Source: Terriglobia bacterium (GTDB lineage Bacteria > Acidobacteriota > Terriglobia > UBA7540). From it: 64,000 nt of DNA. The translations under genes were made by a program, and so were the position numbers. The notes below the pieces were generated by a model. It saw nothing but the letters and a program-made list of their open reading frames with translations, had not been told where the DNA came from and made no database searches. This document shows, piece by piece, positions 1-64,000 of this stretch. Position 1 is the stretch's first letter; the number at the start of each line of letters is the position of its first letter. Location of the stretch: positions 14,649 to 78,648 of the forward strand of contig JBEKME010000016.1 of NCBI GenBank assembly GCA_050008675.1, written 5' to 3'.

Positions 1-346
1 CGCCACACTACGGCGTCACTGGGCATTGTGGGGTGTCTGTCGCCAAAAGTCGATTCCTTTGTGAAACCAATGGGTTGCGAGATCGCCCGGGGATGACCAC
101 AGATCCGTATATACTGTTTCCATCTCCGCCAGAAAACCAGTTAACAGTTCACAGTCAACTAATCTAACGGATTGGGACGGAACAATCGCTCTCAATTTCG
201 CAATTCGGGCTCAACCACCGGATCGAACAGGAGAGCCTCATTGCCAAGAATTTGACTCATCCACAACAAATGCCCGGTGATTACACTTCTGGAGTGCGGT
301 TACAGGGATGCAAGGTTTGGTAGATGCGAAAACCGAATAGGCGTCA

Positions 347-1468
347 CTACGCCCTGGCCGCTTGAATTCTGGGGAAATACAACCACAGGTGCCCGGAGTC
401 ATCATCTTCAGCGAAGATGATCTCGCCATCGCGACCGGTAACTGCATCGCCGAAAGCGTACCCATAACGGCGGCGTTCGAAGACGGATACCGCCACGCCG
501 AGATTGGTAATCTCGCCACCACCGGGGTCGTAGCAGAACATCTTGGCTATTCCGGGTCCGCAGAATCCAAAGACCCGGCCGTCGAAAGTGACGGCCATGG
601 GACCAACGGGGGCCAGCAGGGTCTTGCCGCGCGAGGCGCTGAAGCCGCGTTCCTCGTCGAAGGCAAACAGTTGGCCGTTAGCGTCCGCCGTGTAGAGCAA
701 ACCTCTCTGCGCCGCTCTGGCCCAGATCAGGGGTGTCTTATCCCACGCACCGTCGGGCAGCGTGAAGGCTTCGCGATGCAGGGTCTGTGTTTGCGGGTCA
801 AAGCGCCAGAGGTGGCCCGTCCCATCAGGGCCGATAATGCCGCCTTTGGAACCCACAGCGAGGCGTCCGGAGCCAGGAATCTCTGCCACCACCTGGATCT
901 TCGAGGCCTCGAAGTCCACGCTGAAGAGGTGACGCGCGGTCACGCCCACCACGCGATCTCTCGAAGCATCGGCGACAGCATGCAGGATGGGCTCGCCGGC
1001 TACACACTCTCCCAGGTCATCGAACGCCGGTCGTTCAAAGCCCCATTCCTGGATCAGGTCATAAGGCAAGGGCTGGAGCTTGCTCATGAGAATCCGGCCT
1101 CCGCCGCGCGGCCCGTTCACACATGCCAGGAGCTTGCTCCTTCCGCAGCAGACAGCAGGGCAATGCGTAGCGTCTTCCACGGCCTTCAAGTCGAAGACCA
1201 TGCCGGTAACACCGTGAAACATCCCGACGAAAATATGGGATCGCTTGCCACTGGTCCCGCCGTAGACAATCCCTTCGGGGGTTGCATCCAGAGCCGTGAT
1301 GTGGCTTTCATCCGGCAGGATGGGAATTGTCGCGCCCGGGAAACCGGTTGGGAACGCGATCATCGTTCCCTGCTTCACAAAAGTCCCGTGGATGATCTCG
1401 TCAATCTGCGCCCGGACTCCTGGGGAATTGTAATCGAATTGTTTCCTCTTCTCGTTCTCGCTCATCAT
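347..1468 (-). CDS. hypothetical protein with beta-propeller-like repeats, no signal peptide
   Basis: 373-aa ORF with recurring blade-like segments (GHLWRFDPQTQTL, GQLFAFDEE, KMFCYDPGGGEITNL, GHLWLYFP). No family recognised. Confidence 0.5.
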   Translation of the reverse strand: MMSENEKRKQFDYNSPGVRAQIDEIIHGTFVKQGTMIAFPTGFPGATIPILPDESHITALDATPEGIVYGGTSGKRSHIFVGMFHGVTGMVFDLKAVEDATHCPAVCCGRSKLLACVNGPRGGGRILMSKLQPLPYDLIQEWGFERPAFDDLGECVAGEPILHAVADASRDRVVGVTARHLFSVDFEASKIQVVAEIPGSGRLAVGSKGGIIGPDGTGHLWRFDPQTQTLHREAFTLPDGAWDKTPLIWARAAQRGLLYTADANGQLFAFDEERGFSASRGKTLLAPVGPMAVTFDGRVFGFCGPGIAKMFCYDPGGGEITNLGVAVSVFERRRYGYAFGDAVTGRDGEIIFAEDDDSGHLWLYFPRIQAARA

Positions 1469-1474
1469 GGGTCC

Positions 1475-2839
1475 TCATCCCCAAATCCGAATCGGCAGGT
1501 GAGCATTTTCCCTCTTGCGGTCCGGCGGCATCTCCACTTTGAAAATGCCCGAGGGCCGCGAACCTACGTGGCCGAAAAAGAGATCACCATGGTGGTCCAC
1601 TGCCCCGCGCGATACATACTGGGCTAAGCTTGTGGGGTGTTCGAGCCGGGTCACTTCTTCGCGCTCGAAGGTGGCCGGATTCAATCGCCAGACCACCCCT
1701 TCCCGATCCTTATGTCCAGCGGACATGGGATTATAGACAGGATCGCGCCAACGCGACGCCACGTAGTACAACTGGCCGTCGCCGGCGAAGGTCAGGCCAC
1801 CGCAATGGTCAATGAAGGTGTTCACCGATACGGTTGGGTCTCGCTTTTGGGTCGCCGGCCCCAGGTCTTCGATCCGCGGCCAGTCTCCCTCGTTGGGCCA
1901 AATGCGCATCAGCCGTGGGTTGGCGATCCACGTGACCGCGTAAACGCATTCGCGGCTGGGCGAAGCGACGACATCGTAAAAGACGCTGTGCCAGCCGGTC
2001 TGGAATTCGGGATTGTGGGGCAATAAAAAGGGTGAGGCTTCCAGGCGGTCCTTCTCGGGATCGTAGCGCACCAAATGGCCGTAGTCATTTGTGGTCCACA
2101 CGCGGTGCTTCTTGTCGAGGAAAAGCGTCTGGGAGTTGATGGAACCGAGGCGGCCCAAGTCTCTCCGTGTGCGCTGCTTGGTATCGAAAATGATGAAGTG
2201 GTCTCGAGGATAGCTGAGGGCGTAAAGCCGGCTTCGCTCCTCATCGTGAAGCAGACACCGGCAACCCTCTTTAGGAATCAGGGTCTCCCACCATTTCACC
2301 TCGTCGCTCTTGGTGTCGAAAGCCAGCAGCGCGCTGCCCCGGAAGCAACGTTTCTCGTCGTGCCACGAAAGCCAGGGGGAATAAGCCGGCTGGTCAATCG
2401 GGGGGCCTGATAGATGAGTTGCCATGTAGAGAATGCCGTCATGCATGGAGGGCGCGAAGCTGTAATGGATTTTGCATTGCGTGGCTCGGCCGGAATCGCC
2501 CGGGTCATTGACCTTTTCGTCGACCGCGAAAAGGTAGTCGAGGCCGTCTTTCTCCTCGTTGTAACGGACCACCTTGACCACACCGCCCGGCACACTCTCG
2601 GCACACGCGGCAGCATAAATACGTCCGTCTGGCCCAACGGAAAGGGACCAGCAGGTATCGGAAACTTTGTGCTCGGAGAATTCGTACCATTTCACTTTGT
2701 AGGCGCTGGGAGCCTGGCGGTTTGCGGGCCTTTCCCCCGTCGCAGCCGATTCGCCCTCGCGCGGGTAAAGCGCCACCCCCGCCGTCAGTAAGCTCGCACC
2801 ACTTCGGAAGAAGTCGCGTCGGCCAATCCCTCTCGACAT
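1475..2839 (-). CDS. Tat-exported hypothetical protein with beta-propeller-like repeats
   Basis: ORF 1475..2935. The internal ATG at 2839 gives MSRGIGRRDFFRSGASLLTAGVA, a twin-arginine signal. Blade-like segments: GHLVRYDPEKDRL, DGQLYYVAS, HGDLFFGHVG. Confidence 0.55.
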   Translation of the reverse strand: MSRGIGRRDFFRSGASLLTAGVALYPREGESAATGERPANRQAPSAYKVKWYEFSEHKVSDTCWSLSVGPDGRIYAAACAESVPGGVVKVVRYNEEKDGLDYLFAVDEKVNDPGDSGRATQCKIHYSFAPSMHDGILYMATHLSGPPIDQPAYSPWLSWHDEKRCFRGSALLAFDTKSDEVKWWETLIPKEGCRCLLHDEERSRLYALSYPRDHFIIFDTKQRTRRDLGRLGSINSQTLFLDKKHRVWTTNDYGHLVRYDPEKDRLEASPFLLPHNPEFQTGWHSVFYDVVASPSRECVYAVTWIANPRLMRIWPNEGDWPRIEDLGPATQKRDPTVSVNTFIDHCGGLTFAGDGQLYYVASRWRDPVYNPMSAGHKDREGVVWRLNPATFEREEVTRLEHPTSLAQYVSRGAVDHHGDLFFGHVGSRPSGIFKVEMPPDRKRENAHLPIRIWG

Positions 2840-3074
2840 GGATACTCTCCCAACAAGGTTGAGACTTAAGCCGGCCTGCTCGATTTTTGACTGCCGGCTA
2901 GCCCCAAATATATGCCCATTTTCCTCCGGCATCAACCTTTTTGAGTTCGCTTAGGCGAAACGTGAACCGGCCTCTTCAGTCTTTTCAATTCCCGAACGTT
3001 GACTTGCCTGTGGGCGCGGCCTATGATGGCGGTATTCGAAGTTCTGATTGCAAGCATTCCGAGGCCGTGTCGCC

Positions 3075-5786
3075 ATGATCGGTCAGACTGTTTCTCACTA
3101 TCGCATTCTGGAAAAGCTTGGGGGCGGCGGCATGGGTGTGGTGTACAAGGCCGAAGACATGTCCCTCGGCCGACCCGTTGCCCTGAAGTTCCTGCCGGAA
3201 GCAGCGGCCCGCGACCCCCAGGGATTCGAGCGCTTCAAGCGCGAGGCGCGCGCGGCGGCGGTACTCAATCACCCCAACATCTGCACGATCTACGAAATCG
3301 GCGAGCACGACGGCCAGCCCTTTATTGCGATGGAGTTGCTGGAAGGCCAAACGCTGAAGCATCGCATTGCCACCCGGCCATTCAGGACCGAGGAAACGCT
3401 GGATCTGGCGATCCAGATCGCAGATGCGCTGGATGCCGCGCACGCCAAGGGCATCGTCCACCGCGACATCAAGCCGGCGAACATCTTCGTAACCACACGG
3501 GGTCAAGCGAAGATTCTCGACTTCGGCTTGGCCAAGCTTGCGCCCCAGCCGAAGAGGGTAGCCGAGGCGGTTGGCGTTAGTACCCAGCTTACGGCGGCAG
3601 CGTCCGAGGAGGCTTTGACCAGCCCTGGCACGGCGATGGGTACAGTCGCCTACATGTCCCCGGAGCAAGCGCGCGGTGAAGAGCTGGACGCACGGACCGA
3701 TCTGTTCAGTTTTGGCGTGGTGCTCTACGAGATGGCGACGAGCCGCCAGGCTTTTTCCGGCAGTACTTCGGCAGTGATTTTTGACGCGATTCTGCACAAG
3801 GCCCCCACCGCTCCGGTGCGACTCAATCCCGAGTTGCCTCCAGAGCTGGAGCGAATCATCAACAAGTGCCTGGAGAAAGAGCGCGAGTTACGCTATCAGC
3901 ACGCTTCAGACATCCGCAGCGACCTGAAGCGGCTGAAGCGCGACACGGATTCCGGCCGCTCGGGCGTGGTGAGTGAGGTCACCTCGGCCGGCTCCATAGC
4001 ACCCGTCGGCCCCGCGGCAGGGCCTCCCTCCAGTGGCGCAATCATACTCAATGAAGCCCGACGCCACAAGGGCGTGCTGGCCTTGACGCTGCTTGGGCTG
4101 GTGCTTTTGCTGGTTGCACTGGGAATCTATCTGTTCAAGCTCAATGGGCGCAGGAGCGAATGGAATGTGCAGGCTATGAAGATCACCCGTGTCACGCAGA
4201 GTGGAAACGCCGCGAATGTGGCGATTTCCCCGGACGGGCACTATGTGGTCTACGTTCTGCGTGAGGGGGAAAAACAGAGCCTCAACGTTCGCCAGGTGGC
4301 CACCGGCAGCGACGTGCAGATTCTGCCACCGGACGAAGTCGAGTTCCGTGGTCTGACATTCTCTCCGGACGCAAACTACATTGACTTCGTCCGCTCCGAC
4401 AAGATCAACCCTGGTTACAGCTATCTCTATCAGATGCCCGTGCTCGGCGGAACGCCGCGTCAACTGATTCGCGATATCGACGCGCCCATTAGTTTCTCTC
4501 CCGATGGTACACAGTTCGCTTTTGTACGGGGAGTCTCCGCTAAGGGTGAGGTTCGTCTTCTGATTGCTAAAGCCGACGGGAGTGGCGAACGGGTGCTCGT
4601 GACACGTTCTGCCCTCCTCAGCCTGGTCGGCCCGGCCTGGTCTCCTGACGGAAGGACGGTGGCGCTTAAAACTCTTGAGACGGCGAAGGGAGTGCGCAAT
4701 GTGGTGTGGGCCGTATCTGTCGCGGATGGATCGGTCCGTGAAGTCTATTCCGCTCCGTTCGGCATTGGCCGTCCGCGTTGGCTGCCCGATGGGAGTGGTC
4801 TATTAGTGGCGATGCGAGACCCTTCCCCGCCCTATCGCGGGCAACTTTGGTACATCCCGTTTCCAAAGGGAGAGGTACGCCGCCTCACCAACGATCTGAC
4901 TGATTACCAATTCGACTGCCTTGACCTTACTCACGATGGCACAACTCTCGTCGATATCGAGATGACAACGGTCTCCGATCTGTGGGTAGCCCCAGCGGGA
5001 GATGCCGCACGAGCCAGGCAGATCACCTCGAAGGAGCCGCCTATTGGCGAGTTTTCCTGGATGCCCAACGGCAGCATCGTTTTTGACAATCAGGATGTCA
5101 ACCTCTTCGCCGTAAACCCGGATGGAAGTGGGCACACCCTGCTGACTCCCAGCGAACAGCTAAACTGGGAGCCCTCGGCCTGTGGCGATGGGCGCCATAT
5201 CGTCTTCCTCTCCTACCGGGAACAAAAGGTCGGGGTATGGCGCATGGATGCCGATGGCTCAAACCCCGTCCGCTTGGCCGACGAGACCCTTGCGTCGTAC
5301 CCGCAATGTTCTCCGGATGGCAAGTGGGTGGTTTATCAGCAGGGCGCTTGGAGGACCATGGTACAAGTGCCCATCTCGGGTGAGAAGCCTCCACAAGTAG
5401 TCACGCAGGACCGTGGTACCTCCCCCAGGATCTCTCCCGACGGCAAGCTGATCGTTTATCTCGCGCACTCCAGCGCAGCTTCTAAGCCGAATCAAATGAA
5501 GGTTATTCCTTTCGGTGGCGGTACACCCATCTACCAACTCGACTGGCCGGCGGCAGCAGGTGCTCCCCGTTGGGCGCCGGACGGCAAGGCCATTCAATAC
5601 GTTTTGACCCGAGAGGGCGTCTCCAACATCTGGCAGCAGAAACTGGCGGGTGGACCGCCGATACAGATCACGAATTTCAAGTCGGGACGGATCTTCGACT
5701 TTGACTGGTCGCGGGATGGCAAGCAACTCGCGCTTACCCGGGGCAGCGAAAACAGCGACGTCATCCTGATCAGCAACTTCCGCTGA
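3075..5786 (+). CDS. Ser/Thr protein kinase fused to a TolB-like (PD40) beta-propeller
   Basis: Gly loop [17 protein letters not shown] lysine, HRDIKPANI catalytic loop, DFGLAK, SPEQ. One TM segment ([21 protein letters not shown]). Seven or more xSPDGxxxxx repeats follow ([70 protein letters not shown]). Start moved to the ATG at 3075 ([16 protein letters not shown]). Confidence 0.85.
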
Positions 5787-5922
5787 CCCGCCTGCGTTCC
5801 GAGGCTCGGTCTCAACATCTGCGGCGCCCATCGCAGGTGATTTGAAGCGACTGATCTTCAGAAGATTGTTGTGCGCGTGCGGGGACGAGCATGACGGGTA
5901 ACGACGACAAGAGGAGCGAAGG

Positions 5923-6759
5923 ATGGAGTCTGGCGCACGTTCTGTGAACTACTCGACCGTGTCGGAATGGAACGACAGGAAGGTCCGGCGTCTACACGAT
6001 TCTCTGGTGGGTGAAGAGCCACTGCAAATCCGGCTTGGGAAGCGTCCCCTCAGCGTGACCATGCGAACTCCCGGGGACGACTTTGAACTAGCGGCAGGCT
6101 TCCTTTTCACTGAGGGAATCATCCATTCGGCGAAAGAGGTCGTCAGCCTCCGATATGGCAACGGATCAAAGTCCGATCAGAATGTTGTTCATGTTGAACT
6201 CAAGCACGGCATGACTGTCAATTCGATGCGGACTAAACGTAATTTCCCCGCAAACTCCAGTTGTGGATTATGTGGCAAGGCATATATTGAGGGGTGTCGC
6301 CTGCAAGGGATCAAGCGGCCCAATCCCCGCTTCCGACTTGATCCCGAAATCCTTTGTAGTTTTCCCGAAACTCTCCGGTCTGCCCAAGTCCTGTTTGACC
6401 GAACCGGAGGGCTACATGCCGCCGCGTTATTCGAAGCCTCCGGAAAGCTGATTGCTGTAAAAGAAGACGTGGGGCGGCATAACGCGGTGGATAAGCTCAT
6501 CGGTTGGGCTTTGCTACAAGGTCGCATTCCTTTAGCGGACTGTGCGTTGTTGGCGAGTGGCCGAGGGGGCTTCGAGATCATTCAAAAATCGCTGGTAGCC
6601 GGAGTTCCACTGTTGGCCTCGGTCTCCGCTGCCTCCGATCTAGCGGTCCAATTGGCTCGCGAGTGCGGACTTACACTGGTCGGCTTCCTGCGTGGCAGGC
6701 GATTCGTTTGCTACTGTGGAGAGGAACGCTTGGGGCTCACCCCTTCGCCAGAATCCTAA
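5923..6759 (+). CDS. fdhD: formate dehydrogenase accessory sulfurtransferase FdhD
   Basis: 278 aa. Cys loop SSCGLCGK and the GRHNAVDKLIG motif are typical of FdhD. Confidence 0.8.
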   Translation: MESGARSVNYSTVSEWNDRKVRRLHDSLVGEEPLQIRLGKRPLSVTMRTPGDDFELAAGFLFTEGIIHSAKEVVSLRYGNGSKSDQNVVHVELKHGMTVNSMRTKRNFPANSSCGLCGKAYIEGCRLQGIKRPNPRFRLDPEILCSFPETLRSAQVLFDRTGGLHAAALFEASGKLIAVKEDVGRHNAVDKLIGWALLQGRIPLADCALLASGRGGFEIIQKSLVAGVPLLASVSAASDLAVQLARECGLTLVGFLRGRRFVCYCGEERLGLTPSPES

Positions 6760-6890
6760 GCGAATCTTCAATATCCCCAGGGATAATGCCCTCACGACTT
6801 ATTTTAGGAAAAGAGAAGGCGCTGTCTTTCGCGCAAGAGAATTCCAAGCGTTCAGAGGCGGGAAAGGGCAAACCCGGCTAAGCCGGGTGG

Positions 6891-7388
6891 TCAGAAGCGC
6901 TTGAATGCTTTTCGTGCAATCTTCTCGGCCTCGGCATCCGCCTTCGCGCGATCGCCGGCTTCCAAGACCGACACGACAAGAGTGTCGCCGGCCCGGTACA
7001 CGCTGAGCAGCGTACCCTGGATAAGGAGGTCAACCAAGAGTGCCTTGTCCCCGAGCCCCGGCACCTCCCGAACCGTCGCAGTTGGCATGGACTCTCTGGC
7101 CTGGTCGAGCGCCTTGCTGAGATCGCGCTTGGCTGGCGTGCGGGTAACGAAAATGTTGACCTGCTCACCCTTCGGGGTTTTGAAGGCGCAGATGTCAGTG
7201 GTGCCGTCCTTCCTCGGCACCCCGTTGCCGATAGCCCTCCCGATAACTTCCTCGATTTCAGCTTTGGTGACGAGCGCGCATGCGCTGAGCGGCTTCGCGG
7301 CGGGGTGGGGCTTGGCCTGTTCGGTGGCATTAATTGTACCCCCAAGGATCAACAGCGGCATGAGTACGATAAGTGACGCCTTATGCAT
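6891..7388 (-). CDS. secreted hypothetical protein
   Basis: The internal ATG at 7388 gives the signal-like N-terminus MHKASLIVLMPLLILGGTINA. No family recognised. Confidence 0.45.
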   Translation of the reverse strand: MHKASLIVLMPLLILGGTINATEQAKPHPAAKPLSACALVTKAEIEEVIGRAIGNGVPRKDGTTDICAFKTPKGEQVNIFVTRTPAKRDLSKALDQARESMPTATVREVPGLGDKALLVDLLIQGTLLSVYRAGDTLVVSVLEAGDRAKADAEAEKIARKAFKRF

Positions 7389-7661
7389 GACTTCGATCAT
7401 CCCACGGCATAACACTCCTGTCAAAGGATTCCCCTGTAATTTCGCAGCTACAGACGCCCGTGCTACGGCCATCTTCATGCTTTCTGGTTTCTCTGTGGCA
7501 TGTACATCAAGATTCGGCGCCATAATGGCCTATGGCATGCTGGACTTCACTTCTATGTCGCGTACCCGATTGCCAGATTATCATTTACAAGATTCCAGGG
7601 TGAACGTTAGAATGTTCATTCCCGGGTCCAATCCTTGCGGGCGCGGTTTAGCAGACAGTTT

Positions 7662-8156
7662 ATGTCTGAAAGTCTAGCCATTTATCCCGGGTCTTTCGAT
7701 CCGATCACCAACGGTCATCTCGATCTCATCGAGCGGGCCCGGTGCATCTTTGGGCGTTTGATTGTGGCGGTTTTGACGAACCCCGACAAGCTCCCACTTT
7801 TCACCGTCATGGAGCGCGTGGAGATGCTTCAGGAAGCTACTTGGGGAATGCCCAACGTCTCCGTGGACACGTTTGGCGGGCTGCTGGTTGAATACGCCAA
7901 GCAAAAAGGGGCAGGGATCATCCTGCGCGGCATACGCGCATTCACAGACTACGAGTACGAACTCCAGATGGCCATCATGAACCGCAAACTCGAGCCCAGC
8001 CTTGAAACTGTTTTCCTGGTTCCCGCAGAGTCCTACACCTACGTCAGTTCACGCCTGGTCCGAGAGATTTTCCAGAACGGGGGATCATTGAAGGGCCTGG
8101 TTCCCCCTTTGGTCGAGGATCGACTTCATCAAAAGGTTTTTCAGCATAAAGTCTAA
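7662..8156 (+). CDS. coaD: phosphopantetheine adenylyltransferase
   Basis: AIYPGSFDPITNGHLDLIERA nucleotidyltransferase motif. About 165 aa counted from the ATG at 7662. Confidence 0.9.
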   Translation: MSESLAIYPGSFDPITNGHLDLIERARCIFGRLIVAVLTNPDKLPLFTVMERVEMLQEATWGMPNVSVDTFGGLLVEYAKQKGAGIILRGIRAFTDYEYELQMAIMNRKLEPSLETVFLVPAESYTYVSSRLVREIFQNGGSLKGLVPPLVEDRLHQKVFQHKV

Positions 8157-8167
8157 GGGAGGTTGAA

Positions 8168-9340
8168 GTGCAGCTTTCGGAGCGCATTTCGCGGATTTCG
8201 TTTTCGACTATCGCGACCGTCCTGCAAAAGGCGGAAAAGCTGAAGGCTAGGGATACGAAGCTGGCGGACTTTGGCGCCGGTGAGCCGGATTTCCCCACTC
8301 CCGACCACATCAAGAAAGCTGCCATTCAAGCGATTGAGGAAGATTTCACCAAGTACACTGCCACGGGCGGGATCAGAGAGCTGAGGCAAGCCCTGGTGGA
8401 GAAGCACGCGAAGGACTATGGATCGAATTACACGGTCGAGGAGTGCCTGGTGACGGTGGGAGGGAAGCAGGCCATCTTTGAGGCGATGTCCGCTGCGCTG
8501 AACGATGGCGACGAGGTGGTCTTACCTGCCCCCTACTGGGTTAGCTTCCTGGAGATCATCAAATACGCAGGTGGCAAGCCCGTCCTGCTCCAGACTCTCG
8601 AGAGCGAGAATTTCGCGGTGCACGCCGAGGCCGTCGAAAAACTGCTCACTCCGAAGACCAAGCTCGTGGTCGTTAACTCTCCGCACAACCCCACCGGCGC
8701 AGTGGTTCCCCCGGAGGAAATGGCAAAACTCCTGGCGCTGGCGGTCCGGCACAAGCTGCTTCTGATTTCCGACGAATGCTATGGCCATTTCTTGTATGAC
8801 GGCCGCAAACCTTTTTCGCTTGGTTCCTCGAAAGAGCGGGATCACTTGCTGATTGTCGACTCTTTTTCCAAGACCTATGCCATGACGGGATGGCGAGTGG
8901 GATTTGCCCTTGGTTCGAGGAGACTTCTGGCAAACATGCTGAAGCTCCAGAGCCACTCGACCTCCAACCCCACTTCCATCGCTCAGAAGGCTGCGCTGGC
9001 AGCAGTTCATGGGCCGCAGGCCCCCGTGCAAATGATGCTGGCCGAGTACCGGCGCCGCCGGGATCGTGTCATCGAAGGATTGCGATCCATACCCGGCATA
9101 CGTTGTGTTCCTCCGCAGGGCGCCTTTTACGCCTACCCGAATGTCGGGTATTACCTGGAGAAAGACGGATTGGGGGATACATCCGCGCTAGCGCAGCGGC
9201 TTTTGGAGGACGCGCACGTTGCCGTAGTGCCCGGTACCGCCTTTGGAACTCAAGAACACATCCGCATTTCATACGCAACTTCTCTTGAACATATTAATGA
9301 GGGGTTACGACGTATGGCAGCGTTCTTCTCCAAAATCTGA
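8168..9340 (+). CDS. PLP-dependent class I aminotransferase (aspartate aminotransferase-like)
   Basis: 390 aa, GTG start. FGAGEPDFPTP, NSPHNPTG and the PLP-lysine motif SFSKTYAMTGWRVGF. Confidence 0.85.
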   Translation: MQLSERISRISFSTIATVLQKAEKLKARDTKLADFGAGEPDFPTPDHIKKAAIQAIEEDFTKYTATGGIRELRQALVEKHAKDYGSNYTVEECLVTVGGKQAIFEAMSAALNDGDEVVLPAPYWVSFLEIIKYAGGKPVLLQTLESENFAVHAEAVEKLLTPKTKLVVVNSPHNPTGAVVPPEEMAKLLALAVRHKLLLISDECYGHFLYDGRKPFSLGSSKERDHLLIVDSFSKTYAMTGWRVGFALGSRRLLANMLKLQSHSTSNPTSIAQKAALAAVHGPQAPVQMMLAEYRRRRDRVIEGLRSIPGIRCVPPQGAFYAYPNVGYYLEKDGLGDTSALAQRLLEDAHVAVVPGTAFGTQEHIRISYATSLEHINEGLRRMAAFFSKI

Positions 9341-9347
9341 CTGAATT

Positions 9348-10451
9348 ATGTCCATTTTGAACACTCCTCTTCAACTTTCAACTGCCTTCAAACCAAAAAT
9401 CTGGGGCCGGGAGGATCTCTCACCCATATACTCGGCCCCGGAGGAAACTGACTCCCCGGTCTCCAGGAAAGCTGGGATCTCAGGTGGCGCGGGGAAACGT
9501 GGCGAATTGATCGGAGAAGTCTGGGCCATCGACGATACTTCCCGGTTTCTGAACGGCCCCGTGGCAGGTCTTACTCTGGGCGAGGCATCCGAAAAGTACG
9601 GGCCCGCACTCCATGGGCGGTCGTGGCATGGTACTCGTTTTCCGCTGCTCGCCAAATACATCTTCACGAGCGACTGGCTATCGGTCCAGGTTCATCCGGA
9701 CGATGAGTACGCGCGCGTTCACGACCCGGGCAATGTCGGCAAGTGCGAAATGTGGTATATCCTCCAGGCCGACACAAATGCGGAATTCCTTCTGGCTGTA
9801 AAGCCGGGGGTCACAAAGGAGGCGCTAAAAGCAGCTTTCGAACATGGAACGTCGAAGGAACTCCTCGAGCGCCATCACCCCAAGGCCGGCGAGGCCATCT
9901 TCATTCCACCCGGCACGGTACATGCGCTAGGCCCAGGGCTGGTTCTGTTCGAGGTCGAGCAAAACTCAGACCTGACCTATCGCCTGGATGATTTTGGCAG
10001 AGTCGGACTGGACGGGAAACCCCGCCCTCTCCATTTGGTGAAAGGATTGGACGTTATCCAGGAAGACTTGCTCCCTCGCTGTCACCTCCCGCGGTGGGAA
10101 TTTCAGGAGCCCTTCGGCACAAGGCGATACATTATGGCTTGCCGTTATTTCGCGGTCGAGGAGATATTCCTGCGCAAGATGGCCACCTTCCAGAGTTCAC
10201 CGCAGCGCGTGGAGGTCTATTCCGTTCTTAAAGGCGAGGGTCGCGTTGAGAACACATCGGGCTGGCTGGGCTATCGGACCGGAGAGACGTGGATAATACC
10301 CCCGGCGGCGGGAGCCTATAGGTTCGTTCCCCAACAGGAAACCTGCTTGCTGAAGTTTTATGTCCCTAACCTCATTGAGGACTTCAGGCGGCCGCTGGCG
10401 GCACGCAACGTTCCCCCCGAACACGTGGAGAAAGTTGTCTTTGATATATAA
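9348..10451 (+). CDS. manA: class I mannose-6-phosphate isomerase
   Basis: Cupin motifs SVQVHPDD and GEAIFIPPGTVHALGPG, then FEVEQNSDLTYRLDD. First gene of a three-gene mannose-activation operon. Confidence 0.75.
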   Translation: MSILNTPLQLSTAFKPKIWGREDLSPIYSAPEETDSPVSRKAGISGGAGKRGELIGEVWAIDDTSRFLNGPVAGLTLGEASEKYGPALHGRSWHGTRFPLLAKYIFTSDWLSVQVHPDDEYARVHDPGNVGKCEMWYILQADTNAEFLLAVKPGVTKEALKAAFEHGTSKELLERHHPKAGEAIFIPPGTVHALGPGLVLFEVEQNSDLTYRLDDFGRVGLDGKPRPLHLVKGLDVIQEDLLPRCHLPRWEFQEPFGTRRYIMACRYFAVEEIFLRKMATFQSSPQRVEVYSVLKGEGRVENTSGWLGYRTGETWIIPPAAGAYRFVPQQETCLLKFYVPNLIEDFRRPLAARNVPPEHVEKVVFDI

Positions 10452-10453
10452 GC

Positions 10454-11545
10454 ATGGCTACCGATCCCGTATTCAAACACACTTACGCGGTAATCATGGC
10501 CGGTGGCAGTGGGACACGTTTTTGGCCCCTTAGCCGCCGCAAACACCCCAAACAACTGTTGACATTGTTCGGCCACGACTCGTTGCTGGAACAAACCGTA
10601 GCGCGCATCCAGCCTGTTATCCCGTTAGGCCACATCTACATCTTCACCAGCGCGGTGATATTGAGAAAGGTTCGCCAGCTTCTGCCGCGTATTCCTTCCC
10701 ATCAGATTGTGGGCGAGCCGGCATCGCGCAATACCGCCCCCACACTGGGAGTCGCCGCACATGAAATCGCCCAGCGTGACCCCGAAGGGCTCATGGTGGT
10801 GTTGCCCTCCGATCAGATCATCGCTAAGCCGGTGGTTTTCCGGCAGGTCCTGGGTGCGGCGTGTCGAGTGGCTTCTACGGCTGGGCGTTCCGTGGTTCTG
10901 GGGCTGGAGCCCACGCGACCCGATACCGGCTTCGGATATGTTCGCCTGGGCGGGCGCGAAGGGAAAGTGGCGGGGCAGGAAGTGTTCCAGGTGGAGAACT
11001 TCACAGAAAAACCGACTCTTGCTGTCGCGCGTCGCTACGTATCTTCGGGACGGTATCTCTGGAACGGCGGTATGTTTATCTGGAAAGCTTCGACGTTGAT
11101 TGAGAACTTCCAGCGCTTCCAGCCAGAAATGGCGAGTCAGTTGAGGCAAATCGCTGAGGCAGGCGGAGTCCGGGCGCGCGCTTTTCGCCAGCTTTTCCCC
11201 AAGTTCCAGAAGATATCCATTGACTACGCGCTCATGGAGAAAATCTCGAGTATTTATGCGCTGCCCGCTGACATCGGATGGAACGACGTGGGTAGTTGGG
11301 CCGTCGTGTACGAGCTGGGCAATCAGGACTCGGAGAAGAACGTCCGGCCCAGCGCCAGCTTGAGCCTTGATTCGCATGGCAATATGGTGGTTTCGCCAAA
11401 GAAGTATGTGGTTACGGTTGGGGTACAAGACCTGATCGTCGTCGAGACCGCTGACGCGTTGCTGGTCTGCGCGCGTGAGCGGTCTCAGGAGGTTGCAAAA
11501 GCAGTCCAGGAACTTGATCGGCTGGGTCGGCACGATCTGTTATAG
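10454..11545 (+). CDS. mannose-1-phosphate guanylyltransferase
   Basis: N-terminal AVIMAGGSGTRFWPLSR nucleotidyl-transferase loop. 363 aa. Starts 3 nt after manA. Confidence 0.85.
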   Translation: MATDPVFKHTYAVIMAGGSGTRFWPLSRRKHPKQLLTLFGHDSLLEQTVARIQPVIPLGHIYIFTSAVILRKVRQLLPRIPSHQIVGEPASRNTAPTLGVAAHEIAQRDPEGLMVVLPSDQIIAKPVVFRQVLGAACRVASTAGRSVVLGLEPTRPDTGFGYVRLGGREGKVAGQEVFQVENFTEKPTLAVARRYVSSGRYLWNGGMFIWKASTLIENFQRFQPEMASQLRQIAEAGGVRARAFRQLFPKFQKISIDYALMEKISSIYALPADIGWNDVGSWAVVYELGNQDSEKNVRPSASLSLDSHGNMVVSPKKYVVTVGVQDLIVVETADALLVCARERSQEVAKAVQELDRLGRHDLL

Positions 11546-11548
11546 CAT

Positions 11549-12964
11549 ATGCTGGATAAGATTAAGTTCGGCACCGATGGATGGCGCGGTGTAATCGCGG
11601 AAGATTTTACCTTTGCCAACGTGCAACGCGTCGCCGAAGCCATCGCGCAGTACATCCGCGAGGAGGGTGACCCGGCAAAGGGCCTCGTGGTGGGTTACGA
11701 CACTCGCTTTCTTTCCCCAGAGTTTGCCAAGCACGCGAGTGAAGTGGTGGCGGCTGCCGGCATTCCGGTGACCCTGGCTGACAGCGCCACGCCTACGCCC
11801 GCAGTAAGCTATGCTGTGGTGGCGCGGCAGACGGCGGGCGCCATCATGCTCACGGCCAGCCACAATCCCTATCGCTGGAATGGGGTAAAGTTCAAGGCGC
11901 CCTATGGAGGTTCTGCGGCTCCCTCCATCATGCGAAGGATTGAAATCCATCTTCACCGCCTGGATCGTTCAGGGACACAGCCACGGAAACGGCGCCCGGC
12001 CTCCATCCAGACCGTGGGCTTGGTAGGCCCTTACCTGGAGCGGCTCAAAAGCTTTGTTCATCTCGATCGAATCCGATCCTCGGGCCGGCGGTTTGTGATC
12101 GACCCGATGTATGGGGCCGCTCGCGGCTGCCTGGCCCGGCTTTTTGACGAGGCGGGAATTTCTTATCGCGAGATCCACGGAGAGCACAACCCGCTTTTCC
12201 CAGGCATGAATCCGGAGCCCATCGAACCTCACGTCGAGCAGCTTCGGCAGGCTGTGCTGGAGGGCGGCTACGATGCCGGTTTCGCCACTGACGGTGACGC
12301 CGACCGGCTGGGAGCCGTGGACCGCAGTGGTGCTTTTATTGATTCCCACAAGATCTTTTCCATCCTGCTAAAGCACCTGGCAGGAGACCTGGGGCTGCGC
12401 GGAGAGGTGGTGAAAACGTTTTCTACCACCGAGATGGTAACCAAGCTCGCCCAGAAATACGGTCTTCCTTTGCACGTCACGCCCATCGGATTCAAGTACA
12501 TCTGCGAGTTGATGCTCACCCGCGACGTGCTGATCGGCGGCGAAGAAAGCGGAGGAATCGGCATCAAGGGGCACTTGCCGGAGCGCGATGGAGTCTTGAA
12601 CTCCTTGCTCCTGGCGGAGGTGATGGCGGACCGAGGCCGCACCCTCGGGGAGTTGGTCCAGGAACTGACTGAGGAGTTCGGTCCCCACTTTTACGGGCGT
12701 GTCGACCTGGAAATTGATAAGGACGTTGCCCAGCGCATTGTTCGCTTAGTGGGGCAGAAGAAGATCAAACGCATTGCTGGACTGAAGGTGACTTCCGTTG
12801 ACGGCCTGGACGGAGCCAAGATGCGCTTCGGTAACTCCGCATGGCTCCTGGTGCGCGCTTCCGGCACGGAAAACGTCCTGCGTCTCTATGCTGAGGCCCC
12901 CTCCGCCGAGCAGGTAAAAGCTTTGCTCGTCGAGATAGAAGCGTTTTCCCGGAAACAGTTATAG
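11549..12964 (+). CDS. phosphomannomutase/phosphoglucomutase
   Basis: Phosphoserine loop TASHNPYRWNGVKF, metal loop GFATDGDADRL, sugar loop GGEESGG. Confidence 0.85.
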   Translation: MLDKIKFGTDGWRGVIAEDFTFANVQRVAEAIAQYIREEGDPAKGLVVGYDTRFLSPEFAKHASEVVAAAGIPVTLADSATPTPAVSYAVVARQTAGAIMLTASHNPYRWNGVKFKAPYGGSAAPSIMRRIEIHLHRLDRSGTQPRKRRPASIQTVGLVGPYLERLKSFVHLDRIRSSGRRFVIDPMYGAARGCLARLFDEAGISYREIHGEHNPLFPGMNPEPIEPHVEQLRQAVLEGGYDAGFATDGDADRLGAVDRSGAFIDSHKIFSILLKHLAGDLGLRGEVVKTFSTTEMVTKLAQKYGLPLHVTPIGFKYICELMLTRDVLIGGEESGGIGIKGHLPERDGVLNSLLLAEVMADRGRTLGELVQELTEEFGPHFYGRVDLEIDKDVAQRIVRLVGQKKIKRIAGLKVTSVDGLDGAKMRFGNSAWLLVRASGTENVLRLYAEAPSAEQVKALLVEIEAFSRKQL

Positions 12965-13175
12965 CCCGGATTTCTCACCACGAACAGGGAGGGACGGGGT
13001 TTCAACCCCGCCCTGGAGTTTCCACATTTGGGCTGAGATTTTTCTGGCCACGTACAGCTTCCAGCCATCTCCCCCTTGGGGGCTGAGCATGTCCCACATC
13101 TCTTGCTGAACACAGCTGTCCCACCTCTGCCTTCTGCCCCTTTCCCGAGGAGAAAGGGACAGAATTGGGTCTTTG

Positions 13176-13248
13176 CCCTCTCCCCCTTGGGGGAGAGGGT
13201 GGCCCGCCGCCGGCGTTTTCTTCAGCCGGGGCGGGCCGGGTGAGGGGG
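13176..13248. repeat. palindromic REP-like element (CCCTCTCCCCC-TTGG-GGGAGAGGG ... CCGGGTGAGGGGG)
   Basis: Perfect inverted repeat at 13176..13199, then a second GC hairpin and a GGGTGAGGGGG tail. Related copies lie at 44161..44202 and 62871..62913. Confidence 0.8.
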
Positions 13249-13326
13249 CCGCCCGATTCAAAACGGCAGAGCGTAGTGAGAAATCCTGGATAGCTCTGCC
13301 ACCAGGTTGTCAAGCTGGTTTCCTTC

Positions 13327-13752
13327 TCACTTCGACTGCGGCTCATGCGGCGGAAGGGTCTTGCGGATGCCATCGAGCACGCCGTTGACGAACTCCACAG
13401 AACCCTCTCCCGAAAAGCGCCACGCGATCTCGAGCGCCTCGTTGATCACGGCAGCGGCGGGAGTTTCCGGGTGGCGGAGGAGTTCGTACAGAGCCACGCG
13501 CAGGATGTTGCGGTCAACGGCTGCCATGCGCTCCAGACGCCAGTTGTCAGCATGTTCGCGAATCAGGCGGTCGAGCCGGTCAATATCGTTTACTGCGCCT
13601 TCGAAGAGGTCGCGGGCAAAACCCTCCACGTCGGCATCCGCCCGATTGTTGGTGAAGAAGGTCGCCTCCACCTGGGCGGGAGTGTACCCACAGATCTCCC
13701 ATTGATAGAGCATCTGCATTGCAAATTCGCGGGATTTTCTGCGTGAACCCAT
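13327..13752 (-). CDS. nusB: transcription antitermination factor NusB
   Basis: 141 aa. SRRKSREFAMQMLYQWE N-terminus and VDRNILRVALYELL are typical of NusB. Confidence 0.9.
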   Translation of the reverse strand: MGSRRKSREFAMQMLYQWEICGYTPAQVEATFFTNNRADADVEGFARDLFEGAVNDIDRLDRLIREHADNWRLERMAAVDRNILRVALYELLRHPETPAAAVINEALEIAWRFSGEGSVEFVNGVLDGIRKTLPPHEPQSK

Positions 13753-13759
13753 GGGAAGA

Positions 13760-13831
13760 TCGAAATCCGAAAATCGAAATTCGAAAATCGACGCGAGTTT
13801 CGATTTTCGCTTTTCGAGTTTCGAATTTCGA
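13760..13831. repeat. inverted arrays of 8-nt tandem repeat (CGAAAATY) forming a long hairpin
   Basis: The left arm 13760..13791 and right arm 13800..13831 pair at 28 of 32 positions by hand alignment, with an 8-nt loop. It lies between the crotonase stop and the nusB start. Confidence 0.85.
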
Positions 13832-13845
13832 GTGCCGAAGCGGCG

Positions 13846-14628
13846 CTACTTGCCAACGAACCTTGCCGGCCGTTTCTCCAAGAACGCTCGGGTGCCTTCC
13901 TTCATGTCGGCCGTGGTACAGCATAGACCGAAAAGGGTGGCCTCCAGGAACTGGCCCTCGGCTTCGGGCATCCCCAAGCCGTGGTTTACGGCTTCGAGCG
14001 CGAACTTCACGGCCAGCGGCGCATTGGCCATGATTTTTTGCGCAAGCTTTTCTGCTGTGGCGATGAGGTCTTGCGCTGGGACCACTTGGTTTACCAACCC
14101 CATGCGGTAGGCCTCGGAGGCGCTGATGGGGTCGCCGCTCAGCAGCATTTCGAGGGCGCGTCCTTTGCCTACCAGGCGCGGCAAGCGTTGTGTTCCGGCA
14201 TAGCCCGGGATAAGTCCCAGCTTCACTTCCGGTTGTCCGAGGCGCGCATTCTCGGAAGCGATTCTTAATGTGCACGCCATGGCGAGTTCGCAGCCTCCAC
14301 CCAGAGCAAATCCGTTGATGGCCGCAATCACCGGCTTGCCCAGGTGCTCGATAAAGTCCAGAATCTTCTGGCCGCGAACAGACATCTCTTTGCCTTCCAC
14401 GGGCGTTTGAACCGCCAGTTCGTTGATGTCCGCGCCTCCCACAAAGGCTCTTTCACCCGCCCCGGTGAGGATGATGGCGCGCACCTCATCGTCCCTTTCG
14501 ATGTCCTGGAAACACTCGTGCAACTCTTGCATTACTTTCTGGTTCAGGGCGTTTAGTTTATCGGGACGGTTGATGGTCACATAAGCGATGCCATTGCGCT
14601 TTTCGTAGAGTAAGTTATCGAAAGCCAT
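13846..14628 (-). CDS. enoyl-CoA hydratase/isomerase family protein
   Basis: 260 aa. ITINRPDKLNALN and GGGCELAMACTLRIAS crotonase motifs. Confidence 0.85.
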   Translation of the reverse strand: MAFDNLLYEKRNGIAYVTINRPDKLNALNQKVMQELHECFQDIERDDEVRAIILTGAGERAFVGGADINELAVQTPVEGKEMSVRGQKILDFIEHLGKPVIAAINGFALGGGCELAMACTLRIASENARLGQPEVKLGLIPGYAGTQRLPRLVGKGRALEMLLSGDPISASEAYRMGLVNQVVPAQDLIATAEKLAQKIMANAPLAVKFALEAVNHGLGMPEAEGQFLEATLFGLCCTTADMKEGTRAFLEKRPARFVGK

Positions 14629-14648
14629 ATTGAGCCCCCCTGGGCACT

Positions 14649-14808
14649 GGTGTCATTTGCGGCACCCGTGCGTTACAAGTCGCAGTCATTCCCGCGAAAG
14701 CGGGAATCCAGTCCCTCGGCAGCGCATTTCCGAAGGTTTGCGGAGTGGATTCCCGCTTTCGCGGGAATGACCGGCGTTTCGAAAGGGATGCCAGCCCAAC
14801 GTCATCAA
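14649..14808. mobile_element. MITE-like element, copy 1 (right end degenerate)
   Basis: Starts with GGTGTCATTTG. Contains two ATTCCCGC-GAAA-GCGGGAAT hairpin modules at about 14688..14710 and 14747..14770. It shares this architecture with the other copies listed below. Confidence 0.7.
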
Positions 14809-14873
14809 CGCCGGCGCCAACTCCAAGTTTGACAGGGTATCGCCCTTTTGCTAGATTTTCAAAGGGCAAAATA

Positions 14874-14955
14874 TTTTGGATTTTAGATTTTGGATTGAAG
14901 AGAGAGGGGGCCGCGCACGGTTTGTAATCCAAAATCCAAAATCTAAAATCCAAAA
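14874..14955. repeat. perfect 23-bp stem built from AAAATCCA/AAAATCTA tandem repeats, in the lepA leader
   Basis: 14874..14896 (TTTTGGATTTTAGATTTTGGATT) is the exact reverse complement of 14933..14955, with a 36-nt loop. The 3-prime arm ends 8 nt before the lepA ATG. Confidence 0.9.
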
Positions 14956-14962
14956 TTCGTTT

Positions 14963-16768
14963 ATGACGGACGCGCGTTACATTCGCAACTTTTCGATTGT
15001 GGCCCATATTGACCACGGCAAGTCCACCCTGGCCGACCGGGTGCTGGAAATCACGGGTGCGCTTTCGAAACGGGAAATGGCCGACCAGGTGCTCGATTCC
15101 ATGGACCTCGAGCGCGAGCGGGGTATTACGATCAAGGCGCACGCCGTCCGCCTTCACTACCGCGCTCGCGATGGGAACCTGTACCAGTTGAACCTGATCG
15201 ATACTCCCGGCCATGTCGATTTCTCTTACGAGGTTTCGCGCAGCCTTTCCGCGTGCGAGGGCGCAGTCCTGGTGATCGATGCCTCGCAGGGAGTCGAGGC
15301 GCAGACGCTTGCCAATGCCCAGCTTGCCCTGAACAACAACCTGGCGATCATTCCCGTCATCAACAAGATCGACCTTCCGGGCGCGGACGTTGAGGCCACC
15401 AAACAGCAAATCGAACATGCTCTGGCGCTCGATCCGAGTGAGTCACTGCTGATCAGCGCCAAACAGGGCATGGGCGTGGAAGAGGTGCTGGAGGCAATCG
15501 TGGCGCGCGTCCCGGCGCCGCGCGGTTCGCCGGAAGAGCCTCTCCGGGCGCTGATCTTTGATTCCTGGTTCGATAGCTATCGCAGCGTGGTGGTGCTCAG
15601 CCGCATCTTCGAGGGCGCTTTGACGGTGGGTATGCGGATTCGCCTTTGGTCCAACAACCAGGTTTACACGGTTGAGGAACTGGGTGTGCTGACGCCGAAG
15701 CCCGTCCGCGTGGAGCGCCTCGAGGCGGGAGAAGTCGGTTTCGTCATCGCCAATATCAAGCGCATCTCGGACACGCGCATCGGCGATACCATCACGGACG
15801 ACACGCGACCCGCCGCCGCGCCGTTTCCCGGCTTCGAGGAAATCAAGCCCATGGTCTTTGCGGGGCTTTATCCCGTGGCCGCCAGCGCTTACGAACCCCT
15901 GCGCGACGCGCTCGAGAAGCTGCGCCTCAATGACTCCTCGCTTTTCTACGAGCCGGAGAACTCCCAGGCTTTGGGCTTCGGCTTCCGCGGTGGTTTCCTC
16001 GGGCTGCTGCACATGGAAATCGTCCAAGAGCGCCTGGAGCGCGAATTCAATCTCGACCTGATCACGACCGCCCCAAGCGTCCGCTACCGCGTCACCACCA
16101 AGTCGGGTGAGGTTCTGGAGGTGCACACGCCCACCAAGTTTCCGCCTGCGGGTGACATTGAGAAGGTTGAAGAACCCATTATTCGGGCGCGAATCTTCAC
16201 CCAGGATGAATACCTGGGCGGCATCCTGAAACTGCTGGAAGAGAAGCGGGGCGTGCAGAAGGGTTTCGAATACGTCTCGCAAAAGCGCGTGCTGCTCACT
16301 TACGAGCTTCCGCTTAACGAAATCGTGCTGGATTTTTACGACCGGCTGAAGTCCGTCTCGCGGGGCTATGCCTCGCTCGATTATCGCTTTGCAGGCTTCT
16401 GGGACTCGGACTTGGTGAAGGTGGACTTCCTGGTGGCCGGAGAGCCTGTCGATGCCCTTTCGTTCATTACCCACCGCGATCAGGCATTTGCGCGCGGCCG
16501 CATCCTGTGCGGAAAAATGCGCAAGCTCATTCCACGCCAGCTCTTCGAAGTGGCGCTTCAGGCTTCCATCGGATCAAAGGTGATTGCCCGCGAAAACGTC
16601 CCGCCCATGCGGAAGAACGTCCTGGCCAAGTGTTACGGAGGCGACATCACGCGCAAGCGCAAGCTGCTCGAAAAGCAGAAAGAAGGCAAGAAGCGCATGA
16701 AGCGCGTGGGGCGCGTCGATATTCCGCAGGAAGCTTTCCTGGCTGTCCTCAAAGTTTCTGAAGATTAG
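14963..16768 (+). CDS. lepA: translation elongation factor 4 (LepA)
   Basis: [33 protein letters not shown], and the C-terminal [22 protein letters not shown]. Start moved to the ATG at 14963, because the upstream ORF portion is translated repeat. Confidence 0.95.
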
Positions 16769-16790
16769 CGGCAGAGTTCGCCCTGCATCG

Positions 16791-16816
16791 TAGGGGCGAA
16801 CCTTGTGTTCGTCCCC
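16791..16816. repeat. REP-like palindrome GTAGGGGCGAAC-CTTGT-GTTCGTCCCC downstream of lepA
   Basis: Imperfect hairpin 23 nt after the lepA stop. Same GTAGGGGC head as the palindrome at 63461..63488. Confidence 0.7.
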
Positions 16817-16884
16817 TTCAGGGCGCAGGTGGGGCCGCTTGGCCCGCCGCGGCAACGACCCACCGCCTGTCAGGAGGCAGTGCT

Positions 16885-17027
16885 GGTGTCATTTGGAACG
16901 GTGATCCACTCGATCCGCCGGTCATTCCCGCGAAAGCGGGAATCTACTCGGCAAAGCTTCGGAAACGCGCTGTCGACGGAGTGGATTCCCGCTTTCGCGG
17001 GAATGACTGGGTCTCGCAAATGACACC
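16885..17027. mobile_element. MITE-like element, copy 2
   Basis: Terminal inverted repeats GGTGTCATTTG ... CAAATGACACC, with two ATTCCCGC-GAAA-GCGGGAAT hairpin modules inside. Confidence 0.8.
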
Positions 17028-17105
17028 AATAGCCAGGAGGCGGTAGTGGGCTACTTTGAAAATTTAAGTTCCTGACTGACTCCGAGGGCGTGCCATACTG
17101 GAAGC

Positions 17106-17270
17106 ATGCCAAAGCGATCAAGCAGGGAAAAGAGACCTAGAGACGTTAACCAGCTTGCGTATCAGCTCGTGCACGAGTCCACCGAACGACCGCCAGGTGA
17201 GCCGGAAGACCACCAAGCCGAGATTTCCAGAGTTATGTCAGAGATGGGGGTAGACTCTCGCCATGAGTAA
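17106..17270 (+). CDS. small hypothetical protein (54 aa), translationally coupled to the next gene
   Basis: Not in the ORF track. Sequence MPKRSSREKRPRDVNQLAYQLVHESTERPPGEPEDHQAEISRVMSEMGVDSRHE. Its stop overlaps the next ATG (ATGAGTAA). Confidence 0.3.
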   Translation: MPKRSSREKRPRDVNQLAYQLVHESTERPPGEPEDHQAEISRVMSEMGVDSRHE

Positions 17271-17712
17271 CCGATACACAACCAAGCAAATGGGTGACGC
17301 CTGCGAAATGCTGGTTGCCGCCGAGATGACGCTCGCTGGAGTGCCTGCAATGAAGATGCCGGACAACTGGCCCGGCTATGACGTGATTGCGCAACCTACG
17401 GACGGACGAGAACCGCAGCGCATTTCGGTGAGATCTCGGACGTACAAAGCTGCTGAAGGTTATTGGCTAGATTATTACGCAAAGTCCGAATTTGATTGGC
17501 TCGCAGTAGTTTTGCTCCCCGGTCCTGGGCAGGCGTCCCGCAGGATCTTCATCATACCCAAAGTCGTATCCGATGAACGGTTGCACCACCCCAAGGGCAA
17601 AGACCCGAACGACAAGTATTGCCGCATCGACAGAGTAGCCGAGACCTTCGCGGAGTTCGAGAATAACTTTTCGTTGGTAACGCCGGCGAGGAGCACCGGG
17701 AGTCCAAAGTAG
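17263..17712 (+). CDS. PD-(D/E)xK-fold (Hjc/YraN-like) protein with a degenerate catalytic triad
   Basis: GDACEMLVAAEMTLAGV ... GYDVIA ... RISVRSR follows the G-x3-E ... D-(L/V)-I-A ... (E)-V-(K) layout of small restriction-endonuclease-like proteins, but has S-V-R in place of E-x-K. Confidence 0.45.
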   Translation: MSNRYTTKQMGDACEMLVAAEMTLAGVPAMKMPDNWPGYDVIAQPTDGREPQRISVRSRTYKAAEGYWLDYYAKSEFDWLAVVLLPGPGQASRRIFIIPKVVSDERLHHPKGKDPNDKYCRIDRVAETFAEFENNFSLVTPARSTGSPK

Positions 17713-17772
17713 CCCACTACCCAGGAGGCAATTAGATTGCAGTAGCCGCGCATTTCGGCTAACATTGGGAAC

Positions 17773-17994
17773 ATGAAGTTCGAAGACGAAATCAGGTTTC
17801 TCAAGAGCATCGGTCTGGCGGCGGTGATGCCCGATGGCGAGCTCCATCCAATTAGCCGAAAGATTCGCCGCCCGCGCGGCTTCATACCGGTGAGAATCCT
17901 CAAGAAGAGCGACATTCCAAAAGAATTGCGCGACATGATGCGGCGCAGCCGCGCGGAGATTCGGAATGCAAACCACCGGCGAAGCCATGGTTAG
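17773..17994 (+). CDS. putative antitoxin (unknown fold) of a type II TA pair
   Basis: 73-aa ORF directly upstream of the RelE/ParE-like gene and overlapping it by 8 nt (ATGGTTAG). The call rests on position only. Confidence 0.4.
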   Translation: MKFEDEIRFLKSIGLAAVMPDGELHPISRKIRRPRGFIPVRILKKSDIPKELRDMMRRSRAEIRNANHRRSHG

Positions 17995-18256
17995 TCGAGC
18001 CATTCTTATCGGACCAAAGATCTGGGAAGATCTGGATTCTTACGACAAAAACCTCAAAAGCAAGTTCGTCCGTGCGTTTCGATTCCTGAGTCGAGATATT
18101 AGCCATCCATCTTTGCAAGTTGAGTATGTCAAAGTGGGGGAAAACGAGTTTTACCGCGGAAGAGTTGACCCGAAGTATAGGTTTCATTTCGAGCGACACG
18201 AAACGCACTATGTGATTTTGGCCATCGGCCCGCACCGCTTGCAGGGGGTTGGCTAG
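17987..18256 (+). CDS. RelE/ParE-family type II toxin
   Basis: LSRDISHPSLQVEYVKVGENEFYRGRVDPKYRFHFERHETHYVILAIGPH matches the family pattern (hPsL..kl.g....y.aRv...yRi.f......i..ig.H). An alternative start lies at 17966. Confidence 0.6.
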   Translation: MVSRAILIGPKIWEDLDSYDKNLKSKFVRAFRFLSRDISHPSLQVEYVKVGENEFYRGRVDPKYRFHFERHETHYVILAIGPHRLQGVG

Positions 18257-18340
18257 CGCTCGCCTCCGAGCTTCCTTGTGACGTAAACAAGTTTCTTATC
18301 AGGGCGGGTTTCTTCGCGTTACAATCTGCGTAATCTGCGG

Positions 18341-18835
18341 ATGGAGGAGCAAATGGAACTCAATACCGTCACCATCGAAAAGCCTGCCGAGATGAATTTC
18401 ATCCTCGGCCAGGCGCATTTCATCAAGACCATCGAGGACCTGCATGAGGCTATTGTTCAAACCGTCCCCGGTATGAGATTTGGCATTGGATTCTGCGAAT
18501 CGTCTGGCCCCGCGCTCGTGCGTTACGCTGGCAATGACCAGCGGCTGATCGAACTCGCGCAGAAGAACGCCCTGGGGCTCGCTTGCGGCCATTGCTTCAT
18601 CATCTTTATGGAGGGTGGCTTTCCTATCAATATCCTGAACACCATCAAGAACGTCCCGGAAGTGTGCCGGGTTTTCTGCGCCACGGCCAATCCCGTCGAG
18701 GTCGTTGTCGCCGAGACCGAGCAGGGGCGCGGTATCCTCGGCGTGATCGACGGCTTGAAAACGAAAGGCATCGAAACCGAAGCCGACATCAAATTCCGCA
18801 AAGATTTCCTGCGTAAGATCGGATACAAACTGTAA
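18341..18835 (+). CDS. adenosine-specific kinase family protein (PAE2307-like)
   Basis: ILGQAHFIKTIEDLHEAIV, GIGFCESSG, NVPEVCRVFCATANPVEVVVAETEQGRGILGVIDG match my recollection of this small conserved family. Confidence 0.65.
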   Translation: MEEQMELNTVTIEKPAEMNFILGQAHFIKTIEDLHEAIVQTVPGMRFGIGFCESSGPALVRYAGNDQRLIELAQKNALGLACGHCFIIFMEGGFPINILNTIKNVPEVCRVFCATANPVEVVVAETEQGRGILGVIDGLKTKGIETEADIKFRKDFLRKIGYKL

Positions 18836-18869
18836 GTGTGACCCCAAACATAGGGCAGGAAGGAACAGG

Positions 18870-19043
18870 ATGCAATTGCAGAGTATTCTGAATCGCTTGC
18901 AGAAATGCAATTCTTTTGTCGATGAAGGAGTAAAGTGGGAGGGGGGAGAAGGGGCAGAGTCTGAACAACTATCTTTTGCCCTTTTCGCCGTTTTGAAGGG
19001 CTCGTCGCGCAAGTCGAGTGTTAGCGTCGTAAGAAGACACTGA
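18870..19043 (+). pseudogene. possible N-terminal remnant of an ISL3-type transposase
   Basis: 57-codon ORF, not in the track. MQLQSILNRLQKCNSFVDEGVKW resembles the N-termini of ISL3-family transposases as I recall them (MQLxTILNRVQKxxxFVY). It is truncated before any catalytic domain. Confidence 0.3.
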
Positions 19044-19080
19044 CTAACTCATGGAAACTCCTGACAGCCCCTCCTCACGC

Positions 19081-20523
19081 CTAACGCGACGCCAAGTCTC
19101 CTCCTGGGATGGGGCCGATACGCTGCGGGGCTTGCACAGTCGAGCGGCGGAAAGGGGCTGGCGATAAGCGCATGGATCGGCGCTTCCTGGCGTTCTGATA
19201 AACGCGAAGTTGGACGTGGGCGAAGAGGGGCGCCAGCGCTATCCAGCCGACCGAGTAAAAGCTATAGGTAATCTCTGTTACGGAGTATAGGGTGAAGAAG
19301 GTCATGACGCCCAGGAGTTCGCCTGGCAGTGAACTGGCTTCTCCAGCGGGCTTGGTGCAGTAGAAACGCAGGACGCCCATCCACACCCATACGATGGCGA
19401 TCACAAAGGGGATTACGCCCAGAAAACCGCTCTGGATCAGAGCGTCGAGGAAGGTGTTCTGCATGTTCTGGCCATGAAGAAAGTAGCGATCTGCCCAAAA
19501 ACCGAGCCCGACCCAAGGTGATTGCTGCAAGGCCTGCCAACCGTTCGCCCAGGTCGCTGTACGCCCTGTAAGCGTCAGGTCAATCCCCCTCCCGCGGGTG
19601 AGGTAAAGCATAAAGGCCTGACCAAAACCGGTGAGCCACACCAGCGGGAGGGCGAGGAGCGCGAGCATAATGATGGGGACCCTCCACCGCGTGGGGGCAC
19701 GCGCCAGGAGCGCCACGACGGCGACAACGACCGACACGCAAGACGTTCGAGCCTGGGATAGCAGTAAAGCCGCTCCTGCGGCCAGCGTGAGGGGTGTCCA
19801 GATGAACAGGGTTTTCTTGTCCTTTCGGTCATGCAAGAGTTTCGCCAAGCCCACGAGAATAACGATTCCCGCAAACCTCCCAAACCCCGTGCTCCTCGGT
19901 CCTGCCATCCCCATCACTTCTTCTCTGACTTTGCCATAGGCCATCACGCCCAAAGGGCTGCCGACAGTGGGACTGGCCGTGCCCCCGCCCAACAGGGGAA
20001 TCCCGGCAAGCAAGCCCAAGCAAACGGCCGCGCAACAACCCCAGTTGACTGAAATGAAGCGCGCAAGGTGCGCCTCTGGCTCAGAGCCAGAGGCAACCGC
20101 GATCACAACAACGATCACAGAAATGTACTGGAGCGCCCAATAAGCGGCGCCGATAGGCTCGGGAGAAACGAAGAGGGAAGAGGCCAACCCGATCCCTGCG
20201 TAAACCAACAGCAGGATAAGAGGGCTGAACGCCAGCCACTTGGGGAGGGATCGGCGCTGGGCGAGTTGGCACGCAGCGATCACGCCAGCGAGGATGGGGA
20301 AGAAAGCCCGCACGCCGTGGACGAAATTGATAAAGTTCTTCGGAAAGAGCGGGTCCATGGAATAGTAAATTGTGCTGTTGTAGCCGGACCAAACCAAGAG
20401 GCAGAGAACCGAGGTCAGCATCAGTCCCCGAGCTTCCTGCTTCCGCATGGCAGGCATTGCAGTGCGGAGGTGCAGACTCGGAGAGGAGGGGGGGCGGGGT
20501 TGGCGAAGATTTTCTACGGTCAT
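19081..20523 (-). CDS. O-antigen ligase/polymerase-like membrane protein (Wzy-type)
   Basis: At least 10 hydrophobic segments and its position in the EPS locus. The ORF N-terminus upstream of about 20523 is translated tandem repeat, so the start is placed at the ATG at 20523. Alternative ATGs lie at 20457 and 20448. Confidence 0.7.
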   Translation of the reverse strand: MTVENLRQPRPPSSPSLHLRTAMPAMRKQEARGLMLTSVLCLLVWSGYNSTIYYSMDPLFPKNFINFVHGVRAFFPILAGVIAACQLAQRRSLPKWLAFSPLILLLVYAGIGLASSLFVSPEPIGAAYWALQYISVIVVVIAVASGSEPEAHLARFISVNWGCCAAVCLGLLAGIPLLGGGTASPTVGSPLGVMAYGKVREEVMGMAGPRSTGFGRFAGIVILVGLAKLLHDRKDKKTLFIWTPLTLAAGAALLLSQARTSCVSVVVAVVALLARAPTRWRVPIIMLALLALPLVWLTGFGQAFMLYLTRGRGIDLTLTGRTATWANGWQALQQSPWVGLGFWADRYFLHGQNMQNTFLDALIQSGFLGVIPFVIAIVWVWMGVLRFYCTKPAGEASSLPGELLGVMTFFTLYSVTEITYSFYSVGWIALAPLFAHVQLRVYQNARKRRSMRLSPAPFRRSTVQAPQRIGPIPGGDLASR

Positions 20524-20545
20524 CGCTTGGTCCAGGATGGCGAGA

Positions 20546-20650
20546 ATTGCCGATTTTCGATTGGCGATTTTCGATTGCCGATGACCATTGGAAGGAGTTG
20601 CCACACCACTTTTTCAATCGCCAATCGGCAATCAGCAATCGGGAATCAGG
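20546..20650. repeat. inverted arrays of 8-nt tandem repeat (CAATCGSC / GATTTTCG)
   Basis: The left array 20546..20582 and right array 20615..20650 are imperfect reverse complements. They lie between the GT4 stop and the wzy start. Confidence 0.75.
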
Positions 20651-21956
20651 CCGCCTCCCCGGACGGCCTCTTCTGTGATTCAGAAGGAGAGACTCCCAGG
20701 GCCTGTTCATAGGCCTCGATGATCCGTTCGGTGACGCGGTCCCAGTCGTAAACCTGGCGGGCGCGCTCAAAGGCGGCCCGACCCATTTGCGCACACAAGT
20801 TGCGATCGCTGGCGAGTTTTTCGAGCGCGACGGCCATGTCGCGCACCGCTTGGTCGGGAGCGCGGGCCGGAACTTTGAATCCGCACTCCTCATTGACGTG
20901 CAGCCCCGGGCCGCCCAAGTCAAGGCAGACCACGGCCTTGCCAGATGCCATCGCTTCCACCACCACCAAGCCGCCCCCGTCACGCAGGCTGGCGAAGAGA
21001 AAAACGTCACAGGAGCGCATGCTGGCCAGCAGACGCTCGCGCGGCATCCAGCTTACAATGTGCGCCTGCTTCGCGATACCCAGCTCGTGGATCAGACTTT
21101 CGAGGCGGTTCAGCTCCGGGCCCTTCCCTACAATCGTAAAGCCCGCCTCCGGGTGCTTTTCTGCAAGAATCGCGAAGGCGCGCAAAGCAAGGTCGAATCC
21201 CTTGAGCGCAACCAAACGGCCTGCGGACAGTACGGCTAACTTCTCGCTTCGCGCCTGCTGCTGCGGGGGGGTGAGTTCATGACCCGAAATGCCGTTTACG
21301 GAAAGCAGTTGTACTTTATGCCGCCAACGGGCCGGCACCTCCTCCACGGCCTCGCGGTTGCAAGCCAGGATCACCCGAGCGCGGTGCTGGCTCAATACAA
21401 AAAGAGGATCATGCCGGAAGATCCACTGTCCGAATGAACGCCGGAACTCCGCCAGGCGACTCCCCAGGCGAAAACCCTTAAGGAACGGTTTGGGAATCCG
21501 GTGAGCACCCCCGCCGGGGCCGCGCACGTAGGGGACGGGCAGCAAGGCTCCGATGATGCTGGCCATCCAGTCGTTTTCGTATGTGAGATGGTGAAAAAGG
21601 TTGAATCGAACGCGGCGCTGAAGCCCTCGGGCGACAAAGTAGGCTTTCCATTGCCAGAGATAGGCATACAACTGAATCCCCACTTGATGCCGCATCAGCG
21701 CGTGCAGCCAGCCCGGCAGGTCTAAGTAAACGAATTGCACGTCCGGAAGCGGCTGCTTCTTGAGCGCCGCCTCAATAGCCTCGCAGTTCTGGGCGGCGGT
21801 GAGTACCCGCAACCGATGCACGCGACCTAGGCGCTTGACCAGGTTCCAGGCCAGAATATCGCCGCCCCCAAAGAACTTCGTACTCGGATCCGCCGCGCAG
21901 GCAAAGGCGCAGATCAAGACTCGCAGTTTCGTCCCTGTAGACTCCGAGCCAACCAT
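20646..21956 (-). CDS. glycosyltransferase family 4
   Basis: The C-terminal domain has FLFASLRDGGGLVVVEAMASGKAVV (E-x7-E region). Start moved to the ATG at 21956 (MVGSESTGTKLRVLICAF). Confidence 0.8.
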   Translation of the reverse strand: MVGSESTGTKLRVLICAFACAADPSTKFFGGGDILAWNLVKRLGRVHRLRVLTAAQNCEAIEAALKKQPLPDVQFVYLDLPGWLHALMRHQVGIQLYAYLWQWKAYFVARGLQRRVRFNLFHHLTYENDWMASIIGALLPVPYVRGPGGGAHRIPKPFLKGFRLGSRLAEFRRSFGQWIFRHDPLFVLSQHRARVILACNREAVEEVPARWRHKVQLLSVNGISGHELTPPQQQARSEKLAVLSAGRLVALKGFDLALRAFAILAEKHPEAGFTIVGKGPELNRLESLIHELGIAKQAHIVSWMPRERLLASMRSCDVFLFASLRDGGGLVVVEAMASGKAVVCLDLGGPGLHVNEECGFKVPARAPDQAVRDMAVALEKLASDRNLCAQMGRAAFERARQVYDWDRVTERIIEAYEQALGVSPSESQKRPSGEAA

Positions 21957-22105
21957 TAACCTACTAGCGCCTGTTTCTGCGGGCTTAGCGTGCCGCGACG
22001 AGTGTACGCTGCAGCGACCCGGGGTAGCCTCCCCCTGGGGCGGTACCATTCATAAGTAGAGTGTCACGGCGCTCAAGGGAAGATTCCTCACCGGCTAGCC
22101 AGCGA

Positions 22106-22936
22106 TTACTTGTAGCATGCGAGATGTCGCTCACGCCCGCGTGCGTATGCTTCTATTCGGTCGAATCCGAATGACCGCAGCATTTCGCACATGTGCTCAG
22201 CAGTCACACCCGGAGGAAGTGATCGCGGATGAACCTCACAGCCGAGGAACTCGCACGCCGGATCCGTCAAGGTTTGGCGAAGACCGTGCGGGACCGAGTA
22301 TTCGTAGCCTTCCACGTCCATTTTTACCAGTCGAGGAACAGGCAAACCCTTGGTCTCTCGGCATGCGTCTCCATTCACCACCTCAACGGTCTCCGCCTCT
22401 CTGAAGCGGGGGTCTTGGGATGTCAGCAGAGTTGACTGACCGGGGTTATCCTTGTGGATGAAAAGGCTAGCGATCCGCCTTTCATCGCCTAATGCTTTCC
22501 GGAAGGAGATAACGTTCACCAGCCCGTTTAGTTGGATATTCTCCTGCAAACGCAAGTGATTCCGGCTGTCCGGTTCAAACGCGATCACATGTCCCTCCGG
22601 CCCCACCCTCTTCGACAAGAAGATGGTATACAGCCCTACGTTAGCCCCGATATCGTAGACGGTGTCACCCCGATGAACCGCCCCGAGAAAGAGTTCTATC
22701 AGCTCCCTCTCAGAAGCACCTGAGTTCCTAACCTGAACCGCCCTCTCGAGCATCCTCAACTCCGAAGGACTCCTCACAAAGAATTCAGCGGTCATTCCAG
22801 CTATGTTTGCACGTACTCTCTTCCGGGGAGCCCCCAGGCGGAAGTAGGCCGATTTAAGCGGTCCGTGTATACGCAGTGCTGGCGCGAGGGAGGCAGGACC
22901 GCGGCGGTAAGTTAGGTTTCTTAGTGCATTAAACAT
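22106..22936 (-). CDS. FkbM-family SAM-dependent methyltransferase
   Basis: GDTVYDIGANVGLYTIFLSKRVGPEGHVIAFEP. Start moved to the ATG at 22936 to avoid an 80-nt overlap with the upstream GT2. Confidence 0.8.
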   Translation of the reverse strand: MFNALRNLTYRRGPASLAPALRIHGPLKSAYFRLGAPRKRVRANIAGMTAEFFVRSPSELRMLERAVQVRNSGASERELIELFLGAVHRGDTVYDIGANVGLYTIFLSKRVGPEGHVIAFEPDSRNHLRLQENIQLNGLVNVISFRKALGDERRIASLFIHKDNPGQSTLLTSQDPRFREAETVEVVNGDACRETKGLPVPRLVKMDVEGYEYSVPHGLRQTLTDPACEFLGCEVHPRSLPPGVTAEHMCEMLRSFGFDRIEAYARGRERHLACYK

Positions 22937-22985
22937 AAGGTCCCTCCGTTGTAGTCCAATCCTTGGATTGTCAGAAATAACGGCA

Positions 22986-23933
22986 CTAACAGAGGGGATC
23001 GGGTCCTGCCGTCCCGCGAGAGGTATCGACTGCGGGAATGGGAGCAAGGAATCCGTCTTTTGCACCCCGCAGTTCCGCCCACATACAATCCCATTGCATC
23101 CTCAGGCCCATCTTCAACAACCGCCAGCAACAGTGAACTGGATACAAGCATAAAACGGAGAGAAAGTGCCAGGGGCGGCCGACTTTCCGCAATGTCCAGA
23201 GTTGATTGCGCGTCAGTAGGTATCGAATCAAGGCGGCTGGCTGTTTCCTTGAGGATGCTCCGAGGAAGTGCCACACTTTGCCTTGGGGGCAGTACAGGAG
23301 TCTGAAGCCCGCCCGCCGACAGCGAAGCGACCAGTCCACATCTTCGTTTCTAGTAAAGCCCGGGTCGAATCCTCCTACCACTTTCACTATTCCCATCGGA
23401 ATCAAGAGACAGCAAGTGGAAGCTGCGTCCATTTCCATCACTTGGTCGAATTGTCCCCGGTCAACCGAGTTATAGACTGGATTGAAGTAGAAGCCCGTCC
23501 AGAGACTCAGCCGCCCATAGGCAAACCATAGCCGCTTGGGATCATGAAGGTAGTAGACCTTGGGCCCTACGGCTACAGCGTCGTCATGCGCTTTTGCCGT
23601 GGCTACCAGGTGGGAAATCAAACTCCGGTCCACCTTGGTATCGTTGTCGAGAATCAACACATAATCGCTGCCGAGCTCGGCAGCTCGCGCGATGCCTCGG
23701 TTGCGCGCCTCTGAAACTCCCAGGTTTGCAGGCTGGCGGAGAAGCTCCAAGTCGGGGAAGCGCTGGGTGATTCGGGCGGGAGAATTGTCCGCAGAGCCAT
23801 TATCAACGACAACCACCTGAAAATTGGGATAGTCCGATTCCGCTATGCTCTCGATGCAGGGAATCGTGAACTCGGCGCCATTCCAATTGACCAGCACCGC
23901 ACCTACCTTGGGCGCGTCCTCCAATTCATTCAT
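22986..23933 (-). CDS. glycosyltransferase family 2
   Basis: GAVLVNWNG ... VVVVDNGSADNS ... ILDNDT. 315 aa. Confidence 0.85.
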   Translation of the reverse strand: MNELEDAPKVGAVLVNWNGAEFTIPCIESIAESDYPNFQVVVVDNGSADNSPARITQRFPDLELLRQPANLGVSEARNRGIARAAELGSDYVLILDNDTKVDRSLISHLVATAKAHDDAVAVGPKVYYLHDPKRLWFAYGRLSLWTGFYFNPVYNSVDRGQFDQVMEMDAASTCCLLIPMGIVKVVGGFDPGFTRNEDVDWSLRCRRAGFRLLYCPQGKVWHFLGASSRKQPAALIRYLLTRNQLWTLRKVGRPWHFLSVLCLYPVHCCWRLLKMGLRMQWDCMWAELRGAKDGFLAPIPAVDTSRGTAGPDPLC

Positions 23934-23946
23934 GGACGTTCATCCT

Positions 23947-25110
23947 TCACCCAAGACCCTGCGTGTTGAGGGCTAGAATTTCATGAGCCGTCTTTTCTGC
24001 GGTGCTCTCCCACGAAAAATCTTGGGCACGTTTCAGGCCCTTCTCAATCATATTATTGCGGGCGGAGTCCACGTTTGCCTTGTAGAGCGCCTCGATCAGG
24101 GACTCCGGATAATCGGGATCAATCGCAAAGGCTGCGTCGCCTACGACCTCGGGAAGCGACGCACGGTTCGACGCTATCACCGGAGTCCCGCAAGCCATCG
24201 CTTCGACAGGGGGGAGACCGAAACCTTCATAGAACGATGGGTAAAGTAATGCTTGCGATGCCGCGTAGAGGGATGAGAGTTCGTCGTCGGGAACGTGCCC
24301 AATAAACCGGAACAGGTCTGTCTGCCCGCCATCCTCGATCAGTTTGATCGTGGTATGGGGCCGTTCACCCTGGGGCTTTTCGCTCGTAACTACGACCGGG
24401 AGTCTGATGCGTGGGTCGAGTCGTGCCCGCGCATAGGTTTCTACAATGAGGCGGAAATTCTTTCTTGCCCCCAGCCCGCTGACGTACAGATAAAACGCTT
24501 CTGGAAGATGATAACGCGTGCGAACGTCTTTGACACTCTGCGCTCCACGTAGTAAACGGAACCGCTCGTGGTCTATCCCGGCGTAAATGGTCGTGACGCG
24601 ATCGTCCGGCACACCAAACACTCTTTTCAGGTCGCCTGCCGCGGAGTTCGAATCCGTAATAATGCGGTCGGCCTTCATGACCGCCTTTCGCACGACTAAG
24701 CGCCAGTAGAAGCCTTTCAGGCGTGTGTGTTCCACGGGATAGCGTTCAGGCTCAAGGTGCTCGAGGAAGGGGTACACATCATGGATCACCACTAGAAATC
24801 GCCTTGCCCGGATCGGCACTGTGGGCAACCGCGACTCCAGCGATACAAATACATCCGCACCCCAACCCAGGACAGCCGCGTAAGCGTGCTCCCAAAGCAC
24901 CCGCAACTGCCTGTTAGCCCGGTTGGCCGGCAATCGCACCTTTCGAAGCCCATTCATTGACAACCCAAGGGGTGAGTCCTTGGAAAGCAGCACTGTCACT
25001 TGGCACCCTCTCGTTATCAGGAGCGGAATAATCCGCGGGAGAAGTTCCTGGATGTACTGGCCAATTCCCCCGACGGACGGTGTGGCGGTTGCAAAAATGA
25101 CTACCTTCAT
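23947..25110 (-). CDS. glycosyltransferase family 4
   Basis: [20 protein letters not shown]-terminus. [23 protein letters not shown] (E-x7-E). Confidence 0.85.
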
Positions 25111-25215
25111 TTGCCTGTTGCCCCAAAAACAGAATAGGACGTTTATGCAAGCATCGATAACAGCATGACAGACTCAAACAGCGTCAAACCCATGTTCTTC
25201 GACGGGCCACACGGA

Positions 25216-26271
25216 TTAATTACGCGTCTTAATCAGTCGCGCAACTAAGTCCTGGTCGCGGGCACAAAACAGATTAAGCACGCAGCCCCTCGGCAAACTC
25301 AGGAAGCGGCGTAAAGTGTCCTCGTGTGAGGAGGCCGCAAGTTCGTCCGCTATATCATCAATTGCCATGAACTTAAAACCGTAAGAGGTAAGCTTTTTCA
25401 ATAGATCGTTCGCTGCATCTGCGTCAAGGTAATGTGGGTTGAACTCTGTAATGACGGTCATTTGCGGATTCTGGCTGATCAGATGATCCATCCCTCGCAA
25501 GGCGAGGGGCTCAGCTCCTTCGATATCCATTTTGAGCAGCCTCGGGCAAACGCATGAAGGGCGAAAGAACTCGTCCAGCGTAATGGTCTCGACGGCGATT
25601 GGTTGGCAGACAGCAACGGCTGTTAGCCTCCACTCCAGCGGCTCATGAATTACGCTATGTTGCATTGAATTACCCGCCACAAAGAGCTTTGCCCTCCGCT
25701 TTTGGTCAGACGCTGCTTTCTCGGTCGCGACGACATTGGTTAGGTTATTAGCCGCAATGTTCTTGGCTAGCAGCGCATAGTTCCTCGGGTGGGGCTCAAA
25801 GGCGAAGACTTTGCCGTTGGACCCGCAAAGCGTCGCCGCCAAAATTGTGTAATATCCCCAATGCGCGCCAACGTCGATGACGACATCCCCCGGCCGGACC
25901 ACGTTGCGAAACACGAAAGTAGTTGCTGGTTCCCACGGTCTGCCTAATGATAATTCTCCCGGCATTTCGTTCATGTCCAGGTACATCGCGAAGTCGGGGA
26001 ACCTCACCAGAACCAGTCCTTGATCGTCCGGAAGGGCAAACAACAGCGGCTTTAGGAACCGGCGATACACAAGTGAAACGCCCGGTATGCGGCCAACGCG
26101 TGCGCGTAGCCCGCGGTCGAGAAGGCCATAACAGGCCTTGCCCAGCGGGGAGAGAAGGGGACGCAGGAATCCCCGAGGTACTGGCTCCCTGTTGCTCTGG
26201 CATTCCATACCTTTAACCTCCTTCCGATCAACCCGGTAGGCCCATGAGGGGACTAGAGCAAACCCCAACAT
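25216..26271 (-). CDS. FkbM-family SAM-dependent methyltransferase
   Basis: GDVVIDVGAHWGYYTILAATLCGSNGKVFAFEP. An alternative start lies at 26208. Confidence 0.8.
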   Translation of the reverse strand: MLGFALVPSWAYRVDRKEVKGMECQSNREPVPRGFLRPLLSPLGKACYGLLDRGLRARVGRIPGVSLVYRRFLKPLLFALPDDQGLVLVRFPDFAMYLDMNEMPGELSLGRPWEPATTFVFRNVVRPGDVVIDVGAHWGYYTILAATLCGSNGKVFAFEPHPRNYALLAKNIAANNLTNVVATEKAASDQKRRAKLFVAGNSMQHSVIHEPLEWRLTAVAVCQPIAVETITLDEFFRPSCVCPRLLKMDIEGAEPLALRGMDHLISQNPQMTVITEFNPHYLDADAANDLLKKLTSYGFKFMAIDDIADELAASSHEDTLRRFLSLPRGCVLNLFCARDQDLVARLIKTRN

Positions 26272-26370
26272 GCCTCATGGGCGACTGCGCTGCCGAGCTT
26301 TTGAGAATAGGGTGCAGTTAGCCATGTCGGCCGATGGCTAAGGTGTTTGGGGAGTTGTACCGACTGAGCA

Positions 26371-26958
26371 TCATCCTCGGAGCATCGCGTGCTGCATCCC
26401 CCCTTCGGCTGTCCCGCCAGTCCGGCGCACCAGAGCCTTAAGTTTTTGCCCCTCGGAGCCAACAATTACGACAGGCAGAAAAATGTCTCTGCCGCCGACC
26501 TCCGTAGCATAGGTCCGAACGAGCAGCGCGAGGTTCTTATTCCGGCTGAGGTTCCCGGCGTACAGGTAGAAAGATTCAGGGAGGCGATACCGGATCAGCG
26601 CCCGAGCCTGAAGACGAGCACGTCACAGCCTGGGGCCTCGACTTCCATCTCCCATTCGCCCACCCACACGCATCTCCCAGACCGCGAGGGGCAATTCCGG
26701 TTTCCTGCGCTTCGTCTGGCGAAGAATCTGGGCAGACTTCTCATCCATCCGGCCGCCGTAGTCGAAGCCGAACTCGTCGATCATGACGACCGGCCGCGGG
26801 TTTCCGCCGTAGTTCTGCCCCACCAGATTGTAGACTGCCTTCTCGATCGGCGAGCGCAACAGGTTGAACCAGGTGTTGCCGACACCTATCACGACACCCC
26901 GCGCCCGCCAATACCGCCAGTTTTGACTACCATGAACAACATAAGCGCTATAATCCAC
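26371..26958 (-). pseudogene. decayed glycosyltransferase family 4 gene (in-frame TGA, truncated)
   Basis: A single frame reads ...VWEMRVGGRMGDGSRGPRL-TGA(26623..26625)-RARLQARALIRYRLPESFYLYAGNLSRNKNLALLVRTYA..., ending at 26371 before any EGFG/E-x7-E motif. The second half parallels [29 protein letters not shown] of the intact GT4 at 23947..25110. Confidence 0.5.
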
Positions 26959-27869
26959 TATGCTACGGGTTTGAGGCCGTGAGTGAGGCTCGAAAAAAGG
27001 GCGACAAGATTCCCCCAAGCTCGCCGGAATTGCCCCGCTTGGAACGCTGTAATCCCCTGAAACAAGCTCAGCAGAGCCCTGACGACGACTGCCAGGCAAC
27101 ACAACGCAGGCGAAAGTTCCCGATGCTTCCTGACAAAGTAGAGGCGGTTCACCACTTCCTTTTTCCCGAACAAATACGCATTCGTGCGGCCGATGCGCGA
27201 GGGATAGTGCCAAACGCGCGCCTCGGCCAGGACGGCTAGCTCAAATCTTCTGCTGATGCCATAACTAAAATCTAAGTCCTCAAGGTAGCTGTAACCTTGA
27301 TACCATTCGTCAAACGAGTATTCCGCCAGTATCTGGCGGCGGTAGACGACGGCCGTGCTCGGCAACCACTGCACGTACTGGGTTCGCGAAACAAAACCGA
27401 TCAGGGTATGAACGCCCGAGCACAGCACCGCACCACCACGAGAATCATACAAAGCCAGCTTGGCTGCGAGCCTGAGGGACTTCAAGCGAGAGGCGAAAAG
27501 GGGTGGGTGATTCACCAGGTTGAAGCCCACCCCTGCAAGTTCCGGGGGAGATGACTCCCAAAAGTTCATCATTACTTCAAGCGCCTGAGGCTCGACAACA
27601 ATATCATCGTCCATGAAGGCGATCAGGTTAATCTCCCCACGCACCGCTTGCACGCCCTGGTTCCTCTTGGCAGAAGCGGAGCCCCGCGGGGAGGTGAGGA
27701 CAGTCACGGCGAGTTGGGGGAGTTCGCTCGCCAGTGGCTTCGCCTCGCCGCCCTCATCGATGATGACCACCTGGTCCGGGAGGCGGGATTGCCTGGCAAG
27801 GCTTTCAAGCGTTCGCCGCAGCTCGTCGCGGCGCCCGATCGTCGGTATGACAACGGAAACCTTATGGAT
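26958..27869 (-). CDS. glycosyltransferase family 2 (no canonical start codon upstream of its conserved N-terminus)
   Basis: The first canonical start is GTG at 27770. However, the frame is open from 27878 and encodes KIHKVSVVIPTIGRRDELRRTLESLARQ, the GT2 N-terminal signature. The only candidate start there is ATC at 27869. FMDDDIV lies downstream. Confidence 0.7.
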   Translation of the reverse strand: MHKVSVVIPTIGRRDELRRTLESLARQSRLPDQVVIIDEGGEAKPLASELPQLAVTVLTSPRGSASAKRNQGVQAVRGEINLIAFMDDDIVVEPQALEVMMNFWESSPPELAGVGFNLVNHPPLFASRLKSLRLAAKLALYDSRGGAVLCSGVHTLIGFVSRTQYVQWLPSTAVVYRRQILAEYSFDEWYQGYSYLEDLDFSYGISRRFELAVLAEARVWHYPSRIGRTNAYLFGKKEVVNRLYFVRKHRELSPALCCLAVVVRALLSLFQGITAFQAGQFRRAWGNLVALFSSLTHGLKPVA

Positions 27870-27870
27870 C

Positions 27871-29088
27871 TTACACTCTCACTTTTGCTTCCGGCGCCTG
27901 TCGAGCCAGCGCGCTCTGGCAGCCCCTTGTCGCAAGGAATTCCGCCACGAGGCTTCGGACGGTATCCTGGAAGCGTTCTGTGGAAAGCTCGCGGCTCCTT
28001 TCGCGCAGGTGCCCTACAAGTGCAGCTTGCAGAGCTGGGTTTTCCAGCACGGAGACGATCTTTTGAATGGCATCGTCGTCATTCTCGAAAGTAAGTGACG
28101 GATGATCGACAATTTCCGTCTGCCCGCCGCCATTGGGCACAAATGTGAGGCAACCTGCCTTCACCAACTCAGCCACCGCGATCCCGAACGCCTCGCGCTC
28201 ACAACCATTGATCCCGAACTCATGCCGGGCCATCAACTCACGTTTTGCCTTCCCCGCTATGCGGCCTTCAAGGAACACCCAATCTCGGTGCCGCGAAGCG
28301 AGCGCTTGCACCTTCTTTGCAAAGGGTGAATCATCCAAGTCGCCGAGGATGTGAAGATGAATATCAAACCCTTGCTGCCGCACCTGGTCGAGAATGCCGA
28401 TTACCGCGTCCATGCGCTTTTCCGGCACCACCCGGCCAATGCACACAAATCCGTTTTCTCTTTCACCCCAGGAAACGGCCGGAAAATTGCCCGGCACGGG
28501 AGGGAACTGGACCCGGCGGGCGATCAACCCAAATTCCCTTTCCAAAAGGCCGGCCGTCCAGCACGAGTTCGCCACGGTGACATTCTTCTTCCAATTCTCC
28601 GCGCGGCTGGGCGCGAGGCGCTCGCAAAGCCCCAGGTAGGCCCTTCGCAACATCGTGTCGCCATACCACCAGCGCCGCGCAGTGGTCAGGCTGGGATGGA
28701 GCGCCTGCTGGAGCTTGGGGGCGAAAGAGAAGTCCGCCACGAACTGCACGAGCGGTACGCCCAAATCGCAGGGATTGTAATGGGAAGTGATCGCGTCAAA
28801 GCGGGGCGCTAACCGCCGGCATTCGCGCGTGAATAGCGCCCCGCGCAGCCCAGCGAGCTTGGGCGTGCGGTGCAATCCCAGGGGCAACCGCACCTCATGG
28901 ATGGTGAATTCCCCCGGCCGCAGGTCCGTGCCGTAGTACGCGTTCAGGCGCGGCAGGTCGACCTTGCCACCTGTGATAAGCGTTACGTCGTGGTCGCGCT
29001 TCAGCGCCTCGACGCTCCACAAAGCCCCGGTCTCCGAGCCCCCGTACCTGAGCTGGGGATGAATCACCGCTACGCGGGGGCGTCGCAA
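27871..29088 (-). CDS. glycosyltransferase family 4
   Basis: RVAVIHPQLRYGGSETGALW N-terminus. NGCEREAFGIAVAELVKAGCLTFV. 405 aa. Confidence 0.85.
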   Translation of the reverse strand: MRRPRVAVIHPQLRYGGSETGALWSVEALKRDHDVTLITGGKVDLPRLNAYYGTDLRPGEFTIHEVRLPLGLHRTPKLAGLRGALFTRECRRLAPRFDAITSHYNPCDLGVPLVQFVADFSFAPKLQQALHPSLTTARRWWYGDTMLRRAYLGLCERLAPSRAENWKKNVTVANSCWTAGLLEREFGLIARRVQFPPVPGNFPAVSWGERENGFVCIGRVVPEKRMDAVIGILDQVRQQGFDIHLHILGDLDDSPFAKKVQALASRHRDWVFLEGRIAGKAKRELMARHEFGINGCEREAFGIAVAELVKAGCLTFVPNGGGQTEIVDHPSLTFENDDDAIQKIVSVLENPALQAALVGHLRERSRELSTERFQDTVRSLVAEFLATRGCQSALARQAPEAKVRV

Positions 29089-29090
29089 AC

Positions 29091-29914
29091 CTATGCCCCC
29101 ACCTTCTCAGCTATCAGATGGATTTCGCTTCCGCGTTGCCGACCCTCAGTGCGATTGAAGCCAAGAGATCGGACGAGCGAAAGTACCATTTCAGGTGAAA
29201 CTTCGGCAGGAATAAAGCGTGGGTGGATTTCCAGGCACAGTAGGTCACACGCCGGACTGGACGGGGTCTCCTTCAGACCGCTAAGCACTCCGAACTCAGC
29301 GCCCTCAACATCGACCTTTACTGCCTTGGGAACCGGCAGACACGCCGTCCGGCGCAAGTCATCGCCGCGTGTCACTCGGATGATGGCGGCCGGTGAGCTC
29401 TTGTTCCGACTGGCGGCCCGAGGAACAATGGTTGCGGCCCCGCGCGTCCCAAAAATCTGGATTTCACCGCTGCGGTCGCCAAGAGCCAACTGGAATACCG
29501 TAGCGTTCGTCAAGCCGTTGAGGGCGATGTTCCTGATCAGCAACTGATAGCTCCCGGGAAGGGGTTCGAATCCGATCACCCTCCCGCGTTCGCCCACAAT
29601 CTTGGCCACAGGAATCAAGAACTCCCCAATGTTGCTTCCGATGTCGTAATAAACCCCGCCTCCCAGAGCCTCTTCTCCAACGCCTCGACAAAATCCAGTT
29701 CGTCCCCGTAGTAGGACTCGAGCGCATGGAACTCCTCCGTGTCAGGCTCAGTGAAAACAAACTGAACTCCCCCGATCGCATGACGGACCAACGGTCCTCG
29801 AAGGCGGTAGTCGCACCGCTTCAGGACAGGAGCGAGGTGAAAACCGCGCGCGATCTTTGTCAGCCGTCGGTTGTGCGTCAGGCTCCGGATAGCGCCCTTC
29901 ACGTGTCCAAGCAA
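29091..29914 (-). pseudogene. FkbM-family methyltransferase interrupted by a 1-nt frameshift
   Basis: ORF 29615..29914 ends ...FVEALEKRLWEAGFITTSEATLGSS. Shifting frame at the C4/G4 run (29654..29657) instead gives GGVYYDIGSNIGEFLIPVAKIVGERGRVIGFEP, which continues into ORF 29091..29618. This matches the intact paralogues. Confidence 0.7.
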
Positions 29915-29990
29915 TCAATCCACCTCTTCACTGCCGGTTTTCAGAAATCCGCCCCACCGCCCCGTGGCGTGCCCGGGCGACAGCACCGAA

Positions 29991-30962
29991 CTACTGCCTG
30001 CCCGCCGGCCGGGGAGGCTCTGCCGTCGGTCTCGGATCGTACTTGCCATGAAAGTCATAGGGTCTCACCCGCATACCTGTCTTGCCCCGAAGGGCATCTA
30101 CGAACGCCTTCGTCAGAAGGCGACAACGATACAGCTTATTATTGTCCACGATGATGATCACCCCAAGCCTGCGGACGCAAGCTACTGCAAAGCCCAAAGC
30201 AGCTCTCCATCTTGGCGAGCCGTACAGCCGCAGAAAATAGCTATTGCGAACGTGGTAATACATTTTCCAGTATTCCTCCACTCGCAAACGAGGCAATCCA
30301 AGACGCCTTTCCATTCCGGGGTTATGTGGGTGGTGCGCGAAGAGCGCCGTTTTCACCAGGACGAGCTCGCCCATCTCTTTCAGCTTCAGTGAGAGCAGGA
30401 TGTCGTCTCCGCACAAGAACAAATCTTCTCTTACGAAACCCACTCGGGAGGCTGCCTTAGCATCGACCAGAAGGCAGCAGAGGAACGCGCAGTCAGCGGG
30501 GACAACGTTACCGGTGAGGGCCGTTGCCTGCGAGTTCGTATGATGTGGTTCCAGGAGGTAGCCCGAGGGCGAGACAACACCCGTGCGGGTGTTAATCTGC
30601 ATGCAGGTGGCTGCCACAACTCTGCCGCCCGGCGTGAACCCGGGCTTAAGCAGCTCCTCCAGGGTCGATGGACGCGGCACGACATCGCTGTCGAGACACC
30701 ATATCCACTGGTGGCCTCGCTGATAAGCCATCTTCATTCCGGCGTTGAAACCTCCGGCCCCACCGCGGTTGTCCGGAAGGCGAACATAAATCACTCGACC
30801 GGCGAACTTCTGAGCGACCATTTCTCCGGTTCCGTCGGTGGAGGCGTTATCTACGACGATGACCTCATCAGCGGGCCGAGTCTGGTGGAGAACGGACTCC
30901 AAGCATTCAGCCAGAAGTGCCGAACGGTTATAGGTGGGAATGACAGCGCAGACAGTCACCAT
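29991..30962 (-). CDS. glycosyltransferase family 2
   Basis: VCAVIPTYNRSALLAECLESVLHQT, VIVVDNASTDGT, CLDSDV. Confidence 0.85.
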   Translation of the reverse strand: MVTVCAVIPTYNRSALLAECLESVLHQTRPADEVIVVDNASTDGTGEMVAQKFAGRVIYVRLPDNRGGAGGFNAGMKMAYQRGHQWIWCLDSDVVPRPSTLEELLKPGFTPGGRVVAATCMQINTRTGVVSPSGYLLEPHHTNSQATALTGNVVPADCAFLCCLLVDAKAASRVGFVREDLFLCGDDILLSLKLKEMGELVLVKTALFAHHPHNPGMERRLGLPRLRVEEYWKMYYHVRNSYFLRLYGSPRWRAALGFAVACVRRLGVIIIVDNNKLYRCRLLTKAFVDALRGKTGMRVRPYDFHGKYDPRPTAEPPRPAGRQ

Positions 30963-31018
30963 TTATTGTCTCCTGCAACGGTGAGGCCATGTCATTTGCC
31001 AGAACGATCTCGCGTGCG

Positions 31019-32422
31019 TTAGACGTCTACCCCTGATGCGCCGCAGGCGGATGCAGCCAGACATGCCGTTGCGCCTACGTACAGTCCGTCTCGAATCGAA
31101 TCCGCAATGCCTTGAAAATTCCAGCGGGCGTACCGGCCGACCATCAGGATGTCGTTTTCTTCCAGCTTCTCGAGGGCACGTGAGCGCCACTTGGAACCGG
31201 GCCAAGACCAGGTGTACGCCACGTCAATCCAGGTCGCGTCGGCCACCTCCGCATCGCCAATGTAGCCCCAGTCTCGCAGTTCCTGTGTGGCGGCTTCGAC
31301 GTATTCCTGAATGTCCTGCTCTGCAGGAACGGAACCATGTGCGAAGGCACGCTCCGCGTAGATGCTCACCCGGTCCGAGAGCGCGCGCGATGATTGGGGC
31401 AGGAAACTAACATCAACGTTGCTATAGAAACCCACCCGGTGAAATCCTGCCTTGCTTCGCGAAACATAGACCCAGTGGTCGCCAGGGCAAGCTGCCCCGC
31501 GCTTCGCGCCAATGTTCAGCACGAGAACCGATGTGTACGGACCAGGCTCTTCATCGAGCTCGAGGCGCGTCATTTCAACCATCTTGCTCAGAGGCAACGT
31601 CGAGACCAGCAGTTCATAGTGAACCGTTGACCCGTCTGCGAATTCCACCTCTCTCCGGCGGACGTCAACGGCCGCGGCGCGCTTCTGGTAGTGAACCTCA
31701 CAGCGCTCGGCCATCCGCGTGGCGAGGCTATTCAGACCCTCTGTGGGGTAAACGAAGCTCACGTTGTAACCCACTTGCGAGTTGCCTCCAAACATGCCTT
31801 GGATGACGCGGTCCAGGTCCACCGGGGACTTGTAGGGGTCTTGCGGCGCGATTTCCTTCCAGAGGCCAGCGGTGTACATCTCATGAAAAGGGCCAAAAAA
31901 CATCTCGGTAAGTGTCGCTCCGAAGCTTTGCCTTAGCCACTCTTCGAGCGTTCGAGGTCGGGCGCGAGGTGACGCCAAGATTTCCGACAAAGCTTTGATT
32001 CTTGTTTCCTCTTTGATAGAGCCCAGGTGGTTTTGCAGAGGGTAGGGGACGTAAAGGCGTTCGTCCGGGAAAAACACCGAAGAGCGGCGCGCATAACACT
32101 CGACCGGAGCCAAACTGCCAACGAAGCGCAGAATGGCTGCATCTCCCCCAAATATCCAGTGCCCCCCTCCCAGCTCGAAGCGATAAGCCTCTCCATCCTC
32201 GGGCCGGGAACGGAGACGCTGCTGGCTACCGGGGCGCATGTAGTAGGACGTACAAACACCGCCCGGCGCTGCGGCCTCTTCGTAGACTGGCGACCGGGAT
32301 GCCAAGCCTGCAGCAAGACCAGTCATTCCGGCACCGAGAACAATCACTCGATGCGCTCTCCGCGAGGCATTTTCGGTCACTGGCAAAGGTCTCTCCCGGA
32401 GATGGCTGAACCGAGACCGCAA
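31019..32422 (-). CDS. FAD-dependent oxidoreductase (amine-oxidase / UDP-galactopyranose-mutase-like fold)
   Basis: Rossmann motif VIVLGAGMTGLAAGLA followed by EEAAAPGGVCTS. 467 aa. The substrate cannot be told from sequence. Confidence 0.65.
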   Translation of the reverse strand: MRSRFSHLRERPLPVTENASRRAHRVIVLGAGMTGLAAGLASRSPVYEEAAAPGGVCTSYYMRPGSQQRLRSRPEDGEAYRFELGGGHWIFGGDAAILRFVGSLAPVECYARRSSVFFPDERLYVPYPLQNHLGSIKEETRIKALSEILASPRARPRTLEEWLRQSFGATLTEMFFGPFHEMYTAGLWKEIAPQDPYKSPVDLDRVIQGMFGGNSQVGYNVSFVYPTEGLNSLATRMAERCEVHYQKRAAAVDVRRREVEFADGSTVHYELLVSTLPLSKMVEMTRLELDEEPGPYTSVLVLNIGAKRGAACPGDHWVYVSRSKAGFHRVGFYSNVDVSFLPQSSRALSDRVSIYAERAFAHGSVPAEQDIQEYVEAATQELRDWGYIGDAEVADATWIDVAYTWSWPGSKWRSRALEKLEENDILMVGRYARWNFQGIADSIRDGLYVGATACLAASACGASGVDV

Positions 32423-32478
32423 GCGTTGGCAACCGCTATGGCGCCATCTCGAGCATCACATAATCTCAAAGCTGCCAA

Positions 32479-33906
32479 TCAAACCTCTGCGGGGGTCCTA
32501 GCCACCACGGCTTCGACGGCAAGCATGCCCTCTTGGGCCCTAACTTTTGCGGAAGAGTCCTCGCCCGCCTGCAGCGGGTTAAGGTGCGCCTTCCAAAGAT
32601 AGCCAAACTGCACCGCCGTGACCGCGAACTCTGCCGTCATCACTGAAAATGCCATGCCGTTTGCTTTCCAAACAGGGGCTAGCAGGAAGGACAGCGCCAA
32701 GTTGACAGCTCCGCCCAGGGCGACGGATGCCAGAACGACTCTCTCTCGGCGAAATGGAAAGAGCACTTGCATGCCCAGGACGTTGCTGATCGCGATCATA
32801 AACGGCAGCGGGGACAAAAGACGTAAAGTTGTGACGGAACTTTCGTAGCGGGGCCCAAAAGCCACCTTAATGATCAGCGGAGCCGCCAGGAACAGAGTCA
32901 CGGAAATGAGTAACCCCACTGCACCCACCACGAGGAGCATCCTTCTTCCCCAGTGCAGCGCATCCTGTTTCGAGTCCACGGCCAACTTGCTGAACCGGGG
33001 GTAGACTGCCTGCGATAGTGGACCCCAAACAGAGGTAGCCATCCGGGTAACCCTCTCCGCTGCGCTGTAAAAGCCAACCATAAGGTCGCTTGCCAGGAAT
33101 CCCAAAATGAGCCCGTTAGCCGACGAATAGAAACTAATCGCCCCCAGGGTGAAAAACGAGACACAGCCCTCCTTGAGGCAGCGCCAGATGTCTGCCCAAG
33201 AGGGCAGCGAAAACGTCAGCCGGAACCTTCGAACGGCGATCCACGCTCCAGCCGCACCGCCTAGCAGGGAGCCAAAAGACACTAGCGCCGCATAAACGAG
33301 GTAGTCTTGAGGCCCGCGAACCAACACAAACATTGCCAGGACCGAGAGAGTCCGTACAGACAGGTTGATGATAGAAGCAGGCAGCATCTGTTCCAGCCCC
33401 TGGAACAGCCACGCCGGGAAAAGAAGACCCCCCGAGACGCCCACAAACAAGAGCAGAAGCAAACTTGATAAGGCATGAAAGCGGGGGACTAGCCTAATCA
33501 ACAGCAAAAGGATCAGAAGGCCAAGCGATGCCAGCAGCGCCTTGGCGGCCCAGACGGTGTTTGCTATGCGGTTGACTGCGGCAGGGCTTTCCCTTTCGGT
33601 GGAGATCTTCCGCGTGGCCGAGAGGCCGAAGCCGTAGTCTACGCCCAGCGCGATGTAGGACATCAGGCTTTGACCGAAGGCGAGGGTTCCGAGTCTCCAC
33701 GGGCCGAGTACACGTGCCAAGTAGGGCAACGCGATCAAGGGAAGAATATACTGCGCAAATTGAATCGAATAGAGGGAGAGAGCGTTCTTGCCAACCGTGC
33801 TACCCAATGTGCGGCGGACAACAAGGACGACCTCTGCAGGCCGTGGTAGGCTACGTATGCCTGCTCTACGATCTGGCGGCGGTATCCGCACCCCCGCCGT
33901 GCTCAT
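32479..33906 (-). CDS. polysaccharide flippase (Wzx, MOP superfamily)
   Basis: About 12 hydrophobic segments and its position in the EPS locus. The ORF extends to 34248, but that part is translated hairpin repeat overlapping the GT26 gene. Start placed at the ATG at 33906. Confidence 0.7.
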   Translation of the reverse strand: MSTAGVRIPPPDRRAGIRSLPRPAEVVLVVRRTLGSTVGKNALSLYSIQFAQYILPLIALPYLARVLGPWRLGTLAFGQSLMSYIALGVDYGFGLSATRKISTERESPAAVNRIANTVWAAKALLASLGLLILLLLIRLVPRFHALSSLLLLLFVGVSGGLLFPAWLFQGLEQMLPASIINLSVRTLSVLAMFVLVRGPQDYLVYAALVSFGSLLGGAAGAWIAVRRFRLTFSLPSWADIWRCLKEGCVSFFTLGAISFYSSANGLILGFLASDLMVGFYSAAERVTRMATSVWGPLSQAVYPRFSKLAVDSKQDALHWGRRMLLVVGAVGLLISVTLFLAAPLIIKVAFGPRYESSVTTLRLLSPLPFMIAISNVLGMQVLFPFRRERVVLASVALGGAVNLALSFLLAPVWKANGMAFSVMTAEFAVTAVQFGYLWKAHLNPLQAGEDSSAKVRAQEGMLAVEAVVARTPAEV

Positions 33907-34002
33907 GGATGCACGCTCCCTTCGGACCTCGTCAGTGCAGCTCTGCGCCGCGCTCGAGCCGGACGTCCACCCCAAATTGCCAGTTGGCCGCGCTGGCGAG
34001 GG

Positions 34003-34091
34003 TGGATTTCCGCTTCCGCGGGAATGACGCCCCTCCATGTCACCCCCGCGCAAGCGGCTGTGCAGTGGATTTCCGCTTGCGCGGGAATGAC
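34003..34091. repeat. two direct copies of a MITE-type hairpin module (GGATTTCCGC-TTSC-GCGGGAATGAC)
   Basis: 34003..34028 and 34065..34091. This is a divergent version of the ATTCCCGC-GAAA-GCGGGAAT module, sitting at the GT26/wzx junction. Confidence 0.7.
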
Positions 34092-34876
34092 CATCCACTG
34101 AGTTCCAGAATCGACCGGGCGGCAAACTGCGGGCCGTAGACGAACGCCCGGCGCCACGTGCGGCGCGGTTCATGGAAGAAACGCCAAAGCCATTCGAAAC
34201 CCGACTCCCGAATCCAGGCTGGAGCGCTTTCGACTTTACCGCTGACAAACTTGAACGCCGCCCCGACGGCGATCATCACCGACACGTTGACCTTTTCCCG
34301 ATGCGAGAAAATCCATTGTTCCTGTTTCGGCAAGCCCAGTCCTACCCACAGGACGTCCGGTCTGGTTTGGTTAATCATCTTGACGACTTGCGCGTCTTCT
34401 TCCGGAGTAAGTTCGCGAAAAGGCGGGGAATATGTGCCCACAATGCGCAGCCGCGGGAATTGTTCCGAGAGTCTGGTGGCGCACAGGCCAAGAACTTCCT
34501 CCGTGTCGCCGTAAAAGAAATTCGTATAGCCCTTCTCGTTCGATAACCGGCAGAAAGCCCATAGGAAGTCAGCGCCACGAACTTGTCTTGGTGCACAGCC
34601 AGCTTTCTTGGCCGCCACGCGGGCTGTCCACTTCCCGTCAGGGACGGAGAGATCTGCCGATTCGAGAATGGTTTTGAACGCGGGGTTCTTCAGCCCCTCA
34701 ACCAGCCCGTGTGAGCTAGTCACCGCGATCCAGTGGGTCCTGTCCCGCTGGCAGAGCCACTGTTCCATGGCCTGGAGAACCTGCCCCATGTCCAGGACGT
34801 GTACGGGTACGCCCAGGAGGCGCACACAGGGAACATTGGCGCTACACGCAATGTGATTTTCAGCCGTCATGGTCAT
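34040..34876 (-). CDS. WecB/TagA/CpsF-family glycosyltransferase (GT26)
   Basis: LLGVPVHVLDM, SADLSVPDGK, NFFYGDTEEV, DVLWVGLGLPKQEQW, MIAVGAAFKFVSG, EWLWRFFHEPRR. Start at the ATG at 34876, 20 nt after the upstream gene. Confidence 0.85.
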   Translation of the reverse strand: MTMTAENHIACSANVPCVRLLGVPVHVLDMGQVLQAMEQWLCQRDRTHWIAVTSSHGLVEGLKNPAFKTILESADLSVPDGKWTARVAAKKAGCAPRQVRGADFLWAFCRLSNEKGYTNFFYGDTEEVLGLCATRLSEQFPRLRIVGTYSPPFRELTPEEDAQVVKMINQTRPDVLWVGLGLPKQEQWIFSHREKVNVSVMIAVGAAFKFVSGKVESAPAWIRESGFEWLWRFFHEPRRTWRRAFVYGPQFAARSILELSGWSFPRKRKSTAQPLARG

Positions 34877-34895
34877 GCTCACTCCACGGATATGC

Positions 34896-35702
34896 TCACA
34901 AGGAGGGCGGTGATTGCGAGGGAGCTTTTGAAAGTAGCGCTTCAGCCGGCCAAGCAGTCCCAGCAGAGGCTGGCTTTCGATATCGCCGTGGAGTTCGGCG
35001 CGAGATCTTCCCTTCCCGGCGCTCCCACCGGCCCGTGAAGGTAACCGCAAACGATATGAGGACCAAGCGAATGTCCAACCAGAAGCTTTGCCGCCGCGCG
35101 TAGAGCAGGTCGTAGCGAAGCTTGTGCCGTCGAGATATTTCGCTGTGGCCGTAGACCTGGGCCAGCCCGGTAAGGCCAGGTCGAACCTGGTGGCGTAAAT
35201 CGAAGCCAGGAATCTCTGCCCGGAATTTTTTCACCAGCTCGACCCACTCCGGCCGTGGGCCGACAAAGCTCATATCACCCCGGAAGATACTCCAGAGCTG
35301 TGGGAGCTCGTCCATAGCCGTGGCCCGTAGGATTCTCCCAACCTTCGTTATCCTGGGGTCGTTTGCAGCAGCGGGTACTACGCCCCATTTCTTATCGGAG
35401 TCAGGAACCATGGAGCGGAACTTCAGGCCCGTGAAGACCCGCCCGTCTTTCCCCACGCGCTCTTGCCGATAAAAGACGGGGCCGCCGTCGTGGAGCTTCA
35501 CCGCCAGGGCAATAATCCCCCAAAAGGGCAGCGATACGATAAGCCCCACCCCGGACAGTAGAATGTCAAAGCCCCGTTTGAGCACGCGCCACCGCCATCT
35601 GTCATTCTGATCCCGCTCTGCGGGAGAAGAATCTCCGCAGTTTGTAGCTGGATGCTGAGCGCAAAAGACAACTGCAGAGATCCTTCGCCCGCCCGAAAGC
35701 AC
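34896..35702 (-). CDS. priming sugar phosphotransferase (bacterial sugar transferase family)
   Basis: KRGFDILLSGVGLIVSLPFW TM helix. PVFYRQERVGKDGRVFTGLKFRSM, DELPQLWSIFRGDMSFVGPRP. GTG start with an uncertain position. Confidence 0.85.
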   Translation of the reverse strand: MLSGGRRISAVVFCAQHPATNCGDSSPAERDQNDRWRWRVLKRGFDILLSGVGLIVSLPFWGIIALAVKLHDGGPVFYRQERVGKDGRVFTGLKFRSMVPDSDKKWGVVPAAANDPRITKVGRILRATAMDELPQLWSIFRGDMSFVGPRPEWVELVKKFRAEIPGFDLRHQVRPGLTGLAQVYGHSEISRRHKLRYDLLYARRQSFWLDIRLVLISFAVTFTGRWERREGKISRRTPRRYRKPASAGTAWPAEALLSKAPSQSPPSL

Positions 35703-35746
35703 GGCGGGCTCAGGATGACAGGCACAAAAGTAGTGAAAGGAAGCAA

Positions 35747-36895
35747 TCAGGCACTTGCGGCGGGAGCGAACAAACTACGAATGGACGCCAGTATGGCCTT
35801 ATGATGCCAGTCAAACCTCAGGTTCCCATTCAGCCTGGACAGCAGATCGATTCCCTTTGCCCTATCAAAGGCCCTTTCGATGAGGCTGTCGGAAAGGCGC
35901 GCCGCGAGCTTTCGGGCGAGATAACCCGTCCACAGCTCGAGGCCGAAAGCGGCGCGCCAGAAGCGCTCAAACTCGCCCAAGGTGTGAACGCTGAGGTCGC
36001 CCTTTCGAAAGGCACGAAGTATGACCTCGGTGGCCATTTCCGCGGAAAGAAGACCGAAGTAAATCCCACCTCCCGTTGAGGTCTTAACGTGAGCTGCGGC
36101 TTCCCCGATCACCACCATCCGTTCCCCAACACAATTTCCCACCGGCATCTGTCCTATGGCCTTCTCCCGGACCTTCGCCTCACCCCGATCCAGTCCGGGC
36201 GCCACTCTCTGCAAAAGTGCGCCGAAGTATGGCCGGGGATCTTCCACGCACATAAGACCGACGCGCACGCGCCCGTGTCCCAAAGGAATCTTCCAGCCGA
36301 AGGCCCCGGGCGCGACAGACCGCCCCACATACACCTCAGTTGGGTTGGAGATCCCATCCTTCCCCAGCGGGATATCAGCCTGGATGGCCCGCAAGAATTC
36401 GCGAGGCTTCACCAGCCCCAGGGCCGCGTTGAGGGAACCGTTCACTCCGCAGGCAATCACGGCAGCCCGCGCCCTTACTTTCCCAACCGCCCGCTGGCGC
36501 CAGCGGAAATGCAAAAGCACTCCGTCCTTTTCGCGGTCGATAGCCTCGACAAACCGACCTAAACACAGCTCAGCGCCGGCGGAACGAGCCAGGTTCGCAA
36601 GGTCGCGGTTGAATTCCGCCTTATCGACCACGCGAGCCAGTGGCGTCGCCGAGCGATATTCCAACGTTCTTCCAGCCGGCGAGACCGCCTGGATGCAGCA
36701 AATGCGGTTCAAGACTGGTCGGATGGGCAAACCAAAACGCACAAACGCCTCTTCCCCGATGACCCCGGAACAGACGGTGTTTTCACCGATCCTCTTCTGG
36801 GCATCCAGCACCGCGACATCGAGCCCCGCCGAGGCGAGTTGATAAGCCGCATACAACCCAGCCGGACCCGCCCCGATCACAGCAACATCTCGCAT
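35747..36895 (-). CDS. geranylgeranyl-reductase-family FAD-dependent oxidoreductase
   Basis: VAVIGAGPAGLYAAYQLASAGLDVAVLD, and the C-terminal VVIGEAAAHVKTSTGGGIYFGLLSAEMA (the GDAAG..P.tGeGIyyA motif of this family). ATG at 36895, with an upstream GTG at 36919. Confidence 0.65.
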   Translation of the reverse strand: MRDVAVIGAGPAGLYAAYQLASAGLDVAVLDAQKRIGENTVCSGVIGEEAFVRFGLPIRPVLNRICCIQAVSPAGRTLEYRSATPLARVVDKAEFNRDLANLARSAGAELCLGRFVEAIDREKDGVLLHFRWRQRAVGKVRARAAVIACGVNGSLNAALGLVKPREFLRAIQADIPLGKDGISNPTEVYVGRSVAPGAFGWKIPLGHGRVRVGLMCVEDPRPYFGALLQRVAPGLDRGEAKVREKAIGQMPVGNCVGERMVVIGEAAAHVKTSTGGGIYFGLLSAEMATEVILRAFRKGDLSVHTLGEFERFWRAAFGLELWTGYLARKLAARLSDSLIERAFDRAKGIDLLSRLNGNLRFDWHHKAILASIRSLFAPAASA

Positions 36896-36942
36896 CAACG
36901 TCGTGTCACCTCTGGTCACGAGATTCTAGAACAAGGGTCATC

Positions 36943-39237
36943 TTATCTGGGGGTGAGGGTGGGTGGCTGATCGTTGGAAGAAGCCGCTTCAGCAACTTTC
37001 GAAGCTGAGTGATCCCGGGAGTAGTAATAGTTGTAATAACGATAACGCGAACTGTAGTACCCATCTGCTCGATCCTCCAGCTTGTTGAGGACAGCACCGA
37101 GAGTATTTGCGCCGGCCCGGTCCAGGATTCGACGAACCCGATTCAATGCGCCGCGCGAGGTGGTACCGCTTTCCACAACCAGAACCACGCCATCCGCCAA
37201 GGCTGAAAGAAGGATTCCATCCGTCACCAGCAACAAGGGCGGTGAATCGAACACAATGTGTTCGAAGCGCTGGCGGAGGTCCCGTACCAGCCCCTCCATA
37301 GCAGGTGACGACAGGAGCTCGGCCGGGTTGGGGGGAATCGGTCCGGGTGGAAGCAGCCACAGGTTGGGGGCTGCTGTGAAGGCCTGGAGTGCCTGCTCGA
37401 TGTCGTGCTCGCCCATGAGAAAGCTACTCAGTCCGGGTCCCGCGCCATCCGACAGACCGAGGGCCTTTAAGACATTGGGCTTCCGCAGGTCCGAATCGAC
37501 CAGCAGGACGCGGCGGCCACGCTGGGCCAGCGCCAAAGCGAGGTTGACGGAAGCGAAGGTCTTCCCTTCACTGGGATGTGCACTCGTAACCAGCAGCACT
37601 TGAGGCGGCTGCGGCGCGCTGGAGAGCAGAATCGAGGTTCGCAAAACCCGGAAAGATTCCGCCATTTGCGACCCGGGCGCACTGAGAACGGCCAATGCCA
37701 GGTTTCCATTTCCCGCTGCTTTCCGGGCGCCGTACGGGAAGTACCGGCCATACCGTCCGCGCGATGTTGTCCCGAGCGGAATCACGGCCAAAGTGGGAAC
37801 AGTTATCTCACTCTCGATGTCCTCCGCTGTCTTGATGGTGCGATCCAGGCTTTCCCGGATAAACGCCAGCGTGACTCCGAGAATCAAGCCCACCAGAAGG
37901 CCGACGGCAATATCCAGTGGCTTGTCCGGGCGGATGGGAATACTGGGAATCAACGCCTCGTCGGCCAGGCGGACGTTGGTGGCGCGCAAGCTTACCGAAA
38001 CGGTGGCATCTTTGAGACGTTTCAGCAGATCGTTGTAAAGCTGCTGGTTGGTCTCGAACTCCCCCTTCAAGATGGTGTACTGAATGAGAAGCTGGTTGAG
38101 TTTTTCGACCTCGGCTCTTTGCTGAGCTACCTCCCGGGAGAGAAGCTGCTCACGGCGCAGGGCGGTGCGGTAATCGCTCCCGATGCGCTCAATTATCAGC
38201 TTGCGTTCTCGGTCCATGAGCGACTCCACCTCGTTGATCTGATTGCGCAGTTCTTTCACTCGGTAGAAGTTCGGACCATAATGAGAAGTCGTCGCGGCAT
38301 ACTGGGTCTTGAGATCAGCGTATTTCGAGTCCAACTGCTGCAGCAGGGCGTCGTTGGCAATGATGGCCGCCTCGGCTTTGTTGCTCTGCACCGAGTCGTA
38401 CACTGATTCCTTGTTGGCGCGGTCAGTCTGTGCCGCGGTGAGGTCTTTGCTCAAATCCCCCAGCCGTTGTCCCACGACGTTCTCTTTGTCCCCGACATCG
38501 GCAATCGAGTTCTCGCGCTCATAGTCAACCAGCGCCTGCTGAGATTTCTCAACCTTGGCTTTGAGCTCGTCGAGTTGCTGTTCCATCCACGCCGAGGCTT
38601 GCCGGGTGGTTTCGTATTTGGAACGAAAACTGGACTCCACGTAATTCTTGACAAGGGCGTTGGCTACACGCGCCGCCAGGCTCGGGTCAACACTCTCGAA
38701 GCTGACCTCCACCAACCGGCTCTCATTCAGCAACTCGACATGAAGATGCTTCCTAAAAGCCCGAATCAGACTTGATTGAGTGGCAGATGGAGACCTGTCG
38801 GTGCTCGCTGGCCCGCCCTTCCCGCCAGCGCTGAGCTCCGGGGACCCAGCCGCAAGCCCCAACTGCTGTATCGTTTCCCAGGCCAAGTTGTTGTTCTGCA
38901 AGAGGTCTACTTGAGTTTGGAGGAATGCTGCGTCGGCGGCCGCGCTCGGGTTAAGCTCGTTGAGCGTTTGCAGTTGGGGGGTCTCCGCCTGAACCTCCAT
39001 GCGGGCCGTGGCGCGGTACACCGGCTTCATTCGGAAGACAACGAGCGTCACCAAAATTGTAATAATGAAGGCAACCGTGAAAACGGTGCCCCGGCGCTTT
39101 CTAAGAATCTCCCAGTAGGTATGGAACGAGTATGCGTCAGGCCTCGAAGCCTCGACGTCCAAGACGGGGTATCCAGAATACGCCGGGCGGTCAGGAGGAA
39201 CGCCGTTCGTCGGCATTAGCTTGTCATTTTCTGCCAT
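36943..39237 (-). CDS. polysaccharide co-polymerase / tyrosine autokinase (Wzc-like)
   Basis: N-terminal TM segment, a long coiled-coil periplasmic region, and a second TM segment. Walker A SAHPSEGKTFASVNLA, VLLVDSDLRKP, Walker B IVFDSPPLL. Tyr-rich tail DGYYSSRYRYYNYYYSRD. Confidence 0.9.
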   Translation of the reverse strand: MAENDKLMPTNGVPPDRPAYSGYPVLDVEASRPDAYSFHTYWEILRKRRGTVFTVAFIITILVTLVVFRMKPVYRATARMEVQAETPQLQTLNELNPSAAADAAFLQTQVDLLQNNNLAWETIQQLGLAAGSPELSAGGKGGPASTDRSPSATQSSLIRAFRKHLHVELLNESRLVEVSFESVDPSLAARVANALVKNYVESSFRSKYETTRQASAWMEQQLDELKAKVEKSQQALVDYERENSIADVGDKENVVGQRLGDLSKDLTAAQTDRANKESVYDSVQSNKAEAAIIANDALLQQLDSKYADLKTQYAATTSHYGPNFYRVKELRNQINEVESLMDRERKLIIERIGSDYRTALRREQLLSREVAQQRAEVEKLNQLLIQYTILKGEFETNQQLYNDLLKRLKDATVSVSLRATNVRLADEALIPSIPIRPDKPLDIAVGLLVGLILGVTLAFIRESLDRTIKTAEDIESEITVPTLAVIPLGTTSRGRYGRYFPYGARKAAGNGNLALAVLSAPGSQMAESFRVLRTSILLSSAPQPPQVLLVTSAHPSEGKTFASVNLALALAQRGRRVLLVDSDLRKPNVLKALGLSDGAGPGLSSFLMGEHDIEQALQAFTAAPNLWLLPPGPIPPNPAELLSSPAMEGLVRDLRQRFEHIVFDSPPLLLVTDGILLSALADGVVLVVESGTTSRGALNRVRRILDRAGANTLGAVLNKLEDRADGYYSSRYRYYNYYYSRDHSASKVAEAASSNDQPPTLTPR

Positions 39238-39346
39238 CTTGCGCCCCCGTCGCCAATTCCGCTTCCTGCTCGTGCTCCTGAAAGGCCGCGTGGCATGAAA
39301 CGCGCCAACGTGCAGAGTTTACGCCTTCACCAGCCGTGGTCAATCT

Positions 39347-40495
39347 CTATAATGGCATACGCCAAATCGTAGTATTGACAGCGGTGTTGAGGACTGTATC
39401 GAGGGTTCTCTTGACCCCGCTCTCGGGCACATAAAGGATGTCGCTAGCCAACAGTTGTTGATCCGGAGCCCGGTTCGACAGGACCTTCTTGAGGTCTACC
39501 GGGACTTCCTGTCTTCCGCCGGGAGCATCGGGCGCCTTGCGTATGATTAAGGCTTTTCCTGGCCTTGCCTCGTGCGTGAGGTTGCCCGCCAAGGCAATAG
39601 CCTTCAGCACCGTCATTTGCTCCTGGTTGTTGGAGAGGACAAAGCCCCCAGCCCGGTTCACACCGCCCACCACGTAGACAATTCCCGCCCGTTGAACCGT
39701 AACCCGATCCCCCGGATACAAATCTACGTTAAGGCTCGCGTCACCGTTCTGCCAGAGTCGCCAGACGTCAACCTTCACCGTACGTGAGATCGCTGGATTG
39801 GCATCCTGCGCGGCCCGGGCAGGGTTAAGCCCTGGCCCCCCCGGAGCATTCTCCCCGCGGGTGACAATCGCCGTGCCGCCCGCATCGTCGCTAAGACCTT
39901 CACCTTGCCCCAATACGTCGAGCAACGTCGTGTGAACGTAGACCGGATAAATGCCCGGTTTTCTTACAGCGCCGGAAAGTGTTACCGAATTCAATGCTGA
40001 AGATTTCACCGTAACGACGACTTGGGGATCCGTAAGCAGCCCGCCGTCAAGAAGATCCTTGCGAAGGGCTTCTGAAAGTTGGTCGAGCGTCAGGCCTGCC
40101 GCCATGACCGGCCGCGACAGCATGGGAAGAGTTATCATCCCATCCCCATCCACCCGATACTCGCGCGAAAGCTCTTGTACATCGACGACGTAGACGTCCA
40201 GAAGGTCGTCCTTGGCGACCACATACCGCGCTCCCACCCGGTTGCTCGGAGAGGCGCTCGAGGCTGCCGGCCTCAGGGAGGAGATCGGCGCCACCGTCGT
40301 AGGCGGAACTGGATTCTGCGCCCACGCGAGGCCACCCAGGCAAATCAAGCCAACCACAGCCAACACCGCCCCCAACTCAGCCCTCCTTCCCGGGCGCGCC
40401 GCGCCGTAGAGTAAAAGGCCACCTGCCCTGCCGCCGGCCCCGCCAAGCGACAACATTCCCAAAGCCGAACCTTTTACGCCCCACGCCATGCTCAT
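39347..40495 (-). CDS. polysaccharide export protein (Wza-like, Poly_export + SLBB)
   Basis: YVVAKDDLLDVYVVDVQELSREYRVDGDGMITLPML and GDRVTVQRAGIVYVVGGVNRAGGF. First gene of the EPS locus. AAGGAG lies upstream of the clustered GTG/ATG/ATG starts at 40498/40495/40489. Confidence 0.85.
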   Translation of the reverse strand: MSMAWGVKGSALGMLSLGGAGGRAGGLLLYGAARPGRRAELGAVLAVVGLICLGGLAWAQNPVPPTTVAPISSLRPAASSASPSNRVGARYVVAKDDLLDVYVVDVQELSREYRVDGDGMITLPMLSRPVMAAGLTLDQLSEALRKDLLDGGLLTDPQVVVTVKSSALNSVTLSGAVRKPGIYPVYVHTTLLDVLGQGEGLSDDAGGTAIVTRGENAPGGPGLNPARAAQDANPAISRTVKVDVWRLWQNGDASLNVDLYPGDRVTVQRAGIVYVVGGVNRAGGFVLSNNQEQMTVLKAIALAGNLTHEARPGKALIIRKAPDAPGGRQEVPVDLKKVLSNRAPDQQLLASDILYVPESGVKRTLDTVLNTAVNTTIWRMPL

Positions 40496-40666
40496 CACTC
40501 CTTAAGACAACTTCCACATTCTTGACCAACCTCCCTCCCGGCAAGCCGCAAGGGGGTCACACTTCCTATACTGGCACTTCGTCGGAGCAAAGAGCTTGCA
40601 GGAATCGTTTCATCCTTTCCTTCCCCTTGCCAGGAGATTGGGTTGCAAAGCAGGACTTGGCTCTGC

Positions 40667-40681
40667 CCTGTGACTCACAGG
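40667..40681. promoter_or_regulatory. perfect 15-bp palindrome CCTGTGA-C-TCACAGG upstream of the EPS locus
   Basis: Read directly, about 170-185 nt upstream of the wza-like start. Its function as an operator is only an inference. Confidence 0.25.
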
Positions 40682-41279
40682 AGAATACCTTGCAAGCCCA
40701 TCTGGCCTTTACCCCTATCTTCGGCTGGACAGAGGGGGTACTTGAGCTGGAAGAGCAAGGATTCTCCACACGGCGGTGAAATTGTTAAGGCGCCCCGTGT
40801 TTTCCCCCACCGTAGGGCAAGGCACGCCGCGGCCTGAACCCTAAACCTCGTTCGCTGCCCGGTCAGCAGCGACCCGTAGCCTGGTTCGCTCGTTTCGCGA
40901 GCTTTGTGAGCCACGCCAGCGCGGTCTGGTCAACCCTACGCCGTTTTGGTTTAACCTCAAAAGGGGACCAACCATGATGAGGTTGAATCTCACCATAGAC
41001 CCGGATCTCGATCGCGCATCGCCAGTGACACACATTTCCGAGCGGGGGATTTCGATGGCAGAATCAGAATGGGCTAAGAGAATGGCTCAGGAGTTCAAGG
41101 CTGGAAAGGCGCGAAAGGCCGAAGAGGACGCCAAGCTCCTGGAAGAGCAGAGGATTAGGAAGGAATCTGCTTCTAAACTGTGGACAGATGTCAGAAGCCG
41201 CCTCTACGTTTTGGTGTGGAACGGGATCTTATCGGCATCCTTTTGCACCCCCAACTCTTCGTCAGGGAACCCTGAATGG

Positions 41280-41897
41280 TCAGTGGCATTCACAGGACTT
41301 TCCCCTTACCGCTTCCCACCCTTCGTGCAAGATGAAAGGTGTGAGGCATAAAGCTGCGACGGGGTCTGCCCACTTTATTCCCCAGACGGCGTTGACTGAC
41401 AGTCCGGCCAGGGCAATCCAAGCCATGTAACCACAGACCGCAGATTCCGCCGCATCGGCTCTCAACGCAGCGCTTGAAGCGGTGGCTGACAACTTCCGCT
41501 TTTGAACCGCCAGCCAGGGCATCACCATAGCAGCAACAAGTAGGAGAGCTATTCCTGCAAGACTGGGGTGGACTTCCCGCTTCCCGAGTAGTGCCGCCCC
41601 TGAACCGAGGAGCACGTATGCCGCCAAGGCAAAGAGCAGGCCGCCGGCGATTCGAGTGGCTGACTCCTCGGCGTTCATTGCCGTGGAATAGAAGCGGAAC
41701 CGCCAGTAAACCACCAGAGCAGAAACCAGCTCGATTGCGCTATCGCCACCAAAGGCGAGCAAGGCCGGACTGTGAGCCCGCCAGGCCGCAATCAGGGACA
41801 CCGCCGCTTCCAGAAACATCCAGATGAGCGTGAAAGCCTGAATTCGAAGAATGCGTCGCAGGACATCGGGTGGCAGCGGCACCATTACGTCGGGCAT
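41280..41897 (-). CDS. cation-diffusion-facilitator-like membrane protein (transmembrane domain only)
   Basis: FLEAAVSLIAAWRAHSPALLAFGGDSAIELVSALVV resembles CDF TM1-TM2. About 5-6 hydrophobic segments. Start at the ATG at 41897. Confidence 0.45.
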   Translation of the reverse strand: MPDVMVPLPPDVLRRILRIQAFTLIWMFLEAAVSLIAAWRAHSPALLAFGGDSAIELVSALVVYWRFRFYSTAMNAEESATRIAGGLLFALAAYVLLGSGAALLGKREVHPSLAGIALLLVAAMVMPWLAVQKRKLSATASSAALRADAAESAVCGYMAWIALAGLSVNAVWGIKWADPVAALCLTPFILHEGWEAVRGKSCECH

Positions 41898-42024
41898 GGT
41901 CACATTATGCACGCAACGGATCGCCGAAAACACTCTCTTGGCATCATCCTGATCTTAGCCGAGTCATCCATATGCGCAGGGGGAGGCTGCAAGCCAAAGA
42001 AAACCTGTACGCAGCAAGGCGACC

Positions 42025-43584
42025 CTACGGGGCCAGCTTCTCAGAGACCACTTTGGCCTGTGTGAAGAGCAAAAGGTAGTCGCGGCCGCCGGCTTTCGAG
42101 TCTGTGCCTGACATGTTGAAGCCGCCGAAGGGGTGACCACCCACCAGGGCGCCGGTACATTTCCGGTTGAAATAGAGGTTGCCCACGAAGAAGTCCTCAG
42201 CAGCCTTATCCATCTTCGAGCGGTTCTTTGTGTACACGGCCCCCGTCAGGCCGTATTCCGTGTTGTTGGCGATCTCCAGTGCTTCATCAAAGTTCCGGGC
42301 CTTGAGGACCGCCAGCACAGGGCCGAAGATCTCTTCCTGTGCGACGCGGTCCCGGGGAGCGACGTCCGCAATCACCGTGGGTTGGATGAAGTGTCCCGGG
42401 CCGGGAGCTTCCTCGCCGCCCGTAATGAGGCGGCCCTCCTTCTTGCCGATCTCAATGTATTCCAGGATGGACTGCTTCGCCCGGGCGTTAATCACAGGAC
42501 CCATGTAGTTGTTAGGGTGCGTCGCAGGACCGACCCTAATCTGCTCCACCCGGCTCTGTAGCTTTTCGAGAAAGGCTTCATAGACCGACTCCACCACGAT
42601 GGCGCGCGAGCACGCCGAACATTTCTGGCCCTGGTAGCCGAAGGCGGAGACGGTGACGCCTTCCACCGCCGCCTCCAAATCCGCCTCACTATCCACCACG
42701 ATGGAGTTCTTGCCGCCCATTTCCGCAATGACACGCTTTACCCAGATCTGCCCCGGCGCCGCCTTCGCCGCTACCAGGTTGACACGCAACCCCACCTCCT
42801 TCGAGCCCGTGAAAGCCACAAAACGTGTTCGCGGATGTCCCACCAGGACGTCTCCGACTGAACCACCCGGGCCGGGGAGAAAGTTCACGACCCCTGGAGG
42901 CATTCCCACCTCCTCCAACGCTTCGAACAGTTTGTGCCCGATCACAGGGGAATCGCTGGAAGGCTTCAGGACCACGGTGTTACCGGCCACCACGGATGCC
43001 AGGGTCATCCCCGTGAGGATCGCGAGCGGGAAGTTCCAGGGCGGGATTACAACCCCCACCCCAAGAGGGAGGTAACGCAGAGAATTCCTCTCACCGTAGA
43101 CTGAAGTGAGGGGCTGCGGCGGGTCAAGCCGGAGGATTTCGCGCCCGTAAAACTCCGCGAAGTCGATGGCCTCCGCCACGTCCGCATCGGCCTCCGCCCA
43201 CGTCTTGCCCACTTCGTAACACATCCACGCCGCGAAATGGAACTTGCGCTCCCGTATGATCCTGGCGGTTTCGAGCGCCAGTTCAGCGCGCTGTTCAGCC
43301 GGCGTGTGGCTCCAGGTTTTGAAGGCCTCGTCTGCCGCGCGGATGGCGCGGTCCGCCAGTTCCGCGTCGGCTTTGGAAAAAACGCCAACCACCTGATCTT
43401 TCTGCCCAGGATTGTAGGAGTAAAACTTATCCTGAGTCTTGATCCTCTCACCGTTGATCACAAGGTCGTATTCCTGGCCCAACTCCTGCCGGACTTCGTC
43501 CAGTGCCTCTTTCATCCGCCTCTCGTGCTCCGGGTTGCCCTTGAAGTCGCGAAGCGGCTCATTCCTGAATTCAGTAAGTTGCAT
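42025..43584 (-). CDS. pruA: L-glutamate gamma-semialdehyde (1-pyrroline-5-carboxylate) dehydrogenase
   Basis: 519 aa. N-terminus FRNEPLRDFKGNPEHERRMKEAL, EMGGKN, and catalytic Cys in FGYQGQKCSACSR (aldehyde dehydrogenase superfamily). Confidence 0.85.
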   Translation of the reverse strand: MQLTEFRNEPLRDFKGNPEHERRMKEALDEVRQELGQEYDLVINGERIKTQDKFYSYNPGQKDQVVGVFSKADAELADRAIRAADEAFKTWSHTPAEQRAELALETARIIRERKFHFAAWMCYEVGKTWAEADADVAEAIDFAEFYGREILRLDPPQPLTSVYGERNSLRYLPLGVGVVIPPWNFPLAILTGMTLASVVAGNTVVLKPSSDSPVIGHKLFEALEEVGMPPGVVNFLPGPGGSVGDVLVGHPRTRFVAFTGSKEVGLRVNLVAAKAAPGQIWVKRVIAEMGGKNSIVVDSEADLEAAVEGVTVSAFGYQGQKCSACSRAIVVESVYEAFLEKLQSRVEQIRVGPATHPNNYMGPVINARAKQSILEYIEIGKKEGRLITGGEEAPGPGHFIQPTVIADVAPRDRVAQEEIFGPVLAVLKARNFDEALEIANNTEYGLTGAVYTKNRSKMDKAAEDFFVGNLYFNRKCTGALVGGHPFGGFNMSGTDSKAGGRDYLLLFTQAKVVSEKLAP

Positions 43585-44067
43585 CGACGTGCCTCCTCCC
43601 CAATAGACGCAAACCAGCCATTATAACGGTCCTGCGCGCAACGGCATAGGCGCCCAGGACGGCATCATCAACACCCCACAACCGTAGTACGAGCGTAGCC
43701 GGCCGCACCCAAATGACCTGGTAGTTCGGTACAGCAGTTTCGCTATGTGGGCGTGGCGTGGGCATGGGTCGCATGGCGCGCTTGCCAGCCCACCGGTCGG
43801 GGAACAACCACCCCCTGGCCCCTCCTCAATCTAGGGGGCACAGAGCAGAGGTCTGACAGGAAAAGCTTGGTGGAAGGCGAAGGTAGACGTTTTTCCCCAC
43901 CTACCACCTACTAACAACCTTTATTTTCAACAACATTCCCGCGTCGCTCCAGCATTCTTAAAGTTACTGAGCTCGTCTTCTCCCTGTTCCGAGTGACATA
44001 TTGTCTGAATTGAGCAACAGGGTTCGTTGCCTTTGTCGCACCGGCTGACACCTCTTAAGAGTCTCTC

Positions 44068-44089
44068 TCCTGAATCCTGAATCTTGATT
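44068..44089. repeat. TGAATCC heptamer array (inverted partner of 44319..44338)
   Basis: TCCTGAATCCTGAATCTTGATT is the reverse complement of the GGATTCA repeats 230 nt downstream. Confidence 0.75.
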
Positions 44090-44160
44090 GCAGTGCTCCC
44101 TAGTGTCGCGTCCCACTCAATTCTCTGCAATCGACCCTGAATGGGCATTAGCCAACGACC

Positions 44161-44202
44161 CCCTCACCCCCGGTCCCCTCTCCCCCAAAGGGGAGAGGGG
44201 GG
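44161..44202. repeat. palindromic REP-like element (CCCTCACCCCCGG-CCCCTCTCCCCC-AAA-GGGGAGAGGGG)
   Basis: Read directly. By hand alignment it is near-identical to the reverse complement of 62871..62913, which lies inside rnr. Confidence 0.85.
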
Positions 44203-44318
44203 CCGGCGAATTGTTATTGCAGACCATTAAGTGTGACACGACACTAGCATCCAGGGTATCCCCACAGTTGCTAACCAGAATCATAGCCTAGTTTCTTTCG
44301 CGTGTCAAGGGCTAAAGT

Positions 44319-44447
44319 GCAGGATTCAGGATTCAGGGGAAGAACTTTCCTTAGGGCAGGATTCAGGATTGGGGATTCAGGATTCAGGGGAAGAACTTTC
44401 CCTCTTGTTCCTTACTCCTGAATCCTGAATCCTGAATCCTGAATCCT
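44319..44447. repeat. GGATTCA heptamer arrays: 52-bp direct duplication plus an inverted (TGAATCC)4 arm
   Basis: AGGATTCAGGATTCAGGGGAAGAACTTTCC occurs at 44321 and again (minus the first A) at 44373. The arm 44415..44447 (CTCCTGAATCCTGAATCCTGAATCCTGAATCCT) is complementary. It sits 34 nt past the TonB receptor stop. Confidence 0.9.
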
Positions 44448-44480
44448 ACCGAACAGGTCTGCGCTCGTTTCCCGTATGCG

Positions 44481-47400
44481 TCACCAGGTAAGTCTCAATG
44501 CGAACTGGATTTCGCGCGGGTCGCCCGGTCCGCCCGACGCCTGCCCGGCGATGGGCTGCACCGTATTGCCGATGACCCCAAAGCTTGGGCTGCTGACGTC
44601 AGCATTGGGCAGAGTGAAGTTGGGGCTATCCAAGATGTTGAACATCTCGGCACGAAACTCGAGATTCATCCTCTCGCCCAGCGGGAACTTGCGGATGAGT
44701 GAGAAATCCCAGACGGCTTCGCCGGGACCGTTCAAGATATCCCGACCGGCATTCCCGTAAGTGTACTGCGCCGGTGTGGAAAAGGCTGCGGGATTGAGCC
44801 ACTGCTGCACGGTCTGATGCGCCGTGTAGAAGGAAACTCCGGGAACGACGTTGGGGCGGTCATTCCCATCCACGTTGTGGCTCGGGTTTCCGTCGACCGT
44901 GGGCGTAAAGGGCGCACCCGACTGGAGCATGGCAATGCCTGCAAGCTGCCAGGACCGGACAGCGTAGTTCACCACCCGGTTCGACGACTTCCACAAAGAC
45001 CTTCCGAAGGGCAGGTCATAGATGTAAGCCAGGGAGAAACGCTGCCGGTAATCGAAGTCGGAGCGGCCTTTCTCCGCCGCCCGATCGTAGGAATTCTCCG
45101 GGAAGTTCGCAGTTCCGGTGGTCCCGTAGTAAGTGGAATTCGTGTCGAGGGACTTGCCGTAAGTGTAAGCCCCAATAACTGCCAAGCCGTTCGCGTAATG
45201 CTTCTCCACTTTGACCTGGAGGGAATTGTAAGTCGACTTCCCCGCAGAATCGGTATAGGACATGGTGAGGTAGTCGGGGTAAGCACGCGGGCAAGTGCCG
45301 CCCGGACAGGCGGCGGGATTCGAATTGTCCGGTTGATTCGGGTCCCACATGAAAGGCAAGTGCACGCCATGCGTTCCCACGTAGCCCACATCGAGCAGCC
45401 ACGAACCCGGAAACTCCCGTTGCACGTCCAGGGACCACTGATGAATTGTGGAATCGTGCAAGTTGATAATCACGGGATTCAAGGTGGGGAACAGCGTGGG
45501 CGCCAAGGCGGGCGATGTGAACAGGTCCTGAAGGAAGAGGCCGGTACCGAGCGGCAGGCCACCCTGCGACGGGGGAGTCGACAGCGCTGCCAACACCGGC
45601 TGTTCGTCGTCCTGCACGTTACCCGAGCTGGCTTGGAAGAAGGGCGGGTTGAAGGCCTTTTGGAAATACAGCTCGCCCGTCATCTGGTCGTAGTACATGC
45701 CGTACCCTCCACGCAGGACCGTCTTCGTACTATTGAATGGCTGCCAGGCAAAGCCGATGCGGGGGCCAAAGTCGTGGGGGTTGGTACGCTGGAGGGCCCG
45801 GTTGTCTGTCTTGCTGCCGAGGTTTTCCGTACCCACGGCGACGAAGTTCCCCACCGGATACCCGGATGCTGTACTCGCCGGCGCGGTTCCTACAAAGTTT
45901 TCGAGGGTGGCCAGACTGGTGCCGGCCACCAGCAGTTGGCCTTTGTTGAAATCGAAACCGCCAAGGTGGTTTGCCTTGTCGGTGATCGGGGTGTTGTACT
46001 CGTAGCGCAAGCCCAAGCTGATCGTCAGGTTGCGGCGCGCTTTCCAAGTGTCCTCAGCGAAGAAGTCGTTCTCGCTCCCGGCCCCGGAAATGAATCCGGA
46101 AAAGCCGTGTATCCAGGAAGTAGGAAGGCCAAACATGGCGTCGGCCGCACCATTGCCGAAGCTGCAGCTCGCGGGCGGACATGCCTGATCGAGCTGAGCC
46201 ATAATCTGTTGGAAGGCCGCCGGCGGCAAAGCCTGCTGGAGTCCTGCCTCGACGAGCTGCCCCGTCACCACGCCGTTGAAACTGTACGAATCGCGGGCGT
46301 AAATGTCTTCATAGAAGTTGCCGCGCTTGATGGAGCGGATTTGAACGCCGTAAGCCAGGGAGTGGTTGCCGTGAATGTGAGTCAGGGTATCAGCGTACTC
46401 GAAGGTATTGACGGCGCCAGCTTGAGGAGCGCTGGTAAAGGCTCCCATCCCGTCATACGGGGTAAAGCTCAGGTTGGGGGATCCGGTATCGCGGAGGGCC
46501 GTGGGCGCGCCCAGGATTCCGAGTTGCTGGTTGACCATGTCTCCCTGGTCCTCGCTAGTCCAGCCGTACTGCCAGCGATTGTAGTCAACCTTAGCTTCAT
46601 TGATAAGCGTGGGCGAGAAAGTGTGGACCCAATCCAGACCTGTCGCCGTGAACCAATCGACGCGTCGGAGTCCGAAACCTGGGACGCCCGTGGGCACGCC
46701 GGAGGGCGACAGTTCGGAATCCGTGCTGAGGTTGTAGCGGAAAAAGATGCTATTCTTCGATCCCCAGCGATGGTCGAACCGGCCGACATAGCTATTGGTG
46801 TTAATTATTGTCAGGACGGGCTGCGTAAAGTTCTCTCCGCCGCAACTCGCCGCCAAATTGGGCTGGGGGTAAAAATTGACCATGGCCTTGCCCACCGGGT
46901 CGAGGGTTCCCGAAGGGAACGCCGGCGCCAAGTTATTGACGTTGTTGCCCGGTACCGTGAGCGGCGCCGAAGGGTCGAATAGGATCAAAGGATCGAGCAA
47001 AACGGTCTGAGTACTGCAATCGGGCGCCTCGAGGTCGGAAAAGTCCCCGTTGCGCTCCGCCATCGTGGGCACGTGGGCGCGACTGTAGGATGAGAGGCGG
47101 TCTTGCAGACCTTCGTAGTTAAGAAAAAAGAAGGTCTTGTCGTGACCGTCGTAAAGGTGCGGGACCACTATGGGTCCGCCCAGACTGACGCCAAACTGGT
47201 TGCGATGGAAAGGCAGCACTTGGGGCTCGAAAAAGCTCCGCGCGTCCAGCGCGTTGTTGCGCAGGTATTCGTAAAGTGACCCGTGGAGCTGGTTGGTCCC
47301 GGACTTCGTCACCATGTTGATTTGGGCACCCCCGGTGGTGCCGAACTTGGCGTCGTAGACGCCCGTCTCCATGCGGAATTCCGCGATCGAATCGAGCGGC

Positions 47401-48041
47401 GGCGCGGCGGAGTAGGTCCCTACGGCAATCGACGTGTCATTCATGCCGTCGAGCAGGAAATCGTTCATGCTCTCGCGCATGCCGTTCACATTGATGGAGC
47501 CGCCGCGGTTGTCGTTCAATTCCGAACCCTGCGTCCCCGGCACGACTCCGGGAGTGAATAGCGTTGCTTCCAGGAACTGGCGACCGTTGAACGGAAGCTG
47601 GCTGACCTTGGTCTGCTCGACCGTCGTGCCCACGGAATAGGTTTGCGTGTCCAAAACGGGGGCGGTTGATTTCACCTCGACCGTGGTGGCCTGCGAGCCT
47701 ACCTTTAATTGGAAGTCGATCTTCAGGTGGGCGTCAACCGTGAGAACAATGATCCCCTGCGTGGTTTTCTCGAAGCCGGCTTTCTCGGCGCTCAGTTGGT
47801 AGCGGCCTGGCGGCAGGAGAGGAATTGTGTATGAGCCGTCCCCCTGGGTCACGGAGCTTTGGGTATTACCTGTGTCGATTTCCGTGGCCGTCACCGTAAC
47901 GCCGGGGACCACTCCGCCGGAGGGGTCGGTGACAGCGCCCGTAAAACTCCCCCGGAATTGTTGCGCTCGCAAACACACACTGCAAGCGAAAAGGAGTACC
48001 AGCAGGGCGCTCAAAGATACTCGAACGGGGCGTTGCATCAT
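44481..48041 (-). CDS. TonB-dependent receptor with N-terminal carboxypeptidase-regulatory-like domain
   Basis: Signal peptide MMQRPVRVSLSALLVLLFACSVCLRAQQ. GAVTDPSGGVVPGVTVTATEIDTGNTQSSVTQGDGSYTIPLLPPGRYQL. Plug and barrel follow, with the terminal ...FALRLTW. Confidence 0.9.
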   Translation of the reverse strand: MMQRPVRVSLSALLVLLFACSVCLRAQQFRGSFTGAVTDPSGGVVPGVTVTATEIDTGNTQSSVTQGDGSYTIPLLPPGRYQLSAEKAGFEKTTQGIIVLTVDAHLKIDFQLKVGSQATTVEVKSTAPVLDTQTYSVGTTVEQTKVSQLPFNGRQFLEATLFTPGVVPGTQGSELNDNRGGSINVNGMRESMNDFLLDGMNDTSIAVGTYSAAPPLDSIAEFRMETGVYDAKFGTTGGAQINMVTKSGTNQLHGSLYEYLRNNALDARSFFEPQVLPFHRNQFGVSLGGPIVVPHLYDGHDKTFFFLNYEGLQDRLSSYSRAHVPTMAERNGDFSDLEAPDCSTQTVLLDPLILFDPSAPLTVPGNNVNNLAPAFPSGTLDPVGKAMVNFYPQPNLAASCGGENFTQPVLTIINTNSYVGRFDHRWGSKNSIFFRYNLSTDSELSPSGVPTGVPGFGLRRVDWFTATGLDWVHTFSPTLINEAKVDYNRWQYGWTSEDQGDMVNQQLGILGAPTALRDTGSPNLSFTPYDGMGAFTSAPQAGAVNTFEYADTLTHIHGNHSLAYGVQIRSIKRGNFYEDIYARDSYSFNGVVTGQLVEAGLQQALPPAAFQQIMAQLDQACPPASCSFGNGAADAMFGLPTSWIHGFSGFISGAGSENDFFAEDTWKARRNLTISLGLRYEYNTPITDKANHLGGFDFNKGQLLVAGTSLATLENFVGTAPASTASGYPVGNFVAVGTENLGSKTDNRALQRTNPHDFGPRIGFAWQPFNSTKTVLRGGYGMYYDQMTGELYFQKAFNPPFFQASSGNVQDDEQPVLAALSTPPSQGGLPLGTGLFLQDLFTSPALAPTLFPTLNPVIINLHDSTIHQWSLDVQREFPGSWLLDVGYVGTHGVHLPFMWDPNQPDNSNPAACPGGTCPRAYPDYLTMSYTDSAGKSTYNSLQVKVEKHYANGLAVIGAYTYGKSLDTNSTYYGTTGTANFPENSYDRAAEKGRSDFDYRQRFSLAYIYDLPFGRSLWKSSNRVVNYAVRSWQLAGIAMLQSGAPFTPTVDGNPSHNVDGNDRPNVVPGVSFYTAHQTVQQWLNPAAFSTPAQYTYGNAGRDILNGPGEAVWDFSLIRKFPLGERMNLEFRAEMFNILDSPNFTLPNADVSSPSFGVIGNTVQPIAGQASGGPGDPREIQFALRLTW

Positions 48042-48310
48042 GATGACCTCCGCAGCAGATTCGATATCTTGGTAAAGAAGTCAGGCCCGGGCTCAAGGCG
48101 CCTGACGGGAATTCTCCCCACACTCGAAACGCAAGAAACCAAGTCCTCCGGTCTCGCAACCCGAGCGAATGCATGGGCAGCGCCTCATAGTAACAATCTG
48201 GAATGAAAGGTTCAAGACCAAAATGTCCAATCGGGGCCTCCCATATGCGCGACAGCATACGCCTGCCCCCCTCTCGATTCAAGCCCAAATTAGGGTGGCC
48301 TCTGGGTAGC

Positions 48311-48468
48311 TGTGTCAGTTGGAATCGGATCCCTTTCGAAACAGCGGTCATTCCCGCGAAGGCGGGAATCCAGTCCGTCGGCGACGCAATTCCAATGGCT
48401 TGCGGAGTAGATTCCCGCCTTCGCGGGAATGACTGCACCTGGGAGCGCCTGTGTCTAGCAAATGACAC
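48311..48468. mobile_element. MITE-like element, copy 3
   Basis: TGTGTCAGTTGG ... GCAAATGACAC termini, with two ATTCCCGC-GAAG/CTTC-GCGGGAAT modules. Confidence 0.75.
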
Positions 48469-48581
48469 TACTACTGGCCTCTGCTTTTGCCTCTGCTTTT
48501 GCTTGACTTGCTCAGCCGGAGGGGCTAGACTTGCCAATTCTGGGCACCCTACGGGCTTGGTCAGCCGAGGGCCTTTGCGTG

Positions 48582-50393
48582 ATGACCCAAGTCCAACGAT
48601 TGCTCGCTTTTCTAAAGCCGTACTCCTTCCGCTTCCTGGTCGCATTCATTTTGATGGCCTTGGTGGGGGCTTGTGAGGCGCTGACAGCGTTACTCATCAA
48701 GCCGGTCTTTGACCGTGTTCTTGCTCCGGGTACCGACGCGGGCAAAATTGTCTTGTTCCAATGGCCCTTCGGAGGGCAGGCGATATACCTCCAGACTTTT
48801 TTCCCGGCTTGGATCCACAATGCATGGACCATTGTGGCGATTTCGATCGTTTCGGTGACCCTGATCAAAGGGGTTGCTGAGTTTCTGGCAACCTACTTCA
48901 TCAACTTCATCGGCCATTCTGTGGTAAGGGACCTTCGGAATCTTCTCTATTCGAGGATTATCCAACAGTCGATGGCCTTTTTTACCAGGACTTCCACGGG
49001 GCGGCTGATGTCAGCGGTCACCAGTGATATTGAGAGAATTCAGTATGCCGTCTCGCAGACTGCCGCAGACTTCCTGAAGCAAAGTTTTACGCTGGCGGGG
49101 CTGCTCGGCGTTCTGTTTTATGTCGACTGGCGGCTGGCATTAGGCTCGCTGATCCTGGTGCCCTTGGTGGTGTTTCCATCCCACAATATCGGGCGCTACA
49201 TTCGCATTTCGAGCCGTTCCAGCCAGGACAAGATGGCAGAGTTGAACAACGTCCTTCAGGAGACCTTCTCAGGAATCCGCATTGTTAAGGCCTTTGGCAT
49301 GGAATTGTACGAGGTGGAGAAGTTCAAGGCGGCCACGCGGCGGCTGCTGCGCGTCAGTCTGCGCTGGGTGCGGGCGCAGGCAGCGACCTCCCCGATCATG
49401 GAAGTCCTGGGCGCCATCACCGTCGCCGGTCTTCTGCTTTACGCCCGCACGGAGATCATGCACCACGCGCAGACCACCGGAGGGTTTGTGGCTTTCCTGT
49501 ATGCCCTGATTAAGACCTACGAGCCCATTAAGCGGCTCACGGGAGTCCATAACGCCTACGAGCAGGCCCTGGGCGCCTCGGAGCAAGTCTTCCACTATCT
49601 CGACATTCATCCGGATATTCACGACGAGCCGGGGGCATCACGGTTGCCACTCTTCGAGCGTGAAATTGAGTTCGAAAACGTGGATTTCGATTACGAAGAG
49701 GCGTTGCCGTTGCTGCGCGACATCAACCTGCGAATCCGCAAGGGTGAGGTGATGGCAATTGTGGGCTCAAGTGGCGCAGGAAAGACCACGCTCGCCAGTC
49801 TCATTCCCAGGTTTTTTGATGTGACGGGAGGCCGAATTCTGATTGACGGCCATGATGTTAGGGGCGTAAAGGTCAACTCACTCCGCGCTCAGATCGGTAT
49901 CGTCACACAGGAAACGATTCTGTTCAACGATACCGTGTACAATAACATCTGTTACGGGAGCCAGCCTGCCGGCGAGGAGGCCGTGAGGGAGGCCGCGCGC
50001 GCCGCCTTGGCTGAAGACTTCATCCTGGAGATGCCCGAGGGCTACCAGACGGTGATCGGAGAGCGTGGGCAGCGTCTTTCCGGGGGGCAGCGGCAACGAA
50101 TTGCCATCGCGCGCGCGCTTCTCAAGAATCCACCTATTCTCATTCTGGACGAAGCTACTTCGGAACTCGACACAGAATCGGAACTCCTCGTTCAAAGGGC
50201 GCTGGCGAACCTGATGAGGGGCCGCACGGTGCTGGTGATTGCTCATCGCCTTTCCACCGTGCGTCGCGCGGAACGGATTATTGTCCTCGACCGCGGCATC
50301 ATCAGTGAGGTCGGGAGCCATGAAGACTTGATGAGCCGGGGGGGTATGTACCAGAAGCTGCACGATCTCCAATTCGTGGACGCGGAACCATAG
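48582..50393 (+). CDS. ABC transporter permease/ATPase, MsbA-like lipid exporter
   Basis: Six-TM N-terminal domain. Walker A GSSGAGKTT, signature LSGGQRQRIAIARA, Walker B ILILDEATS. Start at the ATG at 48582. Confidence 0.9.
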   Translation: MTQVQRLLAFLKPYSFRFLVAFILMALVGACEALTALLIKPVFDRVLAPGTDAGKIVLFQWPFGGQAIYLQTFFPAWIHNAWTIVAISIVSVTLIKGVAEFLATYFINFIGHSVVRDLRNLLYSRIIQQSMAFFTRTSTGRLMSAVTSDIERIQYAVSQTAADFLKQSFTLAGLLGVLFYVDWRLALGSLILVPLVVFPSHNIGRYIRISSRSSQDKMAELNNVLQETFSGIRIVKAFGMELYEVEKFKAATRRLLRVSLRWVRAQAATSPIMEVLGAITVAGLLLYARTEIMHHAQTTGGFVAFLYALIKTYEPIKRLTGVHNAYEQALGASEQVFHYLDIHPDIHDEPGASRLPLFEREIEFENVDFDYEEALPLLRDINLRIRKGEVMAIVGSSGAGKTTLASLIPRFFDVTGGRILIDGHDVRGVKVNSLRAQIGIVTQETILFNDTVYNNICYGSQPAGEEAVREAARAALAEDFILEMPEGYQTVIGERGQRLSGGQRQRIAIARALLKNPPILILDEATSELDTESELLVQRALANLMRGRTVLVIAHRLSTVRRAERIIVLDRGIISEVGSHEDLMSRGGMYQKLHDLQFVDAEP

Positions 50394-50498
50394 GTGGGAG
50401 TTCGGGCTGAAGGATACGGAAGGGGACTTGCCGGCCGGGATTGCGAATCAGAAGCAGCAGAGGATGGGCTCCCGGTCTTGGCAAGCAGAAGAGAGGCC

Positions 50499-51395
50499 AT
50501 GATTCGAAGCATGACGGGTTACAGTAAGGCTCAAGCAGAGGAAGGGGGGTACTCTCTCTCGGTCAGTATTCGTGGCACGAACCATCGGTTTCTGGATGTG
50601 CAGGTGCGCTTCCCTTCAGCGCTGGAATCCATGGATCCCATGCTGCGGCGGCTGATCAAGGAGCACGTCAAGCGAGGACATGTGGAGGTGGCAGTCAGTT
50701 TCGAGCAACCCGGCAATGCCGGACTTCTACTTGACCGCAAGCTCGTGGCTGCCTACGTTGCCGCCTATAGGACGCTGCGAGAAGAGTTTGGTTCTGCGTC
50801 CGAGCCGGATCTGGTGGCCCTGCTGCGTATCCCCGGCTTGGCGATGGTGGGCAACGGCGAGATTTCGCCGGAAGACCTCGAGCGGGTCCGCCAGCTCCTG
50901 GAACGTGTGACCACGGAGGCCCTGGAGAGCCTGAACGAGATGCGTGCCCGCGAAGGCGAAGATTTGGGGCGTGATCTCAAGACCCGCTTGGCCCGACTTG
51001 AATCGTTAACTGAGAGTGTGGCAAGCCTCACCGAACGGCTGCCAAAGTTCTACCAGCATCGCCTTGAGGGCCGCCTCAAAGAGTTGATGGGCAGTACTGA
51101 ACTGGATGGTGTGCGACTGGCGGAAGAGGTTGCTTACCTGGCTTCCCGTTCCGACACCACAGAAGAGTTGACACGGTTCCGAAGCCATGTCGCCCAAGTG
51201 AAGCAACTGCTCGCGGAGAGTCCGGAAGTGGGAAAAAAGCTGGATTTCCTGCTGCAAGAGATGAACCGGGAAGCGAACACGCTTCTGTCAAAGACCACGG
51301 ATTTGCCCGAGGTTGGCCTGGAAGTCGCGCGCTCGGCGATTGAAATGAAGAGTGAAATCGAGAAGCTGCGCGAGCAGGCCCAGAATATTGAGTGA
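50499..51395 (+). CDS. yicC: YicC-family stress-induced protein
   Basis: MIRSMTGY N-terminus and C-terminal EMNREANTLLSKT. Start at the ATG at 50499. Confidence 0.85.
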   Translation: MIRSMTGYSKAQAEEGGYSLSVSIRGTNHRFLDVQVRFPSALESMDPMLRRLIKEHVKRGHVEVAVSFEQPGNAGLLLDRKLVAAYVAAYRTLREEFGSASEPDLVALLRIPGLAMVGNGEISPEDLERVRQLLERVTTEALESLNEMRAREGEDLGRDLKTRLARLESLTESVASLTERLPKFYQHRLEGRLKELMGSTELDGVRLAEEVAYLASRSDTTEELTRFRSHVAQVKQLLAESPEVGKKLDFLLQEMNREANTLLSKTTDLPEVGLEVARSAIEMKSEIEKLREQAQNIE

Positions 51396-52036
51396 TGGAG
51401 AAAAAGGTATCTAAACCGTGCTGCGGACGTGCCAGCATTCTGGTCATTTCAGCCCCGTCGGGGTCTGGGAAATCAACCCTGGTGAGACGGTTGCTTGCTT
51501 CTCTGCCGGATTTGGCTTTTTCGGTTTCGCACACCACGCGGCCGCGGCGTGAGAGTGAGAAAGACGGGCGCGACTACTTTTTTGTGACGCCCAAGCGGTT
51601 CGAAAGAATGATTGCTGCCGGCGATTTCATTGAGTGGGCGGAGGTATTCGGCCACCTGTATGGTACTTCGAAGGGGCAGATCGACAGGGCTCTCGAGGCG
51701 GGACGGGATATTTTGCTGGATATCGATGTTCAGGGGCATCAACAAGTCAAGAAGCGTTTGCCGGGAGCCCTCAGCGTCTTCGTTCTGCCGCCGTCCTTCC
51801 GGGAACTGAAACGCCGGCTGACGCACCGGCACTCGGATTCGCCCCAGGTCATTGAAAGACGGCTGGCGGCAGCCCGCCAGGAAATCTCCCATTGGCCCGA
51901 TTATGACTACCTGGTCGTTAATGACCGCCTTTCGCCAGCCACACAGGCTCTGCGAGCGGTAGTCCGGGCAGGGCGATTTCGGCGGCAGAACCAGGCGGAG
52001 CGCGCTCGAGAAATTTGCCAGACATTTGGAGGGTAG
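51395..52036 (+). CDS. gmk: guanylate kinase
   Basis: VISAPSGSGKSTLVRRL P-loop, and SVSHTTRPRRESEKDGRDYFFV. The ATG overlaps the yicC stop (TGATG). Confidence 0.9.
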   Translation: MEKKVSKPCCGRASILVISAPSGSGKSTLVRRLLASLPDLAFSVSHTTRPRRESEKDGRDYFFVTPKRFERMIAAGDFIEWAEVFGHLYGTSKGQIDRALEAGRDILLDIDVQGHQQVKKRLPGALSVFVLPPSFRELKRRLTHRHSDSPQVIERRLAAARQEISHWPDYDYLVVNDRLSPATQALRAVVRAGRFRRQNQAERAREICQTFGG

Positions 52037-52041
52037 ATCGG

Positions 52042-52263
52042 ATGGAATTACCTCAGAAGATAGACAGCAAGTTTCGCTTCATTCTTGTCGCCGCCAAGCG
52101 GGCCCGGCAGCTTCAGGCCGGCGTCCGGCCGCTCATTCAGAGCACTTCGAAGAGGCTGACGAGAGTAGCCCAGCAAGAAGTAATGGCGGGCTTGGTCCCT
52201 TTTGAGTTGTTAGCTCCAGCGACAGGCGAGAACGACAAGAATAAGAAACAAAAGGGTAGGTAG
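52042..52263 (+). CDS. rpoZ: DNA-directed RNA polymerase subunit omega
   Basis: SKFRFILVAAKRARQLQAG. 73 aa counted from the ATG at 52042. Confidence 0.85.
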   Translation: MELPQKIDSKFRFILVAAKRARQLQAGVRPLIQSTSKRLTRVAQQEVMAGLVPFELLAPATGENDKNKKQKGR

Positions 52264-52341
52264 TGGGTGGTATGTGGTAGGTGGGGAAAGGAACAGCGCG
52301 CGGAGCTCTCGGGACGGCTTTTGCCGAGCACCCTTGGAGGA

Positions 52342-52370
52342 AGCGCAGACCTCCAGAAAAGGTCTGCGCT
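52342..52370 (+). terminator. 10-bp GC-rich hairpin downstream of rpoZ (no U-tract)
   Basis: AGCGCAGACC-TCCAGAAAA-GGTCTGCGCT, read directly. The missing T-run makes the intrinsic-terminator call weak. Confidence 0.3.
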
Positions 52371-52381
52371 ACCAGGTTCGT

Positions 52382-52415
52382 CCCTGAATCCTGAATCCTG
52401 ACTCCTGAATCCTGG
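52382..52415. repeat. TGAATCC heptamer array immediately upstream of coaBC
   Basis: CCCTGAATCCTGAATCCTGACTCCTGAATCCTGG ends 6 nt before the coaBC ATG. It is the inverted partner of 53616..53674. Confidence 0.85.
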
Positions 52416-52421
52416 CAAACC

Positions 52422-53681
52422 ATGCGAGTTGCACTGGGGATCACCGCCGGCATCGCCGCTTACAAGGCAGCGGAGCTACTCCGCCTGCTGCAAGAGCGCG
52501 GGCTGGAAGTCCAGGTGGTGATGACTCGGAATGCGCGTGAGTTCGTCGCGCCACTTACCTTTGCGGCTCTCTCTGGCCGAAAAGTCATCACGGAAATGTT
52601 TGAGGATTCGCAGGGTGGGGCGAACCTGGAAAGCGCCATCGAACATATGGCAGTGGCGCAATCGATTGACGCCCTGGTGATTGTTCCCGCCACGGCGAAC
52701 GTGTTGGCGAAGATTGCCCATGGAATTGCCGACGACTTCCTGACCACCCTCTGCTTGGCCACCAAGGCTCCCCTCATCGTGGCGCCGGCCATGAATGTGA
52801 ATATGTGGGAACATCCTGCCACGCAGAAGAATCTGGAGATTCTGCGGGAGCGCGGAGTGAAGCTCTTGCAGCCTGACGAGGGCTACCTGGCCTGCGGAAT
52901 GACCGGCGCGGGCCGCCTCACGTCTGTCCAGAGTATCGCCCAGGCAGTTCTCGAGACGCTCGGGGTTAGTGACGACTTGAGCGGTGAGTGCGTGCTGGTG
53001 ACGGCCGGGCCAACGGAAGAGCCTTTGGATGACGTGCGCTACCTCAGCAACAGGTCTTCCGGGAAGATGGGTTATGCGCTCGCTGAGGCCAGCCGCCGCC
53101 GCGGGGCTCACGTGGTCCTGGTGAGCGGGCCCACGCACCTCGATCCTCCGGCGGGAGCAAAGGTGGAGCGTGTTCGCACCACCGAGCAGATGGCGCAGGC
53201 TGTCCTGCGTCATTTCGAGCAGGCGACAGTGACCTTGATGGCCGCGGCGGTAGCGGACTTCCAGTTTGCGGAAGTTCATCCCGGGAAGATCAAGAAGCAA
53301 GACGGGATCCCGACCCTAAGGCTTGAGCCGACGCCTGATATCCTTGCCATGATCGCGCCGCGACGCCGGCCTGGACAAGTAGTGGTTGGGTTCGCGGCGG
53401 AGACTGAGAACTTGCCGGCTAATGCCACCGCCAAACTGCATGAGAAGCACCTCGACTTCATCGTGGCGAATGACGTATTGCAGGAAGGCGCGGGTTTTGA
53501 TGTGGACACGAATATCGTGACCCTGGTCTTCCCCGACGGCCGCAGTAAAGCTTTCGAGAAGATGAGCAAGTTGGATGTGGCTCATCGCATCCTCGACGAG
53601 GTCGTCGCAATTAGGCAGGAGTCAGGATTCAGGAGCCAGAAGTCAGAAGTCAGGAGCCAGGAGTCAGAAGACAGACGGTAG
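52422..53681 (+). CDS. coaBC: bifunctional phosphopantothenoylcysteine decarboxylase / phosphopantothenate-cysteine ligase
   Basis: GITAGIAAYKAAELLRLL flavoprotein N-terminus, PAMNVNMW, SSGKMG, AAVADF. The last ~20 residues (ESGFRSQKSEVRSQESEDRR) are translated heptamer repeat. Confidence 0.9.
   Translation: MRVALGITAGIAAYKAAELLRLLQERGLEVQVVMTRNAREFVAPLTFAALSGRKVITEMFEDSQGGANLESAIEHMAVAQSIDALVIVPATANVLAKIAHGIADDFLTTLCLATKAPLIVAPAMNVNMWEHPATQKNLEILRERGVKLLQPDEGYLACGMTGAGRLTSVQSIAQAVLETLGVSDDLSGECVLVTAGPTEEPLDDVRYLSNRSSGKMGYALAEASRRRGAHVVLVSGPTHLDPPAGAKVERVRTTEQMAQAVLRHFEQATVTLMAAAVADFQFAEVHPGKIKKQDGIPTLRLEPTPDILAMIAPRRRPGQVVVGFAAETENLPANATAKLHEKHLDFIVANDVLQEGAGFDVDTNIVTLVFPDGRSKAFEKMSKLDVAHRILDEVVAIRQESGFRSQKSEVRSQESEDRR
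53616..53674. repeat. GGAKTCA/GAAGTCA heptamer array forming the 3-prime end of coaBC
   Basis: CAGGAGTCAGGATTCAGGAGCCAGAAGTCAGAAGTCAGGAGCCAGGAGTCAGAAGACAG, read directly. Confidence 0.85.
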
Positions 53682-53707
53682 GCAAGTGGGTAGCGGGTTG
53701 CAGGCGG

Positions 53708-53749
53708 GGGACAATCCAAAATCCAAAATCTAAAATCCAAAATTGTCCC
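53708..53749. repeat. AAAATCCA octamer array clamped by an 8-bp stem (GGGACAAT ... ATTGTCCC)
   Basis: Same repeat unit as in the lepA leader (14926..14955). Confidence 0.85.
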
Positions 53750-53779
53750 ACTCGCCAGCCGGGATTTCTCAACTGAGCA

Positions 53780-53810
53780 CTGTCAACTGTTGACTGTCGA
53801 CTGTTAACTT
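53780..53810. repeat. CTGTYRA heptamer array abutting the udg start codon
   Basis: CTGTCAA CTGTTGA CTGTCGA CTGTTAA CTT, followed directly by the ATG at 53811. Confidence 0.8.
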
Positions 53811-54764
53811 ATGGACGAGCGCTTACGGCAGGAGCTTGCCAATTGGCTCGAGTTCTACCGCGAATTGGGCATTGAGGAATTCTATCGGCGTGCGCCCGGG
53901 TCCGGCGGCCTCTCACCCGTTACGGGTCATCGCAGAATTGCAGATTCAGCAGCGAGCGGCGGGACGCCCCCAGTGGTCGCGACGAAGCCGGCTTTAACTG
54001 AAACCAAGCCTGTCGTCAGTCCCACCGCGCCTCTTCCCTCACCTCCCGCCCGAGCTTCCCAAACCGTAGTCGTTGCGCCGCCCGTCAGTCCCACCGCGCC
54101 TCTTCCGCTGCCCCGCGCCGGGGCTTCCCAAACCGCAGTCGTTGCGGCGCCAATCAGGCCGCCCGCACCCTCCTTGAGTCTCTTCGAAACGCCGCCGCCA
54201 AAGCCAAGTGGGCCCGAAACCTTGGAGCAAATCCGCGCGGACTTGGGGGATTGCCACCGCTGCAAGCTGGCGGGCGGCCGCCACACCATAGTTTTCGGGG
54301 AAGGCAATCCTCACGCGGAATTGGTGTTTGTTGGAGAAGGTCCGGGGGCCGACGAAGACGAGCAGGGGCGGCCGTTCGTAGGGCGCGCCGGCCAACTTCT
54401 GAACCGCATGATCCAAATGATCGAGATGAAACGCGAAGAGGTCTACATCTGCAATGTCGTCAAGTGCCGTCCCCCCGGAAACCGCACCCCGGAGAAGGAC
54501 GAGATCGAAACGTGCTCACCATTCCTTTTTCGCCAACTTGAAGCCATGAAGCCCCGTTTGATTTGTTGCCTCGGGGCGCCCGCGGTGAGGACTGTTTTGG
54601 GGATTAAGGAAGGCATCACTAAAATACACGGCCAGTTCTACGATTTCGCCACTTCGAAAGCACTCGCCACAGTTCACCCTGCCTACGTTCTTCGCAATGC
54701 CCGGGAGGAGAAGATTCTCCGCGAAGACTTCGAAAAGATCCGGGAGTTCCTGAAGGGAAAATGA
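53811..54764 (+). CDS. family 4 uracil-DNA glycosylase with a Pro-rich repetitive N-terminal extension
   Basis: GDCHRCKL Cys cluster, [43 protein letters not shown]. Confidence 0.85.
54015..54152 (+). repeat. 69-bp tandem duplication (2 copies) inside the udg N-terminal extension
   Basis: 54015..54083 and 54084..54152 both start GTCAGTCCCACCGCGCCTCTTCC and end TTCCCAAACCGYAGTCGTTGCG. They encode VSPTAPLP...ASQT(V/A)VVA twice. Confidence 0.85.
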
Positions 54765-54802
54765 GCAGCAGTAGAAGGTGCGCTGATCCCGAAATCGGTA
54801 CT

Positions 54803-54972
54803 GGTGTCATTTGCGAGACATGGGCGCTCGAAGCCGCAGTCATTCCCGCGAAAGCGGGAATCTACTCGGCAAACCTTCGGAAATTCGCCGTCGACGGACT
54901 GGATTCCCGCTTTCGCGGGAATGACTGCCTTCACAGGGCCGCACGAAAAATCAACTTCCCCCAAATGACATC
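54803..54972. mobile_element. MITE-like element, copy 4
   Basis: GGTGTCATTTGCGAGACATGGGCGCTCGAAGCCGCAGTCATTCCCGCGAAAGCGGGAATC ... CAAATGACATC. Its first ~60 nt are nearly identical to copy 5. Confidence 0.8.
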
Positions 54973-55064
54973 AGTACAAGATTCTCGAAGCGCTGGACAG
55001 CGTTTTGGGAAATGTTCTAGACTTTTCTCTTGCTGATGAAGGATACGTTGCCAGGGGGTGAGGC

Positions 55065-55232
55065 ATGGCCTTTTGTCCCGAATGCCGTACCGCAATTGAC
55101 ATCGAAGATGATGTCGAAGAAGGGCAGACGATGGACTGCCCCGAGTGCGGAGCTGAACTGCAAGTTGTGAACACAAATCCCGTGGAGCTGGAATTGGTCG
55201 CGGGCGAGGAAGAAGAAGAGGAGGGCTGGTAA
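55065..55232 (+). CDS. LysW-like zinc-ribbon protein with an acidic C-terminal tail (55 aa)
   Basis: Not in the ORF track. Sequence MAFCPECRTAIDIEDDVEEGQTMDCPECGAELQVVNTNPVELELVAGEEEEEEGW. CPxC...CPxCGAEL..V plus an acidic tail is the LysW/ArgW amino-group-carrier layout. The canonical terminal DWGE is replaced by EEGW. Confidence 0.55.
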   Translation: MAFCPECRTAIDIEDDVEEGQTMDCPECGAELQVVNTNPVELELVAGEEEEEEGW

Positions 55233-55233
55233 T

Positions 55234-55671
55234 TTGAGCACTCGTCTCCCTTCGATTCTTGCCCTCCCGTTGTTGCGAGCTCGGTCGAGCCGCTTCTCGA
55301 CGTGGAGGATCAGTTGGGGCGTTCGCGTCCTGTGCGGCGTGCTTGCTGTTGCCTGGCTGCTCCACGCTCCGGGTCTGGCGGCCAAGCAGAAAGCCCCCAC
55401 GACCAAGACGGTGAGTGGCTTGGTGACGGACAAGGCCGAGAACGGAATTAGCGGCGCCACCGTGACGCTCAAGGACCTCCAGACGGGAAAAAGCGTAGCC
55501 ATATACACGGGGGCCAATGGGCAATATCAGTTCTCCGACCTCGATCCGCATCACGATTACCAGATCCAGGCCAGTTTCCAAGGGGTGGCCTCGGAAACCA
55601 GACAGGTCAATTCCGTGGACACTCGCATGAAGCTCGTTATGAACCTGACCATTCCCCCGCCAGGCTCTTAG
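55234..55671 (+). CDS. secreted carboxypeptidase-regulatory-like domain protein
   Basis: TTG start. Hydrophobic signal (VLCGVLAVAWLLHAPGLAA). VSGLVTDKAENGISGATVTLKDLQTGKSVAIYTGANGQYQFSDL. Confidence 0.6.
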   Translation: MSTRLPSILALPLLRARSSRFSTWRISWGVRVLCGVLAVAWLLHAPGLAAKQKAPTTKTVSGLVTDKAENGISGATVTLKDLQTGKSVAIYTGANGQYQFSDLDPHHDYQIQASFQGVASETRQVNSVDTRMKLVMNLTIPPPGS

Positions 55672-55678
55672 GCTCCTC

Positions 55679-56593
55679 TCAAATCGCATCCCTGGTGGTC
55701 GTCGAGCGCGGTGAAGATGTCACCGGCACAATTACGGATAGCGCGCGTGGAACAATCTCAATCGTGGCGGGGAGTTCCTGCATGAATTCTCCGTCCCCGA
55801 AAAGCTCCAGACGAGAGGTGGTGCTCAAGGAGACCTTGTGGGCTTGAAAGTAGATGATGCGAGGATGTCTCAGGTGTTCCCCGCGGTAAGCGCTTGGGAC
55901 CCAGCGCAAGAGTTCCAACTTCCCCATGTAAGGGACGACGCAGACGTCCAATAAGCCATCATCGAGTTTTGCTCGCGGGGTAAGATGGATTCCCCCTCCG
56001 TAGGAAACGTTGTTTCCCACCACGGCAAGGACGACGTCTCCCGAGAACTCCTGAACGTCTGAGACGATCTTGAGCGGCTCCGGACGATATGACTTGAGGC
56101 AGCGGAAAATAGACCAGGCGTACGCCCATGAACCGCGCAGGTGGCGGACGCGCTCGTTGGCATACCGGGTTACAACCGAATCAAAACCTGCTCCGGCAAT
56201 ACAGCCGTAAACCGTGTTCCCCGCCCGCCCCAGGTCGATCCGGCGAATGTTGCCGGCGCGCAGCACCTCCGCAGCCGCGCGCGTTTGGGTGGGAATTCCC
56301 AAACCCTTCGCGAAATCGTTCCCGCTCCCAGCGGGAATAATCCCCAACGGGATTTCACTCCCCACGATCCCGTTCAGAACGTAGTGGTGAGTGCCGTCAC
56401 CACCGAGCGAAACGATGGCGTCAGGTTTTTCAGCCGCTGCCTGGCGCGCTAGTGCCAGCAGGTGCTGCGCGTCGCGGCTCTCCTGCACCTCAATCTCGAC
56501 GCCATCACCCCGCATGACCTCGAGCGCCTCGCGCAAGACGAGTGGCGCCTTGCCTCGGCCCGCCTTAGGATTGAGAAGAATAATAATCCGCAT
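55679..56593 (-). CDS. diacylglycerol-kinase-family lipid kinase (YegS/BmrU-like)
   Basis: MRIIILLNPKAGRGKA, SLGGDGT, IPAGSGNDFAK. Confidence 0.85.
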   Translation of the reverse strand: MRIIILLNPKAGRGKAPLVLREALEVMRGDGVEIEVQESRDAQHLLALARQAAAEKPDAIVSLGGDGTHHYVLNGIVGSEIPLGIIPAGSGNDFAKGLGIPTQTRAAAEVLRAGNIRRIDLGRAGNTVYGCIAGAGFDSVVTRYANERVRHLRGSWAYAWSIFRCLKSYRPEPLKIVSDVQEFSGDVVLAVVGNNVSYGGGIHLTPRAKLDDGLLDVCVVPYMGKLELLRWVPSAYRGEHLRHPRIIYFQAHKVSLSTTSRLELFGDGEFMQELPATIEIVPRALSVIVPVTSSPRSTTTRDAI

Positions 56594-56651
56594 GGGTGGG
56601 AGCAGAAAGGATGCAAAAGACCGAAGGCAATGTCAAGCGCCGCAAGGCACT

Positions 56652-56810
56652 GATGTCATTTGCGAGACATGGGCGCTCGAAGTCGCAGTCATTCCCGCGA
56701 AAGCGGGAATCCACTCCCCAAACCCTCGCAAATAAGCTATCGACCGACTGGATTCCCGCTTTCGCGGGAATGACCTGCGTTTCAAAAGGAATCCCATCCT
56801 AAATGACACC
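56652..56810. mobile_element. MITE-like element, copy 5
   Basis: GATGTCATTTGCGAGACATGGGCGCTCGAAGTCGCAGTCATTCCCGCGAAAGCGGGAATC ... TAAATGACACC. Confidence 0.8.
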
Positions 56811-56880
56811 AACACCTGCCCCAGATGAAAGTCCGGAATGCCTTCCCTCCTGGTTCAATGCGCCAAAGGGGCTGAGGGCT

Positions 56881-57066
56881 CTAAACGACTTGGTGTTCGG
56901 GGACATCCGCCCCAAAGCTCTCGATGTGAAATTTGATGGCCGACTTGACATCCGCAACGGCCGCTTCATAGGTGTCACCTTCTCCTACAACCACACCATG
57001 GACGCCGAGAGGGTAGGCCACATAGCCGTCCGGGTGCTTCTCGACAATGATTTTGATTTGCCGCAT
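56881..57066 (-). CDS. HicB-like (UPF0150) antitoxin-family protein, orphan
   Basis: MRQIKIIVEKHPDGYVAYPLGVHGVVVGEGDTYEAAVADVKSAIKFHIESFG matches the small HicB pattern. Start at the ATG at 57066. The larger ORF (to 57267) overlaps tyrS. Confidence 0.55.
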   Translation of the reverse strand: MRQIKIIVEKHPDGYVAYPLGVHGVVVGEGDTYEAAVADVKSAIKFHIESFGADVPEHQVV

Positions 57067-57182
57067 GGGGAGGATCTCCTCGTTTAGTTTAGCATGCTGG
57101 TAATCGGAAGCAGCGTCGGAAGTAGGGTAGCGCGGACCTCCGCTTTTGAGGTCGGCGGCTCTGAAGCTGACACTCGCTTGCT

Positions 57183-58424
57183 CTAACCTCCGAACACCAC
57201 CTTCACAGGTGGGCGCGTGCCAATCCGGAAGATCACCACAGGGTATTGACGGGGATCGAAATCCCACGTTGGGTCGGTGAGTCGTTTCCAGTCAGGTTGC
57301 TTCGAGTCACCGACCGCCATGTAGACAGCGCCTTCCTTGATCTTTCGCTGGGCTTCAGAGTTTGAAGGGAAAAGCTTCAGATCCACGAGTAAGCGAAAGA
57401 GCTTTCGCGTTGTCGCAAGCTGAAAGGGAATTTGCTCAATCACCGACGGCAGGCCCTTGTCCCTGAATTGGGCTTCGAAGTCTCGCTGAGCTTGGGCTGC
57501 CGCTTCGGCGTCGTGGAAATCCGTGATGATGCGGCGGGCCAGAGATTTCTTGACCTCTAGCGGATGGAGGTTGCCCGAAGCAACTGCCTTGTTAAGCTCC
57601 TCGATCTGCGCCGGCGTCATATCCGTTAGGAGCAGGTAATACCGCCACATCAAGTCATCGGAAATTGACATCAGCTTGCCGAACATTTCGGCGGGCGCCT
57701 CGTTGATCCCAACGTAATTGCCCAGTGACTTCGACATTTTCTGGACGCCGTCGAGTCCCTCGAGAATCGGCATGGTCATGATGACCTGCGGTTCCTGTCC
57801 GTACTCCTGCTGGATCGTGCGCCCGACCAGCAGATTGAATTTCTGGTCGGTCCCGCCCAACTCTACATCCGCTTCGAGCGCAACGGAGTCGTAGGCTTGA
57901 GCCAGGGGATAGAGAAGCTCGTGGATGGCGATGGGGCGCTGCTCCTTGAAGCGTTTCGAGAAGTCATCACGCTCCAGAATTCGCGCCACAGTGTACTTGG
58001 AGCAGAGCGTGATCCAATCTCGCCCCGTGAGCTTGCCCAGCCAGCGGCTGTTGAAGTCCACCACGGTCTTTTCCGCATGGAGAATCTTGAAGACCTGTTT
58101 CTTGTAGGTCTCGGCGTTGGCAGCCACCTGCTCTGGCGTTATCGGCTTGCGCGTCACGTTCTGCCCGGACGGGTCGCCAATCAGGCCGGTGAAGTCGCCA
58201 ATGAGAAAGATGACCGTGTGACCGAGATCCTGGAAGTGTTTCATCTTGCGAATCACGACCGTGTGGCCGAGATGAATGTCCGGAGCCGTGGGGTCAAAAC
58301 CCACTTTGACGCGGAGCGGCTCCCCAGTCTGGGCCGAGCGCTCGAGCTTGGCCCTAAGCTCTTCCACGCGGATAGTCTCCTCCGCGCCCTTAGTGAGGTA
58401 AGCAAGTTGTTCGTCTATGTTCAC
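57183..58424 (-). CDS. tyrS: tyrosine--tRNA ligase
   Basis: [13 protein letters not shown] (HIGH), KMSKS, and a C-terminal S4-like domain. Confidence 0.95.
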
Positions 58425-58638
58425 GGTGCCCGTAGGATTCCTCTTGAGAGTGAAAGTCCAAAAAGGAATGATACCCGGTGAGCGGTGCTTTGGGGAGAAA
58501 ACTTCACAAGATACGGGCTCCTCGTGGTTTGCGTGCGGGCGGAGTCTCCGGCGTAGGCCATTACGGTTTGGCCCTCTAGCTCCGGCTCCAGACGCTTTGC
58601 AAAATTGGATGTGTTAACGGGTATGAACGCCTGTACCA

Positions 58639-59586
58639 TTAATGGGATGAAAACTTAAAGGCACCTTGATCTTCGCCAACCGTGTCTTTGGATTTCTTCT
58701 TGGACCTGAAGCAAAGACGGCCAAATCGCTCCAATGTGTCACCCCTCTGGCGCTTGTACCTGATCGTGTAGTGCCCGCTGCCGTCGCTTGTTGCCAGCTT
58801 AAACCCAACCAATGCGTCAAGTGCCTCTATGACCCACGCTTTCTTCGGAATCTCGGGGCTCCGCGAACCAGAACTTGGAAACCCATAATACTTCTGAAGG
58901 TCAGTGGTTACTTGGTCAGCGGACAGCTTGAGCAGGGTAATTTCGGCCTCAGATTCGAAATTACCAATGGCGACATATTCCGTGAAAAGGTTGTCCCACA
59001 GGATCTGCAGCGTAATGGGGAGAGCCGGCGGGGAATCCAAAAATTTTCTGTCACCATACAGCTCGATCAATAGCTTTATATTTACCTGTTTCCCATAACG
59101 CAATCGCCTGTCAAGTTCCAGGTCAGAGAGTTCGCCTCCCTCTTTCTTTAAGAGCATCCAAGTCTTGTTGGGCCCTACTTGCTGTTGGAAACCCAGGGTT
59201 GCGAGCTTGCGTTTGAAGCTCCATTTCTTCTGCCCAGCCCCCTCATTGACTAGATCGGAGAACTGGACCGAACGAAGCAACGGAACCAAACTTACGAGAT
59301 CATGGTTGTTCACCCGCTCATTACTTGTCCACCATCCCTTGAGGTCGTCGTCATATTTCTGAAGCTGGCGGATATCATCGTCCCAGTGTGCCACGTCAAG
59401 CGGCAAGCCTTTCTTGGCCTCAGCGACTAGCCCATGCGTCGGTGACTGCTGAACTACACAGTCTGGGGTGACATCCGTTATTGGGCGGATTTGGTTCTCG
59501 GAGGATGTAGTCATTTTTCGCCCAAGGTCATAAGCAACTTCAGGGCGCAGCTGGCGGGCAATAGGATCCCAACGAACCTCGTTCAC
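58639..59586 (-). CDS. hypothetical protein with a PD-(D/E)xK nuclease motif
   Basis: 315 aa, GTG start. VTPDCVVQQSPTHGLVAEAKKG gives D-x13-E-x-K. Basic C-terminus YKRQRGDTLERFGRLCFRSKKKSK. Lower GC than its surroundings. Confidence 0.5.
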   Translation of the reverse strand: MNEVRWDPIARQLRPEVAYDLGRKMTTSSENQIRPITDVTPDCVVQQSPTHGLVAEAKKGLPLDVAHWDDDIRQLQKYDDDLKGWWTSNERVNNHDLVSLVPLLRSVQFSDLVNEGAGQKKWSFKRKLATLGFQQQVGPNKTWMLLKKEGGELSDLELDRRLRYGKQVNIKLLIELYGDRKFLDSPPALPITLQILWDNLFTEYVAIGNFESEAEITLLKLSADQVTTDLQKYYGFPSSGSRSPEIPKKAWVIEALDALVGFKLATSDGSGHYTIRYKRQRGDTLERFGRLCFRSKKKSKDTVGEDQGAFKFSSH

Positions 59587-59656
59587 GAAGGCCAGGATGG
59601 CGTATAGGGCCTGCGTGTAGTCATCCAGGGCCTCTTTTGTCTTACCGTGGTCATAC

Positions 59657-60778
59657 TTAGACTGGTTGTGGGAAGCCAGAGATGGTACCCTCGCGAAAAT
59701 TCTCGAAAATGTGATTGACGATCCTCTTCAGCGCGTTTTCAGAGGTCCTCACTTGGGGAACAATCAGTATCTGCTTCGGTGAGAGGACCCAAACCTCAAC
59801 AGTTGAATAGTCTTTGTTATCCACAACCGAAACGTGCAAATATGGATTCGAATGTAAAACAGAACAACTGCCGTATTTGAATCTTTTCAGCGCATCGGAA
59901 AGTCTCCTGGTTTCATCAATCCTGGCCAATATATCGTTCTCGTAATCTATGGTGACGGGTTTTGGGATGTGATCCGAAGTACTGACCCGATCACGATTGG
60001 AGAAGAACTCGAGACGCGTGCCAGCGATCTCCATGAGCCTGTTTGCCACGATAGTTGTGTAAAGATCAAAGTCGTCGTTGCAGGCGAGGTAGCCATACTT
60101 CGAGATTATCCCTTTGCTGGTTGCGTACAGCCTGCCGTCTTCCCTGCGATTGACAATCTCAAAAGTTACGGACTGGAACCACTGATTCGCTTGCCTAGCC
60201 TCACGAAAGACGGACTCGACCCCCTCATCTGTCCACTCACGCGTGCTCTGGAAACGTTTTCGAGCTTCCCCACGAAGCCGCTTGCGCGCCGACAGTTCAA
60301 GAATCCGTATCCCGGCTGCCGCTTGCGCCTTCTGGACTTGCTTCAAGATTTCGTAAAGCTCAAGTTGGGTTAAGAAGGGGGCAGCGACCTTTGGGTACAA
60401 GGACTCAATCAAGGGCGATATTGCCATTCTCCAGTATGTTCGTGCGGAAACGAACATAACTAGATAAATCGCTGGAAGTGCTGTGCGAAAAAGTGCGAAT
60501 TGCCCAGCAAATTTCCGATCGCTAATAGCACGCGAGTAGAAGAAGAGCCCACCGGCATTACCTCCCTGCAGAAACCTCAAACCCGCTGGGGCCCTCGGCG
60601 ACTGCAAATGGCTCAGCAAATCTTCTCTGGACCCCACCAGGGCGAGTTGCAGGTATTCGTTTTCACCCAGTCTAAGGCTCGAGAGCACTGGAGCTACCCG
60701 TTCCCAGGGTCCTCCCACCGCGGCCGCAAGCAGTCCATTGCGGCTAACGTCCAACAACGGCAAGGGTTTGCGTTTCAT
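59657..60778 (-). CDS. hypothetical protein, no recognisable domain
   Basis: 373-aa ORF, co-oriented with and 70 nt upstream of the PD-(D/E)xK gene. One hydrophobic stretch (FALFRTALPAIYLVMFVSA). No P-loop and no methyltransferase motif. Confidence 0.5.
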   Translation of the reverse strand: MKRKPLPLLDVSRNGLLAAAVGGPWERVAPVLSSLRLGENEYLQLALVGSREDLLSHLQSPRAPAGLRFLQGGNAGGLFFYSRAISDRKFAGQFALFRTALPAIYLVMFVSARTYWRMAISPLIESLYPKVAAPFLTQLELYEILKQVQKAQAAAGIRILELSARKRLRGEARKRFQSTREWTDEGVESVFREARQANQWFQSVTFEIVNRREDGRLYATSKGIISKYGYLACNDDFDLYTTIVANRLMEIAGTRLEFFSNRDRVSTSDHIPKPVTIDYENDILARIDETRRLSDALKRFKYGSCSVLHSNPYLHVSVVDNKDYSTVEVWVLSPKQILIVPQVRTSENALKRIVNHIFENFREGTISGFPQPV

Positions 60779-60926
60779 AAGACGAGCGAAAGGCCATTGG
60801 GCTTTTCCGCGACTCTACACTTTAGTGTGCGCCAAGCGGGATGCAAGTGTCAAACCTTCAGCAGTTCACGGGTAACAGACATGCCCCATGTTCCGCGACG
60901 TGTGAACCCACGGCGCCTTATTGATA

Positions 60927-63788
60927 TCACTCCGCCACAGAGAACTCCAGCTTGTTTTCCGACCGGTCGATGCGGACCAAGCACACGCGGGTTCGTTCCC
61001 CGAGGCGAAAGGCGCGCTTCGAGTGCTGGCCGATGATGGCGCGCAGGCGTTCGTGATAGACGTAAGAATCGTCGCCGAGGTTGGAGAGCGGGACGAAGCC
61101 CTCCACGAAGAGGTCCGTCAGTTCCACGAAAAACCCTTGCTTGATCAGGCCGATGATGAGCGCCTCAAACTCATCGCCTACGTGCTGCGCCATAAAGGAG
61201 ACTTTCTTCCATTCCATCAGCTCGCGCTCGGCTTCGGCAGCGTGGCGCTCCGATTCGGAGGTTTCAAGCCCCAGGGCGTGCAATTCCTCGGGATGCACGA
61301 ACGCCGCGCCAGGTAGCTGTGGCGCGGGCGTCTCGCCCGCTGTCGCGCGGGCGTCCCGCTCGCGCACCGGGTTCGCGGGAGCGCGGAGTCCTTCCCCTCG
61401 AATCCTGTTGCCGATTCCCTGTTCCCTATTCCCTGTTCCCTGTTCCCTGATCGTGCGCGCACTGCCTCCCTCCTGCGCGAGCGCGGCCTTCAAAATCCGG
61501 TGCACGATCAAATCCGGATAGCGGCGGATGGGCGAAGTGAAATGAGTATAGGTGGGCGCGGCCAGGGCGAAGTGGCCGACGTTTTCCTCCGAGTAGCGGG
61601 CCTGCTTGAGCGAGCGCAGCATCAGGTAGGAAAGAATCCGTTCCTCAGGCTTGCCCTCGAGGCGCTGGGCAAGCCGCTGGTAGTTGTATGGACTGATCTT
61701 GAGCTCGCCCTCGAAAGCTTCGTGAAAGCGCGGGTAGCGGTCGCGCTCGTCGCGAAGCCGCAATCGAGCGCGCCGCGCGGGGGGCAACTCGATGCCCAGC
61801 GAGTAGCCGAAGGTGGCGGCAATCTCCTCGAACTCAATCACTTTTTTCACGTCGGGCTTCTCGTGGATGCGGTAAAGCGAGGGAATGCCTTTGCCCTCCA
61901 GGTATGACGCCACGGCCTCGTTCGCCGCCAGCATGAACTCCTCGATGATGCGGTGGGCGAAGTTGCGCTCCGAGCGCGTAATGCCGGTCATGCGGCCATG
62001 CTCGTCAAACTCGATTTCAGGTTCGGGGAGATCGAAGTCAATCGAGCCGCGGTCCTCGCGGCGGCGAGCGAGGAGGCGCGCCAATTCTTCCATCAGCTTG
62101 AAGTTCGGGATCAGGGCAGCGTAGCGCTGGCAGGCGGCGGGCTCGCCGGCGAGAATGTCGCGCACGGCGGTGTAGGTCATGCGCTCGGCGCTGCGGATGA
62201 TTCCGGGCAGGAGTTCGTATTCCACCAAGCGTCCCTCGGGATCGAATTCCAGCAACGCGGACATCACCAGCCGGTCCACGTGGGGGTTCAGACTACAGAT
62301 GCCGCTGGAAAGCTCCAGAGGCAGCATGGGGACGGCGCGGTCGGGGAAATAGACGCTGGTGCCCCGCAGGCGCGCTTCACGGTCGAGCGCCGAGCCCGGC
62401 CGGACGTAGTGGGCCACGTCGGCGATGTGAACGTGAAGCAGGTAATTGCCCCAGGCCAGTCGCTCCACGTACACGGCGTCGTCAAAATCCTTGGCCGTCT
62501 CGCCGTCAATGGTGACGATGGGCAGGCCGCGAAAGTCGCGGCGGTCCCGCAGAGCGGGATCGCGCTCGGGGATGTACTGTGGCGCGGCGCTCGCCTCCGC
62601 CACCACGTCGGGCGGAAAACGATGCGGCAGGTGGAACTTGCGGATCATGATTTCCACGTCCACGCCGAACTCCTCACGGCGGCCCAGGACCTCGAGCACG
62701 CGCCCGCGCGGCAGGGCGGCGGGACGAGGGTAGGTGGTGATTTCGACGTCCACAATCAGCTCGTCGAGGTCGCGGGCATTCTGCCGGCGAGACGCCGGCG
62801 CTACCGCAGAGCGTCCCTCGGATTCCCCACCGAATTGGCGGTGGCGGCTAAGCGTCCCCGGGGAAATTAGCCCCCCTCTCTCCCTTGGGGGAGAGGGGCC
62901 GGGGGTGAGGGGGTCCCGCGTAGGAACCACCTGCATTGGATTAACTCCCTCAGAAAGCGTCGGGATGGCCGTTGGTTCCACACTCTCCTGTGCCGGGCCG
63001 ACCTGTGCCGGTGGTTTCGGATAGCCTGCCTCTACGTCAGGGAATTCCTGGCCATGCGGAATGACAATCTCGAAGGGAATTCGCTGGTCGAACGGCATCA
63101 CGTAGTTGTATTGCGGCCCGCAGTGGAATTGGCCCACCACGGTCTTCTGCGCGCGCTCGGTGACTAGAATGACGCGGCCTTCCATCCGGGCTTCGCCCTT
63201 AAAGCTCTTGGTGGACCGCTGCACATGCACTTCCACGCGGTCGCCGTGCAAGGCTGAACCCATGCCATCCGGCGGAATGAAGATGTCGAGGTCGGTGCCC
63301 GCCAGCGGAACGTCCGGCACGACGAAGCCGTAGCCGACGCGGTGTCCGATCAAGCGGCCACTCACGAAGTTGGTGGCACAGGCTCTCAGCCTGTGCAGAC
63401 CATCGGCGTCGCGACTCACGAAATTGGGCGATTTCGAAACGTGCGCAGGGGGAATGCTTCGTAGGGGCACGCCATGGCGTGCCCCTACTTCATTGGGGGA
63501 TTTCGAGGTTTGTAGCGGCGGTGTCTGACCGCCGCGGCTGCGGTCAGACACCGCCGCTACAGCTTCCGACGCGGCGTGGCGGCCCTTGTGGACCAAGGCA
63601 TAGTGATTTTTCTTCAGGTAGACAAGTTTCCTGCCGCGGGCGAGGTCTTTCAGAACGCTTTTCAACTCCCGCGCCTGGCTCGAGCGCAACCCCAGCTCGA
63701 GCACCAGCTCGCGCAGACGGAAAGTTCGCTGCGGGTCCCGCTCGAAGAGTTTGAGGATTTCCTGCGGCGAGGGAAATTCGAGCATCAA
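60927..63788 (-). CDS. rnr: ribonuclease R with three repeat-derived in-frame insertions
   Basis: N-terminal HTH (LRELVLELGL), GHRVGYGFVVPD cold-shock-like segment, RNB motifs FDDAVYVE and HVHIADVAHYV, RYPDLIVHR, and a C-terminal S1 domain (GDEFEALIIGLIKQGFFVEL). At 953 aa it is longer than the 700-830 aa I recall as typical. Confidence 0.9.
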   Translation of the reverse strand: MMLEFPSPQEILKLFERDPQRTFRLRELVLELGLRSSQARELKSVLKDLARGRKLVYLKKNHYALVHKGRHAASEAVAAVSDRSRGGQTPPLQTSKSPNEVGARHGVPLRSIPPAHVSKSPNFVSRDADGLHRLRACATNFVSGRLIGHRVGYGFVVPDVPLAGTDLDIFIPPDGMGSALHGDRVEVHVQRSTKSFKGEARMEGRVILVTERAQKTVVGQFHCGPQYNYVMPFDQRIPFEIVIPHGQEFPDVEAGYPKPPAQVGPAQESVEPTAIPTLSEGVNPMQVVPTRDPLTPGPSPPRERGGLISPGTLSRHRQFGGESEGRSAVAPASRRQNARDLDELIVDVEITTYPRPAALPRGRVLEVLGRREEFGVDVEIMIRKFHLPHRFPPDVVAEASAAPQYIPERDPALRDRRDFRGLPIVTIDGETAKDFDDAVYVERLAWGNYLLHVHIADVAHYVRPGSALDREARLRGTSVYFPDRAVPMLPLELSSGICSLNPHVDRLVMSALLEFDPEGRLVEYELLPGIIRSAERMTYTAVRDILAGEPAACQRYAALIPNFKLMEELARLLARRREDRGSIDFDLPEPEIEFDEHGRMTGITRSERNFAHRIIEEFMLAANEAVASYLEGKGIPSLYRIHEKPDVKKVIEFEEIAATFGYSLGIELPPARRARLRLRDERDRYPRFHEAFEGELKISPYNYQRLAQRLEGKPEERILSYLMLRSLKQARYSEENVGHFALAAPTYTHFTSPIRRYPDLIVHRILKAALAQEGGSARTIREQGTGNREQGIGNRIRGEGLRAPANPVRERDARATAGETPAPQLPGAAFVHPEELHALGLETSESERHAAEAERELMEWKKVSFMAQHVGDEFEALIIGLIKQGFFVELTDLFVEGFVPLSNLGDDSYVYHERLRAIIGQHSKRAFRLGERTRVCLVRIDRSENKLEFSVAE
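61413..61449. repeat. TTCCCTGT octamer array inside rnr
   Basis: GATTCCCTGTTCCCTATTCCCTGTTCCCTGTTCCCTG, translated as EQGTGNREQGIGNR. Confidence 0.85.
62871..62913. repeat. palindromic REP-like element inside rnr
   Basis: CCCCCCTCTCTCCCTTGGGGGAGAGGGGCCGGGGGTGAGGGGG, translated as PLTPGPSPPRERGG. Confidence 0.85.
63461..63488. repeat. perfect 28-nt palindrome GTAGGGGCACGC-CATG-GCGTGCCCCTAC inside rnr
   Basis: Read directly. Flanked by 15-nt direct repeats ATTGGG(C/G)GATTTCGA at 63423..63437 and 63492..63506. Confidence 0.9.
63511..63561. repeat. perfect 22-bp inverted repeat inside rnr
   Basis: TGTAGCGGCGGTGTCTGACCGC (63511..63532), a 7-nt loop, then GCGGTCAGACACCGCCGCTACA (63540..63561). 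Confidence 0.9.
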
Positions 63789-64000
63789 GTCTCCTCAGCT
63801 AGTTTACCACCCCATGCCCCTCTTGCCCGCCCGCACTCGCCACAATCCATTGTCCTGCCGACTAAGTACCTGTATTTTCAACAACATATCCGCTTTATAG
63901 GGCTAAGTGCCTTTGTTTTCAGTAGAGTCGGGGTTGGGCGCGGTTGCGACGCGGACGTCGTCCCGTTTCCCGTCCCCGCTCATCGAACCGGACGTGCGGA

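Follow-up and report, generated by a model that had tools for sequence, protein, structure and literature searches.

The motif set D/ExK/QxxxY is typical of nucleases of the RecB, Cas4 and lambda-Exo family. To our knowledge, how the Rex exclusion system of lambda reads DNA states is still open after decades. Its sensor half, RexA, binds DNA non-specifically as part of this two-gene phage-exclusion system and has the same DNA-binding fold as RdgC (PMC11077077). Fusions of a PD-(D/E)xK domain to winged helices constitute another described arrangement, that of type IV restriction enzymes needing no methyltransferase (PMC11037411). Within the 64,000-nucleotide stretch of Terriglobia DNA analysed here (the window), two adjacent genes, A and B, lie between the core genes rnr and tyrS, and had been predicted to form an undescribed defence system built around a nuclease. 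We find that A and B are a real, previously undescribed two-gene family, and we regard the pair as a credible but unproven candidate for a new defence or addiction system.

A foreign insert between rnr and tyrS

The genes on either side are those named in the original prediction: tyrS (57183..58424, minus strand; Pfam tRNA-synt_1b, E 1.5e-78) lies downstream of the pair, and rnr, encoding RNase R (60927..63788, minus strand; RNB, E 4.1e-113, together with CSD2, OB_RNB and S1), lies upstream. When the interval between them is compared across relatives, the insert proves to be a foreign, variably present acquisition. In L012, the closest genome with the same synteny, the cassette is absent and rnr and tyrS are only ~180 nt apart; homology between L012 and the window stops at 60931 and picks up again at 58504, and ~100 nt with a terminator hairpin stand where the window has an insert of 2.4 kb (58505..60930, no strand assigned). 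In L094 and L098, populations closer to the window than L012, the cassette is present at the identical site, such that it occupies one chromosomal site in three populations and is stably inherited there. Compared with L094, the window has a dS of 0.09 in A and of 0.375 in the adjoining rnr, and the common ancestor of the two cassettes is thus more recent than that of the flank. The rnr of L094 had appeared too divergent (78% amino-acid identity) beside an A that is 95% identical; the cause is the variable N-terminus of rnr, and the fourfold difference in dS remains after this is accounted for.

The foreign composition originally claimed from hand counts (49 G+C in 59701-59800 and 65 in 50001-50100, both of them exact) holds for the insert as a whole: its GC content of 52.0% is the lowest of all segments of the same size, being reached by none of the 567 others (mean 58.3%, sd 1.5, minimum 54.1). 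GC3 is low as well, at 0.575 in A and 0.599 in B against 0.727 in tyrS and 0.776 in rnr. Where the insert ends on its downstream side, ahead of the tyrS promoter region, a consensus scan picked out a weak terminator-like hairpin followed by a T-run (58505..58526, minus strand), which we treat as a candidate only because the count of such sites is not above that in shuffled sequence. The edges of the insert show no flanking direct or inverted repeats (D5 and D16 are short and cannot be lengthened), its flanks gave no alignment with each other, and searches of the insert for integrases, transposases and att sites, and for tRNA, tmRNA and Rfam matches, returned none, leaving the pair alone in its 2.4 kb. 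Neither the ORF list nor Pfam revealed a methyltransferase inside the insert, in agreement with the original view that this is not a classical type II restriction-modification pair.

Two overlapping genes and their predicted structures

Both open reading frames lie where they had been placed (A at 59657..60778, B at 58639..59586, both minus strand), but the extent given for B and the 70-nt gap said to separate it from A proved wrong. The listed B frame is the 3' 315 codons of a longer gene (58639..59679, minus strand; 346 aa plus stop), which a start rule of ATG, GTG or TTG cuts short at a GTG. Upstream of this GTG the reading frame continues through a conserved N-terminal segment, KYDHGKTKEALDDYTQALYAILAFVNE; once the protein is so extended, alignments with B homologues begin at residues 1-9, and the aligned start position in relatives is a CTG, GTG or TTG; here the start is likely CTG 59679, with ATT 59700 as an alternative. 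Since B starts upstream of the called GTG, the supposed gap is coding, and the 5' end of B overlaps the 3' end of A by ~23 nt, covering the A stop codon. Eight nt upstream of the CTG lies a Shine-Dalgarno-like GAGGG (59688..59692, minus strand), which is made by the conserved ...FREG codons of A (E363 and G364 are at least 85% conserved), and (G)AGGG is kept upstream of the aligned B start in 13 relatives. The position of this site inside the end of A implies that the two genes are translationally coupled. A frameshift fusion of A and B was judged unlikely, as relatives have a GTG or TTG at precisely the aligned B start, with a Shine-Dalgarno sequence ahead of it. Many members of the B family appear to start at CTG, and gene callers would therefore systematically shorten B, with the consequence that the true protein is probably under-represented in databases. 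With dN/dS of 0.10-0.25 for A and 0.26 for B, both genes are under purifying selection.

Neither protein matched a Pfam, NCBIfam or PADLOC model or a PDB sequence, in searches with single proteins and with profiles of 26, 52 and 132 sequences, consistent with the original view that the pair is none of the two-gene defence systems Kiwa, Hachiman, Gabija and Shedu; for A, the Pfam models of RdgC and RexA gave no match at E <= 1, and PDB HMM searches with the B profiles were empty. Single members of the B family gave marginal Pfam matches to HSDR_N (0.0028) and RE_TdeIII (0.0077). Matches to SpvB (E 0.038, cut-off 1133 bits) and eS17 (E 0.17) were dismissed as noise.

The AF2 model of A (373 aa; pLDDT 90.1, pTM 0.88) consists of three alpha/beta modules of the RdgC/RexA/RnlA-N/Iml3 fold class. 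Foldseek aligned it to RdgC (2owl) at probability 1.00 and E 2.2e-4 over 310 columns, with TM-scores of just 0.30 and 0.36, and to RnlA at probability 0.95-0.98; Iml3 and CENP-L were also matched. Filing A as a member of the RdgC or RnlA family was nevertheless dropped, because hhalign probabilities are below 1% (0.1% for the A family against E. coli RdgC, 0.6% against RnlA). The third domain, which in the model is beta-rich and without a helical HEPN, carries the signature H309-x-N311-P-Y313-x-H315...D320-x-x-D323-x-S325 (59804..59854, minus strand). This signature is at least 95% conserved among the 53 A homologues found, at identities down to 20%, is invariant in the 52-sequence alignment, and may mark a site for catalysis or for binding of a metal, a ligand or B. 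The basic flexible loop R167-L-R-G-E-A-R-K174 (60257..60280, minus strand), within ...SARKRLRGEARKRFQS..., is a candidate DNA-contacting element: R167, R173 and K174 are conserved in the alignment, and the loop is the sole low-confidence internal stretch of the model (pLDDT 61-69). The single hydrophobic stretch originally noted in A is a real segment but forms buried beta-strands (88-98 and 104-111, pLDDT ~96) rather than a membrane segment, which rules out reading A as a membrane protein.

The AF2 model of B (pLDDT 89.2, pTM 0.85) contains no membrane segments. Its N-terminal domain (~residues 1-215; 59035..59679, minus strand) is a predicted PD-(D/E)xK nuclease core, as judged from DSSP of the model and from weak Foldseek matches. 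The elements of the core (alpha1 11-36, beta 49-51, beta 74-79, beta 82-88, alpha 100-109 and beta 126-133) follow the canonical order alpha-beta-beta-beta-alpha-beta, and in the predicted structure an aspartate opens beta2 and ExK lies on beta3. The D-x13-E-x-K string that had been singled out in B is present and coincides with the alignment columns that vary least across the family. It belongs to the putative catalytic motifs T71-P72-D73, E87-x-K89 and Q105-xxx-Y109-D110 (59353..59469, minus strand); across 132 aligned sequences of 24-48% identity, P72, D73, Y109 and W116 are invariant and T71, E87, K89 and D110 at least 90% conserved, and the regular expression D..ExK..QxxxY matches 109 of 131 members. 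Remote plasmid copies have partly lost the motif (those of Arthrobacter are without the Lys, and the haloarchaeal ones keep little beyond TPD), so nuclease activity would not be universal in the B superfamily.

From the motifs, the secondary-structure order and repeated weak matches, we infer a restriction-nuclease fold for the N-terminal domain of B. The restriction-endonuclease fold originally proposed is thus reproduced in core order and motifs but not by Foldseek, as whole-chain searches returned nothing at E <= 1e-3 in either PDB (best E 0.029) or BFVD (best E 0.007), scores whose weakness probably reflects the presence of several domains in B. PD-(D/E)xK nucleases account for ~9 of the top 50 PDB matches and ~7 of the top 50 BFVD matches, all with E >= 0.05 and probability <= 0.38; the weak matches include DpnI, BsaXI, PaqCI, SduA (8ps5) and YaeQ, along with a cap-snatching endonuclease, RecE-like and viral PD-(D/E)XK proteins. 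The C-terminal region (~residues 220-335; 58675..59022, minus strand) comprises two helix/beta-hairpin modules that are winged-helix-like, followed by a long basic helix. Its local Foldseek matches are to the winged helix of Cdt1 (probability 0.84, TMt 0.50), the WHB of cullin (0.69, TMt 0.60) and the wHTH of GntR, PadR and CRP/CooA. What had been described as a basic tail is for the most part this confidently modelled C-terminal helix (315-335), with disorder limited to residues 335-346.

Distribution and possible roles of the pair

A and B are essentially always linked across Bacteria and Archaea. Co-occurrence of their homologues, which the original prediction had left to be checked, was found in 54 of 57 loci, where the two genes are adjacent at identities down to 25%, the other three loci being remnants. 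Gaps between A and B range from -19 to ~+60 nt in most of the 54 paired loci, and the pairing is kept at 20-30% identity in Neomarinimicrobiota, Thermoanaerobaculia, Arthrobacter and haloarchaeal plasmids. Carriers include chromosomes, plasmids (haloarchaeal and Arthrobacter) and two phage-like contigs, and B alone forms at least 588 clusters at 50% identity, in Acidobacteriota, Neomarinimicrobiota, Actinomycetota and haloarchaea. A tblastn search of cultured phages and plasmids with B gave no match; the corresponding search with A found seven plasmids, in which a local HMM search then located the B partner. A conserved third gene was considered and rejected, as the ~310-aa ORFs downstream of the pair in L001 and L010 are unrelated.

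Known defence genes, neighbours that the original prediction had proposed to look for, lie near the pair at ~5 of the 31 independent loci and at 0-1 of the 9 control loci, numbers that are too small for significance, and ~80% of pair loci have housekeeping neighbours only. Where such genes do occur, a type I restriction-modification system adjoins the pair (L112), the gene order is HsdM-HsdS-HsdR-A-B (L146), or a type III-like methyltransferase and a helicase lie upstream and tail genes downstream (L093); L114 has a DruE-like protein in the vicinity and L106 a BrxH-like helicase, and in L092 a large terminase gene adjoins the pair. Matches of these kinds were absent from the control loci. Methyltransferases appear solely as separate neighbouring restriction-modification systems (L093, L112 and L146). 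An 'RtcR' PADLOC match near the pair was discounted, being a generic sigma-54 activator that is also present in controls.

We consider the chances about evenly balanced that what was inserted is a self-contained operon of two genes, A followed by B, which moves horizontally and encodes a DNA-targeting conflict module, with anti-phage or anti-plasmid defence its most likely role and addiction maybe another. Only tentatively do we specify this further as an undescribed two-component immune system, in which a sensor or clamp of RdgC/RexA fold with a His/Asp pocket controls a RecB-like nuclease with tandem winged helices. B would be the effector, its N-terminal RecB-like PD-(D/E)xK nuclease (PD, ExK, QxxxY) being tethered to DNA by the two C-terminal winged-helix-like modules, which would give it the architecture of DpnI and other type IV enzymes that work without a methyltransferase. 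A would serve as a DNA-binding sensor, clamp or regulator, acting via its basic loop and the conserved His/Asp/Asn/Tyr/Ser pocket; in a stoichiometric complex with B, it might license the nuclease on invading or abnormal DNA, or hold it inactive on self DNA.

It is unlikely, if quite conceivable, that the pair is instead a toxin-antitoxin-like addiction or stabilisation module, with B as the nuclease toxin and the co-translated A as its inhibitor, in which case loss of the locus or plasmid would release B, and any protection against phages would come only as a by-product, as it does in abortive infection. The overlap and translational coupling of upstream A with downstream B fit such a module, and no intact orphan B was seen, the sole B without A being an N-terminally truncated remnant (L003/L004). 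On three plasmids the pair lies beside partition genes (ParA in Natrinema, ParB/RepB in Arthrobacter) or at the record origin, neighbours which an addiction or maintenance role fits equally well and which count against the immune reading; solitary copies occur here and there between housekeeping genes and next to the toxin-antitoxin genes BrnT/BrnA (L007) and PIN (L001), and RnlA, of a toxin-antitoxin system, has N-terminal domains of the same fold as A. However, the large size of the two proteins (346 and 373 aa) and the deeply conserved polar pocket of A are atypical of a simple antitoxin; neither Pfam nor the AF2 model reveals an HTH autoregulator domain in A, and several loci have restriction-modification or Druantia-like genes or prophage cargo positions.

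That the pair is an accessory repair or recombination module, combining an RdgC-like recombination modulator with a RecB-family nuclease for DNA ends or branched intermediates, appears improbable. The best structural match of A is indeed RdgC, a recombination-associated DNA-binding ring (PMC11077077), B has the D/ExK/QxxxY motif set, and most neighbours are housekeeping genes; but A has no sequence-level relation to RdgC, no rec, ruv or SOS genes were associated with the pair in any locus examined, and its patchy spread, foreign composition, absence from L012, dS below that of the flank and carriage on plasmids and phage-like contigs all argue against such a module. We hold it very improbable that A and B are a mobile element's own machinery, for replication initiation or for site-specific cutting in integration, despite the weak fold matches of the B C-terminus to winged helices of Cdt1, MCM and ORC and to a crAss-like 'replication protein', by which its tandem winged helices would resemble an iteron-Rep/ORC-type origin binder, and despite the plasmid positions beside partition genes or the coordinate origin. 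In the window and at most other loci the pair has its 2.4 kb to itself, with no integrase, transposase, repeats or att sites; iterons and terminal repeats were not found, and stable inheritance at a single chromosomal site in three populations likewise speaks against element machinery.

Comparison with described systems

If A and B are an immune or addiction system, two unannotated protein families are added to the catalogue; if they are a plasmid-maintenance module instead, the family is still new and its architecture unusual for that role. The insert departs from classical type II restriction-modification in having no adjacent cognate methyltransferase. With Shedu (SduA, DUF4263) and other nuclease effectors of PADLOC-DB v2, the pair has in common that it is mobile, independent of methyltransferases and, by prediction, equipped with a PD-(D/E)xK effector, and SduA (8ps5) is one of the weak fold matches of B; Shedu, however, is a single-gene system with another domain order, and no family in PADLOC-DB v2.0.0 (including Shedu, Kiwa, Hachiman, Gabija and the PDC candidates) matched A or B at E <= 1. 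B is predicted to resemble RecB/Cas4/lambda-Exo-like nucleases in carrying D...(D/E)xK...QxxxY on an alpha-beta-beta-beta-alpha-beta core, but has no profile or significant structural match to them, no Fe-S cysteines and no helicase or SSAP partner. Like the DpnI-type type IV enzymes (DpnI, FcyTI and Psp4BI; PMC11037411), B is predicted to have an N-terminal PD-(D/E)xK domain followed by winged-helix module(s), and has no cognate methyltransferase, and DpnI is another of its weak fold matches. Yet B and the 132 members of its family have no Pfam DpnI or DpnI_C match, B has two winged-helix-like modules and is ~100 aa longer, and, unlike these single-protein enzymes, it is always encoded with a 370-aa partner (54 of 57 loci).

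A, in turn, shares with RnlA and LsoA (the RnlAB toxin-antitoxin system, anti-T4) repeated TBP-like alpha/beta N-terminal domains (probability 0.95-0.98), and both are two-gene mobile modules; A differs in having no helical HEPN-like domain, hhalign relates the two at 0.6%, and in place of a small antitoxin its partner is a predicted nuclease of 346 aa. The likeness of A to the RdgC/RexA/Iml3-Chl4 fold (PDB 2owl; PMC11077077) extends to RdgC at probability 1.00, Iml3 and CENP-L, but global TM-scores to RdgC are only 0.30-0.36, with 0.1% in hhalign and no Pfam match, and the third domain with its conserved His/Asp pocket sets A apart from both RdgC and RexA. The partners also differ, RexB being a membrane protein whereas B is a soluble predicted nuclease. 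If the immune reading is true, the pair would be a soluble, nuclease-effector analogue of lambda Rex exclusion with a new sensor-effector logic, linking the RdgC/RexA DNA-binding fold to nuclease control and giving a tractable way to study how sensors of the Rex type read the state of DNA.

An insert of distinct composition between rnr and tyrS

The genes flanking the cassette are those of the original prediction: rnr matched Pfam RNB (E = 4.1e-113) as well as the CSD2, OB and S1 domains, and tyrS matched tRNA-synt_1b (E = 1.5e-78). ORF calling recovered both predicted reading frames on the reverse strand, that of the downstream partner B at 58639..59586 and that of the upstream gene A (373 aa) at 59657..60778. 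Within limits set by homology (58505-60930), the insert has a GC content of 52.0%, lower than in any of 567 further windows of equal length (mean 58.3%, sd 1.5, minimum 54.1), and its GC3 is also low (0.575 in A and 0.599 in B vs 0.727 in tyrS and 0.776 in rnr), in agreement with the foreign composition first proposed from hand counts (49 vs 65 G+C) that proved exact on recount. No integrase, repeats, att-like duplication, tRNA or Rfam element was found at the edges of the insert.

The window belongs to a Terriglobia (Acidobacteriota) genome. The interval is also variable among relatives, as anticipated. In the closest genome sharing rnr-tyrS synteny (L012; 83% nucleotide identity, tyrS 88% at the amino acid level), the cassette is absent, and the ~180 nt from rnr to tyrS contain a terminator hairpin only; homology with the window ends at 60931 and restarts at 58504. 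The cassette occupies the same position in two closer populations, L094 (91% nucleotide identity) and L098 (85%). In the comparison of the window with L094, A has a dS of 0.09 (window 59660-60778 / L094:8433-9551) and the neighbouring 3' part of rnr a dS of 0.375, about fourfold higher; the cassette would therefore have been shared more recently than its flank, which hints at recent exchange between related lineages. Both genes evolve under purifying selection, with dN/dS at 0.10-0.25 in A and 0.26 in B.

The rnr product is a 953-aa RNase R with an unusually long N-terminal region (62850-63790, the 5' third of rnr), and this third contains indels between close relatives, with 82-85% nucleotide identity in patches vs 91% in the remainder; the divergence of this region accounts for the low identity of the rnr protein to that of L094. 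Elsewhere in the window, a near-palindromic intergenic repeat of 130-156 nt is present in five copies (14643-14782, 16879-17019, 48305-48474, 54797-54928 and 56646-56815) that are 63-90% identical and match themselves in direct and inverted orientation. It resembles a REP or MITE element and is the source of the strings '...ICETWALE.AVIPAKAGI...' and '...IPAFAGMT...' that recur in spurious ORFs; its nearest copy lies ~370 nt past the 3' end of tyrS, and none flanks the cassette. A 69-nt GC-rich unit is tandemly duplicated at 54014-54151 (86% identical).

The A/B junction and the predicted proteins

The 70-nt gap originally placed between A and B is coding sequence. Homologues of B are longer at the N-terminus by ~30-45 residues than the called ORF, and upstream of the GTG at 59586 the same frame encodes this conserved N-terminal segment (...SKYDHGKTKEALDDYTQALYAILAFVNE...). 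Further upstream, the frame runs without a stop into the 3' end of A, but ATG, GTG and TTG are absent from this extension; tblastn alignments of the extended protein begin at residues 1-9 in nearly all loci, and matches in an exhaustive B profile search begin at profile positions 2-10. The codon aligned to CTG 59679, compared in the window and 13 relatives, is CTG in the window and 10 relatives, GTG in one and TTG in two, and in all of them lies 7-9 nt downstream of a (G)AGGG made by the conserved ...FREG codons of A. From this conserved segment, the homologue alignments and the aligned start codons, B has ~346 aa (58639..59679, reverse strand) and overlaps A by ~23 nt, probably translationally coupled to A through a non-canonical start codon. 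An alternative start is ATT at 59700, and some relatives have an in-frame TTG ~10 codons upstream. The apparent non-canonical start would also be why public gene calls cut B short (255 and 330 aa in database proteins P0001 and P0002). The conserved apparent start (CTG in the window, 59677-59700; GTG or TTG in a few relatives) was noted at the junctions of loci L001, L005, L008, L010, L095-L099, L103, L116, L126 and L145.

In the confident AlphaFold2 model of B (pLDDT 89.2, pTM 0.85), the N-terminal half runs alpha(11-36), beta(49-51), beta(74-79), beta(82-88), alpha(100-109), beta(126-133), which as modelled is the order of the canonical PD-(D/E)xK core, with D73 opening the second strand and the third strand bearing E87-x-K89. 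Across 132 aligned sequences that are 24-48% identical to the B of the window, the sole invariant columns are P72, D73, Y109 and W116, and conservation reaches at least 90% at T71, G83, E87, K89 and D110. With Q105-xxx-Y109, B has a QxxxY motif, which goes with D/ExK in nucleases of the RecB, Cas4 and lambda-Exo type. The C-terminal third gave local Foldseek matches to winged-helix domains (Cdt1 WH, prob 0.84; cullin WHB, GntR, PadR and CRP). The predicted core and motifs fit the restriction-endonuclease fold originally proposed, but whole-chain fold searches gave no significant match (best E 0.029 in PDB and 0.007 in BFVD). Among the weak fold matches, PD-(D/E)xK nucleases recur (DpnI, BsaXI, PaqCI, SduA, YaeQ, exonuclease VIII, an endonuclease of the cap-snatching kind and several viral PD-(D/E)XK proteins); profiles searched against PDB sequences and Pfam gave nothing save for single-member, marginal HSDR_N and RE_TdeIII matches. 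We consider B likely to be a PD-(D/E)xK nuclease.

The model of A, likewise confident (pLDDT 90.1, pTM 0.88), comprises three alpha/beta modules, and what had been read as its hydrophobic stretch is a core beta-strand. Foldseek matched A to RdgC with prob 1.00 and E 2e-4, yet with a TM of just 0.30-0.36, and to the TBP-like domains at the N-terminus of the RnlA toxin (prob 0.95-0.98); other matches were Iml3, CENP-L, CENP-N and, for one domain, prokaryotic AdoMetDC. RexA, RdgC, Iml3 and Chl4 have one DNA-binding fold in common, and DNA binding by lambda RexA is non-specific (PMC11077077). At the sequence level A had no Pfam match and hhalign probabilities of 0.1% (E. coli RdgC) and 0.6% (RnlA), and its modelled likeness to RdgC is one of fold only; no characterised non-defence family was matched in sequence by either protein. 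Among 53 homologues, with identity down to 20%, P129, T183, R262, P274, H309, N311, P312, Y313, H315, D320, D323, S325 and P341 are at least 95% conserved, nine of these residues forming a tight polar cluster from H309 to S325 in domain 3. The loop R167-K174 is basic and conserved, and was modelled with low confidence.

Linkage, spread and genomic neighbourhood

In a survey of metagenomic, genomic, viral and plasmid loci, B lies downstream of A on the same strand in 54 loci, mostly overlapping it or separated by at most ~60 nt, so that the pair is indeed co-localised elsewhere; only three loci depart from this, all of them decayed fragments (L003/L004 and L137). Linkage is kept at 20-30% identity, in MAGs of Neomarinimicrobiota (L143) and Thermoanaerobaculia (L144) and at loci L145 and L146, and remote pairs occur on plasmids of Natrinema (L147), Haloarcula marismortui (pNG100, L148) and Arthrobacter (L149), where local HMM searches, run on a small search set, identify the gene downstream of A as a remote B (E 1e-11 to 1e-15). 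The Arthrobacter B retains PD, Glu and QxxxY and has lost Lys, and the haloarchaeal copies retain little beyond TPD; the putative catalytic motif is thus partly degenerate in these remote copies. On the plasmids, the pair adjoins ParA in Natrinema and ParB/RepB in Arthrobacter, and lies at the coordinate origin of pNG100. No third gene was found conserved with the pair. At E <= 1e-3, 588 representative clusters belong to the B family (293 at E <= 1e-30), nearly all of 330-360 aa with full-length matches, and members of neither family carry a Pfam label or an informative name. One 4.9-kb metagenomic contig (L138) holds two divergent, convergently oriented copies of the pair (17-1264 and 3600-4826). 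At L007:7682-9812 the pair adjoins smpB, with BrnT/BrnA toxin-antitoxin genes nearby, and frameshifts split both genes, owing either to pseudogenisation or to an error of nanopore assembly.

At the majority of loci the pair stands alone among housekeeping genes. A PADLOC scan of 252 neighbour ORFs from ~30 loci, with follow-up of its matches, revealed type I HsdM and HsdS ~560 nt downstream of the pair (L112), a DruE-like protein of 1973 aa at 2.3 kb (L114), a BrxH/SngC-like helicase directly upstream (L106) and a full HsdM-HsdS-HsdR-A-B array (L146). On an IMG/VR contig (L093), a methyltransferase and a helicase, likely the source of the type III R-M matches in the scan, lie directly upstream and tail genes downstream, and at L092 a large terminase gene is 70 nt from the pair (phrog_15, E 5.6e-120). 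As a control, 141 ORFs near tyrS in nine other Acidobacteriota loci were scanned; apart from a generic sigma-54 activator and two marginal matches, nothing was returned. Known defence genes thus occur near the pair in ~5/31 loci vs 0-1/9 controls, a difference that is not statistically secure and is suggestive of enrichment.

Possible roles of the pair

On the best-supported reading, the pair is a mobile two-component module targeting DNA, in which B would be the nuclease effector, equipped with its own winged-helix DNA readers, and A, made stoichiometrically with B, would be a DNA-binding sensor, clamp or regulator of the RdgC/RexA fold. The core of the original prediction, a defence cassette, is plausible, with the defence label itself a hypothesis: we put the chances that the pair serves in defence, possibly combined with addiction, at about even. 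A purely TA-like module that stabilises its carrier is appreciably less probable, an accessory module for repair or recombination is unlikely, and machinery for replication or integration of an element would be very surprising.

In membership tests, no known family passed for either A or B, and the pair represents a sequence family that is new, on the familiar theme of nuclease-effector conflict systems. The combination of nuclease and winged helix predicted for B is already known from DpnI-class type IV enzymes, which work without a methyltransferase (PMC11037411).
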